Positions 1 through 64,000 of a stretch of DNA of 64,000 bases are shown one piece after another. Positions within the stretch are counted from its first letter, which is position 1. Each line of letters begins with the position of its first letter. A model generated the notes under the pieces. It saw only the letters and a program-made list of their open reading frames with translations. It ran no database searches and was not told the origin of the DNA. The position numbers and the translations under genes were made by a program. Origin of the DNA: Candidatus Poribacteria bacterium (GTDB lineage Bacteria > Poribacteria > WGA-4E > PCPOR2b); the NCBI GenBank assembly GCA_965215015.1, contig OZ244042.1, positions 1,184,001-1,248,000 on the forward strand. The letters are read 5' to 3'.

Positions 1-3000
1 GTGGAATTGAAACCAATATCGATATGGCATGTATATGTTGTGTTATTGACTTCTAATCGAACCAGTGTGGAATTGAAACCAGAATTGAACGGATTGCACA
101 GTGGTTTTTCATTATGCTTCTAATCGAACCAGTGTGGAATTGAAACCTTCAATGATCGCCCCTTCGGGTGACCTGAAGGTCTGCTTCTAATCGAACCAGT
201 GTGGAATTGAAACACATTCACGAGGACAGGGAGCTCCTTGTTCCTGAATCCTTCTAATCGAACCAGTGTGGAATTGAAACACGGTATCTTGATGACTCGC
301 TATCCGAGTCGAGTACTCTTCTAATCGAACCAGTGTGGAATTGAAACACGGCGTTAATCCGAGTTTACGCCGTTCCTCGTTGCTTCTAATCGAACCAGTG
401 TGGAATTGAAACAAAAAAGGGCGTCAGGGCTTTGAAAAAGGCCCTGACTTCTAATCGAACCAGTGTGGAATTGAAACTGAATCCAGACTCTTCGAGTTGC
501 CAGTTTAAAAGTGCCTTCTAATCGAACCAGTGTGGAATTGAAACCAAGTATCACGAAAAGGGCACGTCTCGTATGCCTGCACTTCTAATCGAACCAGTGT
601 GGAATTGAAACAGGTAGAATATGATACTCATGTCTAGTCTCCTTCTACTTTTAATCGAACCAGTGTGGAATTGAAACTCTGATTGAAACTCTTTGATCAT
701 ACCCGCTAGCCGCTTTTAATCGAACCAGTGTGGAATTGAAACAATCAAACGGATAATCTTGTCGACGACGACGTCGCTACTTTTAATCGAACCAGTGTGG
801 AATTGAAACTAGATGCCGCCGAGCGTGAAATAACGCCCGTTCCTCACTTTTAATCGAACCAGTGTGGAATTGAAACATTTCAGGGGTGTTGATTCTGGCA
901 AGCCTAATACTACTTTTAATCGAACCAGTGTGGAATTGAAACTACCTAACTTGCAGCGTCGCACCGATCTTGGTAGCTCTTTTAATCGAACCAGTGTGGA
1001 ATTGAAACGGGCGAGGGCGGTATCAGTCCGACCACCTGGAATGACTTTTAATCGAACCAGTGTGGAATTGAAACCAAAGGAGGTGTCAGCATGAAAGGGA
1101 CGGCAGTCTACTTTTAATCGAACCAGTGTGGAATTGAAACGGAGGTTGTATGTCCAGAGGTAATCCTCGTAGTCAGCTTTTAATCGAACCAGTGTGGAAT
1201 TGAAACACGGTAGGCAAGAGACGGGTTGGCTTGATCGCTGCGCTTTTAATCGAACCAGTGTGGAATTGAAACAAACTTGTTGACTTGAGAACGGGGTGGG
1301 CAAGATTCATCTTTTAATCGAACCAGTGTGGAATTGAAACGACTTTTTGTTACCACTTTTCCCTAGCTTCCCAACACTTTTAATCGAACCAGTGTGGAAT
1401 TGAAACTAGTATGGAAGAGTTTTGCACGCAATACAACAATAACTTTTAATCGAACCAGTGTGGAATTGAAACACATCGTATAAAACTTCATTACCGCGTC
1501 TTCAAATTTTCTTTTAATCGAACCAGTGTGGAATTGAAACTTGTTATCTCCTCTTGGAATGTAGCCTGTATCTTCTACTTTTAATCGAACCAGTGTGGAA
1601 TTGAAACTGTATTAAATCCTTGTAAGACATATATTCTCCTATCTTTTAATCGAACCAGTGTGGAATTGAAACGAGAGATTATCCACCAATTGCCGCGTAG
1701 AAGATACCTTTTAATCGAACCAGTGTGGAATTGAAACGATAAACTCAACGGTCATTTGCTGGTTCTCAACAGTCTTTTAATCGAACCAGTGTGGAATTGA
1801 AACGTTTCTTCCTTACCGCCCCGCTCGACCGCCTAAACCCTTTTAATCGAACCAGTGTGGAATTGAAACTGTTTCATCTAGGAAGTTGATGGTTTTCGTG
1901 TCAGACTTTTAATCGAACCAGTGTGGAATTGAAACTAGTGTCCAGAACTGCAATATGGAAACTCAACATCGGCTTTTAATCGAACCAGGGTGGAATTGAA
2001 ACCGGATGCGGGTCAATCGACCGTCCGCAGCCGTGGCACTTTTAATCGAACCAGTGTGGAATTGAAACGGTGCATGCCTTGGTAGAAGATTCGGCCACTG
2101 GTTCCTTTTAATCGAACCAGTGTGGAATTGAAACTGTTCATTATTGTGTCTCCATCATAGACCTGTGTGTCTTTTAATCGAACCAGTGTGGAATTGAAAC
2201 ATTGAACGGTGCACCGCGTTTAGAGACGGGAAGGAACTTTTAATCGAACCAGTGTGGAATTGAAACAATCAAGCGTAAACCGAAAAGGCGACGGAAGCTT
2301 TGACTTTTAATCGAACCAGTGTGGAATTGAAACACCTTCACTCCAGGTTGTAAGGGATTTATTACCCTTGCTTTTAATCGAACCAGTGTGGAATTGAAAC
2401 GGGTGGAGTGTGATGTGAAGGTTGGTTATCGTTGGTACTTTTAATCGAACCAGTGTGGAATTGAAACCTGTTCGGTTAGAATCTTTCAGCAAGACCTGAC
2501 TTACTTTTAATCGAACCAGTGTGGAATTGAAACCATCGCTGCAATCTGAAAGCGATCGATTTGTTGCCTCCTTTTAATCGAACCAGTGTGGAATTGAAAC
2601 ATGGCGAGCGATTCGTGAGTGCGATGATACTGCCCGCTTTTAATCGAACCAGTGTGGAATTGAAACACACTTCTTGCTTGACTTATTCAATTCATCGATG
2701 AGCTTTTAATCGAACCAGTGTGGAATTGAAACGGGCGAGCTCCTGCTCTTCATGAGAGTGCGACTCCCACTTTTAATCGAACCAGTGTGGAATTGAAACT
2801 GCAACTCCTCCAACCTATCCGCTTCATATTCTGCCCTTTTAATCGAACCAGTGTGGAATTGAAACAGGGAAATCGTAGAAAACCGAAGGTATCTTGACCG
2901 ACTTTTAATCGAACCAGTGTGGAATTGAAACCCAGCTATCTTGATCTCTTCACGCTTGGCAAGTAAACTTTTAATCGAACCAGTGTGGAATTGAAACAAA

Positions 3001-3329
3001 CTTAGATGTCCGTAAGCAACGGGACCCACCAGTGCTTTTAATCGAACCAGTGTGGAATTGAAACTTGCTTGTTTATACATCTCATCGTTGGTGAGTCGTA
3101 CTTTTAATCGAACCAGTGTGGAATTGAAACTTTACTGTACAAAAAAAAGGGACGAGATAGCGTGGTCTTCTAATCGAACCAGTGTGGAATTGAAACCCGA
3201 AGTCGTCGATCAGGATGTCGTCCTCGTTCACTCTTCTAATCGAACCAGTGTGGAATTGAAACGGGTGTGGGAGGAACATGATTGGAATATCATAGACTGC
3301 TTTTAATCGAACCAGTGTGGAATTAAAAC
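1..3329 (+). CRISPR. CRISPR array, trailer part; 30-bp repeat CTT(T/C)TAATCGAACCAGTGTGGAATTGAAAC; 50 full + 1 partial repeats, 50 spacers of about 35-38 bp
   Basis: Repeat recurs every ~66 bp from 50 to 3300. It ends in ATTGAAAC (typical of type I-B/III). The last copy (3300-3329) is degenerate (ATTAAAAC) and precedes a terminator, giving + orientation. The array continues off the left edge. Confidence 0.99.
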
Positions 3330-3371
3330 AAAAAGAGCCGATGGAACGGGAGAGTTCCATCGGCTCTTTTT
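3330..3371. terminator. Bidirectional intrinsic terminator between the array and the CARF-RelE gene
   Basis: Perfect 18-bp inverted repeat AAAAAGAGCCGATGGAAC-gggaga-GTTCCATCGGCTCTTTTT with a U-tract on both strands. Confidence 0.9.
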
Positions 3372-3411
3372 ATTGTACGCTATAGGATAGTTTTAGATAG
3401 TTTCCTCAATA

Positions 3412-4557
3412 CTACGGATTTTTGTACACGTAGTCATGACCCCCATAATGCCGCAGGATTAATCCACCTTCTTCAGCAACCGTGCAACTGACACGGCTAG
3501 CTTGGGTAATACGGAACGTGTGGATACCAGCTTTTCCTTCTGCCCCCTGAAGCTTTTCATAATTCAGGGCACCTCCTGTAAGACCGCTAGTATGCCCCCC
3601 ATCTTTTTCAAGGATATATGCAACCTTTGCTAAAGTTTCTTGCAGTTTGAGACGTGCCTTGGGGGCTTTCTCACGGTTGAAGTCACTACGGAAACTTACC
3701 GCGTACTCCAATCGTGGGAACAGCAATAGCTCTTCTCCCAACAAATCCACTTTGGCTCGGTTCCAAATCAAGGTTCCCCACGCCGATAGTCCTGTATCCG
3801 TTTCGTCATCGCCTTCCTCCAGAAATTCAAGCAGCGTCTCTGGGATGCCGTCAAGCTCTCGACGCGGATACAATTTTCCAGCAGCCATCAACGCAAATTC
3901 CGTCCGATATTCCTGAATTACAGTGGTATCAATCTGAATTGGCAGGCGCGGAATCGTGATTAAGCCCGCAGCTTCCGCCTCAAAGATGTAGATTACCTCA
4001 TCGGCGTAGAACGCGCCGAAAGTATGCATGTAGCCTTGCAGGCTTTTGAATCCGCCGACAAGGTTGAAAATCACACGATAGCCACTGTTCCGTCGCCACG
4101 GTACGTTCTCCTCCAGCCACCGAATGAGTGCCTTTGTCCCTGCGGTGAAAGCAGCAGTATCTTGTGTCGAAAGCCCTTCAGGGGTGTAGATGCCTACGCT
4201 AAACCCCTGCGCCTTAAGAAAGTCCTTAATCAGTTCGCCCGTTCTTTGTCCCTGTGCGGTATCGGTGCAGATGAGATAGTGTTGATCGAGACTGTTTTGC
4301 GGCAGTCTACCATTGTATATGCCATAGATGCCGTTCAGTTCGGCACTGATTCGACGGTTGGGTTGCGGGTCATCTTGCAGGAGTTTATCGAGTGCCCGAT
4401 CAGCAAGTGTATCAATCACCGCTTCCGCCTCCGAATCCAATTCATCCCTTTTGCGGTTTGCTGAATCGCGCAGCAGTTCCCTCCATTCACTGGGATCATC
4501 CTCACGGATTTGGTTGTTCAGGCTGCTCGTCCCGACGGTCGATAAAATGAAACGCAT
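3412..4557 (-). CDS. cami1: CRISPR-associated CARF (APE2256/Crn1-like)-wHTH-RelE effector, Cami1-like mRNA interferase, 381 aa
   Basis: N-terminal STVGTS and NLVGGFKS CARF motifs; C-terminal RelE-like segment (YEKLQG..IHTFRITQASRVSC..LRHYGGHD); GGAGG RBS before the ATG at 4557; adjacent to the array. Confidence 0.82.
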   Translation of the reverse strand: MRFILSTVGTSSLNNQIREDDPSEWRELLRDSANRKRDELDSEAEAVIDTLADRALDKLLQDDPQPNRRISAELNGIYGIYNGRLPQNSLDQHYLICTDTAQGQRTGELIKDFLKAQGFSVGIYTPEGLSTQDTAAFTAGTKALIRWLEENVPWRRNSGYRVIFNLVGGFKSLQGYMHTFGAFYADEVIYIFEAEAAGLITIPRLPIQIDTTVIQEYRTEFALMAAGKLYPRRELDGIPETLLEFLEEGDDETDTGLSAWGTLIWNRAKVDLLGEELLLFPRLEYAVSFRSDFNREKAPKARLKLQETLAKVAYILEKDGGHTSGLTGGALNYEKLQGAEGKAGIHTFRITQASRVSCTVAEEGGLILRHYGGHDYVYKNP

Positions 4558-4639
4558 GGTCGGACCTCCAAATGTTTGAGGGGTGTGCATAATTCGAGAC
4601 ACATGATAGCGGAATTCGAGCGAGGGTGCCCGGGTCAAT

Positions 4640-4688
4640 CTAGGGGCTTGGTTTCCAAGCCCAACGGGTTGGGAGCTCCACCCCTACG
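4640..4688 (+). repeat. GTAG-type REP-like palindromic repeat (related copy at 63344-63393)
   Basis: TAGGGGCTTGGTTTCCAAGCCCAACGGGTTGGGAGCTCCACCCCTACG shares TTTCCAAGCCCAAC(G/A)GGTTGGG...CCC(C/T)TACG with the 63344 copy. Confidence 0.65.
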
Positions 4689-4823
4689 CATGGAGGGGTG
4701 TTGAGAAGTATACATGTCAAAACCTATTTATGAGCACCCCTCAATTATTTAAAATATATTCAGAAAATAAATTTAAGAGACAACAACTGTATGTTTGACC
4801 TGCTGAGGTTATAACAGCAATGA

Positions 4824-6188
4824 TTAACGCTCCTGAAACCGAAACGCAAATAGATCCACGTCCTTGAGGGCGAAACGTAACCGCACCGGCTGACCTGCCA
4901 GCGAGCGCGCATCTGCCCCTCCCTCCCACTTCACCACACCGTCAATCTCGTCACCGAATATCTCGGGGCAATCATCCAGTGTGAAGCCCGGCTGCGGATG
5001 CCCTTCCGTATCTTGAATCTCAACCCGAACAAATCCCACCGCCGAGGTCGAAAAGTTCAATCTTAGTGCCTCGCCTGTGAAAACCAACGGGCGGGTCGTG
5101 AACTCACCGCCGGCGTAGCCTGCGCGGACCGACACGAACCCGTCGGTTCGGATCGAGAATCGACGAATATGAACGGTCGGCAGCCGCCAGTTTGCCATAC
5201 TGTAGAGCGAGAGTTCTTCAGGCGAGGTTTGTAGGATACCCCGCTCCATGTAAATCCCACGCTCATGCCAGTTGCCCCCATCGAGGCCGGGACGGATAAA
5301 AGCCTCCATGAAGCTGCGATCGAAGTGGAGCCCATCGCGGCTGGACATAAGCACAATGTCATTTACGCCTGGACCGTATTCCCAATTCGGGATCGGCTCG
5401 CGTTCTGGCACAAAGCGCGCAGGAAACATCAGGTACATCCCCGGCGCTCGCTCGTAGGATACACAGGCGTTAGTGTAGAGATGTTCAAAGGGAGTCTCGC
5501 CGGCGTCAATCGGTTCGAGCGGTGTCCAACGGCGAAAGTCTTTAGACGTTGTGCGACGAATCCAGCGCACTCCATTTTTAAAGTTGCCCCTACCTGCCAC
5601 CCCCCGCGTGTAGGCAACATATTCCTCCCGTTCCGTGTCCCAAAAGGCGATATTGTGCGAATCAAAGGGTCGATCGGTCAGGATTGGTGAGTCCTGCATC
5701 AGTTGCCAACGGAGCCCGTCCGGCGAGACCAACGCGAGTATATCGCTGGTACGCACGATGGCTTTGTACCGTTCTTCGTCCGACACGTCGGGGTTCAAAT
5801 CGAGAAACGGTGACATATTGTTGCCCGGTCCCGTCCAAACAAGGTTATTATCCTTTGAGCCTTGAAATTCAATCAATCCGAGTCGTGGCTTCTCCCAGTG
5901 AATTCCGTCCGTGCTTTCAGCGTAGGCGATGAGCGGCTGACGCTCACCCCGGATTGGCATCTCCTGATCGCAGCGATACCACGCGCGGAAGCGATCGCCG
6001 TCACGGAAGGTCACCATGTAAGAAACACCGCCCCGTTCCCACGGTTGTTCAGGGGCAATTACAATCTCACGACGCCCCGGCTCATGCAACCGCCGCGTGA
6101 CATCTTTCGCCTCAGTGATCCAGAAATCGTCCACAAATAATTGACGGTCTGTGCCGATGTGGATACTGTCATTATCGTGTGGTGCCAT
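4824..6188 (-). CDS. Beta-propeller glycoside hydrolase-like protein (GH32/43-like fold)
   Basis: QLFVDD, YAESTDGIHWEKP, SPDGLRW, SRDGLHF and RTDGFVS motifs; ATG at 6188 with a GAGG RBS. Confidence 0.7.
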   Translation of the reverse strand: MAPHDNDSIHIGTDRQLFVDDFWITEAKDVTRRLHEPGRREIVIAPEQPWERGGVSYMVTFRDGDRFRAWYRCDQEMPIRGERQPLIAYAESTDGIHWEKPRLGLIEFQGSKDNNLVWTGPGNNMSPFLDLNPDVSDEERYKAIVRTSDILALVSPDGLRWQLMQDSPILTDRPFDSHNIAFWDTEREEYVAYTRGVAGRGNFKNGVRWIRRTTSKDFRRWTPLEPIDAGETPFEHLYTNACVSYERAPGMYLMFPARFVPEREPIPNWEYGPGVNDIVLMSSRDGLHFDRSFMEAFIRPGLDGGNWHERGIYMERGILQTSPEELSLYSMANWRLPTVHIRRFSIRTDGFVSVRAGYAGGEFTTRPLVFTGEALRLNFSTSAVGFVRVEIQDTEGHPQPGFTLDDCPEIFGDEIDGVVKWEGGADARSLAGQPVRLRFALKDVDLFAFRFQER

Positions 6189-6240
6189 TTTAGCCTCTAT
6201 AAATTGATGGTTATGACTCCTGCTTTCTGCTATAATTATA

Positions 6241-6450
6241 GTAGTAGACATCCTCCGTATGCCGTTCCCCCTTCCCCGTTAAGGCCCCCCCCGCAAGGAG
6301 GGACGCAACCCGGTGGGGTGCCCGTCAATTCCTGGCTCATCGAGTCTGTCTCCCCCTGCTTGCGGGGGGATTAAGGGGGGTGCCTTTGTCCCCCCGCAAG
6401 TAGGGGAAGAGTACCGTGTGGGTATTCGGGATTAGAGGGGGGTGACGGCA
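6241..6450. repeat. Composite GC-rich palindromic element (REPIN/MITE-like); related copy at 34943-35090
   Basis: CCGTATGCCG left arm, CCCCC(T)GCTTGCGGGGG hairpins and a GGGGAAGAG.ACCG.GTGGGTATTCGGGATT.GAGGGGG..ACGGC right part, all shared with the 34943 copy. Confidence 0.7.
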
Positions 6451-6471
6451 CCTATTACTTTGAGGAATATC

Positions 6472-7929
6472 ATGTCCCAATCGCGTCCCAATATTATCCT
6501 GATAATGTGCGATCAGATGCGCTGGGATGCCGCTGGCTTCGCAGGGAGTTCAATTGTCCAGACGCCGCATCTAGATCACTTGGCTCAAAGCGGGATCTGC
6601 TTTGAAAATGCCTACTGTGCCTCCCCAGTCTGTTCACCCGCCCGCGCCAGTTGGCTGACGGGACTCTACCCCCACGCCCATCTGCAACTGAAAAATTACG
6701 GTCCCGGCTCAATTGGCAAATGGGGTAGCTACCTGCCCCCTGACCGCGTGACCATCGGCGATGTCCTCAAATCCGCCGGATATCGCTGCGGCATGGTCGG
6801 ACCGTGGCATCTTGGGAACGATCACCTTCCCCAGCATGGATTCGACGATTTCTGGTGCGCCTATCGCTATCTCGGCAAAGACTACCCCGATCCGCTCTTT
6901 GATTCTTTTGATCGCGCGAGAGTTCCCAATCTCTACCTCAAAGACGCCGAAGGGATGACACAGTACGGAAACACGCTGGAGTTTGGGGTAATCACTGACC
7001 CCCGACAGCAGCGCACCACCTGGACGATAGATCGATCCCTTGAATTTATCCGGCAGCCGCACGATGCCCCCTTCTTCCTGTTCGTAAGTGTCAAGGACCC
7101 GCACCCGCGCGTCTTGGTCCCACCTGAACTGCTTGAACTTTATCCAGAAGACCAGATACCGCTACCCACTTCGTTTCGGGATACCCTCAGGGGCAAGCCC
7201 GCTTTCCAAGCGCGTGCAAAGTTTCGCATCCCCCCAACCGTGACCGATGATCAATTTCGTCGGGTAATCGCGTACTATTACGCCCTAATCACGCATATTG
7301 ACGCACAGGTTGACCGTCTACTCCGTGCCCTTGAGATACAAGGCATCACTCAGAATACAATTGTAGCCTTTATCAGCGATCACGGTGAGATGCTCGGCGA
7401 CCACGGTTTCACGGAGAAGTGTCTCATGTATGAGGCGTCGGTGCGTGTGCCGTGTCTACTCTCTTGGGACGGAACCTTACCTGCGAACACACGGGTGAAA
7501 ACACCCTTGGCTGGCGTTGACCTAATGCCGACCCTTCTTGAGCTAGCAGGAGAGGAACCACCACCGATTGATGGACGCTCTGTCGCCGCGGCAATTCTCG
7601 CGGGCAGAGAACCCATCCCACAGCCAATCTTTGCCGAGATTGCCAGCAATGAAGCGATTTATCGCGGTGCACAAGATCTGGAACAGTTAGCTGCTCACGT
7701 GATGGTCCACGATGGACGGTGGAAATATATCCGTAACCGCTTTGATCTTGATGAGTTGTATGATTTGGAGACAGATGCAGACGAAATGCGAAACCTCGCT
7801 GTCCAGTCCGAACATCGTGAACGGATAGATTCGATGCGCCGTCAAATCGCTGAGATGGTGCGCCATACCGGTCCCGGCCCTTACGACTGGTGTTTATCTG
7901 ATGGCGACGGGACGGCTGCAGCTCAATAG
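6472..7929 (+). CDS. Sulfatase (formylglycine-dependent, Cys type)
   Basis: RPNIILIMCDQ, CSPARAS signature, SDHGEMLGDHG, ELYDL motifs. Confidence 0.95.
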   Translation: MSQSRPNIILIMCDQMRWDAAGFAGSSIVQTPHLDHLAQSGICFENAYCASPVCSPARASWLTGLYPHAHLQLKNYGPGSIGKWGSYLPPDRVTIGDVLKSAGYRCGMVGPWHLGNDHLPQHGFDDFWCAYRYLGKDYPDPLFDSFDRARVPNLYLKDAEGMTQYGNTLEFGVITDPRQQRTTWTIDRSLEFIRQPHDAPFFLFVSVKDPHPRVLVPPELLELYPEDQIPLPTSFRDTLRGKPAFQARAKFRIPPTVTDDQFRRVIAYYYALITHIDAQVDRLLRALEIQGITQNTIVAFISDHGEMLGDHGFTEKCLMYEASVRVPCLLSWDGTLPANTRVKTPLAGVDLMPTLLELAGEEPPPIDGRSVAAAILAGREPIPQPIFAEIASNEAIYRGAQDLEQLAAHVMVHDGRWKYIRNRFDLDELYDLETDADEMRNLAVQSEHRERIDSMRRQIAEMVRHTGPGPYDWCLSDGDGTAAAQ

Positions 7930-8735
7930 ACGGCAACTTCGCAAAATTCAAAAAGCTTCCGTGCTCGCTCTGACAATCCCTCGTACGTCTCCGGCGGCAC
8001 TTTCATCGCATGACCGATGCTAATCCACGCCAGTCCGTAGCAGACCACAATTTCGGGGCGCGGTCCATTGGAGGTGTTGGGGGTGCCACGATGCAGGGTG
8101 CGAACATCCTGTATCCACATCGTGCCTTTTTTCATGTTGAGTCGACGGGCGGACGGAAAATTGCCTTGCGTCAGCACTTCATCGTAACGTCCCTCTAGGT
8201 CGGGATTGGCGATGTACTGCGTTGATGGCAACACCTCGATGCTACCATTCTCCTCTGAAGTATCCACAAGCGGAAACTTGATGCCCAATATCGGACAGGT
8301 ATCTAGCCCGACATGTGGAATCTCGCGTGCCAGTCCGGTGTCTCGGTGCCAACGCTGAAACTCGCTTCCCGGATAAGGGTTATTCGAGTGGAAACACTTG
8401 ATGTAGAAGTCGTCCTTGCCCCAATAACGCTTGAGGAACTCCAGAATGACCGGATTCTCGTACACCTCCGGATCGGCGAACGGCGGCACCCACGGAAGGG
8501 TCAGCGTGTAGCGGTTGATGACCTGTTGGCGACCAAAGCCTGTGCGCAAGTTGCCCCATTCTTTCTCGGCGAAGTCGGTTTCGCGCGTCCTGACATGTTC
8601 CAGCATCGGTATGAACGCCTCTCGGATGCGATCTACGATCTCGACAGACAACACATCCTCAATCACCGCATAGCCGTTGATCCTGAACTCGGCTATCTTT
8701 AGATCGAAATCTATGTCTTCACATCGTGCAGTCAT
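7923..8735 (-). CDS. Phytanoyl-CoA dioxygenase (PhyH) family 2OG/Fe(II) oxygenase
   Basis: WHRD iron-binding motif, ENGSIEVLP, LHRGTPN..R. Confidence 0.88.
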   Translation of the reverse strand: MTARCEDIDFDLKIAEFRINGYAVIEDVLSVEIVDRIREAFIPMLEHVRTRETDFAEKEWGNLRTGFGRQQVINRYTLTLPWVPPFADPEVYENPVILEFLKRYWGKDDFYIKCFHSNNPYPGSEFQRWHRDTGLAREIPHVGLDTCPILGIKFPLVDTSEENGSIEVLPSTQYIANPDLEGRYDEVLTQGNFPSARRLNMKKGTMWIQDVRTLHRGTPNTSNGPRPEIVVCYGLAWISIGHAMKVPPETYEGLSERARKLFEFCEVAVY

Positions 8736-9086
8736 GGATCCTCCGTTGATAGTAGTAGGGATACGCCGTATGCCGTAACCTCTGTTTGCTTACATCCCCA
8801 GCGAGACGACAGTATCGTAGGTTGGGTTGAACGGTTGAAAGTGCCTATCTACCAAAGAGAGTCGAGCTTTTCTCTCAACGCCACATTCTCACAGACAGCG
8901 AGAGTGAAACCCAACACTCACGAATTTAATTGTATCATAGGACGTTCCGGCGCGTCCAGAAAAATAGGGGAGAGCGGATCTGCGTTTCTGTGTGTCGATT
9001 TTCTGGATTTGTGCTATTATAATTATATTAGATATTCCGATTCGGGGTGGGAGATAGACATAACCTAAAAAAAGGGGAAAGAGGTT

Positions 9087-9295
9087 ATGCGACACGAAAA
9101 ATGGAAATGTCCCAAATGCGACAATGATGAGTTCGAGACAGATATTTTCCAAGCACAGGTGGTACGCTTGCCAAGCTGTTTGATGTCCAAAACCGGAAGT
9201 TTACGACTGTTTCATGTATGCAATGCCAATACACCGAAGTCTACAAAGCAGAAACCTCACGCCTAAGTAACATCTTCGATTTCTTTACCAGTTAG
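9087..9295 (+). pseudogene. Small Zn-ribbon protein (DUF2082/PF09855-like) with a 1-bp frameshift near 9154
   Basis: MRHEKWKCPKCDNDEFETDIFQA in frame 1 continues as TGGTLAKLFDVQNRKFTTVSCMQCQYTEVYKAETSRLSNIFDFFTS* in another frame; GAGG RBS. Confidence 0.8.
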
Positions 9296-9314
9296 CATTG
9301 GGAGGTAGTTTCTG

Positions 9315-9716
9315 ATGAGAGGATTCACCGACGCTGAAAAACAGCAACTGCAAGCGAAAATTAAAGATGAGCGAGAACGGCAACGGGTGCTTAGGGAAAT
9401 CGTCCAAATCGAAAACGAAAAGGAATCAAAAAGGATGCGGGGTGTCATTTCAACAGCCTTAAGCTTTAAGTACGGTTTCCTAGTGCTTATTATTTGCCTG
9501 CTTGTCTGGGACGTGGGTTCCCTACTGAAGTGGCGGCATTTTGATTACGGTCAATACCCCGGCCTCATGATCGGGTTGACGCTACTATTTAATCACGTTG
9601 CGCTTCATTTCACAAAAAGAGGTTGGCCCAGTCGCGTAATGAAAACGATTGCGTGGATTTGGACAGTGTTTGTATGTATTTACCTGTTTTGGTTCTTTAA
9701 GACCGGGACCGCCTGA
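9315..9716 (+). CDS. Hypothetical membrane protein (N-terminal coiled coil, 3 TM segments)
   Basis: GGAGG RBS; charged helical N-terminus followed by three hydrophobic segments. Confidence 0.75.
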   Translation: MRGFTDAEKQQLQAKIKDERERQRVLREIVQIENEKESKRMRGVISTALSFKYGFLVLIICLLVWDVGSLLKWRHFDYGQYPGLMIGLTLLFNHVALHFTKRGWPSRVMKTIAWIWTVFVCIYLFWFFKTGTA

Positions 9717-9743
9717 CATATCAGCGACGAGGACTGAGAAAAC

Positions 9744-10006
9744 ATGAGCAAAACGTTCTTTGAGAAAATTGACGTATTTCTGCCCGGGCAGGGCGAAGAG
9801 CTAACACAAGCCCCGGGCTACCATTGGGAGCACAAGCGGAGCGTGCCAACCCCCAAATCTACTACTGGGGCATCTCGCGGCAGCTTGAGCGAGGATTGTC
9901 ACGATATTCAAATCCCGCAGTGACAGTCGATGGGACAATCCCCTGTCTGTATACCAATGGAGTCATTCGGGATAGAAAAAAATCGGTGTGGTCCGATTTA
10001 ACTTGA
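9744..10006 (+). pseudogene. Internally deleted sialidase/BNR-type glycosidase remnant
   Basis: Starts MSKTFFEKIDVFLPG; in another frame WGISRQLERGLSRYSNPAVTVDGTIPCLYTNG resembles the last sialidase blade (G.S.YS.....DGTI..LY). Confidence 0.5.
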
Positions 10007-10048
10007 GGTGGTTGATGGGTGCCGGCGATTAGATGGCTGAGTCGTGGT

Positions 10049-10804
10049 CTATAGAACCTCGTACCTGTCCGCACGGTTGTGCCCCAAAAGGCCGGGGCAC
10101 AGTTGCTTCATTTCTGGGGGCATCCGCTTGTACGTCTCGGGCCACACCGGTTGGTGCCCGCCTTCAATCCAGTTGTTGAACCACGGTGGGTAGTAAGCGA
10201 TATTCAATCCGACACGGACCTGATCGCTCGTATTTGCACGGGCTTGGTGAAAGGTGCCGCCATGCCACATAAGTACTGAGCCTGCTCTGCCAGTGATTGG
10301 CTTGATCAGCGGGCTGTCTGGAGTGATGTCTGGCGGCGGAGCCTTCCGGCGTGAGCGGTGGCTCATGGGGACCACACCCGTTGCCCCGTTATCTTCCGTG
10401 AAATCCGTCAGCATCCAGATGGTGTTAATGATCCACGGCACATCCGGCACTTCATGGAATTCACGGGCGGAATCAACATGCAGATGCTGCCCCGGCGCAC
10501 CGGGCCATGTCGGCTTGGAACAGGCTTCAACCACCCGACAGTTTTGCCCCAAAAAATGCCGTGCAATTGCCACCGTGTCCGGATGACTGGCGCACATCCA
10601 GACGCGGTCATCCAGATTCATCATGCCAAACAACGTCTGATAGTACCGATCACCCGTGTTGTAAATTTGGCACTTCGGGTCGGCGTGCAATTCAAGGAAC
10701 TGTTTCGCCATGCTATGTGCCGTGTCTTCGGAGATGCGATTCTCCAGCAGGCAGTAGCCGTAGGTTGCCAAGCAATCAATTGCGGCCTTGAGGTCACTGT
10801 TCAT
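10049..10804 (-). CDS. Phytanoyl-CoA dioxygenase (PhyH) family protein
   Basis: LHVD, WMLTDFTEDNGAT..VPMSH, FHQARAN.S...R motifs. Confidence 0.9.
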   Translation of the reverse strand: MNSDLKAAIDCLATYGYCLLENRISEDTAHSMAKQFLELHADPKCQIYNTGDRYYQTLFGMMNLDDRVWMCASHPDTVAIARHFLGQNCRVVEACSKPTWPGAPGQHLHVDSAREFHEVPDVPWIINTIWMLTDFTEDNGATGVVPMSHRSRRKAPPPDITPDSPLIKPITGRAGSVLMWHGGTFHQARANTSDQVRVGLNIAYYPPWFNNWIEGGHQPVWPETYKRMPPEMKQLCPGLLGHNRADRYEVL

Positions 10805-10911
10805 CTGTTCCTCCTCTGCAGATTATCGCTAAGCAATAATTATCATATCACGCACATAAGAACTAGGCGCGGTATACTCACGCGCCCTGTTCGGCAATCC
10901 GTATTTTTGAT

Positions 10912-11790
10912 TTATACAGGCATGGTCCTACCGCTATGAGCCCTGCCAGCAGCCGCTATCTCAGGACTTCCGCCCATAATCCTCACCCCCTCATCAATCC
11001 GCTCGCCGATTGTCTCCGCGGGACCACCTTCCAAGAATGCAACACCCGCCTCCTTACAAGCGGTATATACCCGGCCTCTTGCCTCAAGCATTTCAGACGG
11101 GAACGGGTGCGGGGCACTCTTGTAACCAAACGACATACTGAGATCCCCAGGTCCCCATTCGGCAAACGCAATACCGGGCACCCGAAGTGTCATTTCAGCG
11201 TTAGCGATTGCCCGCACGTTCTCAATCTTCAGTCCAAGCATTAGCTCGCCATTGGGATTAAGGGGCCAAGGGTCAGCTGTATCCAAGTATTCATCCACAG
11301 AAATACCCCAAACAGGTGCCGCAGACCCCTGTCCCGCTGAACCCCTGCGCCCGACGTTTAGTTGTGTGCCAACGCCAATCGTCTGGAATGGATACCGGCA
11401 ACATTCAACAAATGTCTTCACCGCCTCCGGCGACTCCGCATGGCATAGGAGCAAGCCGTGTACACCTATCGCCAATAGCTGCCGGAGCTGCCACGCATTC
11501 GCTCGGATGACATCAGGACTGGAGCCATCCACCGGCAATTCTATGACGACCGCTGGTGTCCGATGACCGCTGTTGGTTGGTCCACCGTCCACAAGGCCTC
11601 GCATAAAATTCTCTAGGCCTACCAGATCGAAGGGGCCATGCTCCATACCGATGTTGATGTAGTCTGCCCATGTTTTTGCCATCTCCTTACCAGCCTCATA
11701 GGTGAGGTTGGCACCTGTGTGGCTGCCTGTGTAGTAGACAGGTTGATCTTGCTCAAGTAATTCAATTGCTTTGTTGACTCGCTTCGGCAT
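10912..11790 (-). CDS. HpcH/HpaI aldolase/citrate lyase family protein
   Basis: MEHG, LKIEN and GPGDLSMS motifs. Confidence 0.85.
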   Translation of the reverse strand: MPKRVNKAIELLEQDQPVYYTGSHTGANLTYEAGKEMAKTWADYINIGMEHGPFDLVGLENFMRGLVDGGPTNSGHRTPAVVIELPVDGSSPDVIRANAWQLRQLLAIGVHGLLLCHAESPEAVKTFVECCRYPFQTIGVGTQLNVGRRGSAGQGSAAPVWGISVDEYLDTADPWPLNPNGELMLGLKIENVRAIANAEMTLRVPGIAFAEWGPGDLSMSFGYKSAPHPFPSEMLEARGRVYTACKEAGVAFLEGGPAETIGERIDEGVRIMGGSPEIAAAGRAHSGRTMPV

Positions 11791-12017
11791 AATTAACCTC
11801 TCTTAAAAAAAGTAATTGGTTTGTTGGGACGTTTCAATCGCTCAAAAGATTCATAAATGCAAATACAACAGCGCACCGATTGAACGCTTTTCGACACCTC
11901 TAGGCGAAATGTAAACGAAGGTAAAAACTTAATGAAAGATTATAGCATAGTTGCGAATTTGAGTCAAATAGTGAATCCGATGTGCATCTGCATATTTCTA
12001 TATTCGTCGCTCCCTTC

Positions 12018-12046
12018 TTGACATTCCCGCGAACCAAAAGTATAAT
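12018..12046 (+). promoter_or_regulatory. Consensus sigma70 promoter for the TPR-cimA unit
   Basis: TTGACA-17 bp-TATAAT, 90 bp upstream of the ATG at 12137. Confidence 0.8.
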
Positions 12047-12136
12047 GAATAAGTTTCCTATCAATAAGATAGCTTCTTCACCCGAATTGCACAGGAGCGG
12101 AAAACTGGTATCAGTCAAGCGAAAGCGAGAAAAAAC

Positions 12137-12454
12137 ATGCTAACAAAAGAGGAACTTTACGATCAGGCTTTAACACATTTCGGAAACAACGAACTTGACG
12201 AGGCGGTTGCTGCGTTCAATACTCTCCTCGAGCAATACCCTGATTATGTGGACGGACATATTGGGCTTGGACACGCGTACGAACGGCTGAGCAGATATGA
12301 TGAGGCGATTGAGGCAATCAAAAAAGCAATCGAAGTTGACCCGACCGATCCGCTTAACTACACCAGTTTGTCGATCTGTTACCAGCGCAAAGGGATGATT
12401 CAGGAAGCGGAAGACGCAATGGCAAAATCGCAGCAGCTACAGATGGGAACATAA
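12137..12454 (+). CDS. Small TPR protein
   Basis: Tandem TPR helices (LGHAYERLSRYDEAIEAIKKAIEVDP). Confidence 0.9.
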   Translation: MLTKEELYDQALTHFGNNELDEAVAAFNTLLEQYPDYVDGHIGLGHAYERLSRYDEAIEAIKKAIEVDPTDPLNYTSLSICYQRKGMIQEAEDAMAKSQQLQMGT

Positions 12455-12504
12455 TGTACCGCACATTCTGCAAATGAGCAAACGAGGAAGGAAACACAAG
12501 CAAT

Positions 12505-14073
12505 ATGCTTGAACTTTACGATACAACACTCAGAGACGGAAGTCAGGGGGAGGGGGTCGCTTTCTCAGTTGAGGACAAGCTGCTCATCATTAAAGCCCTT
12601 GACCGCCTAGGTATCCATTACATCGAGGGCGGATACCCCGGCTCAAATCCAAAAGATATGGAATTCTTCAAAGGTGCGAAAGCACTTGAACTCCAGCAGG
12701 CGGTGGTCGTGCCCTTTGGCAGTACGCGCCATCCACGCTATCAACCCAGCGAAGACCCCAATCTGTTAGCCTTACTAGATACAGGTGCCCGCACTGTCAC
12801 GATTTTCGGAAAAAGCTGGGAGCTCCACGCCACAGACGTACTTCGTGTCACAGCGCAGGAGAACATCGAACTCATCGAAAGTTCAGTCCGTTTTCTGGTC
12901 GAGAATGGATGTGAGGTCATCTACGACGCAGAACACTTCTTTGATGGCTACGACGACCAGCCGGATTATGCCCTTCAGACACTCAGAGCCGCGGCGCGAG
13001 CCGGAGCCAGATGTGTCGTGTTATGCGACACGAACGGGGGGCGATTACCTCTGGAAATTCAGGAAGGGGTGCGAGCGGTCATGGCGGATATTAACCTGCC
13101 GGTTGGCATCCACACCCATAACGATGCTGGAATGGGGGTTGCAAACGCTGTGCTGGCCGTGCAAGCGGGGGCAGCGCATGTGCAGGGCACATTCAACGGT
13201 TACGGTGAACGCTGCGGCAACGCAAATCTCGCTTCTATCATCCCGACGCTCAAACTCAAGCTGGGGATTGACTGCATTAGCGAGGTGGGGCTCAGGCAAC
13301 TCACCGAAACATCGCGCCTCATCAGTGAATTGGCGAACCTGCCGCACGACGAACGTCAGGCGTACGTCGGGAGCTCTGCTTTCGCCCACAAAGGCGGCAT
13401 GCACATTGACGCTGTACACAAGAATCCGCGCACCTTTGAACATATCGATCCGGAGTTGGTTGGCAATGAACAACGTATCCTGATTTCAGATCAGGCAGGT
13501 AAAAGTGCTATCCTGAAAAAGATTGAAAGACGCTATCCAAATTACGACAAAAATTCACCGGAGGTTATCGCCCTTTTTGATCAGTTAAAGGCAGCGGAAA
13601 ATGAAGGCTATCAATATGAGGCCGCTGATGCGTCGTTTGAACTGCTAACCCGTACACTCTTGGATGGCTATCAATCATTTTTCGATCTGCTCGGATTTCG
13701 TGTCATTATCGAGAAATTCAAAGACCATGGCATACGGTCTGAAGCGACGATAAAAGTGATGGCACCCGATGGTGAGGTGGAACACACCGCCGCTGATGGA
13801 GATGGTCCCGTCAATGCCCTTGACGGTGCCCTACGCAAGGCCCTTGAGCATTTTTATCCTTCGTTACAGGAGGTTCATCTGACCGACTATAAGGTGCGCG
13901 TTTTGGACACCCAAGCCGGCACCGGCGCAAAAGTTCGCGTGCTAATCGAAGCAAGTGATGGACGCGAGCATTGGGGTACGGTTGGCGTATCGGAAAACAT
14001 CATACAGGCAAGCTGGGAGGCTCTTACAGATAGCTTGGAATATAAGCTCTACAAAGACAGCCGTGAGACGTAA
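12505..14073 (+). CDS. cimA: Citramalate synthase (LeuA/CimA family)
   Basis: DTTLRDGSQGEG, YDAEHFFDG, HTHND, GERCGNA and AFAHKGGMH motifs; C-terminal regulatory domain. Confidence 0.93.
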   Translation: MLELYDTTLRDGSQGEGVAFSVEDKLLIIKALDRLGIHYIEGGYPGSNPKDMEFFKGAKALELQQAVVVPFGSTRHPRYQPSEDPNLLALLDTGARTVTIFGKSWELHATDVLRVTAQENIELIESSVRFLVENGCEVIYDAEHFFDGYDDQPDYALQTLRAAARAGARCVVLCDTNGGRLPLEIQEGVRAVMADINLPVGIHTHNDAGMGVANAVLAVQAGAAHVQGTFNGYGERCGNANLASIIPTLKLKLGIDCISEVGLRQLTETSRLISELANLPHDERQAYVGSSAFAHKGGMHIDAVHKNPRTFEHIDPELVGNEQRILISDQAGKSAILKKIERRYPNYDKNSPEVIALFDQLKAAENEGYQYEAADASFELLTRTLLDGYQSFFDLLGFRVIIEKFKDHGIRSEATIKVMAPDGEVEHTAADGDGPVNALDGALRKALEHFYPSLQEVHLTDYKVRVLDTQAGTGAKVRVLIEASDGREHWGTVGVSENIIQASWEALTDSLEYKLYKDSRET

Positions 14074-14136
14074 AACGTAGGACGTGAATATTCGCAACCG
14101 AAATAAGAAAAACCAACCCTAAATCAATCTTAATTC

Positions 14137-14166
14137 TTGACGAGGGATGCTTCTATGTGTTATAAT
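14137..14166 (+). promoter_or_regulatory. Sigma70 promoter with extended -10
   Basis: TTGACG-18 bp-TATAAT preceded by TGn. Confidence 0.65.
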
Positions 14167-14207
14167 ATGTATAACAATTCGATAGTTAAATCGACAGGAG
14201 ATTCCAC

Positions 14208-14765
14208 ATGAATGGCTTACAACAGATTGCAAGGGCAGCGCAGGAGATTATCCAGATCTGCGAGCAAGAACGAACTAACAAAGCGGACAAAGAGAAGCTG
14301 CTGAAGCTACAAGCGGCAATCTTCACGCATATTGAAGACCTTACCGAATGCGAAGCTTGCGGGGCAATTACCGACCTCATTGTGACGATGACGATTGAGC
14401 CGGTGACCGCAAAGTTATGCAAAGATTGTGGGATAAACGCAATCAAAGCCGGAAAGATTAAAAAAACGACGACGCGGAAACGATCTCCCCGAACCACACG
14501 GAAAAAGGTGCCCGCGGCAAAGAAAAAATCACCGCCACAACAGGCATCACCCAAGAACACTGACGAGCTATATGCTGAGGTGGAAAAGCAGACAAGCCTG
14601 AAAAAAACCGATATCAAACGCTTGCATAAAATCATCCAAGAAATCTCAAGTCCGATGAACCTTGAGAATACGGTCTTATATGTGAAGCATGAGGTTGAAC
14701 TTGCGAAACTAAAGATGGAACAAGATGCTTTGAGGACAGCAGTTGGGTTGCTTATGGCGGCATGA
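14208..14765 (+). CDS. Hypothetical protein with a CxxC...CxxC Zn site and Lys/Arg-rich linker
   Basis: CEAC...CKDC; KKTTTRKRSPRTTRKK; AGGAG RBS. Confidence 0.8.
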   Translation: MNGLQQIARAAQEIIQICEQERTNKADKEKLLKLQAAIFTHIEDLTECEACGAITDLIVTMTIEPVTAKLCKDCGINAIKAGKIKKTTTRKRSPRTTRKKVPAAKKKSPPQQASPKNTDELYAEVEKQTSLKKTDIKRLHKIIQEISSPMNLENTVLYVKHEVELAKLKMEQDALRTAVGLLMAA

Positions 14766-14927
14766 AATTCTTCTTTCACTTCTCAGGTCGCGCCTAATCT
14801 AGCCCAACCAATCTTACGCAAATCTAGAAGCTTTGATCAAATTCAAGAATTTCTGAAACAGATTTTCGCCTGACAGCGTTTAGAATAATACGATCTTGGC
14901 AACGATAGGGACAAGGAGGCACTTATT

Positions 14928-15536
14928 GTGACAGATAAAATGATCGATGACCTATCGGATCAAGAAGATACAGAGCTAGCAATGTTGACAAAGGTAGGTA
15001 ACGAGGAAGCCTTTAGATCGTTGTTCGATAAACATTATAACTGGGTTTATAGTAAAACATATCGTATGCTATGCAATCATCAGGATACAGAGGAAGTATC
15101 CTTAGACATCTTTATGAAGGTGTGGCAAAAGATTGGGAAGTGGGATACTGTTCAAGGCAGTTTTCAAGCGTGGTTGAACGTTGTTGCAAAAAATACAATA
15201 ATCGATGCAATCCGCAAGAAAGAAAGGATTCGCGAGTCACTTTTAAGTATGGAGGATGAATCTGAATTGCCACTCGTTGAATACCAAGACGGGCGACCAA
15301 CGCCTGACAAGCAGGTCGAATCCCGAGAAGCCCAAGAGATTCTTGAATGGGCACTCCAAATGGTGAAAAAACCGAACCACCGAGTCGCTTGGATTTTACG
15401 CCATCTGGAAGGGTGTAGTATTGCCGAGATTTCGCAAACCCTCCAGCGCAAGGAAGGAACCGTGAAAATTTGGATCTTCCGTTGTACAGAGGAATTGCGT
15501 CAAATTCTTACCAGAAAGGGTCTGAAATGGGTTTAA
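14928..15536 (+). CDS. ECF sigma-70 factor
   Basis: Region 2 (AFRSLFDKHY..DTEEV..IFMKVW..FQAWL) and region 4 (EGCSIAEISQTL..EGTVK); AAGGAGG RBS. Confidence 0.93.
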   Translation: MTDKMIDDLSDQEDTELAMLTKVGNEEAFRSLFDKHYNWVYSKTYRMLCNHQDTEEVSLDIFMKVWQKIGKWDTVQGSFQAWLNVVAKNTIIDAIRKKERIRESLLSMEDESELPLVEYQDGRPTPDKQVESREAQEILEWALQMVKKPNHRVAWILRHLEGCSIAEISQTLQRKEGTVKIWIFRCTEELRQILTRKGLKWV

Positions 15537-15553
15537 TAATTTGGGAGGATAAA

Positions 15554-16663
15554 ATGAAATTTTGGAAAAAGTCAATGCAAAATTTCAGTAGAGATGAGGC
15601 CAGAAAAGCGGAGATGCTAGAGATTCATACGCGCAGAATCCGGGGAGAGCGGCTATCCCGCAAGCAGACACAGTTGTTAAAAGCGAGCGAACAATATCCG
15701 GAATTGGACCCTTTGAAGGAGCTCATCGATTTTGCACATCACCGTTTTGAAGAAAAAGAAAACGTCACCCCGCTTCCCGGAGTAAAGCGACGAGTCGCTA
15801 ACGATTTGATGCAGCTAATAGGGCGGGCGACCGCGCAAGATGATGTGCTATCAGGAGATGAATTCGGATTACAACCCGCTTACAGTCCTGATCTGGTCGG
15901 AAGTGATAGCGAACTTGCCATGCCACATACTTCCGATAATCCGCCACCACTCATTCCTGAGGAGGTGGATCCGCTTAATGAAACGGTTATCCTTGACGAT
16001 GGAAGCACCGAATCGGCAACGTTTCCATCAATAGAGAAAGCGTGTCACCTGAAATTGAAGGTTGTACAGGGCGACGAAGTTGGACGTGAGTATGACATCT
16101 CTTTCCAACCCATGGTGATTGGAAGTGGAGAGGAAGCAGCTATCAAGTTAGATACCAATACCGTTGTATCACAGCATCATGCGTTGCTCACTGTTGATAA
16201 CGATGAGGTATTGATTACAAACCTTGACAGTGGTAGCGGCACAGTCATTGATGGGACTCAGATTGCTGAACCAACACCACTTCATGTTGCCTCTCGGGTA
16301 CAAATTGGTGGACAGGTGCTCGAAGTCACTGCATTTCGACGAGACGCTAGCGCGCTTGGGGTCTCCTTTGAAATCGTAGAAGGACCAGATGTCGGCTTAG
16401 GGCACTGGATCTATTTCAAAGAAATGACAGTGGGACGCAGTGCAGCCGCACAAATTAAATTCACTGATTCAACCGGAACCCTCTCCCGTCTGCACGCCCG
16501 GTTCAATCTGAAAAGCGGCGAAGTGTACCTTACTGACCTAGGTAGCAAAAACGGGACTTACGTCGATGGCTTTCGTATAGAGGAGCCAACCGTCGTTGAG
16601 CAAGGCATGTGTATTGGGTTCAGTGGAATTGTTTGTGAAGTCATGAACATTGAACACATTTAG
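15554..16663 (+). CDS. Soluble protein with an N-terminal helical region and two C-terminal FHA domains
   Basis: FHA2 is canonical (VGR..SRLHA..GSKNGT); FHA1 is degenerate (IGS..SQHHA..SGSGT); GGAGG RBS. Confidence 0.85.
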   Translation: MKFWKKSMQNFSRDEARKAEMLEIHTRRIRGERLSRKQTQLLKASEQYPELDPLKELIDFAHHRFEEKENVTPLPGVKRRVANDLMQLIGRATAQDDVLSGDEFGLQPAYSPDLVGSDSELAMPHTSDNPPPLIPEEVDPLNETVILDDGSTESATFPSIEKACHLKLKVVQGDEVGREYDISFQPMVIGSGEEAAIKLDTNTVVSQHHALLTVDNDEVLITNLDSGSGTVIDGTQIAEPTPLHVASRVQIGGQVLEVTAFRRDASALGVSFEIVEGPDVGLGHWIYFKEMTVGRSAAAQIKFTDSTGTLSRLHARFNLKSGEVYLTDLGSKNGTYVDGFRIEEPTVVEQGMCIGFSGIVCEVMNIEHI

Positions 16664-16995
16664 CCGACGAGTCAGTCTGCAATTTGGTAGTGTAACATAA
16701 GAAAAATAAAGAGATAAGGGCGGGCAGATATAACACACTGCCCATTATAGACATACCGCATGTTTCTTTCCGCTGTTGAGCAGAGAGAGGGGTGCGGTAT
16801 TTTTTTCTCTTTGAATTTTTAGCCATCTCAGGTATAATATTTTAACCCAAGTTGCTAAGGCGTGTTAACATTCTGCTGGCGTCAATTAGAAATCTGTTAA
16901 ACGTTAACAATTCGTAAGTTGAGCTTGCTAGCCCAACCGATGTGCAGGCACAAAGTCGGACAAGACGCCCGACTTACCGGTGTCTGCCTCAACCT

Positions 16996-17020
16996 GTAGG
17001 TCGAGATTCACATCTCGACA
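16996..17020 (+). repeat. GTAG-type REP (identical copy at 48358-48382)
   Basis: GTAGGTCGAGATTCACATCTCGACA: GTAG followed by a hairpin, exact 25-bp duplicate. Confidence 0.8.
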
Positions 17021-17195
17021 ACCACTGCCCGCCCCCAACACTCACAACCAATGGATCCGCATAGCCCCAGCGGACCGGCACGGTGAGGTTTATTCGTAGG
17101 GAACGGTGATCTCCGTTCCGTTTATCCTTACCATTACGTATTATGCCTCATTAGTCCCAACGGGGCGACAGGTGTATAGAGTTCGTCATCTACCC

Positions 17196-18329
17196 ATGAA
17201 TCAAACACAAGCTGCATTTGCCTATTTTAAGCGCGCTGCGAATTTTTATCGGCAAGTCTGTTACGCCCAAGCCATTCGGTGCTATTTGGCGGGGTTAAAG
17301 ATCGATCCAATGTGCGTGGAGGCACATGCAGACTTAGCAAAGGCGTATGAAAAGCTGGGGTACTGGAATCAAGCGGTTGAATCGCTTGAAGTCGCGCTAC
17401 AGCTGCGTCCCGGTTACCCAACTGCTCTTCGTCGTAAACAACGCATTCTCGAAGAGAAAAATGTTTATGATAGCTTAACTGATGAACTGAATCTAGCCCT
17501 TGATGCTACCGATCAACATCAGCCGACCAATCCTGTTCAGGTGGAACACTCTCGGAACGGAGGTGGCCTCCCCAAAATCAAACACGAATTTTTCACGCTC
17601 ACCGGTGGGCACACAATCCCGCACAACTTATTATGGGTCGTATCCCAAATCGTCGAACATACCTATCACAAGGTTGGCAAAGTTTTCCAATGCTACCCGC
17701 AACACAAAGTACCAATTTTTATTGAAGCTGTCAATCAAGCAAGAGCGTCACAAACCGTGAATTCGGCTTACAACGCAAAATCTCCGATTGGAGTTGGGGC
17801 TCACACATCATCTTTAGATTCTTCTCTCTCACAATGGGCTGTAGCCTGCTATGACAATGGGAGCATTCGGCTGACTTACCGGCCTTATAGCGATTCCAGC
17901 ATCGGTGTTTTGTACGCAGTCATCCGCCACGAATGGACGCATCTCCTCGTTGACCTGCTCACGGGGGGACGCTGTCCCAAATGGCTTGACGAGGGGCTCG
18001 CTCAATTTATGGCACGTCCGTTGATACGCTCGGAGAAGACACGCTTACAGCAGGCGAGCCGAGATCGACAGCTCTTACCTCTCCACAGACTACAAAAACC
18101 GTTTCAGCACCTTCCGAGCCAACAACGTCGTTTAGCCTATCTCCAGTCCTACGCAATCACCAAATACCTAATACAACAGTTCAGTTTTTCTGCGATTCGT
18201 GATGTTCTCAAACACCTCGACGACGAAAAATTGACCGATACTGCATTTCAAGAAATTTTCGGGAAAACAGAGGAAGAAATTGTCATCGCTTCAAGTACGG
18301 AGAATTGTATGGCCATTTGGGAGGATTAG
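17196..18329 (+). CDS. TPR + peptidase MA-like (gluzincin) protein
   Basis: N-terminal TPRs; HEWTH..WLDEGLA..AYLQS motifs. Confidence 0.85.
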   Translation: MNQTQAAFAYFKRAANFYRQVCYAQAIRCYLAGLKIDPMCVEAHADLAKAYEKLGYWNQAVESLEVALQLRPGYPTALRRKQRILEEKNVYDSLTDELNLALDATDQHQPTNPVQVEHSRNGGGLPKIKHEFFTLTGGHTIPHNLLWVVSQIVEHTYHKVGKVFQCYPQHKVPIFIEAVNQARASQTVNSAYNAKSPIGVGAHTSSLDSSLSQWAVACYDNGSIRLTYRPYSDSSIGVLYAVIRHEWTHLLVDLLTGGRCPKWLDEGLAQFMARPLIRSEKTRLQQASRDRQLLPLHRLQKPFQHLPSQQRRLAYLQSYAITKYLIQQFSFSAIRDVLKHLDDEKLTDTAFQEIFGKTEEEIVIASSTENCMAIWED

Positions 18330-18331
18330 CC

Positions 18332-18826
18332 ATGGAAAAACTTGATATTGCCATCATAATCATCACTGGCGTAGGGGGGCTGAGCTGTCTATGGGCGGGC
18401 TTTACACGTAGCGTCTGGGGAATTGCTGCACTATCTGCTGGCGCATTCATCGCCAGTCAAGTATGGCAAGATGTGATGCCCTTCCTCCTCCGCTTCATAA
18501 AGCAAGAACCGCTCGCCAAATGGATTAGCATTATTGCTATCGTCGCCGCTGTCAGCATCGTGATTGATATGATATTTAGTCACATTCAGAAGGTCGTAGA
18601 GCGGGGCGTCTTAGGGTGGATCAATCACATCATCGGGGGAGCTTTTGGAATCGTGTCTAGTGCCATTTTGATTGGAGGTTTCCTCTTGTTGTTGGATCGC
18701 TTCGGCGGAGAGGAAGCCAAACAAGCCGTTGCCAATTCTCGTTTCGCGCCCAATCTCTTAGAGATTGTCAAGCAAGTTTTCGACTTTGGGGAGGAGGCAA
18801 TTAAAGAGCATTTTGGACCAATGTAA
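18332..18826 (+). CDS. cvpA: CvpA family membrane protein
   Basis: Four TM segments, LGWINHIIGGAFG, SRFAP; GGAGG RBS. Confidence 0.8.
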   Translation: MEKLDIAIIIITGVGGLSCLWAGFTRSVWGIAALSAGAFIASQVWQDVMPFLLRFIKQEPLAKWISIIAIVAAVSIVIDMIFSHIQKVVERGVLGWINHIIGGAFGIVSSAILIGGFLLLLDRFGGEEAKQAVANSRFAPNLLEIVKQVFDFGEEAIKEHFGPM

Positions 18827-18871
18827 AAGGCTGATTTGTCAAGGTATCCCAATCCCCGGTAGAACCGACCC

Positions 18872-19594
18872 ATGTACAGTTGCTATGTTCCACCCGCGCA
18901 AATATCCAAAGACACCATCCGTATCGGCGAATCCGAGCGACATCACCTGCTCAATGTGCTGCGCCTGAAAGTTGAGGACCGAGTTGAGGTTTTTGACGGA
19001 GCGGGTAATCGTTATGTTGCCTCGCTCTGCGATACCCGCATCTCTCCACTACAGGCAAAAATCCGCCAACATCAGTTCCACCCACATACCCCACCATATA
19101 TTACCCTGTTTCAAGCCTTACCTAAATTTGATAAAATGGATCTAATCGTGCAGAAGACGACCGAGATTGGTGTGAATGAAATCGCGCCGATGATCTGTCA
19201 ACGTTCAATACCGAAATCGATCATTCAGCAGAAGCGGATGACACGCTGGCAACGAATCGCAAACGAAGCCGCCAGACAGTGCAAACGTCCCCATTTGGGC
19301 CACGTGCTCGCGCCTCAGGGGCTGGAAGAGTGTCTTAGAGGGGTAAACCATTTCGATCTGCTAATTCTTTTGTGGGAAGGTGAAAAACGGCGAGGGCTCA
19401 AGGAAATATTACGAAATCATGGAGAGGCAAAGTCCGTTGGACTTTTTGTTGGACCCGAAGGGGGATTTACAGATGAAGAGGTGGAGTTGGCACTTCAAAA
19501 CGGCTGTCTGCCTGCAACGCTCGGCGACAATATCTTGCGCACAGAGACCGCTGCAATCGTTGCTGTGGCATCGGTGATGTATGAACTCAGATGA
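18872..19594 (+). CDS. rsmE: 16S rRNA m3U1498 methyltransferase
   Basis: HHLLNVLR, QKTTEIGV, EAARQCKR, VGPEGGF and ILRTETA motifs. Confidence 0.96.
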   Translation: MYSCYVPPAQISKDTIRIGESERHHLLNVLRLKVEDRVEVFDGAGNRYVASLCDTRISPLQAKIRQHQFHPHTPPYITLFQALPKFDKMDLIVQKTTEIGVNEIAPMICQRSIPKSIIQQKRMTRWQRIANEAARQCKRPHLGHVLAPQGLEECLRGVNHFDLLILLWEGEKRRGLKEILRNHGEAKSVGLFVGPEGGFTDEEVELALQNGCLPATLGDNILRTETAAIVAVASVMYELR

Positions 19595-19877
19595 ATCCCC
19601 CTCCATTGCCCATCTAAATGTGCAATGAATTGCTACTAAAAACTAAGAAGCGTTACATAATTAGGAGTTGTGCACTTGAGTGTGTCGTAACGCCATTCAA
19701 CTCGCGTCACCATAGACATAAATCGCTAACTGTCGCCGCCCGATGAATCGAGCGTTGTGAGGCATGTTCACCGACGACAAGGCTTCGAGGGGTCAACTGC
19801 GTAGGTCCTAGTTATATTACCACGAAAAAAATAAAAAACTCTGCGTCTCTCCGGTCAATTTAAGCCAATATCAACTC

Positions 19878-20840
19878 TTACTTCCAGACCAGCAAGACCG
19901 CTAGGGCCTCACCCGGCGTATTCCACAAGAAATCAAACGCCTCCTTTGCCTGTGCATACGGAAAGCGACGGGTGATCATCCGATCGGTTTGGATCTTTCC
20001 GGTCCGAATCTGCTCCAATGCTCGAAACGCTGTTTGGGAAAGTGGCTCGTCCATGAGGATACCTGCTACAAGCTGCTTACTCATAATCTTCGATGAATGC
20101 AACGGCAACGGTTCACCCTGATATAACGCGATTAGCTGAAGGGTGCCTCCTCTACGCACCATATCCTGTGCCTGATCAAACGATTTAACACCCGCATGTC
20201 CACCAACACAGTCAACGACGAGATCCGCACCTTTCCGATCGGTCAAACGATGCACCGCCTCAACAGGGTCCTCCGCCGAAGCATCAATGACCACATCCGC
20301 CCCCAGTTCCTTTGAGAGCTGACAGCGCAACGGCAGCGCATCAACCGTGATGATTCTGGCTGGTTCATATCCCCGCAAAATCTGCAGCATCAAGCTGCCC
20401 ACTACGCCCTGCCCAAGAATGACAATCGTATCTCCTGCCTGTGCTCCTGACGACGCCGCCCACGCCGTTGCTTCCGTCGAAAGGAGGAGGAACGTCCCCG
20501 CCTCGAAGGAAACATCATCCGGGAGTCGGACTAAATGCCCCCGCGTCGAGTCCACATCGCCAACCGCATATTGGGCGTGTGGAGCAGCGACCATCACCCG
20601 TTGTCCAATTTGATACTCGGTGACATCAGCACCGACCTCCTCGACGGTGCCCGTGAGGGAATACCCCATTATTGAATGTGGAAGTGCTTCTTCACTGATA
20701 TAACGACGGAACAGTTCAGAACCGCGGCTAATCAACGTCCTCTCCGTCCGTACCAAAACTTGACGGTTGTTGATTTCAGGGATGGGTGCATCTTCCAACT
20801 GAATATTTCCGAACCCTTCTGGCTTAACCACACGAATCAT
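19878..20840 (-). CDS. MDR/zinc-binding dehydrogenase family protein
   Basis: TLISRGSE, GYSLTGTV, GQGVVG Rossmann motif. Confidence 0.87.
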   Translation of the reverse strand: MIRVVKPEGFGNIQLEDAPIPEINNRQVLVRTERTLISRGSELFRRYISEEALPHSIMGYSLTGTVEEVGADVTEYQIGQRVMVAAPHAQYAVGDVDSTRGHLVRLPDDVSFEAGTFLLLSTEATAWAASSGAQAGDTIVILGQGVVGSLMLQILRGYEPARIITVDALPLRCQLSKELGADVVIDASAEDPVEAVHRLTDRKGADLVVDCVGGHAGVKSFDQAQDMVRRGGTLQLIALYQGEPLPLHSSKIMSKQLVAGILMDEPLSQTAFRALEQIRTGKIQTDRMITRRFPYAQAKEAFDFLWNTPGEALAVLLVWK

Positions 20841-20862
20841 CGATATTAGCTCCTGTCATCGA

Positions 20863-21261
20863 TTAGGTGATGAACCTTCCAATATCAAGGACCGTTGCAT
20901 ACACCATGAGTCCAGGGATAAACAGCCAACCTGCGACTCCCAAAGGTACATGAAGTCGGGCTAATTTGGGATGCAATTTCTCCAGTACATGTAGGCAGAT
21001 TTTGCCACCATCTAACGGCGGAATAGGCAACAGGTTGAGAATTGCAAGTTTCCTGCCCTTAACTCCCCAGAATTTAGGACCGAAACCGATTGAAAATCGG
21101 GCGATGGGTATCTTCACCCATCGTGCAGCAAGAAAGTGACCGAGTTCATGTACAAGTATCAGAAGGCCAACTAACCAGCCTACGATGAGATAGTTAACGA
21201 TAAAGGTCTGAACGAATGTGGGTTCTCCCCCTTCGCACGCTCTAGCATCGGTAGGATTCAT
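20863..21261 (-). pseudogene. Internally deleted or minimal M50 site-2 protease (RseP-like)
   Basis: HELGH..FSIGFGP joined almost directly to NLLPIPPLDGG; central region missing; start uncertain. Confidence 0.65.
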
Positions 21262-21269
21262 ATTGATTT

Positions 21270-22673
21270 CTATCCAAGCGGATCAATACCTCGATATGAC
21301 TGGTCAAGGAGTTCGATTGGGTGCATCACCTTCATGGGCAATTCATTTGCTTTAACACCGAGTTGAATCTGTAGAATACAACCGGGGTTTCCTGTCGCAA
21401 CGATTTCGGCATCTGTCTCAGCGATGTGCTTTATCTTGCGCTCCAGAATTTCACGCGACATCTCCGGCTGCGTAATATTGTAGATACCCGCACTGCCACA
21501 ACACCATTCCGATTCAGTCAGTTCAATGAGCTCCAACCCCGGAATCGATTGGAGAACTGTGCGGGGTTGGGATTGGACCTTTTGCCCATGAACGAGGTGG
21601 CACGGTTCATCATACGTCACACGCCGCTTAATCTCTCCTTCGGGGGGTATCATTTCAATCTCCGCGAGGAACTCGCTGACGTCCCGCATCTTGCTGCCAA
21701 ATACTTTTGCCCTTTCCGAATAGACCGGATCGTATTCCATCAAGGCTTCGTACTCTTTCAGGGTCGCCCCACAACCCGCAGAGTTAATGATAATCACCTC
21801 CACATCTGCGGCTTCAAAGACATCAATATTGTTTCGAGCAAGTTCTAACGCCGTGTCTCGGACACCGTTATGGACATGCAATGCACCACAACACATCTGC
21901 TGTGTCGGTGTGATTACATCGCAGCCGTTTTCTGTCAAGACCCGAATCGTTGCTAAATTGGTCTCAGTGAACACCTGATTCATCACACAGCCCGAGATAA
22001 ATCCAACCCGATGCTTTGCCTTCCCTTTGGCAGGGGTAAATTCCCGTATGTTGTGTTTGAGCGACGGATTGGGAATGTCAGGCAGCAGTGATTCCATCTC
22101 TCCCAACTTTCCCATCAGCTTGAGAATCCCCAATTTTTGCACCAACCAGCGAATCCCAAGGCGTTGATACAGCCACATCAGTTCAAAGATAAAGTCTAAG
22201 CGATCTCTGTTGGGTAAGAGCTCCTTAAAGGCCAAATGCCTCCAAAACCGTTGTTCGGTTGGACGCTCAGCGTTCAATTCATAGATTGCGCGGGCTTCTT
22301 CGATAACCTCGCCAAAATGTACGCCAGAAGGACATGCTGTTTCACAGGCGCGACAATCCAGACAGCGGTAGATGTATTTTACCCAATCGTCGTTGATCGG
22401 CATCGGGTTCTTATCCCTGAATGCCGCCCCCATCAGATAGAGCCTTCCACGCGGCGAATCCGTCTCCAGTCCTAACTCGCGGTAAGTCGGACAGGTCGGC
22501 AGGCATAGCCCACAATGGGTACAAGCGTCCCATTTGTTCCAGCTAAAAAGTTCAGACCCGATAAGAGGGTTAGTCTGTGGATCTGGTTGAGTTTGTGGCT
22601 GTTGCATTTTTTTAAGGATTCTCGTTTCTTTTGCTTCAGCGGCATTTTTAATTGCGCCAACCTTCTCTGCCAT
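21270..22673 (-). CDS. glcF: Glycolate oxidase Fe-S subunit-like (2x[4Fe-4S] + CCG domains)
   Basis: CTHCGLCLPTCP, SPRGR, CLDCRACETACP, CCGA and CCGSAG motifs. Confidence 0.88.
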   Translation of the reverse strand: MAEKVGAIKNAAEAKETRILKKMQQPQTQPDPQTNPLIGSELFSWNKWDACTHCGLCLPTCPTYRELGLETDSPRGRLYLMGAAFRDKNPMPINDDWVKYIYRCLDCRACETACPSGVHFGEVIEEARAIYELNAERPTEQRFWRHLAFKELLPNRDRLDFIFELMWLYQRLGIRWLVQKLGILKLMGKLGEMESLLPDIPNPSLKHNIREFTPAKGKAKHRVGFISGCVMNQVFTETNLATIRVLTENGCDVITPTQQMCCGALHVHNGVRDTALELARNNIDVFEAADVEVIIINSAGCGATLKEYEALMEYDPVYSERAKVFGSKMRDVSEFLAEIEMIPPEGEIKRRVTYDEPCHLVHGQKVQSQPRTVLQSIPGLELIELTESEWCCGSAGIYNITQPEMSREILERKIKHIAETDAEIVATGNPGCILQIQLGVKANELPMKVMHPIELLDQSYRGIDPLG

Positions 22674-22924
22674 ACAATCTTGTGTATAGGCGTAGGTGAT
22701 AAAACGGTGTATCAACCAATGGTGCTAGCTTGCAACCCAAAACGCCCTCCGGTCAAAGACCGAATGTGAAACGTGATACGTAAATGGTCAGGGAGTGCTA
22801 TGGGTTCATTGGTACATTAATGAACCAATGGACTCTTGAACAAAGTGGAGAGGCAGTATATATTTTTGCGGATTACAAGTTGTCGGTCAATTCACAATGA
22901 GAGGTTGCGGACTACCAACACCTT

Positions 22925-23776
22925 CTAATGAGCTACTAATTTTGAAATATTCAGTAATCCTTCATTCAAACTCCCCGATCTATATCCCTGTAAATCAAGG
23001 GCAACATGCTCATATCCAAGCGATTTAAATTTTTCGTTGATTTGGGTGCGGATGGATTTCGCAGCGACGAACTCAATCTCTTGCGGATCAACCTCAATGC
23101 GTGCGAGCGTATCATGATGGCGGACGCGGAATTGACGAATCCCTAAATCGAACAAAAACTGCTCCGCCCGGTCAACGAGGCGTAGGTTTTCGCGGGTAAT
23201 CCGTGTACCGTAAGGAAAACGGGAGGAGAGGCAGGCAAAGGCGGGTTTGTCCCACGTCGGCAGCCTCCAACGTTTTGAAACTTCGCGGATCTCCGCCTTT
23301 GTCAAGTTCACATCGATGAGCGGTGCCTGAATACCCATCTGTTTGGCGGCATCCATACCAGGACGGTGATCACCCACATCGTCAGGAATAGCCCCGTAGA
23401 CGGTCGTGCCAATCTTATACTGTTCAGCAATCGGACGAATCTGTTCAAAGAGTTCGGTTTTGCAGAAATAGCAGCGATTGGTCGGGTTGCTCGCGTACCC
23501 CTCGGTTTCCAATTCGTCGGTGTTTATTGTTTCATAGCGGATGCGAATCTGTTTGGCGATGTCCTGTGCTGCTTTCATTTCGCGCTCCGGGTAGGAGTCA
23601 GAAACCGCTGTCACAGCAAGGGCATTGTTTCCCAACGCCCGTTTTGCAGCTTCCGCCAGAAAGGTGCTGTCTACTCCACCAGAGAATGCGACAATGACTT
23701 TTCCGTAGGATTTTAAGAGCCGATCGAGCTGATCTAGCTTCTGATCAATATCTGGATATTTTTCTTTTTCCGACAT
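22925..23776 (-). CDS. larE: ATP-dependent sulfur transferase, LarE family
   Basis: SGGVDS PP-loop, RCYFCK, DHRPG, ACLSSRFPYG and GYRSGSLN motifs. Confidence 0.93.
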   Translation of the reverse strand: MSEKEKYPDIDQKLDQLDRLLKSYGKVIVAFSGGVDSTFLAEAAKRALGNNALAVTAVSDSYPEREMKAAQDIAKQIRIRYETINTDELETEGYASNPTNRCYFCKTELFEQIRPIAEQYKIGTTVYGAIPDDVGDHRPGMDAAKQMGIQAPLIDVNLTKAEIREVSKRWRLPTWDKPAFACLSSRFPYGTRITRENLRLVDRAEQFLFDLGIRQFRVRHHDTLARIEVDPQEIEFVAAKSIRTQINEKFKSLGYEHVALDLQGYRSGSLNEGLLNISKLVAH

Positions 23777-23794
23777 CTATTTGACCTTTCTGAT

Positions 23795-24400
23795 TTACTG
23801 TTGTGCCTGCTGTTGAAGCTTTCTTAGTTTTCCACGGAGGAGTTGTCGCTTCAAACCCCTAATGTAATCGATGAACAATATACCATTGAGATGATCAATT
23901 TCATGCTGTAGCGCGCGCGAGAGCACGTCCTCCGCTTCGACACGGAGGGGCTCACCGTCAATATTTTGCGCCGTCACTACCACCTTCGCCGCCCGCTTAA
24001 CTTCGACGGTGATACCGGGGAAACTCAAGCACCCTTCCTCCTCAATGAGTTTACCCGCTAGGCTTTGAATTTTCGGGTTAAACAGCGCTAGTGGGGACGC
24101 TTCTGGATTATCTCGGTCCACATCAATTACAATCAGACGCTTCAAAACCCCAACCTGTGGTGCTGCCAACCCCACTCCGATCGGGGACGCATACATCGTG
24201 GCTAGCATATCCGCTGCAAGTTTCCGTTCAACATCTGTGATTTCCTGAACAGGGAGTGCTTTCTCCCGAAGTACCGGATCGTTATAGAGTCGAATACGGA
24301 AGGGTGCCTCGGTACAGCCATGAGGAAGCATATCCACAGGCACCGACCTAGCAACCTTTGGTGATGATGCTGTCCGTTTTCTGTGCTTGCGTCTTGCCAT
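23795..24400 (-). CDS. def: Peptide deformylase
   Basis: GVGLAAPQ, EGCLS and QHEIDHLNG motifs. Confidence 0.96.
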   Translation of the reverse strand: MARRKHRKRTASSPKVARSVPVDMLPHGCTEAPFRIRLYNDPVLREKALPVQEITDVERKLAADMLATMYASPIGVGLAAPQVGVLKRLIVIDVDRDNPEASPLALFNPKIQSLAGKLIEEEGCLSFPGITVEVKRAAKVVVTAQNIDGEPLRVEAEDVLSRALQHEIDHLNGILFIDYIRGLKRQLLRGKLRKLQQQAQQ

Positions 24401-24570
24401 TTCCGAGTCGTGGAGTCCTCCTATCCCAATCAAAGATTCTGAGATTTTATCAAAAATCCTTTAGGTGTGGGAGTATGTCAAAATCATATCACCCGGAGAA
24501 AGGTTGGTCAAGCAAAAACGGGAGATACAGGAATGTGATGACATCATCAACCGTCCCAGTAAAGTCAGTT

Positions 24571-25524
24571 TCAACCTTGCTTGACTAACTTCTGAAGGGA
24601 GCGAAGTTCTCTGGGCGGATCCATCTGGCTGCCATAGTCACTCCAGGAGACCTCAGCAACGTAGATATTTCCCTTAGAGTCAACGGCGATTCCGTGGGGT
24701 GAGTAGAATCGTCCGGGCTCATCGCCGTAGGATTGATCGCTCAGTTGCGCCAATATGCGCCCCTTGGTGTCCATGATGCTGACGCGGGGTCCCAGACAAG
24801 TGCCCATTGCATTTGACGCAATGCCACCGAAGTACTCACCCACGTAAACTAACGGTTCATCTCTGGTGTCCAGACAGATACAAGCAGCCCTGGATAGGTT
24901 TAACCACTGCGTTTCATACTTCCCGTCAGGAGAGAATACCTGCACCCGATGATTCTCACGGTCAGCAATGTATACCCAGCCATCTTTATCGGTGGTGATA
25001 TTATGGACGATGTTGAATTGTCCCTCAGCCGTGCCTGACTCGCCCCAAGAGAACAAAAAGCGTCCATCGGGCGTAAATTTGTGGACCCGTGCGTTGCTGT
25101 ATCCATCAGCCACATACAGGTCACCGCTACGCGGATCAATTGCCAAATGCGTTGGAAGGTTAAAGGGTTCGCCGCTCATAGGGGAGGAAGGTTGATTGGG
25201 TTGACCGAGAGTCATCAACAATTTCCCATCCGGTGTAAACTGACGAACGGTGTGGTCTCCATTATCTACGCAATAGACCGAACCGTCGGGCCCAATGGTT
25301 ACACCGTGTGGATTGGCGAATATGCCATCCCCCCATGTCCGAAGTACATCACCCTCAGAGTTGAAAATAACCATCGGATGTGTTCCACGATTAAAGACAT
25401 AAACATTATCCTCCACATCAACAGCAACGGCAGTAGCTTCTTTGTAAGTCCAATCTTCGGGTATATTGCCCCAGTCTTCTCCCGATACTTGATATGTAAA
25501 ATCTCCAGTCCCTAAAGTAACCAT
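24571..25524 (-). CDS. NHL-repeat beta-propeller protein (PAL-like)
   Basis: Repeated PHG...D..G..YVAD..N.R units. Confidence 0.88.
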   Translation of the reverse strand: MVTLGTGDFTYQVSGEDWGNIPEDWTYKEATAVAVDVEDNVYVFNRGTHPMVIFNSEGDVLRTWGDGIFANPHGVTIGPDGSVYCVDNGDHTVRQFTPDGKLLMTLGQPNQPSSPMSGEPFNLPTHLAIDPRSGDLYVADGYSNARVHKFTPDGRFLFSWGESGTAEGQFNIVHNITTDKDGWVYIADRENHRVQVFSPDGKYETQWLNLSRAACICLDTRDEPLVYVGEYFGGIASNAMGTCLGPRVSIMDTKGRILAQLSDQSYGDEPGRFYSPHGIAVDSKGNIYVAEVSWSDYGSQMDPPRELRSLQKLVKQG

Positions 25525-25715
25525 TTTTTCCCTCCAATAGTATGAAAGCCCAAATTGCTATGTATTGAAATTCCATTTGGAGCGCAATTGGATTGATTAT
25601 AACACACCTATCGCAACGATGTGAAGATCAAAATGGTTGATGACCATTGACAGGGTAGTTTGAATATGTTACCATGCGCGCCAAATTATCTTTAGTGGAG
25701 CCATGAAATCTGCCA

Positions 25716-26744
25716 ATGCAAGAGGTATACGCGCTGTTTTTGAACACAGTTATCAACGGTGCTCTTGCCCTTTGGGTATACAAGGATAGTAGACTGCAAG
25801 AGCGATCTGGGTTTTGGGCTTTGGGGACTTTTTTTTTCCCGTACGCATGTTTCCCACTTTACTTTTGGAATCAGATGCCCGAACTCATCTGGATTTGCCC
25901 TAAATGTCAACGCGATAACCGGGCATGGTCGCGTAAATGTGAACGCTGCGATCAATTTTACACAGCGGAAGAAACAGTTGCAAGACTGCACGGCTATCTG
26001 AATCCATCAGATCCGGTAGTCATTTTCCTAGTAACCTTTTTATTTCAAGAGGTCGCGCGTTATGTCGCAATGTTAGCGGCGGAAGGGGTTGAAGGCCTTA
26101 TATCAACAAACTTAGCTGCGTATATGCTCCCAGCTTCCCACTTTTGGATCGTTAAGCTAGTCATTGGAAATGTGCTAATTTGGCTATCTCTTTTCTGCAT
26201 AACTGGGCGTTATCGCAGAAATGTGAGATCTCTTGGGTTGGGATACAGCGGCAACCGTGCCGACTTTGGACTGCCTCTATTGCTCGCACCCGCTTTAGCC
26301 TTTGTTTCGGTAGGTTTTCGGCAAGGGATAGATTGGTTCAGCGGACACATCCCCCTGGAAGGACTAGAGAACTTAGCTCAATGGGAGCAGCAGCAATGGT
26401 CGAACAGTATGCCAGAAAACTTCGGAGATAGTACAATAATCCTCCTCGGTTTTGTGATGTTAATTCTAATGCCAGTAGGGGAGGAGATTCTATTTCGGGG
26501 AATTGCGTATATCGGTCTCGCCGGTCGATTTGGTCAACCCAAAGGAATACTACTCAGTGCCCTCCTTTTTGCGGTGCTCCATGGATACATCCGTGCTTTC
26601 ATGCCGTTGGTTTTGGGAGGGATTCCAATATTTATCATGGGGCTTGCCCTCGCGTGGCTATACATTCGGACGAAATCGTTAATCCCGTGCATAATCACGC
26701 ATAGCTTGGTAAACTTGATTTTAATCCTGATTCACTGGATGTAA
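25716..26744 (+). CDS. CPBP (CAAX/Abi) intramembrane metalloprotease with an N-terminal RanBP2-type zinc finger
   Basis: EEILFRG, FAVLH and HSLVN motifs; WICPKCQRDNRAWSRKCERC. Confidence 0.87.
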   Translation: MQEVYALFLNTVINGALALWVYKDSRLQERSGFWALGTFFFPYACFPLYFWNQMPELIWICPKCQRDNRAWSRKCERCDQFYTAEETVARLHGYLNPSDPVVIFLVTFLFQEVARYVAMLAAEGVEGLISTNLAAYMLPASHFWIVKLVIGNVLIWLSLFCITGRYRRNVRSLGLGYSGNRADFGLPLLLAPALAFVSVGFRQGIDWFSGHIPLEGLENLAQWEQQQWSNSMPENFGDSTIILLGFVMLILMPVGEEILFRGIAYIGLAGRFGQPKGILLSALLFAVLHGYIRAFMPLVLGGIPIFIMGLALAWLYIRTKSLIPCIITHSLVNLILILIHWM

Positions 26745-26777
26745 GGGTTAAATTGCTACAATTGGAGCCCCCTCACT

Positions 26778-27842
26778 CTAATCCCCAGCCGGATAAGCCC
26801 CTAAGATTTTCACTAGTACGCAAAACTCTTCAATTTCTGTAAGTGCTTTTCGGACATTTTCATCCTCCGCGTGCCCCTCCAAATCTACAAAGAAAACATA
26901 CTCCCACGCTTTGGTACGAGAGGGCAGGGATTCAATCTTGCTCATATTAATTGCATAGTTTTTCAAAACCTGCAACACCTCCCATAATGCGCCAACCTTA
27001 TCCTTAACCGCGAAAAGGATAGATGTTCGGTCGTTTCCAGTTCGTGCCGCCGAGTGACTCCCAATAACAAGGAAGCGCGTCGTGTTATTTGGTCCATCCA
27101 TGATCGATTCCCCCACTACAGACAGCCCATAAATCTCGCCGGCGAGTTGACCCGCTATTGCTGCCGTATTTGGCTCACTGGCTGCCAGTTCCGCCGCTTC
27201 TGATGTGCTGGGAACCTCAATCTGTTGTACACCTGATATATTTTGACCGATCCATTGACGACATTGGGCGAAAGCCTGCGGATGGGAATAAATCTTTTGA
27301 ATCTGGGCGAGGGGGGATTTTGAGAGGAGATGCTGCTCGATCGGCAAGAAGCACTCCCCGCAAATTTGAAGGGATGTGTACTGAAACATCTCTAAAACAT
27401 CACGGACCGTTCCATACGTAGAATTTTCGATCGCGACAACACCATAATCCGCTTGACCGGATTCCACAGTCGCAAAGATGTCGGGTTGGGGCGTCACCGC
27501 GATAAACTTGACTGACTGGCCAAAGAGGTGCGAACCCACCGTGTGACCAAAACTACCAACGGGACCGAGGAAGGCAATGGATAGCGGCCTTTCGAGCGCA
27601 CGACAGGCAGAGATAATCTCAGTATAAATAGTGCGTAGGGCGTCGGCAGGGAATTGCCCTCGGTTCTGCATTTCCAACCGAGAGAGAATTTCCCGCTCTC
27701 GATGCGGCGCATAAATCTGTTCAACGCCGGTGCGCGATTTCAGCTCACCGACACGTTTGACAATAGTCGCCCGTTCCTGTAAAAGGGCTAAAATCTGGTC
27801 ATCAATCTGATCTAGCAGATTGCGGTAGTCTTTTAATTTCAT
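26778..27842 (-). CDS. pheA: Chorismate mutase/prephenate dehydratase (P-protein)
   Basis: N-terminal CM domain, IENSTYG, SHPQAFAQC, NTTRF, ACT domain. Confidence 0.96.
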   Translation of the reverse strand: MKLKDYRNLLDQIDDQILALLQERATIVKRVGELKSRTGVEQIYAPHREREILSRLEMQNRGQFPADALRTIYTEIISACRALERPLSIAFLGPVGSFGHTVGSHLFGQSVKFIAVTPQPDIFATVESGQADYGVVAIENSTYGTVRDVLEMFQYTSLQICGECFLPIEQHLLSKSPLAQIQKIYSHPQAFAQCRQWIGQNISGVQQIEVPSTSEAAELAASEPNTAAIAGQLAGEIYGLSVVGESIMDGPNNTTRFLVIGSHSAARTGNDRTSILFAVKDKVGALWEVLQVLKNYAINMSKIESLPSRTKAWEYVFFVDLEGHAEDENVRKALTEIEEFCVLVKILGAYPAGD

Positions 27843-27874
27843 AATAGCTGCGTCAAACGCTATCTCCTAATCCG

Positions 27875-28040
27875 TATTCCCTACAAGAAAGTGTGGACGC
27901 TCTCCTGTTTCGGTATTCCAGATACGGATTTTGATCCCAACTCCGACCGACGAGTATGCGACCCTCCGGACCAAAAACGATGCTCAAGACATGGCTCTCA
28001 TGCCCGGTGAGCACTCTGATTTCCTCGCCTGTTTTAACGT
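27875..28040 (-). pseudogene. WD40-repeat gene fragment
   Basis: Minus strand: NVKTGEEIRVLTGHESHVLSIVFGPEGRILVGRSWD, frameshift, KIRIWNTETGE. Confidence 0.65.
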
Positions 28041-28235
28041 TCGACAGGCGGGTTATCTTGTGCAGCTATTTGATAGAAATAGTGCAGAGATTAGCAATAA
28101 AATGAGGCTAAGAAACATCGTCTTTTGCATTGAGATTAATTTTCCGTTAGGAATCGGAGCAGGTTGAGCGCAGCGAAATCCCGATGTCTCGGGAGAGATT
28201 GCTGCCCGCTCCCCTGCTCGCCGTTTCAATACTTA

Positions 28236-28478
28236 TCAATTGAGCTTCTGCATCGCGGCAATCATATCGTCGTCTGACGGATTGCTTTTCACCATCTCAA
28301 CAAACTCGTCAGCGTCTAGCTTGTGTTCCTCCAGGAACTTTTTGTCCTGCGGTCACGGATAGATGTATTCACCGATAGTACCGTTCAATTTGGCACGCGC
28401 CTTATCTGTAACCCGCGCCAACCACCAGTACCCGCCAATGAGCATATCTCGATGACGTGGTTTCCAATCGAGTCCCAT
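28236..28478 (-). CDS. DUF5069-like protein, candidate selenoprotein (UGA at codon 42), 80 aa
   Basis: AAGGAGGTGA RBS; MGLDWKPRHRDMLIGGYWWLARVTDKARAKLNGTIGEYIYP-TGA-PQDKKFLEEHKLDADEFVEMVKSNPSDDDMIAAMQKLN-TGA TAA; GTTCC-TGGA-GGAAC hairpin downstream of the UGA. Confidence 0.75.
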
Positions 28479-28601
28479 GTAATTCACCTCCTTTACGTCA
28501 GTCTCAAACCCAGAAGCCGAACTCCTAAAAGACAGGATAACGGAGATACCAACGATACACCCGTCTCATTTTCACGTCTACTCGTCCTCTCGTTTTCAGG
28601 C

Positions 28602-31600
28602 TTATTGGACGTCCGCCTCAATCTGCTTCAAGGTCGCTTCAAGGAGATTAAGGTAACGTCCATATTCCGCCCAATTTCCTGTGCGTTGTGCTGCTTGTGC
28701 CGCCTCAAACTGCTCCCGCGCCTGTTTTGCCAATGCCGAAATAGATATCGATTCGGTGGCACTCACCCCTTCGGCGGCTTCATCAGCGGATAGAATATCT
28801 TGCGTCAGCGCGCCCTCCAACCGCTTGCCGAACATGTTAATCAACGCCTCATCAAGGCTCGCCCCCCATGCGACATTCTCCTTATAGCCCACAACAACGC
28901 GACGCAATTCAGGAATTGCGGCTTCTTCGTTCTCCGCTTGGATATAGATTGGCTCAACATAGAGAATCGCCTCATTCATTGGGATAATAAGTAGGTTACC
29001 GCGCAGGACGCGTGAACCCTGTGTATTCCACAAGCTAATCTGCTGGGAAATTCCAGGTTCTTGCGTAATGAAATTTTCCACCTGCATCGGTCCAGGGGCG
29101 AGCTTTCCCTTCGGGAACCGATAGACAAGCAGTTGTCCATACTGCGGTAAATCGCATCGCGCAGCAATCCAAGCGGTAAGATTCGGCTTGTTTTTCGGTG
29201 TGAAGGGGAGCATCAGAACAAATTCCGCACGTTCCTCTCCCGGTATCTTGACAACCACATAGTAAGGCGCAACCTCTTGCACATTTGTGACCGTCTCCGG
29301 CAATTGTTGGGTACGAGCAAATGGACTTGGGGGTTGCGGTGCCTGAGCGGGACGAAGACGCTCAGTGTTATCGTAAAGCTCCTCACCAATCTGCCACTGG
29401 TCTTCACTCGCGTAGAACGTTATCGGATCCTTCATGTGATAATCCTGATACATTTGCGCCTGAATGCGAAACATGGTAGTCGGATAGCGGATATGCGCCT
29501 TGAGATCTGCGGGCATCTCATCGAACGATTTGAATAAGTCGGGGAAGATACGGCGATAACACTCCGCAACCGGATCTTGCTCCTGCTCCATCAGATAGAA
29601 ATTCACGCTGCCATCGTAGGCATCAATCGTGACTTTGGCGGCGTTGCGGATATAATTTCCCCACGGCCTTTCGCCACCGACGACGCGCCCCGCAGCGCGT
29701 CTGCCGCCCTGTTCCGCAATGGTTCTGCGGATGGCATCCTGCATCGGTGCGGAATAGGGATAGCGGGCGGTCGTTGTATAAGCATCAATCATCCAGATCA
29801 GCCGACCGTTGTGGATGACAAGGTACGGGTCAACATCATATTTCAGGAATGGGGCGATTTGGTTGACGCGCTCTTTTATGTTTCGATTGTAGAGAACCCG
29901 ACTCGTTGATTGGATTTCACCGGGCAGGATGAAATTGAGCGCGTTGTTGAATTTCAGCATGTACGCAAACTTTCGCAAGAACGAAGAGAGTTTGACACCC
30001 CCCTCGCCTTGGTAAGAGTATTTGGCGAAATCTTGTCCAAACGTTTCGGGGTAATCAAACTCAAGGCTCTCTAATCGGTCTGGGTGGACGATGACATAAT
30101 GGTTGGTGCGCTCGCCGTAGTAAATTCGGGGACCAGGGTTGTCGTTAAACCGATATGACCATTCAGGTTCGTAATTGATTGGATCCATATCTCGAATGTA
30201 CATCTTCGGCTTCCCGTCCAGGATTTCGTTCACAGGACTTAGCACTGCTCCATAGCCGTGGGTATAGACGTAAGTGCGCTTAAACCAGTCCCGACTCACT
30301 TCACGGTCCAAATCGTTGATATTCAGTTCACGCCCGGCAAGCATCACCTGTCGAGGTTCACCGCTTTCCATCGTGTAACGATCGATATCTACGTCGGGAA
30401 AATCGTATTGTGAACGCAACTCCTGCAGCTGGCGGAAAGTTCGCCGCAGCGGACGCCAATCCCAAAGCCGGATGCTGTTAATCACCGCCGCATTCTCCTG
30501 CCCCGTGATGTTATCATAAGACAATTCCCCCATCAAAGGGTACTCCGTCTCTGTCACGGTGCTATCCTCCAAATCATACGCGTGCAGCGTTGCCCTGATA
30601 TTATAGTTGATATATCTGCTCTCAAGTTCCTGCTTACTCGGTTCAACTTTCAGCTTTTGAACGATACGGGGATAAGCTTGTCCCATAAAGGCAACAAGTA
30701 TCAGAACAATAACGCTCCCAACAGCGAAGGAGATACGTCGTAGAAAGATGCTGATGAAGAAGATCAGCGCACAGGCGGTGGTCAGCGCGAGCAGTATCCA
30801 TAACACAGGCAGCCGTGCCTGTATCGCTGCGTAACCGCCCCCACTCCGCACAACATCGTTGGTCGTGTAGAGCAGGTCATACATCACAAACTGATAGTTC
30901 CATGCACGAAACAGCAATGTCAACCCAATCAGTATAAACAGATGAGTCTTGACGCGCTGCGGCGGTGCGAAGCGGTTATCCTCATTAATGAGTAGTCCGT
31001 GAAAAAAGTAGAGTACCCCCGTAAACAGGGTGACTAACATGAATAGACCGAAAAGATAACCACAGATCAGCCGTTCCAAGGGCATCCGAAAAACATAGTA
31101 GCTGACATTCTTATTGAAAACGGGATCCCGCGCAGTGCCGACCAAAACCGCATCTTCAGTAGCATCGAAGCTAAGCCCTTGGTTTAATGCAATTCTAACG
31201 CTCCCATCACCAGCCGGACTTATCGAGCGGATTTTCGCGCTATGACTGCTATCTTCCTCTTCGATTGTAACCGCATCCCCTACTTTAAGTCCTTTTGCAC
31301 TATATTCCAATTCAGAAATAAGGACCTCTGTCGTATCCCGATTTGCCGGTGCATCGAGCGACGTTGCGGATTGAAAGGAAAGATTACTAGCGTTTGAATA
31401 GCGGAGAAATTGCTCCCAGTAGTCTGTCGAGGCATAACCGCCCACGATACTCCCTCCAATCGCCAAGAGTGTCAGTACCACATAAACAGCTTTTCGGAGG
31501 TTAAAATCGGGCATCCCTTCAAGGGGGATCGATTCGACCAGCGTTGGACTCAGTCGAGGGGGGGTAAAGCGATACAGCAGATAGAGATTGGTGAGGGTTA

Positions 31601-31793
31601 CCGCAAGAAAGAAACCACCGACAACAATTCCCAACCCTATTTTTGTCAGTAGCACCTTTTTGTAAATGGCGAGATAGCCGACCATATCAAACCAGAGCAG
31701 GTCGGGATAGATTTTGACGAACAGCGCACCCCCGCCAATAATTACTACTAGAACAACAAGGGTAATAATCAATCGAGTCAAGTTTGCTTGCAT
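28602..31793 (-). CDS. UPF0182 family membrane protein
   Basis: LWF, DPVF, IRLWD, DIDRY, YTHGYG, PRIYYGE, NYIRN and LYVEP motifs. Confidence 0.95.
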   Translation of the reverse strand: MQANLTRLIITLVVLVVIIGGGALFVKIYPDLLWFDMVGYLAIYKKVLLTKIGLGIVVGGFFLAVTLTNLYLLYRFTPPRLSPTLVESIPLEGMPDFNLRKAVYVVLTLLAIGGSIVGGYASTDYWEQFLRYSNASNLSFQSATSLDAPANRDTTEVLISELEYSAKGLKVGDAVTIEEEDSSHSAKIRSISPAGDGSVRIALNQGLSFDATEDAVLVGTARDPVFNKNVSYYVFRMPLERLICGYLFGLFMLVTLFTGVLYFFHGLLINEDNRFAPPQRVKTHLFILIGLTLLFRAWNYQFVMYDLLYTTNDVVRSGGGYAAIQARLPVLWILLALTTACALIFFISIFLRRISFAVGSVIVLILVAFMGQAYPRIVQKLKVEPSKQELESRYINYNIRATLHAYDLEDSTVTETEYPLMGELSYDNITGQENAAVINSIRLWDWRPLRRTFRQLQELRSQYDFPDVDIDRYTMESGEPRQVMLAGRELNINDLDREVSRDWFKRTYVYTHGYGAVLSPVNEILDGKPKMYIRDMDPINYEPEWSYRFNDNPGPRIYYGERTNHYVIVHPDRLESLEFDYPETFGQDFAKYSYQGEGGVKLSSFLRKFAYMLKFNNALNFILPGEIQSTSRVLYNRNIKERVNQIAPFLKYDVDPYLVIHNGRLIWMIDAYTTTARYPYSAPMQDAIRRTIAEQGGRRAAGRVVGGERPWGNYIRNAAKVTIDAYDGSVNFYLMEQEQDPVAECYRRIFPDLFKSFDEMPADLKAHIRYPTTMFRIQAQMYQDYHMKDPITFYASEDQWQIGEELYDNTERLRPAQAPQPPSPFARTQQLPETVTNVQEVAPYYVVVKIPGEERAEFVLMLPFTPKNKPNLTAWIAARCDLPQYGQLLVYRFPKGKLAPGPMQVENFITQEPGISQQISLWNTQGSRVLRGNLLIIPMNEAILYVEPIYIQAENEEAAIPELRRVVVGYKENVAWGASLDEALINMFGKRLEGALTQDILSADEAAEGVSATESISISALAKQAREQFEAAQAAQRTGNWAEYGRYLNLLEATLKQIEADVQ

Positions 31794-31884
31794 ACATTCC
31801 TTCCTTAAGTAAGAGTGAGCTAGAGTGCCTAGCTATAGGATTTACACACTTCAGTAGAGAACAACAATCGTCGTTCCTTACAGG

Positions 31885-34827
31885 CTAAAATGCCTGACCT
31901 AAACCGAAATGGAACGTTGTATCCGGATCGATACTAGCGAGATCTGTGCGACGTGCTACGTCAAAGTCGAGCGAGAAAAACCCAAGCTGCAATCGAAGTC
32001 CAACGCCAATTGAACCTTTGGCATCATCAAGGCGAAGTCGATTGCCCTCGCGTCGGAGCAAGTGGTAGCGGTTGTCGGAATCAAATTCACCGTCCGACCA
32101 AACCGTTCCGAAGTCCGCGAAGATAATCCCACGAATGCCGCCAATTGCCCACGAAAAGGGCCAACCGAAACGAAGCTCGTCTATAAACGGAATCCGAAGC
32201 TCAAAGTTCAACAACCCCATCCGCGTCCCAATCAGTTCTTCATAACTATAACCGCGTAGTGTATCAATGCCACCAAGGTAAAATAACGACTTATCTCTGG
32301 CAAAACTCCCGCCGAGCAGCAAACGGGTTGCGAAGGTCGAACGCCTGCCGAGCTTAAAGTATCGACGGAGGTCAAAAATGAGGTTGGTTAACTCCAAATC
32401 GCTCCCGGTCGCACGAGATGACTTCTCAAGGGTCAGATTATAACGAGTACCGCTATAGGGGCCGAACACCTGCCATCGTGTCGTGTCGCTAACCAGGGAG
32501 AGAGTTGCAAGCATCAGAAGCCCACGATTATCTTCGTAATCCGTCTCAAATCTGAAAGCGTAGGGAGTGGAATACATCAACAACTGTAACTCCGCGCGAC
32601 GATACCGATTGAAAGGATAGGTGACAGAACCGGCAATGCCCGTTAAACGTTGCGAGACACGGCGACGATTCCGGGTCGTCCCCAACAGGTGATACTCATG
32701 AAAATTAAAAAGGGAGGCACCAAAATCTGCACGGCGCGAAAGGGAACCGTACCGGGCAATGAAGTCCGGCGCAAGGAAACCTGACTGATTCTGAACACTC
32801 AATCCCAAGCGATGATTCCCCATCATATCGCTCGCGACCAGCTCCGTCGAGTTGCGTAGTATACCGTCAGCACCGAGACTGAAGTTTGTAAAAATAGCAT
32901 CCAAGCCAATCTTCGTGCCGTACTTCCGATGCCCGATTCGGCGCTGTTTTCTTTCCGTAGGCTGTATGGCAATGGTCTCAATTTCAGAGGGGGGTATCTC
33001 AATCTTTTCATTAAGTGCCTTCTCCGCCTCCATGACATAAACATCCTGCTTACCCGATTGGTAAGCACCAAACAGGAGGTGCTTACGGTCTGGTGAAAAA
33101 CTCGGATTGAAACAGCCAGTGATGATATTGGTCAGCCGCGTGAGGTCGGTGCCGTCCGATTGCACAGTACACACGTCATAGACACCACCCATATCTGAGC
33201 AGAAAAGCAGCTGCTCCCCACCGTCCGTCCAACGAGGATTAACCGCATTGTACTCACCGTGCGTCAACTGTCTTGAGGTTTGACCGTTGACATCAATAAC
33301 AATTAGCTCGTACTTACCCCCTCGTTCCGAGGTATAGGCTCGCTCCGATGCGTAAACAATCTCTTCCTTCGTTGGATGCCATGAGGGATGGCTATCGTCA
33401 AAGGGATCATTTGTCAGGCGTGTCAGCTCTTCTGTCGCTAGGTTTATAATAAATAGGTCAGTTTGCCCCCTACTGAGCGCAGAAAAAACAATCCGCTCAC
33501 CGCTGCTGTCATAGTTTGGCGAACCAGCAGCATCGAAGTTGAGCTTGATGCGGCGTTCCAGTTGCTTACTGATGATGTTTACCTCAAGCAGATACTCCGA
33601 TTCGCGGTGCTTGGCGATAAAGGCGATACGGTCACCATCCGGAGACCATGCTAACCCACTACCGTCGCTCCGAATCTCTTCATATTTACTCCCAAAAAAA
33701 TCTTTGCTTATACGTTCCAGGCGGCTGCCATCTCTGGCAGACGCAAGAACAATTTCACTAAATCCATCGTTACCTGTGATATAAGCGATAAGGTCCCCGC
33801 TAGGAGACCAAATCGGTTTCACGTTATGCGAATAACGTGATTTCTCTGTCAAGTTCTTGGCGATTGAGTCAGGCATATCCTTGTGATCGATCATTGGCCA
33901 ATACTTCTTCTGCACCGTCAAACGCCAGTCTTTATCAAACTGTTCAAGACTAACACCGATCACGTTCTGGAAGGCCTGGTTGAGATCCTTGGTACGGATA
34001 TGACGCAGTTCGTGCATAATTTGCCCAATCTTATCCCGCCCATAAGTCTCAACAAAATATGCCACAGCGGACTGCCCCATCTTATATCCCAAAAACACCT
34101 GCGATCCGAGTATCCGAAAATCCTGAAGCCGCGTCAAGGGAACTATACGATTGGCAATGCTGGCATCTCTTAATACCATCTCTCCAACGGCATCATTATC
34201 ATTACCAAAATAATCTGCTGTCCCCTCCATAAACCAGATTGGGGGGCTATACAGAAACTCACCGCTATAAAAATGCCCCGCAGGCTTCTGATAAATGATA
34301 TCATACTGAAAGATGTGGACCAATTCGTGAAAAATGACCTCACGAAATGCCGACATAGAGCCGGTGAAAGGGATAACCATACGCCGCTTAAAGAGCTCTG
34401 CAAAACCGCCGACACCTTCATGCAGCTCAGCCAGCGTAATATTGGTCTCCTGAAAATCTTTGTGGGATTGATATAAAATCAGTGGTGTCCGATCCCTAAG
34501 CTCGTGCTCAAAATCCTCGCTATGTTTCTCGTAAGCCTCCTCAACAGTGTCCGCCATGATAGAGACCAGCTGCTCCTCGCCCGGATAGTAGTAGATATCA
34601 AAATGATCTGTCCGGTGAATCAGCCAATCAAAATCCTGGTCCGTCACCTTATTCTTACCAAAGCCTTGCGCCCAACCACTGCTAACCGAAAGGAAAAGGG
34701 GCAGTAAAAAAACAAGCAGGAGAGAAAAGGAGAAAAATCTCCCGTTTTCATCGCGTCTTTGCGTCTTTGCGTCTTTACCTTGCCTTTGTAATCTGTGATG
34801 TCTATGATATCCGCGATCGGTTTTCAT
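31885..34827 (-). CDS. Peptidase MA-like + PD40/TolB propeller + BamA/Omp85-type beta-barrel protein
   Basis: QGFGKNKV, HELVH..WFMEG, WSPSG/WSPDG repeats, LRGY motif, C-terminal Phe; start uncertain. Confidence 0.88.
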   Translation of the reverse strand: MKTDRGYHRHHRLQRQGKDAKTQRRDENGRFFSFSLLLVFLLPLFLSVSSGWAQGFGKNKVTDQDFDWLIHRTDHFDIYYYPGEEQLVSIMADTVEEAYEKHSEDFEHELRDRTPLILYQSHKDFQETNITLAELHEGVGGFAELFKRRMVIPFTGSMSAFREVIFHELVHIFQYDIIYQKPAGHFYSGEFLYSPPIWFMEGTADYFGNDNDAVGEMVLRDASIANRIVPLTRLQDFRILGSQVFLGYKMGQSAVAYFVETYGRDKIGQIMHELRHIRTKDLNQAFQNVIGVSLEQFDKDWRLTVQKKYWPMIDHKDMPDSIAKNLTEKSRYSHNVKPIWSPSGDLIAYITGNDGFSEIVLASARDGSRLERISKDFFGSKYEEIRSDGSGLAWSPDGDRIAFIAKHRESEYLLEVNIISKQLERRIKLNFDAAGSPNYDSSGERIVFSALSRGQTDLFIINLATEELTRLTNDPFDDSHPSWHPTKEEIVYASERAYTSERGGKYELIVIDVNGQTSRQLTHGEYNAVNPRWTDGGEQLLFCSDMGGVYDVCTVQSDGTDLTRLTNIITGCFNPSFSPDRKHLLFGAYQSGKQDVYVMEAEKALNEKIEIPPSEIETIAIQPTERKQRRIGHRKYGTKIGLDAIFTNFSLGADGILRNSTELVASDMMGNHRLGLSVQNQSGFLAPDFIARYGSLSRRADFGASLFNFHEYHLLGTTRNRRRVSQRLTGIAGSVTYPFNRYRRAELQLLMYSTPYAFRFETDYEDNRGLLMLATLSLVSDTTRWQVFGPYSGTRYNLTLEKSSRATGSDLELTNLIFDLRRYFKLGRRSTFATRLLLGGSFARDKSLFYLGGIDTLRGYSYEELIGTRMGLLNFELRIPFIDELRFGWPFSWAIGGIRGIIFADFGTVWSDGEFDSDNRYHLLRREGNRLRLDDAKGSIGVGLRLQLGFFSLDFDVARRTDLASIDPDTTFHFGLGQAF

Positions 34828-34829
34828 TA

Positions 34830-35544
34830 GAATCTTCGGGATAGAGCCCCTATCCTTTAGATTGGGGAGGAAATCCCGCCTCTTTTTTATTAGAAGTTAC
34901 GCACTTGAGTTTGTAGTCGCGCCATTCAACCCGCGTCTTTAGGGTAGTAAGCATACACCGTATGCCGCTTTCTCCCTCGCTTGCGGGTTGCGGCCCCGCT
35001 TGCGTTCTTTCCCCTCCGCAAGCAGGGGAAGAGAACCGGGTGGGTATTCGGGATTTGAGGGGAAACGGCGCAGCGGAGTGTGCCGACTCCTGTCGGATGA
35101 ACTGTAGTTGCCCGATTCATCGGGCGTTGAGAGTTGTCCTGTATGGCGATGAATCACCATACTACAAATTGCTTTGAGTGTTCAACTGCGTTAAATCCAA
35201 TCAGTAACTCGGTGACTTAGGAAAAGTGCTCGTTTTTCGCTCTTCTCCCAACGTAGCGGTTGGAAGACTGTTGTGTGTCTGAGGTTTACCCGGAAGGTGA
35301 ACCCGTGATACCACCGCTACCCGGAGAATCCTCCTAAAAGGAAGCGACTTCCCTTCTTCTCCCCGCTTGCGGGGCGGGGTGGAAGGACGACACCTTATCC
35401 GTGGGGAGAAGCCCCCCGGCCCCGTAAACGGGGTGTCGTTCCGATCGGTTGCGGGTATGTAAAGTTACGAGCCGAGACCGAGAAACTCAGTAAATCCCGG
35501 GGAACGGGCAACAAGCCCTATCCTTTCAGGGCAGGGTAGTTGAC
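34830..35544. mobile_element. ORF-less IS200/IS605-derived element (left- and right-end-like hairpins) carrying REP-like repeats
   Basis: Hairpin AGCCCCTATCCTTTAGATTGGGG at 34845 and terminal CAAGCCCTATCCTTTCAGGGCAGGGTAGTTGAC at 35512-35544; no credible ORF between them. Confidence 0.55.
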
Positions 35545-36311
35545 TATCTCACTAAAAACCTTTCCTCCTGTTCATAGTGCGGTGCAACTTGGCGAGTGAA
35601 CTCCGAGATCGCTTGTCGCGCTAAACTTTTTAGGATACCGTCATGCGGCGTGACCTCTGAAATAAGGAATGAACTAACACTATGCGAGTGGAACGCACGC
35701 CGTTCATACGTGTCATCCCGTATAATCTCCTCCGGGTCTACACCGGCAATGACGATTCTCAACGAAAGGATGTAGGTCTTCTCAAGGTAATCCTGATAAT
35801 CGGTGACATATCGTTGAAGCGTTCTGGAATAACGTTCCCCGTAGTAACGCCTCGGTTGACTCACTGCAAAGAAGTTATAGCTGCCCGCGATGACTGCATC
35901 AACTTCAAAATACTGACCAATACGCACCAACTCTGACACATCCACCAATAGGTCTTTATCAAGGGTTTCATTGGAAAATAGCCGCAGCGTATCCTGTGTA
36001 CTAACAACGTCTAGGTTTTGATTCCGTCCTAATCCAATTCGCATCAAGGACGCAATCTCCGTACCTGTCTCGTCAGAAGCCGCTATCCGTTGATGCTTTG
36101 AATCCTTCGCTTCAATAAATGGCAGCACCGCAAAACCTGAATACTTAGTGACGTCAATTGTGGACTCAACCTGAATTTTGATCGGTACCCGTTTTACCGA
36201 CGATGCACAACCCCAATAGATACCCAGACATAAGAGCATGGGCAGCATCGTAACGATGAACCGGATTCTCTGGATTTGGGTTGATTTGCGGATCTGTTGG
36301 TTTGTGTTCAT
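35544..36311 (-). CDS. Putative lipoprotein (CsgG/TolB-N-like alpha/beta domain)
   Basis: Hydrophobic signal ending WGC; FAVLPF..VDAVIAGS pattern. Confidence 0.7.
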   Translation of the reverse strand: MNTNQQIRKSTQIQRIRFIVTMLPMLLCLGIYWGCASSVKRVPIKIQVESTIDVTKYSGFAVLPFIEAKDSKHQRIAASDETGTEIASLMRIGLGRNQNLDVVSTQDTLRLFSNETLDKDLLVDVSELVRIGQYFEVDAVIAGSYNFFAVSQPRRYYGERYSRTLQRYVTDYQDYLEKTYILSLRIVIAGVDPEEIIRDDTYERRAFHSHSVSSFLISEVTPHDGILKSLARQAISEFTRQVAPHYEQEERFLVR

Positions 36312-36328
36312 CTGTTTGACGATTCATT

Positions 36329-36772
36329 TTAAGATTCGGGTTGCTGTGAATCCCGATCTAATTGGGGCTGATCTGATGTCTCCGCTTTTTCTGCGGGGGA
36401 TGGCTTCACGCGGTTGCGCTGAACATGCAGTCGACACTTCCTGTAATTGAAGCGATAGTACCTATTATCGGGTTCTAATTCTGTTGCACGCTCATACGCC
36501 TCCATGGCTTCGTCAATCTTGCCCACCGCTTCGTAAGCGACGCCTAAATTATTGTATGCCTTCGCATTTTGCGGTTCAATCCTTAAAATGTACTGCAAGC
36601 GGAAAATCGCTTCGTTCCACAGCTGTAACTCCGCAGATTTAATCGCAAATTGATTATACTGCTCGATCGTCGGTTGAGTCTGTAAGGACCCACACGAAAT
36701 TATTACACAAGGAATAACAAGAAAGAATAAACATATACGAACTGACAAACTAAATTCCACCTTTCCGAGCAA
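36329..36772 (-). CDS. TPR lipoprotein
   Basis: Signal ending ISC; AYNNLGVAYEAVGKIDEAMEAYERATELEP. Confidence 0.85.
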   Translation of the reverse strand: MLGKVEFSLSVRICLFFLVIPCVIISCGSLQTQPTIEQYNQFAIKSAELQLWNEAIFRLQYILRIEPQNAKAYNNLGVAYEAVGKIDEAMEAYERATELEPDNRYYRFNYRKCRLHVQRNRVKPSPAEKAETSDQPQLDRDSQQPES

Positions 36773-36979
36773 TACATTCTACACAAACTCAATTAATCAG
36801 TCAAGCCAAAAGAATGATAGCAAAAATATTTAATGGGTAATACCTGTAAAGAGAGGGAAATCTTTTTCCTTTTAATTTCCTCTATTCTATACTACAATTA
36901 TGAGACATATTTTGTGACGGTTGCAGAGAACTCCTACACTCAAAAATCTGCAATAGCGTATACCACAAAGGAGAAACAA

Positions 36980-37531
36980 ATGGCAGTCCAACGTTTATCA
37001 GTTACTCAAATTGAAGCCCAGATGGATCAATTAACACAGAGTCCCCAAGACCTCGGCAGCCTCGAATATATCGTCCTTCGCCTGCCCGACGAACAGCGAG
37101 CAACCCGCCAAGAAGCGGAGGTCAGCCCCGATGGCGGGCTTGATGGAGACCGCTGGGCACGACCGAACAGTCCAAATCCGGGTGCCCAAATATCTGTGAT
37201 GAATTCTCGATTTCTCAGGATAATCGCCGGGGACGATGCCCGAATGCCCCTCGCCGGTGATAACCTACTCGTTGACTTGGATCTGAGCGAGGAGAATCTC
37301 CCCGCCGGCACTCAATTACAGATCGGCACCGCCACTTTTGAAGTCACAGATGTTCCACATACCGGCTGTCAAAAATTCCAACGCCGATATGGCAAAGATG
37401 CGCTTGATGTGGTCAACGCAGAAACCCATAAGCCCCAACGACTCCGCGGCCTGTTTATACGCACAATCCAAGCAGGAAAAATCCAAGTTGGAGATTCTAT
37501 CCGTAAGCTAACTGCTGCCAATCCCCACTAA
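36980..37531 (+). CDS. MOSC domain protein
   Basis: GLDGDRW, AGDNL, PHTGCQKF and LRG motifs; AAGGAG RBS. Confidence 0.88.
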   Translation: MAVQRLSVTQIEAQMDQLTQSPQDLGSLEYIVLRLPDEQRATRQEAEVSPDGGLDGDRWARPNSPNPGAQISVMNSRFLRIIAGDDARMPLAGDNLLVDLDLSEENLPAGTQLQIGTATFEVTDVPHTGCQKFQRRYGKDALDVVNAETHKPQRLRGLFIRTIQAGKIQVGDSIRKLTAANPH

Positions 37532-37669
37532 CGTTTCCGTTCAGCGGTGCATCTATACATTCCCATATAGCTTGGGGGTGCTCATAAAGTAGTGGACACG
37601 CTCCGCGTGCTGTAACCCCCACAACTTTCCAGATTTTAACAAAAATTCACTTTAGGGTTAAATCTCCGA

Positions 37670-38105
37670 TTGCTAATAGGGGGCTTTAGGTTTGGGATAC
37701 AATCGTGCTTTAGCGTTTTTTCTTGCTTTTGAAAGCGTCTTGTGCTATATTTTCTTTTAAACACTATCAGTGGTCCGCGTTCCAGTGGCGTGCTAGGGTC
37801 AAGCCAACCACCCCCGACTAGAACCGGGATAATGAAGTTGAAGTTTTCCACACAGAAATGGGAAACTAAATATCAAAGAAAGAATCTTGAGGGGACACTA
37901 GTCTGAACGAATTCTTCCACACTTGGGTGGTTGTGCGTTAGGGCCGGCACCGCGTACTAGACATACGTGTAACCGTGTAAACGCCTCACGGGAGTTCGCT
38001 ATAAACGAATAAGAAAAACCACTTTGGCGGAAGATCCTACGCATTGTTTATTTGTACCGGAGAAGCTGGAAAGAATCCCAATGCTTCAGCTTTGGGAGCG
38101 GTCAA
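37670..38105 (+). mobile_element. ORF-less IS200/IS605-type remnant with a putative structured (omegaRNA-like) RNA
   Basis: Right-end-like GAATCCCAATGCTTCAGCTTTGGGAGCGGTCAA; TTGAAA..TGCTATATT promoter near 37730-37750; long-range pairs CAACCACCC/GGGTGGTTG and GACTAG/CTAGTC. Confidence 0.5.
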
Positions 38106-38149
38106 CTTGATTCTTTCAAGACGGATATGATAAAATTAGAAACCCTTTT

Positions 38150-38233
38150 GCCGGAGTGGTGAAATCGGTAGACGCGCTGGACTCAAAATCCAGTGAGCTT
38201 AGGCTCGTGTCGGTTCGAGTCCGACCTCCGGCA
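38150..38233 (+). tRNA. tRNA-Leu(CAA)
   Basis: Cloverleaf, anticodon loop CTCAAAA, long variable arm, GGTTCGAGTCC; no encoded CCA. Confidence 0.96.
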
Positions 38234-38240
38234 TTGACCC

Positions 38241-38275
38241 GCCATATAGCCTGTTGAGGCTATATGGCTTTTTTT
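38241..38275 (+). terminator. Intrinsic terminator after tRNA-Leu
   Basis: GCCATATAGCCT-gttg-AGGCTATATGGC followed by T7. Confidence 0.88.
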
Positions 38276-38276
38276 G

Positions 38277-39113
38277 TCACGACCACACAAAAATCTCATG
38301 ATCGTCCGAAGAATAGCCAATGAACACCGCCAGAACAATTCGAGGATTATTCCCCTCCACCGGAGGAACTTCGTGGATGCAACGGGTGTTGAAGAAATAC
38401 AAATCGCCCGGCGAGAGTTCGACCCGACACTTTTCGATACCGTTTTCAGCGGCGTACTCGTGAAAGGTGCCCTCAGCAATATGTGGCTGCACCTCCTCCG
38501 TCCACAAACATCGGTGCAAAATCGCCTGCGTTCCTGTGTCAAATTCATCCGCGTTTTGCAGACACAGTACACCCGCAAATTGGTGCTCAAAACGGTATAC
38601 GGCGTAATCGGTCCGTGCTTCCCGCAGCCTCACATGATCAATGTGAGGTAGGTAGAGCTGGGTGTGATAATGGATACGAAAAATCGCAGGTCCATAACGG
38701 CGACCATCTGGCTCGTATGCTGTTCTGACCTTTTTGCTCGGTGCAAGATCCGACAGCGCGTTGTAAATGAGGTCCACTGGATTGTCAAATCCCTCAAATA
38801 GGAATTTGAACAGGTGATGCGTGGCTTCCGAATGTTGGAAGAAACGCTCTTGGTCCTTCCCTCGAATCCCTAGACTCGTGCCGATGTCGGTTCTCACCCG
38901 TTCGTCTCCACCATACGCGCTATCTTCTGGGTTACGCGCCAGTCCCATGTTGTAGAACCGTTGGATCAGTGGAGTACATTGATCTGGGTCATAAGCGCCT
39001 CGAAACATGATAGCAGGCATCTCTGCCTGAGACAAGGCATAAAGCGGGTCCGTATAATGCGCCCGAATCGTCTCCAAATCCGGCTCAACCGGTATCCAAT
39101 TTTCCACAGCCAT
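38277..39113 (-). CDS. Putative 2OG-Fe(II) oxygenase
   Basis: PHID, PGDLYFFN..IHEV..R pattern; GGAGG RBS. Confidence 0.75.
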   Translation of the reverse strand: MAVENWIPVEPDLETIRAHYTDPLYALSQAEMPAIMFRGAYDPDQCTPLIQRFYNMGLARNPEDSAYGGDERVRTDIGTSLGIRGKDQERFFQHSEATHHLFKFLFEGFDNPVDLIYNALSDLAPSKKVRTAYEPDGRRYGPAIFRIHYHTQLYLPHIDHVRLREARTDYAVYRFEHQFAGVLCLQNADEFDTGTQAILHRCLWTEEVQPHIAEGTFHEYAAENGIEKCRVELSPGDLYFFNTRCIHEVPPVEGNNPRIVLAVFIGYSSDDHEIFVWS

Positions 39114-39156
39114 ATAATCCCTCCACTTTTCGATGAATTGCCCCTTATCTAAATCT

Positions 39157-39213
39157 AATCTTCGCTATAGATTCCCATCTTTTCGGATGGGAAGAAAACC
39201 GCGCCTCTTTTTG
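39157..39213 (+). repeat. Second copy of the IS200/IS605 left-end-like hairpin seen at 34831-34890
   Basis: AATCTTCGCTATAGATTCCCATCTTTTCGGATGGGAAGAAAACCGCGCCTCTTTTT vs AATCTTCGGGATAGAGCCCCTATCCTTTAGATTGGGGAGGAAATCCCGCCTCTTTTT. Confidence 0.55.
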
Positions 39214-39334
39214 TCTTGTATGTACACACCAACTATTTTATAATAACCCAAAATAGTAGCTTGAATCCAGAGTATACCGATTCAGACAAGCGTTCAACCG
39301 TTCAATGAACCAGCTAACAAGAAGGAATATTCAC

Positions 39335-40180
39335 ATGAACCTCGGTTATAGCACTTGGGGAATGCCAACCGTCCCCATTGATGTAGCAATTCCCCATATC
39401 GCACAACTTGGATTTGATGGGATGGAACTGGCAGTCGGCCCCCGTTTCATCACCGAGCTGAGCACGCTCGACGCCGCCGAACGCAAGCGAATTGCCGGGT
39501 TGTTGAAACTGCACAACTTGGCGTTACCTGCAATCGCCGCACATTCAAGCTTGATGGAAATTGACCCCGAAGCACACGCACAAAATATGTGGAGACTGAA
39601 AGGCGCAGCGGATCTCGGAGTCGAACTCGCTCAAGGAGATAGCCCACCGGCAATCAACACCACATCAGGCGGCCAACCAGAAGAATGGGACACCCAAAAG
39701 CAATTCCTCGCCGAGCGGATTGGCGAACTGGTCAAATATACCCAAACACGCGGCGTAACCGTTGCGATGGAACCCCACATCGGCGGTCTAATCGATACTC
39801 CCGATAAAGTCCTTGAACTCCTCGCCCTCGTCGGTTCCTCCTACCTCAAGGTCAATTTCGACATCAGCCATTTTGACATCATCGGCATACCCACTGAGGA
39901 AAGCGTCGCCGCCTTGGCTCCACATTCCGCGCATACGCATGTCAAAGATCAGCGCGGACTCGCCCCTGATTTTGAATTCCTCATCCCCGGCGAAGGGCCC
40001 TTCGATTACGTGAACTATTTAAAACTGATGCAGCAGCACGGTTACGACGGGTTCATCACCGCAGAGGTCAGTTTTATGGTGCAGGCCCGCGAAGACTATG
40101 ACCCACTCGCAGCAGCAGCCCTCTCTTATGAAACATTATCACGCGCCTTTACTAATGGGGGGATTGATAGGACGAGATAG
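39335..40180 (+). CDS. Sugar phosphate isomerase/epimerase (xylose isomerase-like TIM barrel)
   Basis: GFDGMEL, MEPH, DISH, HVKD, PGEG and GYDG..E motifs. Confidence 0.9.
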   Translation: MNLGYSTWGMPTVPIDVAIPHIAQLGFDGMELAVGPRFITELSTLDAAERKRIAGLLKLHNLALPAIAAHSSLMEIDPEAHAQNMWRLKGAADLGVELAQGDSPPAINTTSGGQPEEWDTQKQFLAERIGELVKYTQTRGVTVAMEPHIGGLIDTPDKVLELLALVGSSYLKVNFDISHFDIIGIPTEESVAALAPHSAHTHVKDQRGLAPDFEFLIPGEGPFDYVNYLKLMQQHGYDGFITAEVSFMVQAREDYDPLAAAALSYETLSRAFTNGGIDRTR

Positions 40181-40392
40181 CCGGTTTCCAGCAGTTTAAT
40201 GTGTTAGCTCATGTTAAGAAATCGTGCACCACCAACCAAGTTTTTGACAAAGACTCGATTTCTCTTAACGTTTTGCCCCTTTTTTTTATAGACCCCCATA
40301 GGTTGGGCTTCCTAGCCCAACTGCACCAATGAACCAATGGTTTTCGCGTTTCACGCTCTTAACCTTCTTTTTACATGAGCCAATGTGCTTCT

Positions 40393-42231
40393 TCAGAGTA
40401 TCTCCTTCACTTTTCGGACGATTGCCCCTGCACTGATACCGTGTGCTTCCAAAAGTTCATCCGCCTTACCGGACCTCGGCAGACCGTTGACAGCGAGTTT
40501 GTGAACCTTAATCCCCTTAGGGGCGACCGCATCTAAAACCGCGTCATTAAGCCCTCCCTCCGGATAGTGCTCTTCAACGGTTACTAGCGTGTTATTAGTA
40601 GCACCGGCTGCGTGAAGAACCGTCTCTGCATCAATCGGCTTGACAGAATAAAGATCGATGACACGGATGGGGATACCGTCCGCTTTCAACGTTTCATACG
40701 CCTTCAACGCCTCGTGAAGTGTGACGCCGGCTGCGATAACCGTTACCTGATCGCTATCGCTCGACCGGAGAACCTTGCTCCCCCCAATTGGGAACGCCTC
40801 GGCATTCGTATAGATTGTCGGCGTCGGCGGACGTGAGGTGCGAATATAGACGATGCCCTGATGTGCCGCAGCTTGCGCGACCAAACGCTCTGTGGCGACA
40901 GCGTCACTCGGATACAGCACAACCGATCCGGGAAGTGCCCGAAACATAGCCAAATCTTCAAGTCCCATCTGGGAAGGACCATCTTCACCGACCGAGACGC
41001 CGCAGTGTGAACCCACATACTTAATATTCGTCTGGGAAATCGCAGACATACGAATGTGATCGCAGGCGCGAGTGAAGAACGCCGCAAAGGTCGAAACAAA
41101 CGGAATCTTACCGCACTTTGCCAGCCCAATCCCCGCACCAACCAGATTCTGCTCGGCGATGAACATTTCAAAATACCGATCGCTATGTTTCTCCATAAAC
41201 TGCTCGGCGTAGGTGGAATTTTTAACATCGCCATCCACCGCCACGACCAGTGGATTCGCATCCCCCAATTTGACAAGTCCAGTACCGTAGCCGCTACGGG
41301 TTGCTGCTGCTTCACCGGGTTCATATTCAGGGGCTGCCATCTCCTTAATCTGTGGTTCAGCGGCAGCCGTTGCGAGGGTTGTTTCAATCTGAAAGCTCCC
41401 GTCTGTACTCAAAGAACCCAGTTCTTTCAGAGCGGCATCCAACGGCTCACCCTTGGGAAGGGCTTTACCATGCCAACCCGCCTTGTTCTCAAGGGAGGAT
41501 ACACCCTTGCCCTTAAAAGTTTTCGCCACAATCATCGTTGGGCGATCTGCTGTGGACTTCGCTTTATCCAGTGCGGATAGAATCTCGTCAAAATTGTGTC
41601 CGTCAATCCCGATTGCCTGCCAACCAAACGCCTCAAACCGCCGACAATAAGAATCAATATCAAACCCGTACATCGTCGGTTCACTCTGACCCATGCCATT
41701 CACGTCAACGATGCCGATCAGGTTGTTGAGCTTGTAGTGCGCCGCAAGCGCAACCGCTTCCCAAACGCTGCCTTCTGCGGCTTCGCCATCTCCCATCAGG
41801 ACGTAAACATGATAATCTAATTGATCCAGATATTTGCCATTGAGTGCCATCCCAACCCCGATTGACAGTCCCTGTCCGAGCGATCCGGTGGCGACATTGA
41901 CCCACTCTAAGCGCGGCGTCGGATGCCCCTCAAGGTCGCTGTCAATTCGGCGGAGCGTTAGCTGATCCTCGACGGGGATGATTCCCACCTCCGCCCATGC
42001 GGCGTAAAGTACCGGCGCAGCGTGTCCTTTAGATAAGATGAAGCGATCATTGTTAGGGTTGTGTGCATCTGTGGGGTCATACCGCATCGTACGAAAAAAG
42101 AGAGCAGAGATAATATCCGCAGCGGACAGACACGTTGTCGGATGCCCGGACCCCGCTTCGGATGTCGATACAATCGAGTGGATGCGTAAGTTGTTGGCTT
42201 TCTGTTTCAGAACATCTGTAGAAGTTGCCAT
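40393..42231 (-). CDS. tkt: Transketolase (compact ~610-aa type)
   Basis: SGHPT, SKGHAAP, GSLGQG, GDGE and GEDGPSQM motifs. Confidence 0.95.
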   Translation of the reverse strand: MATSTDVLKQKANNLRIHSIVSTSEAGSGHPTTCLSAADIISALFFRTMRYDPTDAHNPNNDRFILSKGHAAPVLYAAWAEVGIIPVEDQLTLRRIDSDLEGHPTPRLEWVNVATGSLGQGLSIGVGMALNGKYLDQLDYHVYVLMGDGEAAEGSVWEAVALAAHYKLNNLIGIVDVNGMGQSEPTMYGFDIDSYCRRFEAFGWQAIGIDGHNFDEILSALDKAKSTADRPTMIVAKTFKGKGVSSLENKAGWHGKALPKGEPLDAALKELGSLSTDGSFQIETTLATAAAEPQIKEMAAPEYEPGEAAATRSGYGTGLVKLGDANPLVVAVDGDVKNSTYAEQFMEKHSDRYFEMFIAEQNLVGAGIGLAKCGKIPFVSTFAAFFTRACDHIRMSAISQTNIKYVGSHCGVSVGEDGPSQMGLEDLAMFRALPGSVVLYPSDAVATERLVAQAAAHQGIVYIRTSRPPTPTIYTNAEAFPIGGSKVLRSSDSDQVTVIAAGVTLHEALKAYETLKADGIPIRVIDLYSVKPIDAETVLHAAGATNNTLVTVEEHYPEGGLNDAVLDAVAPKGIKVHKLAVNGLPRSGKADELLEAHGISAGAIVRKVKEIL

Positions 42232-42327
42232 GGTACTCGTAATTCCTTTCTCATCAAAGACCTCCTTGGCTACGGAAACCCACGCCTTCAGGTGGGGGAT
42301 GGAACACTGCTACGGAGATTAGACACA

Positions 42328-43389
42328 TCACCCCATTGCCCGATTCAAAAGGGATTTCACCAAATCCACCAATGTTTCCGCAGCATACAGCACAGCCTCA
42401 CGACTCGCATCATGATTTGCCACCATTCGGACAGTCATCGGTCCGTAAACAGAAACCTTAATATTGTGCTGCAGGGCACGGTCTGCAAAGTCCGCTGCGG
42501 AAATTCCCAACGGCTTCGTATTCACAAAAACCATATTGGAATCCACCTTCTCTGGATGCAGGGCTAATTCGTCAAACTGCGACAACGCTTTAGCGAGCAA
42601 TTTAGCGTTGGCATGATCCTCGCCGAGTCGATCCGACATCTCCGTCAGCGCGACAATCCCGGCCGCAGCAAGCACCCCCGACTGACGCATTGCACCGCCG
42701 AGTCGTTTCCGAGCGCGGCGGGCCTCTTGAATAAAGTCCGCATCCCCAGCGAGCATCGATCCTACTGGAGCGCATAATCCCTTCGAGAGACAGAACATGA
42801 CAGAATCAACGCGGCTTGCGACTGCCCGCACATCAACGCCCAGGGCATGTGCAGCGTTGAAAATCCGGGCACCGTCCAAATGAACCGGCACCCCATATCG
42901 CTGCGCCAGCTCATGAACCGCCCCCATCCGATCCAACGGAATAGCGCGGCCGCCGCGACGGTTGTGCGTGTTCTCCAAACAGATCAGACTCACTTTTGGA
43001 AATTTGGCGGGATCGCGTTGTAGGTAAGCCTCAATCTCATCCAGTGCAGGCACACCATCCGCGCTGTTCATAACAATCGGCATGATTCCCGCTAATGAGG
43101 ACAGATTTCCGTGTTCATAGTAGTAAATATGGCACTCGGCATCCATAATTGCATAATCACCAGCGTGGGTATGGGTCAAAATCGCTGCCGTATTCCCCAT
43201 CGTCCCTGTGGGAACGTACATCGCTGCCGCTTTGCCGATCTTTTCAGCCGCCAACGCTTCCAAACGATGAATCGTTGGATCCTCCCCGTAGCAATCGTCT
43301 CCTACCTCTGCATCCATCATCGCTTCGCGCATCCTAGCGGTCGGTTTCGTTACGGTATCACTTCGCAGATCAATAATTTTCTCCATCAT
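42328..43389 (-). CDS. ltaE: Low-specificity L-threonine aldolase
   Basis: DLRSDTVT, ENTHN, HLDGARIFNA and CLSKGL motifs. Confidence 0.93.
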   Translation of the reverse strand: MMEKIIDLRSDTVTKPTARMREAMMDAEVGDDCYGEDPTIHRLEALAAEKIGKAAAMYVPTGTMGNTAAILTHTHAGDYAIMDAECHIYYYEHGNLSSLAGIMPIVMNSADGVPALDEIEAYLQRDPAKFPKVSLICLENTHNRRGGRAIPLDRMGAVHELAQRYGVPVHLDGARIFNAAHALGVDVRAVASRVDSVMFCLSKGLCAPVGSMLAGDADFIQEARRARKRLGGAMRQSGVLAAAGIVALTEMSDRLGEDHANAKLLAKALSQFDELALHPEKVDSNMVFVNTKPLGISAADFADRALQHNIKVSVYGPMTVRMVANHDASREAVLYAAETLVDLVKSLLNRAMG

Positions 43390-43913
43390 GCGGACTCACT
43401 TTCTTTATGAAGTTCCAACGAGTCGATTCGCCGTCGTGCCGCTGGTGCAAGGTAGTGCCGCTTAAAGCGTCTTGATAACTGCCCAAACGCTTTAACGGCT
43501 TGATCGATTTGGTTCAATTTGACATAAGCCTCCCCAATCCAATACATAGATTTGGCAATAATCTCATTCGTCGATAGTTTCGGCTTAGCTGAATCTTCCG
43601 CCGAATCTGGGGGATTCGGGGGCTGCAATTTTTCATACTCAATCGCGGCTTGAAATTCTGCGATGGCTTCCTCATAGTTTCGATCCTCATAATATGCCTT
43701 GTTAGCCTGATAAAAACTCATATTGTCGCCATGTAGGAACTCCAAATCTGCCCCAAGGGATGCTAATAAGGAAGAGTGATCCTCCTCCATTTCTGCTATA
43801 TCATCCTGTGTAACCTCATCATCTGAGGAAAAGTCATCCTCTGCTTCCACTGTCGTCTCTTCCACTTCTTCTGTATCATCCTGTGTAACCTCATCTTCGG
43901 GTGTCTCAACCAT
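43386..43913 (-). CDS. Acidic N-terminal + TPR (YbgF/BamD-like) protein
   Basis: Duplicated DEVTQDD acidic repeat; TPR helices (MYWIGEAYVKL). Confidence 0.8.
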   Translation of the reverse strand: MVETPEDEVTQDDTEEVEETTVEAEDDFSSDDEVTQDDIAEMEEDHSSLLASLGADLEFLHGDNMSFYQANKAYYEDRNYEEAIAEFQAAIEYEKLQPPNPPDSAEDSAKPKLSTNEIIAKSMYWIGEAYVKLNQIDQAVKAFGQLSRRFKRHYLAPAARRRIDSLELHKESESA

Positions 43914-44329
43914 ATTAAATCTCCTTCGGATATAGTGTATCCACTTAGAAAAATGGGTGGCTTCGCATCATTTCTTATCTTGGCACGAACGTATAGAAAA
44001 ATAGGCTCAAGAAAATTCCTTAATAAATGAACCGGCAATTGATTATAGTATACCAAATAATTAGGCTTTATGGCAAGAACCGCCAGGCAGAAAAAATCGA
44101 CAGATTACTCCATGGCAATGAGAGGCTGCCCCCTAGGAAAGTCGATTGGCACCTCGGCATTTACCTTTACCTCTCACCCCACCTCTGGTATAATTATCAA
44201 AATTCCCTATCTGTTCCGAGAGTTTTCAACCTACACAAATACGGTAGGGGGCATACCCTCCGAATCACGACTCTCTGACCCAATGAACCAAACTTCTTAC
44301 GCATTACATATTACGCATTATTCTCGTCC

Positions 44330-47300
44330 ATGAACACTCAAAACCTACCCAGTGCTGTCAAAAATCAATCACTCTTCTCAAACTACTACCTCGACTCCCT
44401 CATCGTTGGACAACCGCAGTGGGCGGATACGCCCAACATCGCCTCCGATTACGCCGCAATCAAAGCACGCTTCGACGCTGTCGCACCGAATGCCGAATAC
44501 CTCAACGAGGCACAAACCGAACACGAATTCATCCAACCACTACTAGAGCAGCTCGGGCACGTTTTCGAGGTGCAGCCGACACTCCAAACATCACAGGGAA
44601 CCAAAGTTCCCGATTACGCTTTCTTTCTATCAAACGATGCTCACGATACGGCGCAACCTCGCATCAACACCAACCAATTCTTCAAAACCGCCTTCGCTGT
44701 CGGCGACGCCAAAGCGTGGTCACGCAACCTAGATAGAAAGACGCAGGACGGAGGCGACCCGTTTAATAATCAAAATCCAAACTACCAGATTGATTTCTAT
44801 CTGCGAGGCGCGGATAAAGACTGGGGCATCTTGACCAACGGTAGGCAGTGGCGACTTTACCACCGTCAGACCAGTTATCGACTCGATAGTTTCTATGAGG
44901 TAGACCTCGCCGCACTTCTCTCCGAAAACGGAGACTTAGATTCCTTCTGCTACTTCTACTGCCTTTTCCGTCGTGAAGCCTTCACGCTGGGGGGTGATGG
45001 GAAATCGTTCCTTGATACGGTGCTGGAAGGGAGCCAACAGCACACCGTCGGCGTTTCTGACGACCTGAAAAACCGTGTCTACGATGCCCTACGCCGGCTC
45101 ATCGACGGCTTCCTCGATTTCCCACGCAACCGTTTCGACAGAGCCAACCCGCCGCTCGACGAGATCCACACCAACTCCCTGATCTTGCTGTACCGTGTTC
45201 TGTTTATCCTCTACGCTGAAAGTCGGGGATTGCTGCCCGTCGAAAATCCGGGCTACGCCGCCCGTTACAGCCTCGCAGCACTTGCGGAGACTGTCCACGA
45301 AACGTTGGATCGGGGCGATCTAATCATCCCGACAATCAGCGATTATTGGGCGCGGCTGCGCGGGCTATTTACGCTCATCAACGACGGTTGGGATGACCTC
45401 ATCCCCCAATACAACGGTGGACTTTTCAATCCAGCGTACCACCTATTTCTGGAGGAAAACGAGCTCGGCAACAAGGCACTGACACAGGTTATCGAACTCC
45501 TGACACGGACAGAGCACGGCGAGCGCATCGCCTACCGTGACCTTGACGTGCGCCATCTCGGAAACATTTACGAAGGGTTGCTCGAATATCAGCCCCAAAT
45601 CGCTTTTGAAGATTTGGTCATCGTTTCAAAGAAGGGAAATGAAACGGTCGCGCCAAAATCCTCCCCCAAGCAGGAGGTTGCCTATCGAGAAGGAGAAGTC
45701 TACCTGCTGACCGATAAAGGCGACCGGAAGGCGACCGGGAGCTACTACACCCCCGATTACATCGTCCGCTACATCGTCGAAAATACCCTCGCGCCACTCT
45801 GTGAGGGCAAAACCGTTGACGAAATCCTATCGCTCAAAATCCTCGATCCCGCCACCGGGAGCGGCCATTTCCTCGTCGGTGTTGTCGACTATCTCGCCGA
45901 AGAACTGATTACACACCCGGACGCTCCACACATGACCGAAACAGCGAGCGAAGAGACAGAGCTCGCCTATTGGCGGCGGCGCATTGTCGAGTCCTGCGTT
46001 TACGGCGTTGACCTCAACCCGATGGCGGTAGAGTTGGCGAAACTCTCCCTCTGGCTCCACACAGTGGCAAAGGGAGACCCCCTCTCATTTCTCGATCATC
46101 ACATCCGTTGCGGCAATTCCCTGATCGGCGCGAGGATTGAGAACCTATCGCACCTGCCAGAGCTGAAGAAAAGCCGCCGCGAAACGAGCGAAACCCAGAC
46201 AGAATTTCAGATGGCATTCCCCTTCACCGACAGGGTTGCCACGGCCATCGGACACTACCTGCTGATCGAGGAGACCGAGAGTCACACCGCAGACCAGATC
46301 CACGCGAAGGAACACGAATTCGACATCGCCCAACAAATGCTCTGTTTTCACAAAGGTGTGGCGGACCTCTGGACAAGCGTTTACTTCGGAAACGATGTGT
46401 CCCGGTCCACCTACCAACAAGCCTTAAGTACCCTCCGCTCTCAAAACACTGATACCCTTGAAGACCTGCACTCCTATCGTCGGGCGCAGGAGATCGCGAC
46501 GGAGAAGCGGTTCTTCCATTGGGAGATGGAGTTCCCCGAAGTCTTCCGTGACAAGTACGGACGGGAAAAGGACAATCCGGGGTTTGACGCGGTAATAGGG
46601 AATCCGCCATATATTCGCGAATCAGGTAATAAACCCTTGTTTGAGTTCATTCAGAAAGCAGAATCATTTCGCTTACATTATCAAGGTAAGACAGATATTT
46701 ACTTTTATTTTATTATGCAGGGAATCTGGCTGCTAAAATCTAACCAGCTGCTAGGATACATCGTGCCCGCAAATTGGCTAGAGGCAGTATCCAGTCAAAA
46801 ACTCCGTATTTTTCTTCAAAGTGAAGCGAAAGTAAGAAATATCGTAGTTTTTGATGGCTTACCTGTATTTGAAGATGTTAGCGTAGAACCCCTCGTTATG
46901 TTCGCGGAACAGCAGGGGATAGGGCACAAATTGATGTATCAACATCGGACAAACAGACATCAAAAGGCACAAGAGGTGTTGCAAAAAAAAGAAATCATAT
47001 CAGTTCCCAATGATATAATCCATGAGGAAGGTTGGTACTTAAAAAGTTTGCAAGTATTAGGATTAAATTCCATTTGTCAGAAAGTTGAGAGCGAAAGTGT
47101 ACCACTCGGAATGCTGTTTCATGTTGAAGCTGGAATTAACACCGGGGCAGATGCGGTTTCTTCACGGTCGCAAAAATACTGGCCTGATGATGCCAAAACC
47201 GGTGAAGGCATCTTTGTTGTCAATAGAAAGGAAATTAATCGGCTATCTCTTTCACCATCTGAAGCAAAATGTATAAAAAAATACATCCCAGCAGAATGGG

Positions 47301-48301
47301 TTGATCGATATTTTCAGATTGATCGCGATGATCTCTTTTTGATATATCTACAAAGAGATACTGATATATCATCTCTACCAAATATCAAGGTACATTTAAA
47401 TCGGTTTAGGAACATCCTCGAAAATAGAGCTGAAGTTAAACGGAACTCCAAGCGAGAATGGTGGCATCTACTATGGCCGCGAGATCCAAAGGTATATGAT
47501 GCACCTAAAAAGATCGTTATCGCAACTACAACAGCACATAACTCGTTTTATTTAGACAGCAAACAGACTTACTACAATATCGGCTGCACAATCCTTTCTC
47601 CTGCTTTAAATATTGTAATCAATCCTTCATATATACTAGCAGTTTTGAACTCAAAGCTTTTAGATCTTTATTACGGTATTAAAGGTCAAACGCAAGCTAG
47701 AAATCAACGGAAGTATCTCCCAGACAAAGTTCGGAAGATACCCATCCGCCGCATCAACTTCACCACCCCCCCCTACGAGCGCGACCGTCAACTTAAAAAA
47801 GCCAAAATCCTCTACCAACTCTGCCTCAACAAAGGGAGTGTAGACTGTGTTCTTGGCTTCGTGCAGCACCACCTCACTGCCGATCCAGAGCGTGCCGACA
47901 TCGTCCATGACCTGCTCGCCTTCCAGGCGGAGCAGATGGTTGAGATGAACAAAACGAAAGGGGAGGAGATTCGTGGATTTCTGCACTATCTGGAACGGGA
48001 AATCGGGGTCGAAATTGATGCACTCAAAAACAAGACCACGATTCAGGCTTACTTCGATCTATCATTTGACCGGCTGCTCGATATCCTGAAAAAAAACCAT
48101 CGATCCATCCCCGTTGACCTATCAAGCCGAAACCTCCAAGAATCGTTAAAGCGCGAGTTTACAGCTAGCTGCACCAAACTCAACCCCTTACTCACCCGCA
48201 TTCAGAAGACCGACGCACTAATTGATCAGGTAGTCTATCAGCTCTACGGCTTAACCGACGAGGAGATCACCGTCGTAGAAGGCAAAGTTTTTCCCTCGTA
48301 G
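44330..48301 (+). CDS. Type IIG restriction-modification enzyme (REase + N6-adenine MTase + TRD; Eco57I/TaqI-C-like)
   Basis: PDY..DAK nuclease motif, LTNG..WRL, GSYYTP, LDPATGSGHF and GNPPY motifs; C-terminal IDQVVYQLYGLT.EEI. Confidence 0.93.
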   Translation: MNTQNLPSAVKNQSLFSNYYLDSLIVGQPQWADTPNIASDYAAIKARFDAVAPNAEYLNEAQTEHEFIQPLLEQLGHVFEVQPTLQTSQGTKVPDYAFFLSNDAHDTAQPRINTNQFFKTAFAVGDAKAWSRNLDRKTQDGGDPFNNQNPNYQIDFYLRGADKDWGILTNGRQWRLYHRQTSYRLDSFYEVDLAALLSENGDLDSFCYFYCLFRREAFTLGGDGKSFLDTVLEGSQQHTVGVSDDLKNRVYDALRRLIDGFLDFPRNRFDRANPPLDEIHTNSLILLYRVLFILYAESRGLLPVENPGYAARYSLAALAETVHETLDRGDLIIPTISDYWARLRGLFTLINDGWDDLIPQYNGGLFNPAYHLFLEENELGNKALTQVIELLTRTEHGERIAYRDLDVRHLGNIYEGLLEYQPQIAFEDLVIVSKKGNETVAPKSSPKQEVAYREGEVYLLTDKGDRKATGSYYTPDYIVRYIVENTLAPLCEGKTVDEILSLKILDPATGSGHFLVGVVDYLAEELITHPDAPHMTETASEETELAYWRRRIVESCVYGVDLNPMAVELAKLSLWLHTVAKGDPLSFLDHHIRCGNSLIGARIENLSHLPELKKSRRETSETQTEFQMAFPFTDRVATAIGHYLLIEETESHTADQIHAKEHEFDIAQQMLCFHKGVADLWTSVYFGNDVSRSTYQQALSTLRSQNTDTLEDLHSYRRAQEIATEKRFFHWEMEFPEVFRDKYGREKDNPGFDAVIGNPPYIRESGNKPLFEFIQKAESFRLHYQGKTDIYFYFIMQGIWLLKSNQLLGYIVPANWLEAVSSQKLRIFLQSEAKVRNIVVFDGLPVFEDVSVEPLVMFAEQQGIGHKLMYQHRTNRHQKAQEVLQKKEIISVPNDIIHEEGWYLKSLQVLGLNSICQKVESESVPLGMLFHVEAGINTGADAVSSRSQKYWPDDAKTGEGIFVVNRKEINRLSLSPSEAKCIKKYIPAEWVDRYFQIDRDDLFLIYLQRDTDISSLPNIKVHLNRFRNILENRAEVKRNSKREWWHLLWPRDPKVYDAPKKIVIATTTAHNSFYLDSKQTYYNIGCTILSPALNIVINPSYILAVLNSKLLDLYYGIKGQTQARNQRKYLPDKVRKIPIRRINFTTPPYERDRQLKKAKILYQLCLNKGSVDCVLGFVQHHLTADPERADIVHDLLAFQAEQMVEMNKTKGEEIRGFLHYLEREIGVEIDALKNKTTIQAYFDLSFDRLLDILKKNHRSIPVDLSSRNLQESLKREFTASCTKLNPLLTRIQKTDALIDQVVYQLYGLTDEEITVVEGKVFPS

Positions 48302-48414
48302 TCACAGGTTTCCCGACCTGTGATCGGATTGGTTTTCACTACGTTCCACTGCCACCCGTAGGTCGAGATTCACATCTCGACACCGATTTAAACGCACCGA
48401 GACGAAAGGACACA

Positions 48415-49815
48415 GTGAAGAATCAGAAAGCGGACGTAAACAAAGCAAAACTACTACACGGCCCGGTGGGAAAGACACTCATCTCACTAGCGGTCCCGAT
48501 GGCATTCGGAATTGTGGCGATTATTCTATTCACTGTCGTCGATACCTTTTACATCGGGCGATTGGGAACAGAACCGTTGGCGGCGATGGGGTTTACCTTT
48601 CCCATCAGTTACATTGTCATGAGCATCGCAATGGGGCTAAGCGTTGGTACTTCCTCAACCATTGCCAGAGCGATTGGAGAAGGGCATCAACTAAGAGTAC
48701 AACGCCTCGCGACCGATGGATTGGGGCTAGCCTTCCTCATCGTGACTTGCTTCTCCCTCATCGGGTTGACAACCCTAAACACCATCTTCTCCCTGATCGG
48801 AGCGAAAGGGGAGATACTCAAACTCATTTCCGACTACATGATCCCTTGGTGTTTGGGTGTGGGGTTGCTCGTCATTCCGATGGTCGGCAACGGTGCCATC
48901 CGTGCTACAGGGGACACCAAAACGCCCGCAACGATTATGATTATTGCCGGACTGGTGAACATCATTTTAGATCCATTTCTGATTTTCGGCATCGGGCCGT
49001 TTCCGCGATGGGAGTTGCGAGGCGCAGCGGTGGCAACCGTGACTTCTTGGGCGATGGCATTCATCGCATCGTTGTGGATTTTGGGGAAGCGTGAGCGGAT
49101 GATCCGACTGCCGGTGTTCGATCCAAAACATACCTTTGATTCATGGAAACGAATCCTGTTCATCGGTGTTCCGGCGGCGGGGACAAATATGATGGAACCG
49201 CTGTCAATGGCGGTGATTACCCGAATGATCTCCGAATATGGAGAGGAAGCGGTCGCCGCGTTTGGTGTGGGAGGGCGGTTAGAAGCACTGTCACTGATTG
49301 GGATTTGGGCGTTGTCTACCGCAATAACCCCCTTTGTCGGTCAGAATTTTGGCGCGGGCAATTACGACCGGATTCGAGCGACGCTACGGTTTGGCGTGAA
49401 ATTCTCGTTGGTCTGGGGAGGTGTTATATTCACAGGTCTCTACCTCCTCTCCGGTAGCATCGCACCAATTTTTAACGATAACCAAGCGGTGATTGCTTCC
49501 GTCATTCTCTTCTTACAAATTATCCCAATCAGCTATGCGATGTATGGAATCTCTGCGCTGGCCAATTCAATGTTTAACGCCTTGGGCAAGCCGTTGCAAG
49601 CATCGTTGGTCATCACACTACATCTCTTCGTTTTCGTCCTACCGTTGGCTTATCTGGGGTCAAAGGTATACGGATTGAAGGGAATCTTTGTCGGTATCGC
49701 CCTTGGGAATGCAGTGGTCGGGATCATCGCCTATCTGATGGTGCAGAAATTCCTTGCTCGCGTTGAGACAGAGCGCGAATCAGAGGTTACTGATGCGGTC
49801 GAGTCGGTCCAATGA
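48415..49815 (+). CDS. MATE family efflux transporter
   Basis: VDTFYIGRLG, RATGDTKTP, NIILDPFLIFG and GQNFGAG motifs; about 12 TM segments. Confidence 0.95.
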   Translation: MKNQKADVNKAKLLHGPVGKTLISLAVPMAFGIVAIILFTVVDTFYIGRLGTEPLAAMGFTFPISYIVMSIAMGLSVGTSSTIARAIGEGHQLRVQRLATDGLGLAFLIVTCFSLIGLTTLNTIFSLIGAKGEILKLISDYMIPWCLGVGLLVIPMVGNGAIRATGDTKTPATIMIIAGLVNIILDPFLIFGIGPFPRWELRGAAVATVTSWAMAFIASLWILGKRERMIRLPVFDPKHTFDSWKRILFIGVPAAGTNMMEPLSMAVITRMISEYGEEAVAAFGVGGRLEALSLIGIWALSTAITPFVGQNFGAGNYDRIRATLRFGVKFSLVWGGVIFTGLYLLSGSIAPIFNDNQAVIASVILFLQIIPISYAMYGISALANSMFNALGKPLQASLVITLHLFVFVLPLAYLGSKVYGLKGIFVGIALGNAVVGIIAYLMVQKFLARVETERESEVTDAVESVQ

Positions 49816-49914
49816 ACCAATGCCCCAAATACAATTCGTAGGGAACAACGACTGTTGTTCCGTTCCTTCTTACGCATTACATATCACGCATTATTCTTAG
49901 GAGGTTAACCAAAC

Positions 49915-50658
49915 ATGCCAGAAAAAAGCACAGCGTTCGCCGTGATTGGCGATCGCTACCACAATTCAGACTACATTCGGACCGCACTAGGCAAAACCCT
50001 AGTGCAGGACCTTGGACTCACCATCGACTTCACCGACGACGTGAAACTGCTTAACACAGAAACATTGCACGGCTACAAAATGCTGATTACCTTTCGAGAT
50101 GGCATGATCTGGCCCCAAGGCTACGGTGCGGCGGGATCGCTGCCGCCAAACGTGAGTGAACCACCAGTCCCAGAAGTTGAGGCGACTGCCACAGATTGGA
50201 TCACCGAGGCACAAGCGCAGGCGGTCAAAGATTTCGTCGAAGACGGCGGCGTTGCGCTATTTTATCATAACTCGACCTACATCGCTAGAGGCAATGCAAC
50301 CTTCCGCGCAGTCCTAGGGGCAGCGACCGAAGGACATCCACCGGTTCGACCGTTCAAAGTCACACTCACTGATCCGGACCACCCCATCACTCAAGGTGCT
50401 ACCGATTTCATTGTAACCGACGAACAGCACTTCATGACCTACGACGGCGATTCAGCGCACGTTTTCATGCGGAGCGTCAACGAAGATGGGCTCACACACA
50501 ACGAGCTCGGCACCTCCTGTGAGGCGGGGTGGGCATACGGCTACGGGAAGGGGCGAATCTGCTATCTTGCACCGGGCCATACCGTTGCTGCACTATGGAA
50601 TCCGGCATACGAGAAGATTCAGCAAAACGCCGTTCGATGGTTATTGAGGGAGATCTAA
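49915..50658 (+). CDS. ThuA-like (class I glutamine amidotransferase fold) protein
   Basis: GHP, HPITQG, DEQH and YGKGRICYLAPGH motifs; AGGAGG RBS. Confidence 0.85.
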   Translation: MPEKSTAFAVIGDRYHNSDYIRTALGKTLVQDLGLTIDFTDDVKLLNTETLHGYKMLITFRDGMIWPQGYGAAGSLPPNVSEPPVPEVEATATDWITEAQAQAVKDFVEDGGVALFYHNSTYIARGNATFRAVLGAATEGHPPVRPFKVTLTDPDHPITQGATDFIVTDEQHFMTYDGDSAHVFMRSVNEDGLTHNELGTSCEAGWAYGYGKGRICYLAPGHTVAALWNPAYEKIQQNAVRWLLREI

Positions 50659-50748
50659 ATAGCTCGAGTTGCTGGGGCGTGTTCAGATTTATGTGAGGCG
50701 TGCCCGTGTCGCAGGGTCGAGGGCTCCTCGCCCATGTTGTACTCTCGT

Positions 50749-51282
50749 TTATGCTATTACCTTTTGGATACAGCAAATCTCACGCAGGTTCCGGTACTTC
50801 TGCGCGTAATCCAAACCGTATCCAACGACAAAGGTATCTGTAATCTCAAAACCGACATAATCGATCGGTGTTGGCACTATTCTTTGTGCCGGTTTGTCTA
50901 AGAGGCTACACACTTTCACACTTGCAGGTTCCAACGCCTCGATCTCCGTCATGAGAAAGCTCAAGGTTTGTCCTGTCTCAACGATATCCTCCACAACCAC
51001 CACGTCCGCGTTGTAAAGGTTACCGTTTAATCCCTGAACTACCTGAACATGCCCCGACGACTCCGTTCTATCGTCATAACTTGCAAGTTGGATAAACTCG
51101 CAACGCACAGGGGTCGAGAGCGTACGGAACAAATCTGCGAAGAATAGGACTGCACCCTTAAGAACGCAGACCAGCACCGGCTCACAATTGGAGTAATCTT
51201 TGGAAATCTGTTGACCCAATTCCCGGACACGTCTTTGAATCGCTGCTTCAGAGATTAGAGTGGATTCAATTTCGATTTTCAT
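50749..51282 (-). CDS. hpt: Hypoxanthine phosphoribosyltransferase
   Basis: VLKGA, VVEDIVETGQT and FVVGYGLDY motifs; follows tilS. Confidence 0.96.
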   Translation of the reverse strand: MKIEIESTLISEAAIQRRVRELGQQISKDYSNCEPVLVCVLKGAVLFFADLFRTLSTPVRCEFIQLASYDDRTESSGHVQVVQGLNGNLYNADVVVVEDIVETGQTLSFLMTEIEALEPASVKVCSLLDKPAQRIVPTPIDYVGFEITDTFVVGYGLDYAQKYRNLREICCIQKVIA

Positions 51283-52699
51283 TGGTTTCACCAAAAGGTA
51301 AATAATTCAAATATAGCCGACGCTTTGTCTCAGGCCGGACCTTGAATGGTTCACTCGTTCGGTAGCCAACGACCCAAATAATCCCATCCCCATTCACTAG
51401 CACCGGGACCCGTCCCCGTTCCTGTCGAGGAATCTTGGCATCAATTAACAAATCCTTCAGTGTTTTTCTACCCCGCATTCCAAACGGATGAAACCGGTCC
51501 CCATCTCGCCGCTGTCGAAGCTTCAGCGGAAGTTGAAGTCGATCCAGATCAAATACAGCTTGAAATTTGCCATCGGGAAACTTATCCGCCACCGCACAGT
51601 TGATTGGGTGATCTATAACGGTAGCAATCATCTCCGCATCTAATAGTGGCAGCGCGGTGTGCCCCGGCACCGCAACCTCATATTCAAATGGAGCCCGACC
51701 GTTTGTCGATTTCTGGATAAGGATATGGTCATATTCCCGGCGGAACTCCACCCTATTAGGCAGATGCAAAGTGCTATTCGGTGCTTCTCCGTCGATCAAA
51801 TTCAACATTGATTCAAAATGATTAAAATAAAAATCTCTAACCTCTCCTAAAACTTCCGCGACAGCCAGACGCAGGATTCGGCGGCGCAAGGCGAGATGAT
51901 ATTCTCGAAATAAACACCGACCCAAAACAATAGTATCAGGCGTGTAAGATTCTACCCGGCACGCTTGGAACGCCTCATGAGCGAGAGCCTCCAGATAATC
52001 CGATTCGGCACGCAACAATTCAGCTGTCTGATTCAAGGTGTTCTGGAGATTAGAGTTATAAGTGCGCTCTAAGACGGGGATGAGTTCTAAGCGGATCCGA
52101 TTGCGGAGATAGTTGAGTTGATAATTTGTAGCGTCACAGCGCGGTTCTAATCCAAGCTGCGTCACAAAATCCTCAATCTGTTTTCGTGAAAAAGCGAGCA
52201 AGGGGCGGATGAACTTGCCTTCCCTCACCGGAAGCATCCCTTTTAACCCGGACGCACCCGCTCCACGCAATAGGTGTATCAAGACCGTTTCCGCCTGATC
52301 ATCACGGTGATGTCCCAACGCAATCTTCGCCGCCCCAATCCGCTCAGAGATGCATTCGTAGAACTGATGCCGTGCTCGTCGTGCTGCCACTTCAGTTGAG
52401 AGTTTCTGTTCCCGCATCAATTGCGGCACGTCAATCCTAGCTCTTGAAATTGGAACCCCCAAGCAATCCGCCTGCTTTGCCACATACGCCGCATCCGCAG
52501 CCGAATCCTCCCGGAAACCGTGATCCAGGTGAGCAACATGAAGTTGACAATCGAGTTGATGTCGTAGGGCGTGCAAGGCGTAAAATAGGGCAAGTGAATC
52601 AACGCCACCAGAAACACCGACAAGCACTGTCTCCTTTGGTTGAATCATCTGATGTTCAGTAATAAAGCGGTAGGTGCATTGCACAAAGCGAGCGACCAT
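51266..52699 (-). CDS. tilS: tRNA(Ile)-lysidine synthetase
   Basis: SGGVDS, HHRDDQAET, RPLL and RNRIR motifs; TilS_C domain. Confidence 0.96.
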   Translation of the reverse strand: MVARFVQCTYRFITEHQMIQPKETVLVGVSGGVDSLALFYALHALRHQLDCQLHVAHLDHGFREDSAADAAYVAKQADCLGVPISRARIDVPQLMREQKLSTEVAARRARHQFYECISERIGAAKIALGHHRDDQAETVLIHLLRGAGASGLKGMLPVREGKFIRPLLAFSRKQIEDFVTQLGLEPRCDATNYQLNYLRNRIRLELIPVLERTYNSNLQNTLNQTAELLRAESDYLEALAHEAFQACRVESYTPDTIVLGRCLFREYHLALRRRILRLAVAEVLGEVRDFYFNHFESMLNLIDGEAPNSTLHLPNRVEFRREYDHILIQKSTNGRAPFEYEVAVPGHTALPLLDAEMIATVIDHPINCAVADKFPDGKFQAVFDLDRLQLPLKLRQRRDGDRFHPFGMRGRKTLKDLLIDAKIPRQERGRVPVLVNGDGIIWVVGYRTSEPFKVRPETKRRLYLNYLPFGETNENRN

Positions 52700-52774
52700 G
52701 ACAGCATCTCGAATTGGATCCCAATCTTATCGGGGGTGAACACATTTCAGATTACGGGTAGATCTTATCAATCA

Positions 52775-52801
52775 AAAATAAAAAAGCCGCACTAGGCGGC
52801 T
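52775..52801 (-). terminator. Intrinsic terminator after the tRNA cluster
   Basis: AGCCGC-ctagt-GCGGCT followed by a U-tract on the minus strand. Confidence 0.75.
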
Positions 52802-52818
52802 AAATGATGGCTTGTGAG

Positions 52819-52890
52819 TGCCGGTGTGGAGAGTTGAACTCCAGACAGCACGATTATGAGTCGTGTGCTCTACCACTGAGCTACACCGGC
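52819..52890 (-). tRNA. tRNA-Met(CAT), probably elongator
   Basis: GCCGGTGTAGCTCAG...CTCATAA anticodon loop...GTTCAACTC; paired 1:72; G4/G5 acceptor stem. Confidence 0.9.
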
Positions 52891-52961
52891 ATAAGAAAAA
52901 AGGGAAATGCACCTGAAAAAGCACATTTCCCATAGGCTTTCCTGCCTCCAATAGAACCAAA

Positions 52962-53038
<77 letters not shown>

Positions 53039-53053
53039 CCAAGATTTAGAAAA

Positions 53054-53141
53054 TGGTGGGCGAGGAGGGATTTGAACCCTCACACCCATTTACGGGCGAT
53101 GGATTTTAAGTCCATTGTGTCTGCCATTCCACCACTCGCCC
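53054..53141 (-). tRNA. tRNA-Leu(TAA)
   Basis: Anticodon loop CTTAAAA, long variable arm, encoded CCA. Confidence 0.95.
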
Positions 53142-53174
53142 GCGGCAAGGAGGCATTGAATTTCAGCGAACCCT

Positions 53175-53203
53175 ATTGTAATAGATCCCCTCGGATTTGT
53201 CAA
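53175..53203 (-). promoter_or_regulatory. Sigma70 promoter of the tRNA Leu-fMet-Met cluster
   Basis: TTGACA-17 bp-TACAAT on the minus strand. Confidence 0.8.
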
Positions 53204-53534
53204 GGTTTTTTTCTAAATTTACTAGGATCATTTAGTTGAGAGGAGCTCATAATAATTGCCTGAATAGCGGATTAAGCAGATTCCGCGGATTCTTGTCTGA
53301 GTCAGGAGGCTCAGGATTGAAGGACTCACAGGATTATCGATTTCTCTTTGCGTTTGAGACCTGCTTTTCTATGAACCTCGTGTGGAGAATGAACTAGAAT
53401 AAACTAATGAACAAATACTCTTCACGTTTCATGACGTTTCATGTTTTTTAGAGTTGACTTTCGCATGCCAGCATGGCATACTTTTTCCCTAGGGATCCAT
53501 CCAATTTTCCAATGAGAAGGAGTAACGACCGCTT

Positions 53535-54290
53535 ATGGAACTTACCTACGCACAAAAACAGGAAATCTTTAAGAACGGGTTCGTCAAGGTCCCCGGCGTT
53601 GTGCCACAAGTGATGGCGGAGGCAGCCCTCCGGGCAATCAATAGCTCGGTCGGTGAAGGGATGAACGTCGATGACATGACAACTTTCCGATCTAGATCCT
53701 ACTGCCCAGAACTTCAGGGAACATCCATCATCACTGACTTGCTGAACCGGACCCCCGCATGGGAGTTAGCAGAATCAGCAATCGGGGTCGGAAGAATTAT
53801 TCGCCCAAAAGGCGGGCAAATCGCGCTCCGGTTTCCGAGCATACAGGACCCGCCGCCGAAGCCGGGCGGCCACCTTGATGGAATGCACTCACCACACAAC
53901 GGTGTCCCCAAAGGGGTGATCCGAAACTTCACAATGCTGGTAGGTGTGTACCTTAGCGATGTGCCGCATCCGTACGCCGGCAATTTCACCGTATGGCCCG
54001 GAACACACCACGTCTACGAGAAGTATTTTCAGGAACACGGTCCCGAATCGCTCCTTGAGGGAATGCCACCGGTCGAATTGCCGGAACCGCATCAAATCAC
54101 CGGGGAGCCCGGCGACGTTATTCTGGCACACTACCAGATTGCACATACCGCGGCAGCAAATGTCTCACCGCACACGCGATACGCAATCTTTTTCCGCCTT
54201 CGCCATGTCGATCACCCCGACTACCGTCCGGAATCGATGACCTCTATCTGGTTGGAGTGGGAAGGGATGCAGGATATTGTAGCGGCGTAA
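53535..54290 (+). CDS. Phytanoyl-CoA dioxygenase (PhyH) family protein
   Basis: HLDG, GNFTVWPGTH, PGDVIL.H..AH..N..R motifs. Confidence 0.87.
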   Translation: MELTYAQKQEIFKNGFVKVPGVVPQVMAEAALRAINSSVGEGMNVDDMTTFRSRSYCPELQGTSIITDLLNRTPAWELAESAIGVGRIIRPKGGQIALRFPSIQDPPPKPGGHLDGMHSPHNGVPKGVIRNFTMLVGVYLSDVPHPYAGNFTVWPGTHHVYEKYFQEHGPESLLEGMPPVELPEPHQITGEPGDVILAHYQIAHTAAANVSPHTRYAIFFRLRHVDHPDYRPESMTSIWLEWEGMQDIVAA

Positions 54291-54544
54291 TTGGGGTGTT
54301 GATTTCTACCCCTTCCATTAACACAGAAAAGCCAAGAAAACGGCAATTCTTCGTAACATTTTTGCTGTACTATTCTAACGCGATATGTTGTAGACTTTTT
54401 CCTCTCTGTATCCTCTGTATTTCAGCAGGATAATACGTAACGAGTAAGGGGTTCACTTGAAATCCTGACTCGTTATTCATCATCAACCCCATTGGTGCGA
54501 CAGGTGTATAGCAATGCTGGCAATCTAAAAAGAAGGGGTTACTC

Positions 54545-55822
54545 ATGGCAGAACAACTTGCAATCCACGGCGGAAAACCGACAATCCCGGAAGGAGTTAT
54601 CAAACCCTGGCCCCACATTACCGACGCCGATCGGCGGGCGGTGATGGAAGTACTATCCGGCGAAGGCATCAACGAACAACGCAAGATTCAATCTGAGGCG
54701 TTATCCCAAGAGTGGGCAGCATACGTCGGGCGAAAATACTGCATCCCGACCAACAGCGGCACCGCCGCACTTCATATGTGCATCGCCGCTTTGGGAATCG
54801 AGCCGGGCGACGAAGTCATAGTTCCAGCTTTTACATTTTGGGCGACAGCAGCTGCTGTTCTCCACCACAACGCTATCCCAATCTTCGTTGACATCGATCC
54901 GAAGACATTCTGCATTGACCCCACACAGATTGAAGCTAAACTCTCGGAACGCACGAAAGCAATCATCGCCGTTCACATCCACGGGATGCCAGCGGATATG
55001 GATGGAATCCTTGCGATTGCTGGGCAACATGGGCTCAAAGTTATTGAGGATGCCGCTCAAGCACACGGTTCAAAGTATAAAGGCGTGCCATGCGGTGCGA
55101 TCGGAGATGTCGCCGGTTTTAGCACCCAGATGTCAAAAACGCTGACGACAGGCAGCGAAGGCGGTCTATTCGTCACCGACGATGAGGATTACCACAAACA
55201 GGCGGCACTGCTGCAATACTTTGGCGAATTGGTTGTGCCGGGCAGAGAACGGCAGGAGCAGGAGTATAATGCTTTTGGATTAGGTTGGATGTATCGCGGC
55301 GATGTGTTCGGTCAAGCACTCATCCGCAGCCAACTCAAAAGGCTAAATACGAATAACGCCTTACGCATCCGAAACTGCAACTTTCTCACAGAACACCTCT
55401 CTAAAATCAAAAGCATCGAAACACCGTATGTCCCGCCACAGCGCGAATCTGTTTTCTATAATTATGTGGTTGGTGTCAAACCGGACGAATTGGGGCTTTC
55501 TGTCTCACCGAGAACCTTCCGCGAAAAAGTTCAAGAAGCCCTAGCCGCCGAGGGACTGCATGTCGGACAGTGGCAACGAAGGCCTGTACCGGCGCAGGAA
55601 ATCTTTCAAGCCCAGATCGGCTACGGAAAAGGATGCCCATGGACCTGCGGTCATGCCCAGCCGGTGGAATATCGAACAGAGGATTATCCCAACGCCACCG
55701 CGTTCATCGATTCGCATTTCTACCTCTTCGACGTGAATCCGCCGAATGACCTCGACCTGATGAAGTTGTATGTCGAAGCATTCGAGAAGGTAATGGATAA
55801 CCCCGATCAGTTGGTCGAATAG
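54545..55822 (+). CDS. DegT/DnrJ/EryC1/StrS PLP-dependent aminotransferase
   Basis: NSGTAALH, EDAAQAHG and FS..SK..T.SEGG motifs. Confidence 0.95.
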   Translation: MAEQLAIHGGKPTIPEGVIKPWPHITDADRRAVMEVLSGEGINEQRKIQSEALSQEWAAYVGRKYCIPTNSGTAALHMCIAALGIEPGDEVIVPAFTFWATAAAVLHHNAIPIFVDIDPKTFCIDPTQIEAKLSERTKAIIAVHIHGMPADMDGILAIAGQHGLKVIEDAAQAHGSKYKGVPCGAIGDVAGFSTQMSKTLTTGSEGGLFVTDDEDYHKQAALLQYFGELVVPGRERQEQEYNAFGLGWMYRGDVFGQALIRSQLKRLNTNNALRIRNCNFLTEHLSKIKSIETPYVPPQRESVFYNYVVGVKPDELGLSVSPRTFREKVQEALAAEGLHVGQWQRRPVPAQEIFQAQIGYGKGCPWTCGHAQPVEYRTEDYPNATAFIDSHFYLFDVNPPNDLDLMKLYVEAFEKVMDNPDQLVE

Positions 55823-55915
55823 GCGTGTAGACGAAAGGAAAGAAGGCTAGAAGGACTATGAAGAGTGGTTAACGTCTGAAGAATGTAATCCAGAAATAAC
55901 CTGAAAGGACAATTA

Positions 55916-56953
55916 ATGGACAAAATAGTAGCTTCGCCGACAAACGTTATCTTCTGCATCGGCGATGGGATGGGATTCGAGAAAGTTAAGGCAGCTAGTA
56001 TGTACGCCCATGGCATGGTAGGGGCACTCTCATTTGAAACGTTTCCCTACCAAGGCGAGGTGACGACGCACTCAGCCGACTCCCCGATGACTGATTCGGC
56101 GGCAGCTGCAACCGCCATGGCGACCGGCTCCAAGGTCAACAACGGCGTCGTCAGCACCGCTCTGCCGGGCGATGGCAGAGAGTTGTATACACTCCTAGAA
56201 TGTTTCAAAGACCAAGGTAAAAGCACAGGATTGGTTTCCACAACCTTCATCACCCACGCCACACCAGCCGCCTTCGGTGCACACGAGCCTAAACGTGGCA
56301 ATTTGGCAGAGATCGCCGAGGGATACCTAAATAAAACCCGCCCGAATGTTCTGCTCGGCGGCGGAGGCAATGGGATGGCTGAGGCGGCAGCGAAAGCAGC
56401 CGGCTACGCAGTTGTCACAAATCGGGACGAGCTCCTATCTCTGGATATCGAAAACGTCCCGCGAGTTTCAGGGCAGTTTGGCGACACAAATCTACCCTAT
56501 GAATTTGATGGACTTGGGAATTTACCGCACCTATCCGAAATGACCCTAACCGCGCTGAAGTTATTAGCGAAAAACCCAACCGGCTTTTTTTTAATGATTG
56601 AGGGGGGCAGAATCGATCATGCCGGACACTCTAACGATATTGAGCGCAATATTTACGAGACGCTTGAGTTTTCTAGAACGGTGCAAGTTGCAATTAACTG
56701 GGCAAATAAGCGGACCGACACCCTCATCGTTGTCACTGCCGACCATGAAACCGGCGGCTTGAAAGTCCTTGAAAACAAGGGCAAGGGCATTTTCCCAATC
56801 GTCTCCTGGTCCACTGGCGGTCATACAACAACAAATATCCCTGTATACGGTTGGGGGGCCAATGCAGCGTGCATCTCTGGTGTGATGGATAACACCGATT
56901 TCTTTAACGTTGTGATGCACAACCAATCCGCAGGAAAACAGGACTTACGCTAA
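55916..56953 (+). CDS. Alkaline phosphatase (PhoA family), no obvious signal peptide
   Basis: IGDGMG, TDSAAAATA, HATPAAF, EGGRIDHAGH and TADHETGG motifs. Confidence 0.93.
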   Translation: MDKIVASPTNVIFCIGDGMGFEKVKAASMYAHGMVGALSFETFPYQGEVTTHSADSPMTDSAAAATAMATGSKVNNGVVSTALPGDGRELYTLLECFKDQGKSTGLVSTTFITHATPAAFGAHEPKRGNLAEIAEGYLNKTRPNVLLGGGGNGMAEAAAKAAGYAVVTNRDELLSLDIENVPRVSGQFGDTNLPYEFDGLGNLPHLSEMTLTALKLLAKNPTGFFLMIEGGRIDHAGHSNDIERNIYETLEFSRTVQVAINWANKRTDTLIVVTADHETGGLKVLENKGKGIFPIVSWSTGGHTTTNIPVYGWGANAACISGVMDNTDFFNVVMHNQSAGKQDLR

Positions 56954-57144
56954 AAAATGTAACGTAGGGTTCCTAACCTGCGATCGGATTAGGCCTCGCT
57001 ACGCTCAACCCCCACCACTATTGGATTGCAGCTAGCATGTGTCAAAGTTATACGCATACACACTGGAAAATAGGACACGATTTTCGCAACTGAAGTGCAT
57101 AAGTGCTACCCTTTTTTGGAGCTATCACTATACTCCTAGCGGTC

Positions 57145-57184
57145 CGTACCGCCATTTTCGCGTGGAAAATGGCGGTACGTTTTT
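57145..57184 (+). terminator. Strong hairpin terminator between the convergent phosphatase gene and glnD
   Basis: CGTACCGCCATTTTC-gcgtg-GAAAATGGCGGTACG followed by T5. Confidence 0.8.
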
Positions 57185-57206
57185 CCGTGATGCCGTATCA
57201 ACCGTG

Positions 57207-59867
57207 TTACGCCCGGATAACATCACCAGATGGCGGCTTAAAAATTTCCAACTGGGCCAATGCCTCCTGAATCTTTTTTAGTCGAGTCGGATCTGTAATC
57301 TTTGCCCCATTGGTGTCCGTCAAGTAGAATGAATCCTCTGCGATGAATACCTCGGTCGTAATCTTAGCGAGACGGATATCCAAGCCTAGTTTATAAAAGG
57401 CATCCGAGATGGTGTAGAGTAGGCCCACCTGATCTTGGGTGCGGATGTCAATAATCGTTGCACGGTCCGAACCTTCATTGTCAATTCGGATCCGTGGTTG
57501 GATATAACGTCGTTGACGGCGAGAGATTGGATCCGATCCGCGTTGCTCCTGCAGCACAGCTTCCACATCAACTTCCCCGTTCCAGACCGCTGTTAACGTT
57601 CCTTCAACTTGGCGATACCGATCTAAAATTGGTCCCTTACCCGTCTGTCCATCTGTCACATTCAAGACATCGATCACAATTCCATCGCTACGCGTATTAA
57701 TCATAGCTCTCAGTATATTAATATTCTCAACTGTGAATACACCCGTAATCTGCCGGAAAATCCCCCGTGCATTGCGGGTACAGATTCCGATTTGGGTATA
57801 GCTCTGATTCTCGGCAAAGTGAGAAACAGCGATCGGATAATCCCCTAGCTTCTCAACGAGTTGAATCTGTTTGCCAATTAGGTCAGGTGACTGCGAAACC
57901 AATCCTTGGTCAGGCATTGTTTCAAAATGTCGGGCAATTGCAGCCTCTCCAACCGCTTGGCCAATCAGTTGAGTAACACGGGCTTGAAGCTCTTCAACTT
58001 TCAAGAACTCCAGCTTACCCTGCAGAAACTTAAGTGTTCGTGTGTAGAGCTGCCAAAGTAAAATCGCATTCCACTGGTTCCAAATCTCTATACTCACGGC
58101 GCGCATGTCTGCAAAAGTCAAGAGATACAACATCTTCAGATGCTGTTCATCCTGTACCAACTCCGCAAAGCGTTCAATGACTTTCGGGTCATCAAGGTCT
58201 CGCCGTTGAGCGGTGTGGAGCATATCCAAGTGCCTCAAAATGAGAAATAGCACTACTTCTTTGTCCACGGTATCCAATCCCATGCGTTCTAACGCAGCTT
58301 GTGCCATTTCAAACCCACGCTCATCATGGCCCCCCGGCCCATTGACCCCTTTGCCGACATCGTGTAATAAGATTGCCAACCGCAGCAATTCCGGTTTCTC
58401 TACCTCTTTGAGAATGTCGAGAAAAGCTTGCCCATCCTTTAACTGTGCTAGTGTTGCCTCTTCGAGATTTTCAATCGCATACAAGGTATGTTCATCGACG
58501 GTATATTGATGCGGCCGATCCGCCCGTACCAACGATCGTACCTTGCCAAATTCAGGTAGATAGCGATCCAGCACCTGCCAACGATGCATCCGGCGCAGCA
58601 CTTCAGCAACCGCCTGCGGATAACGGAGAATCGACAGGAAGCATTCGGCGACTTCAGGTGAACGCTGGAAGTTTTCATCAATGAGATGAAGATTTGCAGC
58701 AATCTGATGTCGCACATCCGCGCTAATCCGATTCCCTAGTCGCTGGCGATGTGCGAATACCTTCATAATCCGTGTGGTCTCCCCCCTAAAATCGAAATGT
58801 CCTTCCTGAAAACCGATTTCGCCTCTTACAATTGTAAATCCATCGGACAACCTTTTTGCCTGCCATCGCTCAAGCCAGCGATTTAGCAGAGATCTCTGAT
58901 GCTTCACCCGATCTATGATCAGCTTTGCAAACTCATAGAGATGCTCTGCGTGTAGATAGTAATCCCGCATCATCGTTACCTCTGCGAGGGTATGTCCATT
59001 ATCCTCGTACCCGAGATTTTTAGCGATAGTTTCTTGCACATCTAGGACGAGCTGATCACTCCCCCTTTGATTAACATAATGAAGTTCATTGCGCAACTGC
59101 CACAGAAAATTAAGTGCCTCCTCACACGACCTAGCTACTGTTCGGGGGATAATTCCTCGCCGCTCGAGCTCCCCAAGGTCTTTAACCCCAAAACGGACTG
59201 CCGCAACCCAGATGCCCGTATGAAAATCTCGCAAGCCACCGGCACTCTCCTTGATGTTCGGCTCTTGAAGATAAATCGTTGCGCCGTAAGATTCGTGACG
59301 GGCACTCCATTCCTCAATCGTTTTTGCAATGAACTTTCCTACCTGCTTCTTGAAAAAGTGCTTGGAGGTCAATCTCTGAAATTCGCGATAAACCTGCCTT
59401 GCACCGACAATGTATCGCGCTTCAAGCATTGAGGTCTTGGAGAAAATATCGTCGTAGGTCGCGCGGACACACTCCTTGAGCGATCGACAGCTATGCCCAA
59501 CCTCAAAACCGATGTCCCAGAGCGTCGTAATCAACTGGTTCGCAAACGGTTCTACTTGCCTCACGTTCAGTTCCGAAGGATTATAGACCAACATGATGTC
59601 AATGTCTGAATAGGGATTCAGTGTCTCCCGTCCATAGCCACCCAATGCGAGGATGGCTATAGGAGCATCTTCGGACAATCTGGGACCACCATCGTCCGCT
59701 TTGATTGCGGATTGATAGATGCGCTGAATCACGTTGTCTGCAAGGCGGGTATATTCTTCGACAATCTCCCTGCCGCCAATTCCGAAGCGGTGGCGGGTAT
59801 AAATGCGCTCACGTTCTTTGATACAAAAATCTTTTAGGGCTTCTACAAGTGTACGGTTGTGTTGCAT
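57207..59867 (-). CDS. glnD: [Protein-PII] uridylyltransferase
   Basis: GGYGR..SDID, EPNIKE..GGLRD, YTVDEH, LHDVGKG, two ACT domains; GGAGG RBS at 59867. Confidence 0.96.
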   Translation of the reverse strand: MQHNRTLVEALKDFCIKERERIYTRHRFGIGGREIVEEYTRLADNVIQRIYQSAIKADDGGPRLSEDAPIAILALGGYGRETLNPYSDIDIMLVYNPSELNVRQVEPFANQLITTLWDIGFEVGHSCRSLKECVRATYDDIFSKTSMLEARYIVGARQVYREFQRLTSKHFFKKQVGKFIAKTIEEWSARHESYGATIYLQEPNIKESAGGLRDFHTGIWVAAVRFGVKDLGELERRGIIPRTVARSCEEALNFLWQLRNELHYVNQRGSDQLVLDVQETIAKNLGYEDNGHTLAEVTMMRDYYLHAEHLYEFAKLIIDRVKHQRSLLNRWLERWQAKRLSDGFTIVRGEIGFQEGHFDFRGETTRIMKVFAHRQRLGNRISADVRHQIAANLHLIDENFQRSPEVAECFLSILRYPQAVAEVLRRMHRWQVLDRYLPEFGKVRSLVRADRPHQYTVDEHTLYAIENLEEATLAQLKDGQAFLDILKEVEKPELLRLAILLHDVGKGVNGPGGHDERGFEMAQAALERMGLDTVDKEVVLFLILRHLDMLHTAQRRDLDDPKVIERFAELVQDEQHLKMLYLLTFADMRAVSIEIWNQWNAILLWQLYTRTLKFLQGKLEFLKVEELQARVTQLIGQAVGEAAIARHFETMPDQGLVSQSPDLIGKQIQLVEKLGDYPIAVSHFAENQSYTQIGICTRNARGIFRQITGVFTVENINILRAMINTRSDGIVIDVLNVTDGQTGKGPILDRYRQVEGTLTAVWNGEVDVEAVLQEQRGSDPISRRQRRYIQPRIRIDNEGSDRATIIDIRTQDQVGLLYTISDAFYKLGLDIRLAKITTEVFIAEDSFYLTDTNGAKITDPTRLKKIQEALAQLEIFKPPSGDVIRA

Positions 59868-59938
59868 TGGTTTCCTCCAGTGAAGCACCGAGAGTCCACA
59901 ATCTGAAATACCGAAACTTTCGAGGGTTCGGTTGATTT

Positions 59939-61288
59939 TCATCCTAACCCGGACGGATCGCTAAAAAAGAGGATACAAGCAAGTGCCGGTAACAAAGCAA
60001 GAAGCACCTTGACCTCAAGCAGATAGTTTTGATAGCGTAGGGCGGCCGGATCGCCCCCCTTGAACCGTTCAATAAATTTGATTCGCCGGTCAACCGAAGG
60101 GTGCGTCTGGAATAACTCGAACAGACGTTGGATAGACCGAGGCGTGTAGTTGAGGTATGCGAGTCGAACCAAGGCGAGCTGGAGTGCCTCTGGTTTGCCT
60201 GTCAGTGCAACGGCATACAAATCTGCTTGGTGCTCAAAACGTCTCGACAGGGCGCGGAAAATGATAACAAAATAGAGAGAAATGAAAAAGACCAAACCAA
60301 GTGCTGGTAACAGCGAGGAGGTAGCTAGAACCGACTCTAGGGGCTGCCCAATGTAGATGTAATAGATAGCATAGCTGAGAAAGTAGACAATCAAAAACAT
60401 GAGATAGGTCAAAATATGCTTGTAACGGACATGCCCAAACTCATGTGCCACGATAGCTTCGATTTCATCGTCGGAAAAGTGTTGCAATAAGGCTTCTGTC
60501 AGGAAAATCTGGCGGGACCACGGGGCAATCCCAGCCACAGCCGCATTAGCAACTGACTCTGTTTGCCAAACAACGATGTCTTTGTATTTGATATTGTTTT
60601 GGGCAGCCAATCGGTGGAGTTTGTTCTTTAGATTGACATCCGCCAGCGGGACGGTCCGCCAAATCCAACCCAGTAGCAAAGGTGCGTAGATGTACGCTAA
60701 AAAAATCAGCGATGCCATAAGCGTGATAGGCAGATAGGCGTGATAGGCGAGGAATGGGATGTGTGCAATCAGATCTAGTAAACACAAGTAAACCAATAGC
60801 GGCAATAGTGGTAATAGCAGAAATTTCAGATGGACGCTGAGATACTCTCCCCTTTTCCAGTTAGTTGACGCTACCTGCTGCTCGACTTCATAAAGCGCGA
60901 GACGGATAAGCATCAGACCTGCAATCAAAGGGACAATCCCTGCAAGGTGCTTTGTATAAATTAAGGGCACCCACTCCAACGCGTTGTTGATTAACAGCGG
61001 CAAATTCAACAGGTATACATCGCAGACATAACCGATTAGGAGAAGACATTCAAAGACAATCGCGGACCGTTTGATGAGGTAAAATCGACGGATTCGGGCG
61101 TCCTGATCGGTCGGCAAGGCACGTGTCGCATAAGATCCAAAAAAATAAACAAGTGCCGGCGGTAAGATAGTTATTGCAGCCGTGGCGAGCAGGGTAAGCA
61201 GTTGATTAAATTCTCCAGCTTCTCCCGAGGGTTCAAAGAAAAAAAGAAAAACCAACCCTGCGATTAAAACAATGCTAATCTGGCTCAT
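59939..61288 (-). CDS. M48 family (Ste24/HtpX-like) membrane zinc metalloprotease
   Basis: ANAAVAG, AHEFGH, EHQAD and THP..RI motifs; multiple TM segments. Confidence 0.92.
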   Translation of the reverse strand: MSQISIVLIAGLVFLFFFEPSGEAGEFNQLLTLLATAAITILPPALVYFFGSYATRALPTDQDARIRRFYLIKRSAIVFECLLLIGYVCDVYLLNLPLLINNALEWVPLIYTKHLAGIVPLIAGLMLIRLALYEVEQQVASTNWKRGEYLSVHLKFLLLPLLPLLVYLCLLDLIAHIPFLAYHAYLPITLMASLIFLAYIYAPLLLGWIWRTVPLADVNLKNKLHRLAAQNNIKYKDIVVWQTESVANAAVAGIAPWSRQIFLTEALLQHFSDDEIEAIVAHEFGHVRYKHILTYLMFLIVYFLSYAIYYIYIGQPLESVLATSSLLPALGLVFFISLYFVIIFRALSRRFEHQADLYAVALTGKPEALQLALVRLAYLNYTPRSIQRLFELFQTHPSVDRRIKFIERFKGGDPAALRYQNYLLEVKVLLALLPALACILFFSDPSGLG

Positions 61289-61292
61289 TACT

Positions 61293-61850
61293 CTGACATA
61301 CTCCCACACCCGAAAGAGTGGGACTTCTCGCCCGTTCCTTTCGGGTGTCGAATTGCTCCATCAACGAGATGAGCCATCCAAAGATGGGCTTACAACCTCT
61401 CCTGAGAGGGTGGATGCCCCAACCCTAAAGATATTGACCGCCGCATTGTGGTCTCTATCCAACTGTGTATGGCAGTTTGGACACTGCGTCATTAAACATC
61501 TTTTGGTAAGCTTCAGTACGAGCTGCCACGTCCTGTATGGCTTGGCAGCTGGTTCCAATGTGCAAATCTATCTGTCTTTTTGAATTTAGCTATGTGTTAG
61601 CTATGTGATTGATGAGTCTAAACTTGTGGATAGACTTGCCATATATCGCATAGCAGCGTCGCTGAAGGGCAATACAATGATTCCATACCTCAGTGTGTCC
61701 CTCTATTCGTCTGGTACAACTCACGATTCCCGTGATGGCTATACATCTTGAACTTGTGGGTTTTGATGGGATGCGTCCTTTGTCCTTCATACCCGATTCA
61801 GTGGGTGTGGGGACACCAACGCGCGTTGGTGTCCCCGCGAAGGACAAAGC
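61293..61850 (-). mobile_element. tnpB: Decayed IS605/IS1341-type element: internally deleted, frameshifted tnpB with intact right end
   Basis: N-terminal IKTHKFKMY..VWNHCIALQRR..SQAIQDV joined to C-terminal CPNCHTQLDRDHNAAVNI; right-end hairpin TCCCACTCTTTCGGGTGTGGGAGTATGTCAG; palindrome at 61808-61838. Confidence 0.85.
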
Positions 61851-62056
61851 AAGTATACCCCATTTTGCCTACAATATCAACGTTTTTTAGATGTTAACAC
61901 CATTAGCCAATCTGTATTCCCAGCCTAAAGGATCGGGATACAGATCGGAACATTATAATAATTCCTGACTGGAAGGTAATTGAAACAAATCATTCGTATT
62001 CTATCACAGCGGAGTTTACGCAGTCAAACCAAAACCCAGTGGATGTTAGAAAGCTA

Positions 62057-62085
62057 TTGACAGCGGGCATTGAGTTACTTATAAT
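62057..62085 (+). promoter_or_regulatory. Perfect consensus sigma70 promoter
   Basis: TTGACA-17 bp-TATAAT, 330 bp upstream of the next CDS. Confidence 0.75.
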
Positions 62086-62414
62086 GCAAAAAGTCACAAT
62101 CCGAAGGGGCAACTTCCTAATCGACGAGTCTCCAAATAAATCCATAAATACCAAATAAACCTCGACAGGCCAGTGCAAGATATGTAACTATATCCTTGCT
62201 CCCTAACTGATTGCCGATGCGCCTGATTGACAGGCGAATATCCCTCGTTAGATCAAAGTGGGTGCGGTTATGGACCCTTGCCAAGCGGTTCGGAACGCAA
62301 AAGTAAAATGTAAACAAACGGGTGAGTTTCAAGCTAAACATAGCTCGATGCAAATCGAACACTTTGCACGGATTTGTGCGTGGGTGTTCAGATTGAAAGG
62401 TACAGGCATTAACG

Positions 62415-63254
62415 ATGCACACAACAGTTTCTACCCTGCCAACGGTTTCACTCGGTTCGCATCAGGTGAGCCGACTCATCATCGGTGACAACCCAATCTA
62501 CGGTTATTCGCACTTCAACCGACTCCTTGCTCAACACCAACAAGAGGCACACGCCCCGGATTCGGTGATGACAACGCTGAGACACGCCGAAGCTGTCGGG
62601 ATCAACGCTTGGCAGAACACAATCACGGAGCGTTCTCTCTCCGATCTGCTGCGCTACCGGGAAGAAGGTGGCACGATCCAGTGGCTGTGCCTCAGTACAT
62701 CGCAGTGGTACGATGAGCCGCACCGTATCGCGGAAGTCGCACGGTATAATCCAATCGGTATGGCACCCCATGGCGGCGGAATTGGAGACCGTTGTCTCCG
62801 GGAAAACAGGCTCGATCTGCTCAAAGACATCCTCAAACGAATTCGGGATACCGGCGTTTTGGTCGGGTTATCCGCTCACGACCCTAAACTCATCAGCATC
62901 GCAGAGGACGAGGAGTGGGATATCGATTATTACATGGCTGCCCTCTACAACCTGCGTGGGGGAAGGGAGGAGTTTGAGGAGAAATTTGGTTACTTACCGT
63001 TGGGGGCGATCTACCTCCGTGAGCATCGTCTCAAGATGTGTGAGCAGATCCTGCAAACAGACAAACCGTGTATCGTTTTCAAAGTGCTTGCCGCCGGTCG
63101 GGCGGTTGGATCGAAGGAACAGATCCGAGAAGAGTTTGCGTTTGCGTTGAAAAACATCAAACCCAACGACGCGCTTCTCATCGGCATGTATCAAAAATTC
63201 GGAGACCAGATTGGTGAGAACGCCGCGATGGTCGCTGAAATCTGTCAAGAATGA
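62415..63254 (+). CDS. Hypothetical aldo/keto reductase-like TIM-barrel protein
   Basis: VSRLIIGDNP..GYSH, GLSAHDP and FKVLAAGR motifs. Confidence 0.75.
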   Translation: MHTTVSTLPTVSLGSHQVSRLIIGDNPIYGYSHFNRLLAQHQQEAHAPDSVMTTLRHAEAVGINAWQNTITERSLSDLLRYREEGGTIQWLCLSTSQWYDEPHRIAEVARYNPIGMAPHGGGIGDRCLRENRLDLLKDILKRIRDTGVLVGLSAHDPKLISIAEDEEWDIDYYMAALYNLRGGREEFEEKFGYLPLGAIYLREHRLKMCEQILQTDKPCIVFKVLAAGRAVGSKEQIREEFAFALKNIKPNDALLIGMYQKFGDQIGENAAMVAEICQE

Positions 63255-63469
63255 TTCTTTGTCTGCTAGAGCGTGTTGACATTTATGTAAGGCGTATCCG
63301 TAATTCAGGGCACAACATCGCTGGATGCCGATATGACCCAATCGTAGGGTCGAATTTTCCAAGCCCAACAGGTTGGGGAACCCAACCCTTACGCATTCAA
63401 CAGGTATCCAGACGATTGGTTTACGCATGTGAAACACTCTCGGAACGGAGACGCATTGCATATTATTCC

Positions 63470-64000
63470 TTATCGTGCCATCCAGCCCCCATCGACAGCC
63501 AGAATATGTCCGTGAATATATGAAGCCGCCTCAGATGCAAGGAAAACCGCTGCGCCTGCAATATCATCGGGCATACCAAACCGACCAACCGGTATTCGGT
63601 TCATCAGTTCTGCGACTCGCACCGGATCGTTCAGGAGCGTACTTGCCATGTCGGTTTTGATATATCCCGGCGCAATTGCATTTACGTTAACACCCTTTGG
63701 AGCCCATTCATTGGCGAGTGCTTTCGTCAACTGTGCTACACCGCCTTTGCTCGCAGCATACGCTGATGCCCGAATACCGCCGGAAAAACTCAACAGTGAT
63801 GCGATATTAATAATCTTCCCGCTGCCACGATTAACCATAGTCCGTCCAACCTGTTGAGAAAGCAGCCACACCGCCTTCAAATTAACCCGCACCACATCAT
63901 CCCAGCGTTCCTCCGGAAAATCAACGGCATCATCGCGGTGCGTTGTGCCGGCGTTGTTGACCAGAATATCGATTCGCCCGTAAGATGCGCTCACCGCTGC
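63470..64000 (-). CDS. kduD: SDR, 2-dehydro-3-deoxy-D-gluconate 5-dehydrogenase-like (5' end outside window)
   Basis: DILVNNAG, ASLLSFSGG, YAASK, NAIAPGY and VDGGWMAR motifs. Confidence 0.85.
   Translation of the reverse strand, partial: AAVSASYGRIDILVNNAGTTHRDDAVDFPEERWDDVVRVNLKAVWLLSQQVGRTMVNRGSGKIINIASLLSFSGGIRASAYAASKGGVAQLTKALANEWAPKGVNVNAIAPGYIKTDMASTLLNDPVRVAELMNRIPVGRFGMPDDIAGAAVFLASEAASYIHGHILAVDGGWMAR

Follow-up and report, generated by a model that had tools for sequence, protein, structure and literature searches.

A short gene on the minus strand of a Candidatus Poribacteria genome very probably encodes a functional 80-residue selenoprotein, one that would be made by canonical bacterial recoding and that belongs to a family, DUF5069, for which we found no listing among selenoproteins. 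The gene lies in the window analysed here, a stretch of 64,000 nucleotides from contig OZ244042.1 (positions 1,184,001 to 1,248,000, assembly GCA_965215015.1), and coordinates below are those of the window unless they are marked as genome positions. Our judgement draws on comparative sequence analysis. The recoding mechanism itself is very likely ordinary, and what is new is the family, its conservation throughout the phylum, and a lead to a functional residue of DUF5069.

The coding sequence occupies 28236..28478 (-), as defined by its translation and its Pfam match. It opens with an ATG at 28478-28476, and a Shine-Dalgarno site, AAGGAGGTGA, can be read directly at 28484..28493 (-), 5 bases 5' of that ATG. 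The core of this site, GGAGGTGA, stands 5' of the start in most of the 61 orthologous loci described below, and since a GTG at 28487 falls within the Shine-Dalgarno site itself, we take the ATG as the start. There follow 41 sense codons, ending ...GEYIYP, and then an in-frame TGA at 28353..28355 (-). This is codon 42, the one we propose is read as selenocysteine. Another 38 in-frame sense codons, ending ...MQKLN (last sense codon 28241-28239), run to a terminating TGA at 28238-28236, which is abutted by a second stop, TAA, at 28233..28235 (-). Downstream of codon 42, a SECIS-type hairpin, GTTCC-TGGA-GGAAC, occupies 28325..28338 (-), with a stem of 5 bp (GTTCC/GGAAC) and the loop UGGA at 28333-28330. 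It starts 15 nt 3' of the TGA, and its loop comprises bases 20-23 after the A of the UGA. In bacterial SECIS elements, the stem-loop stands about 20 nt downstream of the UGA.

A preliminary description, made from the letters of the window alone, had set out this same arrangement of Shine-Dalgarno site, start, two runs of codons, double stop and hairpin with a G-containing loop, and each element lies where it was placed. It had also remarked that the gene is missed by the open reading frame track, and indeed the standard list contains only a 44-residue ORF ending at the codon-42 TGA. Taken together, the gene features, the TGA and the hairpin are far beyond chance expectation, because in all 141 related loci (two overlapping sets combined) the frame first reaches a stop at codon 42, always TGA, and the 5.94 Mb genome has a single copy of the 14-base hairpin word.

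In the mechanism that we propose, the ribosome would start at the ATG behind its strong Shine-Dalgarno site and, at the UGA of codon 42, the hairpin GUUCC-UGGA-GGAAC, 15 nt downstream, would recruit SelB with Sec-tRNA(Sec). Selenocysteine would be inserted, and translation would continue for 38 codons to the TGA TAA double stop. The selenocysteine would thereby take the place of the family's conserved Cys in Y-P-(C/U)-P-x-D.

That family is identified by the product of read-through. The 80-residue protein (P0001) matches the Pfam DUF5069 model (PF16798) at 60.6 bits, against a cut-off of 27, with residues 7-77 aligned to profile positions 4-74 of 133, and the match crosses the TGA. A six-frame search of the genome against DUF5069 gave 54.8 bits and followed the profile up to position 74/75. 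The full-length domain of 133 positions is absent, as the ORF ends at residue 80, and the Poribacteria protein is, as judged from this alignment, an N-terminal half-module of DUF5069. A solved relative, PDB 3omd_A, a 145-residue 'Uncharacterized protein', was matched at E 1.2e-14, and a Cys of 3omd_A falls on the UGA column (...GEYTYNCPLDQ vs ...GEYIYP-PQDK). The Poribacteria protein resembles DUF5069 and 3omd in its significant match and in possessing both family motifs, and differs in consisting of half a domain only and in having Sec for Cys. No relative other than 3omd was returned by the PDB profile search, a search of the ESM Atlas gave no usable match for the natural homologue P0184, PADLOC holds no family for the gene, and a DUF1858 search of the genome produced no match.

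The wider family agrees with the solved structure on the identity of this residue. We aligned 185 domains from 166 proteins, consisting of P0001 with C inserted at the UGA together with the matches of two large database searches. In the UGA column, C is found in 128 domains, S in 23, W in 11 and a gap in 9, the remainder having other residues. The 9 gapped rows are proteins truncated at the UGA, and the W rows reflect TGA translated as Trp by other pipelines, as a check of the DNA bore out for P0019 (L171, 99% identical, TGA). Two motifs are common to the family, R-x-x-D-K-x-R and Y-P-C-P-x-D, with the UGA on the Cys of the latter. The motif that the preliminary description had given for DUF5069, ..DKARA...GEY.YPCP.D with the UGA exactly on the Cys, was thus sound. 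D25, K26 and D45 are invariant in the alignment, and P7, R8, R22, R28, F59 and D69 are nearly so. In other proteins the half-module is free-standing at about 80-100 residues, or it is joined to another domain, which is Cupin_2 in 3 of the 18 proteins scanned and elsewhere DUF2249, a methyltransferase, CO_deh_flav_C or dienelactone hydrolase, and the cysteine of P-C-P-x-D is retained in all these fused forms. The Poribacteria protein has no Cys besides position 42. Elsewhere in this genome, a paralogue of 284 residues (G000:C1:48086-48940; L070:1057-1911, +) carries two full DUF5069 domains in tandem, in which a G-E-D-S-G-x-D stretch replaces the cysteine of P-C-P-x-D, and part of the family accordingly lacks the Cys that corresponds to Sec in our protein.

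The TGA is not peculiar to this assembly, being present in the loci of relatives and on an independent contig. In a set of 61 genomes (the genome under study and 60 relatives, from four families and 15 genera), an orthologue at 65-99% identity is present in every genome, always with a single in-frame TGA. A scan with one genome per species found 130 relatives, of which we used the best 80, 77 of them labelled Poribacteria and 3 'uncultured bacterium'. The independent DNA contig comes from another study (run X5) and spans the stretch, with no difference listed at the UGA. Within a larger sample of 176 genomes of the phylum Candidatus Poribacteria, 168 have an orthologue at E <= 1e-16. Codon 42 is TGA in 160 of these and TGC or TGT in 8, which is the alternation of TGA and Cys codons that had been anticipated for homologues. 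The 8 genomes in which the search found no orthologue belong to f5 (three), f10 (two), f11 (one) and f2 (two, 81% complete). All 8 genomes with TGC or TGT belong to family f8, which is of a different order in the same class, and their Cys orthologues are single uninterrupted ORFs. SelA is kept in 7 of these 8 genomes, so the Cys form represents a change in the gene and not a loss of the Sec trait. Orthologues of another family, f3 (L039-L042, L046, L049, L050, L054, L056, L057), are extended at the C-terminus by about 13 residues rich in Lys and Ser, KPSKKRKSKSRKS, up to a TGA stop.

Sec and Cys forms also alternate outside this sample. A metagenome scan with P0019 as query gave 40 loci, 18-19 of which are Cys forms. 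A second marine clade, recognised by M-D-x-L-S...DFRPRSR and about 52% identical to our protein, has UGA in 16 of 17 loci. The hairpin region is visible in 15 loci of this clade, 14 of which share the identical GTTCCTGGAGGAAC core, and the hairpin here extends to seven pairs (AAGTTCC/GGAACTT). One locus, L179, has a GGGAC variant that changes E to G in the protein and keeps a U-G pair, and L184, the lone Cys member, has a decayed hairpin element. Four more metagenome loci are of the Poribacteria type and have UGA. In a third clade (EWKPRGR...DWSDFRV), which otherwise has Cys, the exceptions are L202 (TGA) and P0086, a truncated database protein. A tree of 57 sequences implies at least three Sec/Cys switches and nests L184 inside a Sec clade with support of 100/100; it is built on few columns, is midpoint-rooted only, and does not place the Cys family f8 firmly.

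Comparison between genomes also bears on the hairpin. Among 90 distinct 63-nt segments, the five core pairs are standard in all 450 cells, and the four core-pair variants that do occur (G-C to A-U, G-C to G-U, U-A to U-G and C-G to U-G) all still pair. About two thirds of the sequences have two extra outer pairs, and these covary: pair 6 is A-U in 52, G-C in 6 and unpaired in 32, and pair 7 is U-A in 57, A-U in 3 and unpaired in 30. The covariation score is 0.050, compared with 0.032 +/- 0.005 for shuffled alignments, and was reached by 0 of 500 shuffles, a count that, owing to the relatedness of the hairpin sequences, is not a probability. When the partner strand is slid, the proportion of paired cells falls from 90% to 25-67%, and RNAalifold finds this hairpin as the only consensus helix.

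The best-surviving alternative, which we nevertheless consider highly improbable, is that the hairpin is not a SECIS element and instead reflects protein-level conservation of F-L-E-E, a terminator or some other regulatory element, with Sec insertion directed otherwise. The hairpin does overlap the conserved FLEE residues, and part of its conservation is at the protein level, yet the codons themselves are fixed to a degree that the protein does not call for. Codons 48-51 (F, L, E, E) are TTC in 101 of 101 coding sequences, CTG in 100, GAG in 101 and GAA in 100, with a synonymous entropy of 0-0.08 bits, whereas the same amino acids are free elsewhere in the gene: F59 is TTT in 66 and TTC in 35, E37 is divided 43 to 41 between its codons, and L31 uses five codons. 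This freeze of synonymous sites is the strongest evidence for the hairpin. Moreover, the rare changes preserve pairing even where they alter an amino acid, as in the E to G replacement of L179, and the element is lost exactly where UGA becomes UGC or UGU, with FLEE giving way in Cys forms to FLEK, FLER, WLQK, FLQR or FLKQ and pairing lost in step. A simple scan flagged the reverse complement as terminator-like on the plus strand, but no plus-strand gene ends nearby.

The remaining points in favour of that alternative are the short stem and the fold of the single sequence. The stem has only five pairs in this genus, and the minimum-energy fold of this genome's own 60 nt (z-score -0.79) prefers a competing CAGGA/UCCUG pairing. 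That competing stem is not conserved, as it includes the variable third base of codon 44 (CAG in 63, CAA in 31), and in lineages with the seven-pair stem the hairpin under discussion is the minimum-energy fold. The fold proposed in the preliminary description stands as a consensus structure across genomes and does not stand as the preferred fold of this one sequence. With the single-sequence fold so weak, it is the comparative evidence, and not thermodynamics, that carries the argument for the hairpin. A search of Rfam gave only sub-threshold chance matches. What we find is thus a stem-loop with a G in its apical loop and constraint at the RNA level, with the 5 bp stem and the non-minimum-energy fold as caveats. 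Hairpins of like form follow the UGA in other genes of the same genome. That of selD is AGTCC-AGTT-GGACT, that of the peroxiredoxin-like gene Prx5 is GTTCTCC-AGTT-GGAGAAT, and that of an Rdx/SelW-like gene is CCGTCA-GTT-TGACGG. The hairpins of selD and Prx5 resemble that of the DUF5069 gene in having a short stem and a four-base, G-containing loop about 20 nt 3' of the UGA, while in Prx3 and the Rdx gene the G-containing loop has three bases and sits a few nt further 3'. No comparable hairpin was identified after the UGA in the other four peroxiredoxin-like genes or the CMD gene. In its core pairing, its frozen codons, its decay in Cys forms and its likeness to the selD and Prx5 hairpins, the element behaves as the SECIS-like structure it had been suggested to be.

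The genome is equipped for selenocysteine insertion, as the suggestion of a Sec codon presupposed. At genome positions 4763339-4764436 lies selA (529 bits), followed by selB at 4764545-4766440 (371 bits, cut-off 242) and tRNA-SeC(tca) at 4766553-4766646, the three standing head to tail in one cluster (G000:C1:4763339-4766646). A selD gene (369 bits), which also has an in-frame TGA, lies away from this cluster. Selenoproteins are numerous in this genome, with at least nine other genes of known selenoprotein families that have one in-frame TGA each: six AhpC/TSA genes, Rdx, a CMD/AhpD-like gene and selD. Positions of other UGA genes (G000:C1) are 5599224-5600045, 2692529-2692921, 2801177-2801560, 5639612-5639992, 4567523-4567912, 5383547-5383762, 5655296-5655454 and 3518779-3519699. 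Two of the genome's peroxiredoxin-like UGA genes are adjacent to each other. A rough scan of the whole genome for a UGA followed by a hairpin yielded 232 candidates, and because of this noise we relied on family searches in its place.

These features bear on a second alternative, that the UGA is read as Trp or Cys through a reassigned code or a suppressor tRNA, or is passed by near-cognate read-through, without selenocysteine. Several metagenome pipelines do write W at this position (P0002-P0008, P0010-P0012, P0019). In this genome, however, TGA terminates 861 of 2603 open frames of at least 300 codons, a third of them, and the genome thus uses the standard code; the sole tRNA with a UCA anticodon is tRNA-Sec, beside selA and selB. 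The homologous residue is Cys, not Trp, a reassigned codon would need no conserved hairpin at the expected distance, and the genome has the other known-family selenoprotein genes with a single in-frame TGA. We regard this alternative as more doubtful still than a hairpin of other function, and selenocysteine as the residue that codon 42 most plausibly specifies.

Selection has acted on both sides of this codon. Among 101 distinct coding sequences (600 sampled pairs differing at 15% of bases or more), codons 2-41 give a pN/pS of 0.168 and codons 43-79 one of 0.196, which becomes 0.191 without the hairpin codons. Near-saturation of pS makes these ratios rough, but the two halves are alike. The UGA is therefore flanked on both sides by conserved coding sequence in a single frame. 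That the TGA is simply a true stop, closing a 41-residue product upstream of a pseudogene, of a small gene in its own right or of a remnant that is not translated, is the least credible explanation of all: TGA is a normal stop codon in this genome and public records do give the product 41 residues, under the names 'hypothetical protein' or 'DUF5069 domain-containing protein', in one case alongside a 40-residue ORF for the C-terminal part, but purifying selection is alike downstream and upstream, the 38 downstream codons continue the DUF5069 profile in frame, no in-frame start codon lies between the UGA and codon 62, the Cys orthologues are uninterrupted, and a nonsense mutation would not last at one codon in 160 genomes.

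RNA-library contigs of relatives would fit transcription through the entire frame. Three sponge metatranscriptome runs, from two studies, yielded contigs that map to the gene with 85-99% likeness, and one of them, the 201-nt contig X19 (record 9), covers 28278-28478 and so bridges the UGA. DNA carry-over is possible in such libraries, and they are silent on translation. Contig depth in the RNA libraries is greater over the gene than over its flanks, although such depths cannot rank genes. Between the gene and pheA, about 390 bases (27843-28235) are without a convincing ORF in this genus, and RNA-library contigs of relatives reach from the gene to about 28150.

The surroundings of the gene are stable among Poribacteria. 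Directly upstream on the same strand lies a gene for a UPF0182 membrane protein (28602-31793, -; 1063 residues, 796 bits). UPF0182 is upstream in 79 of 80 Poribacteria loci, and pheA (chorismate mutase/prephenate dehydratase) is downstream in 57 of 80. We considered this neighbourhood as a clue to function and dropped it, as the second marine clade has other neighbours (solute-binding and HDOD response-regulator genes) and the linkage in Poribacteria is plain synteny. Other features of the window were noted in passing. At 31885-34827 (-), a 980-residue ORF combines Peptidase_MA_2, a DPPIV_N/PD40 beta-propeller and a C-terminal Omp85 domain, which is unusual for an outer-membrane protein. A CPBP/Rce1-like intramembrane protease is encoded at 25716-26744 (+), and its N-terminal RanBP-type zinc-ribbon scores 26.7 bits, just below the cut-off of 27. 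Four tRNA genes (from a genome-wide ARAGORN run, with coordinates converted) lie at 38149-38234 and 52818-53141; they are a tRNA-Leu(caa) and a cluster of two tRNA-Met(cat) with a tRNA-Leu(taa).

The preliminary description had not counted this family among described selenoproteins, and the main texts of the published lists agree. DUF5069 or PF16798 is not named in the family table or main text of a 2026 review (PMC13188914), and word searches brought up no DUF5069 in a 2022 review (PMC9312934), in the paper on deep-Sep (PMC12013277) or in that on BSepDB (PMC13326102). One of these papers counts about 111 selenoprotein families. The searched literature makes no mention of DUF5069 or PF16798, and hence we found no published function for any member; papers retrieved for '3OMD' were unrelated. 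Literature on Poribacteria together with selenocysteine or selenoprotein contained, as judged from the listing, nothing on this gene. An NCBIfam scan of P0001 gave no matching model, which excludes the families listed in the 2026 review that have NF or TIGR models, among them GOS_B and GOS_C (PMC13188914). The DUF5069 family may be identical with the 'hypothetical protein GOS_A' of 2008, which was described with two Sec sequences, 155 Cys homologues and no domain (PMC2398784); we compared the two by description only.

Set beside canonical selenoprotein genes such as fdhF, selD and those of Sec-peroxiredoxins, the DUF5069 gene is alike in having its UGA at a Cys position, a stem-loop within the gene about 20 nt downstream, and selA, selB, selC and selD in the genome. 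It is unlike them in that its family goes unlisted in the main texts named above and in that its stem is at the short end, with 5 bp, or 7 bp in about two thirds of sequences. It is also like small uncharacterised selenoproteins predicted in silico by comparative genomics (such as GOS_A/B/C and the DUF1858-, DUF3179- and DUF523-containing proteins), which share the Sec/Cys pair, the SECIS-like hairpin, the small size and the single Sec. The DUF5069 protein differs from these in having no CxxU or UxxC, its motif being YPUPxD with a single Sec. The present analysis would thus add a selenoprotein family not found in the main texts of the published lists, and it corrects a systematic mis-annotation, the gene being stored in public Poribacteria genomes as a 41-residue fragment or as two fragments.

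Selenocysteine is nearly always a redox-active or metal-binding catalytic residue, and for this reason the Sec/Cys pair points to the functional residue of DUF5069. The preliminary description had suggested a redox or metal-binding role. By analogy, there is about an even chance that this residue is a redox-active nucleophile. With no other Cys in the protein, the residue would then cycle through one of three oxidised states: a selenenic acid, a selenenyl-sulfide formed with an external thiol or partner, or a diselenide between two molecules. If the residue is redox-active, the module could serve as a small thiol/selenol oxidoreductase or as a redox sensor. Against a catalytic role throughout the family stand the Ser of 23 of the 185 domains and the tandem paralogue without the Cys, and together these imply that the residue is dispensable for the fold.

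A broader joint reading can be offered tentatively, and we place it somewhat short of an even chance. Under this reading, the N-terminal module of DUF5069 would be an unrecognised redox-active fold in which the Cys or Sec of Y-P-(C/U)-P-x-D is catalytic, with the Sec form near-universal in Poribacteria. The identical SECIS core in a second marine lineage would then mean that the Sec form is old or that it has moved together with its SECIS element. If true, the gene would mark small selenol oxidoreductases or redox sensors of a new class, relevant to life inside sponges, and would provide a functional handle on the whole DUF5069 family.

Retention of the gene in 168 of the 176 sampled genomes suggests that it has a central part in the physiology of these sponge symbionts, which are uncultured. 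For DUF5069, whose structure is solved and whose function is undescribed, the exchange of Cys and Sec at a single position indicates a probable active-site residue.
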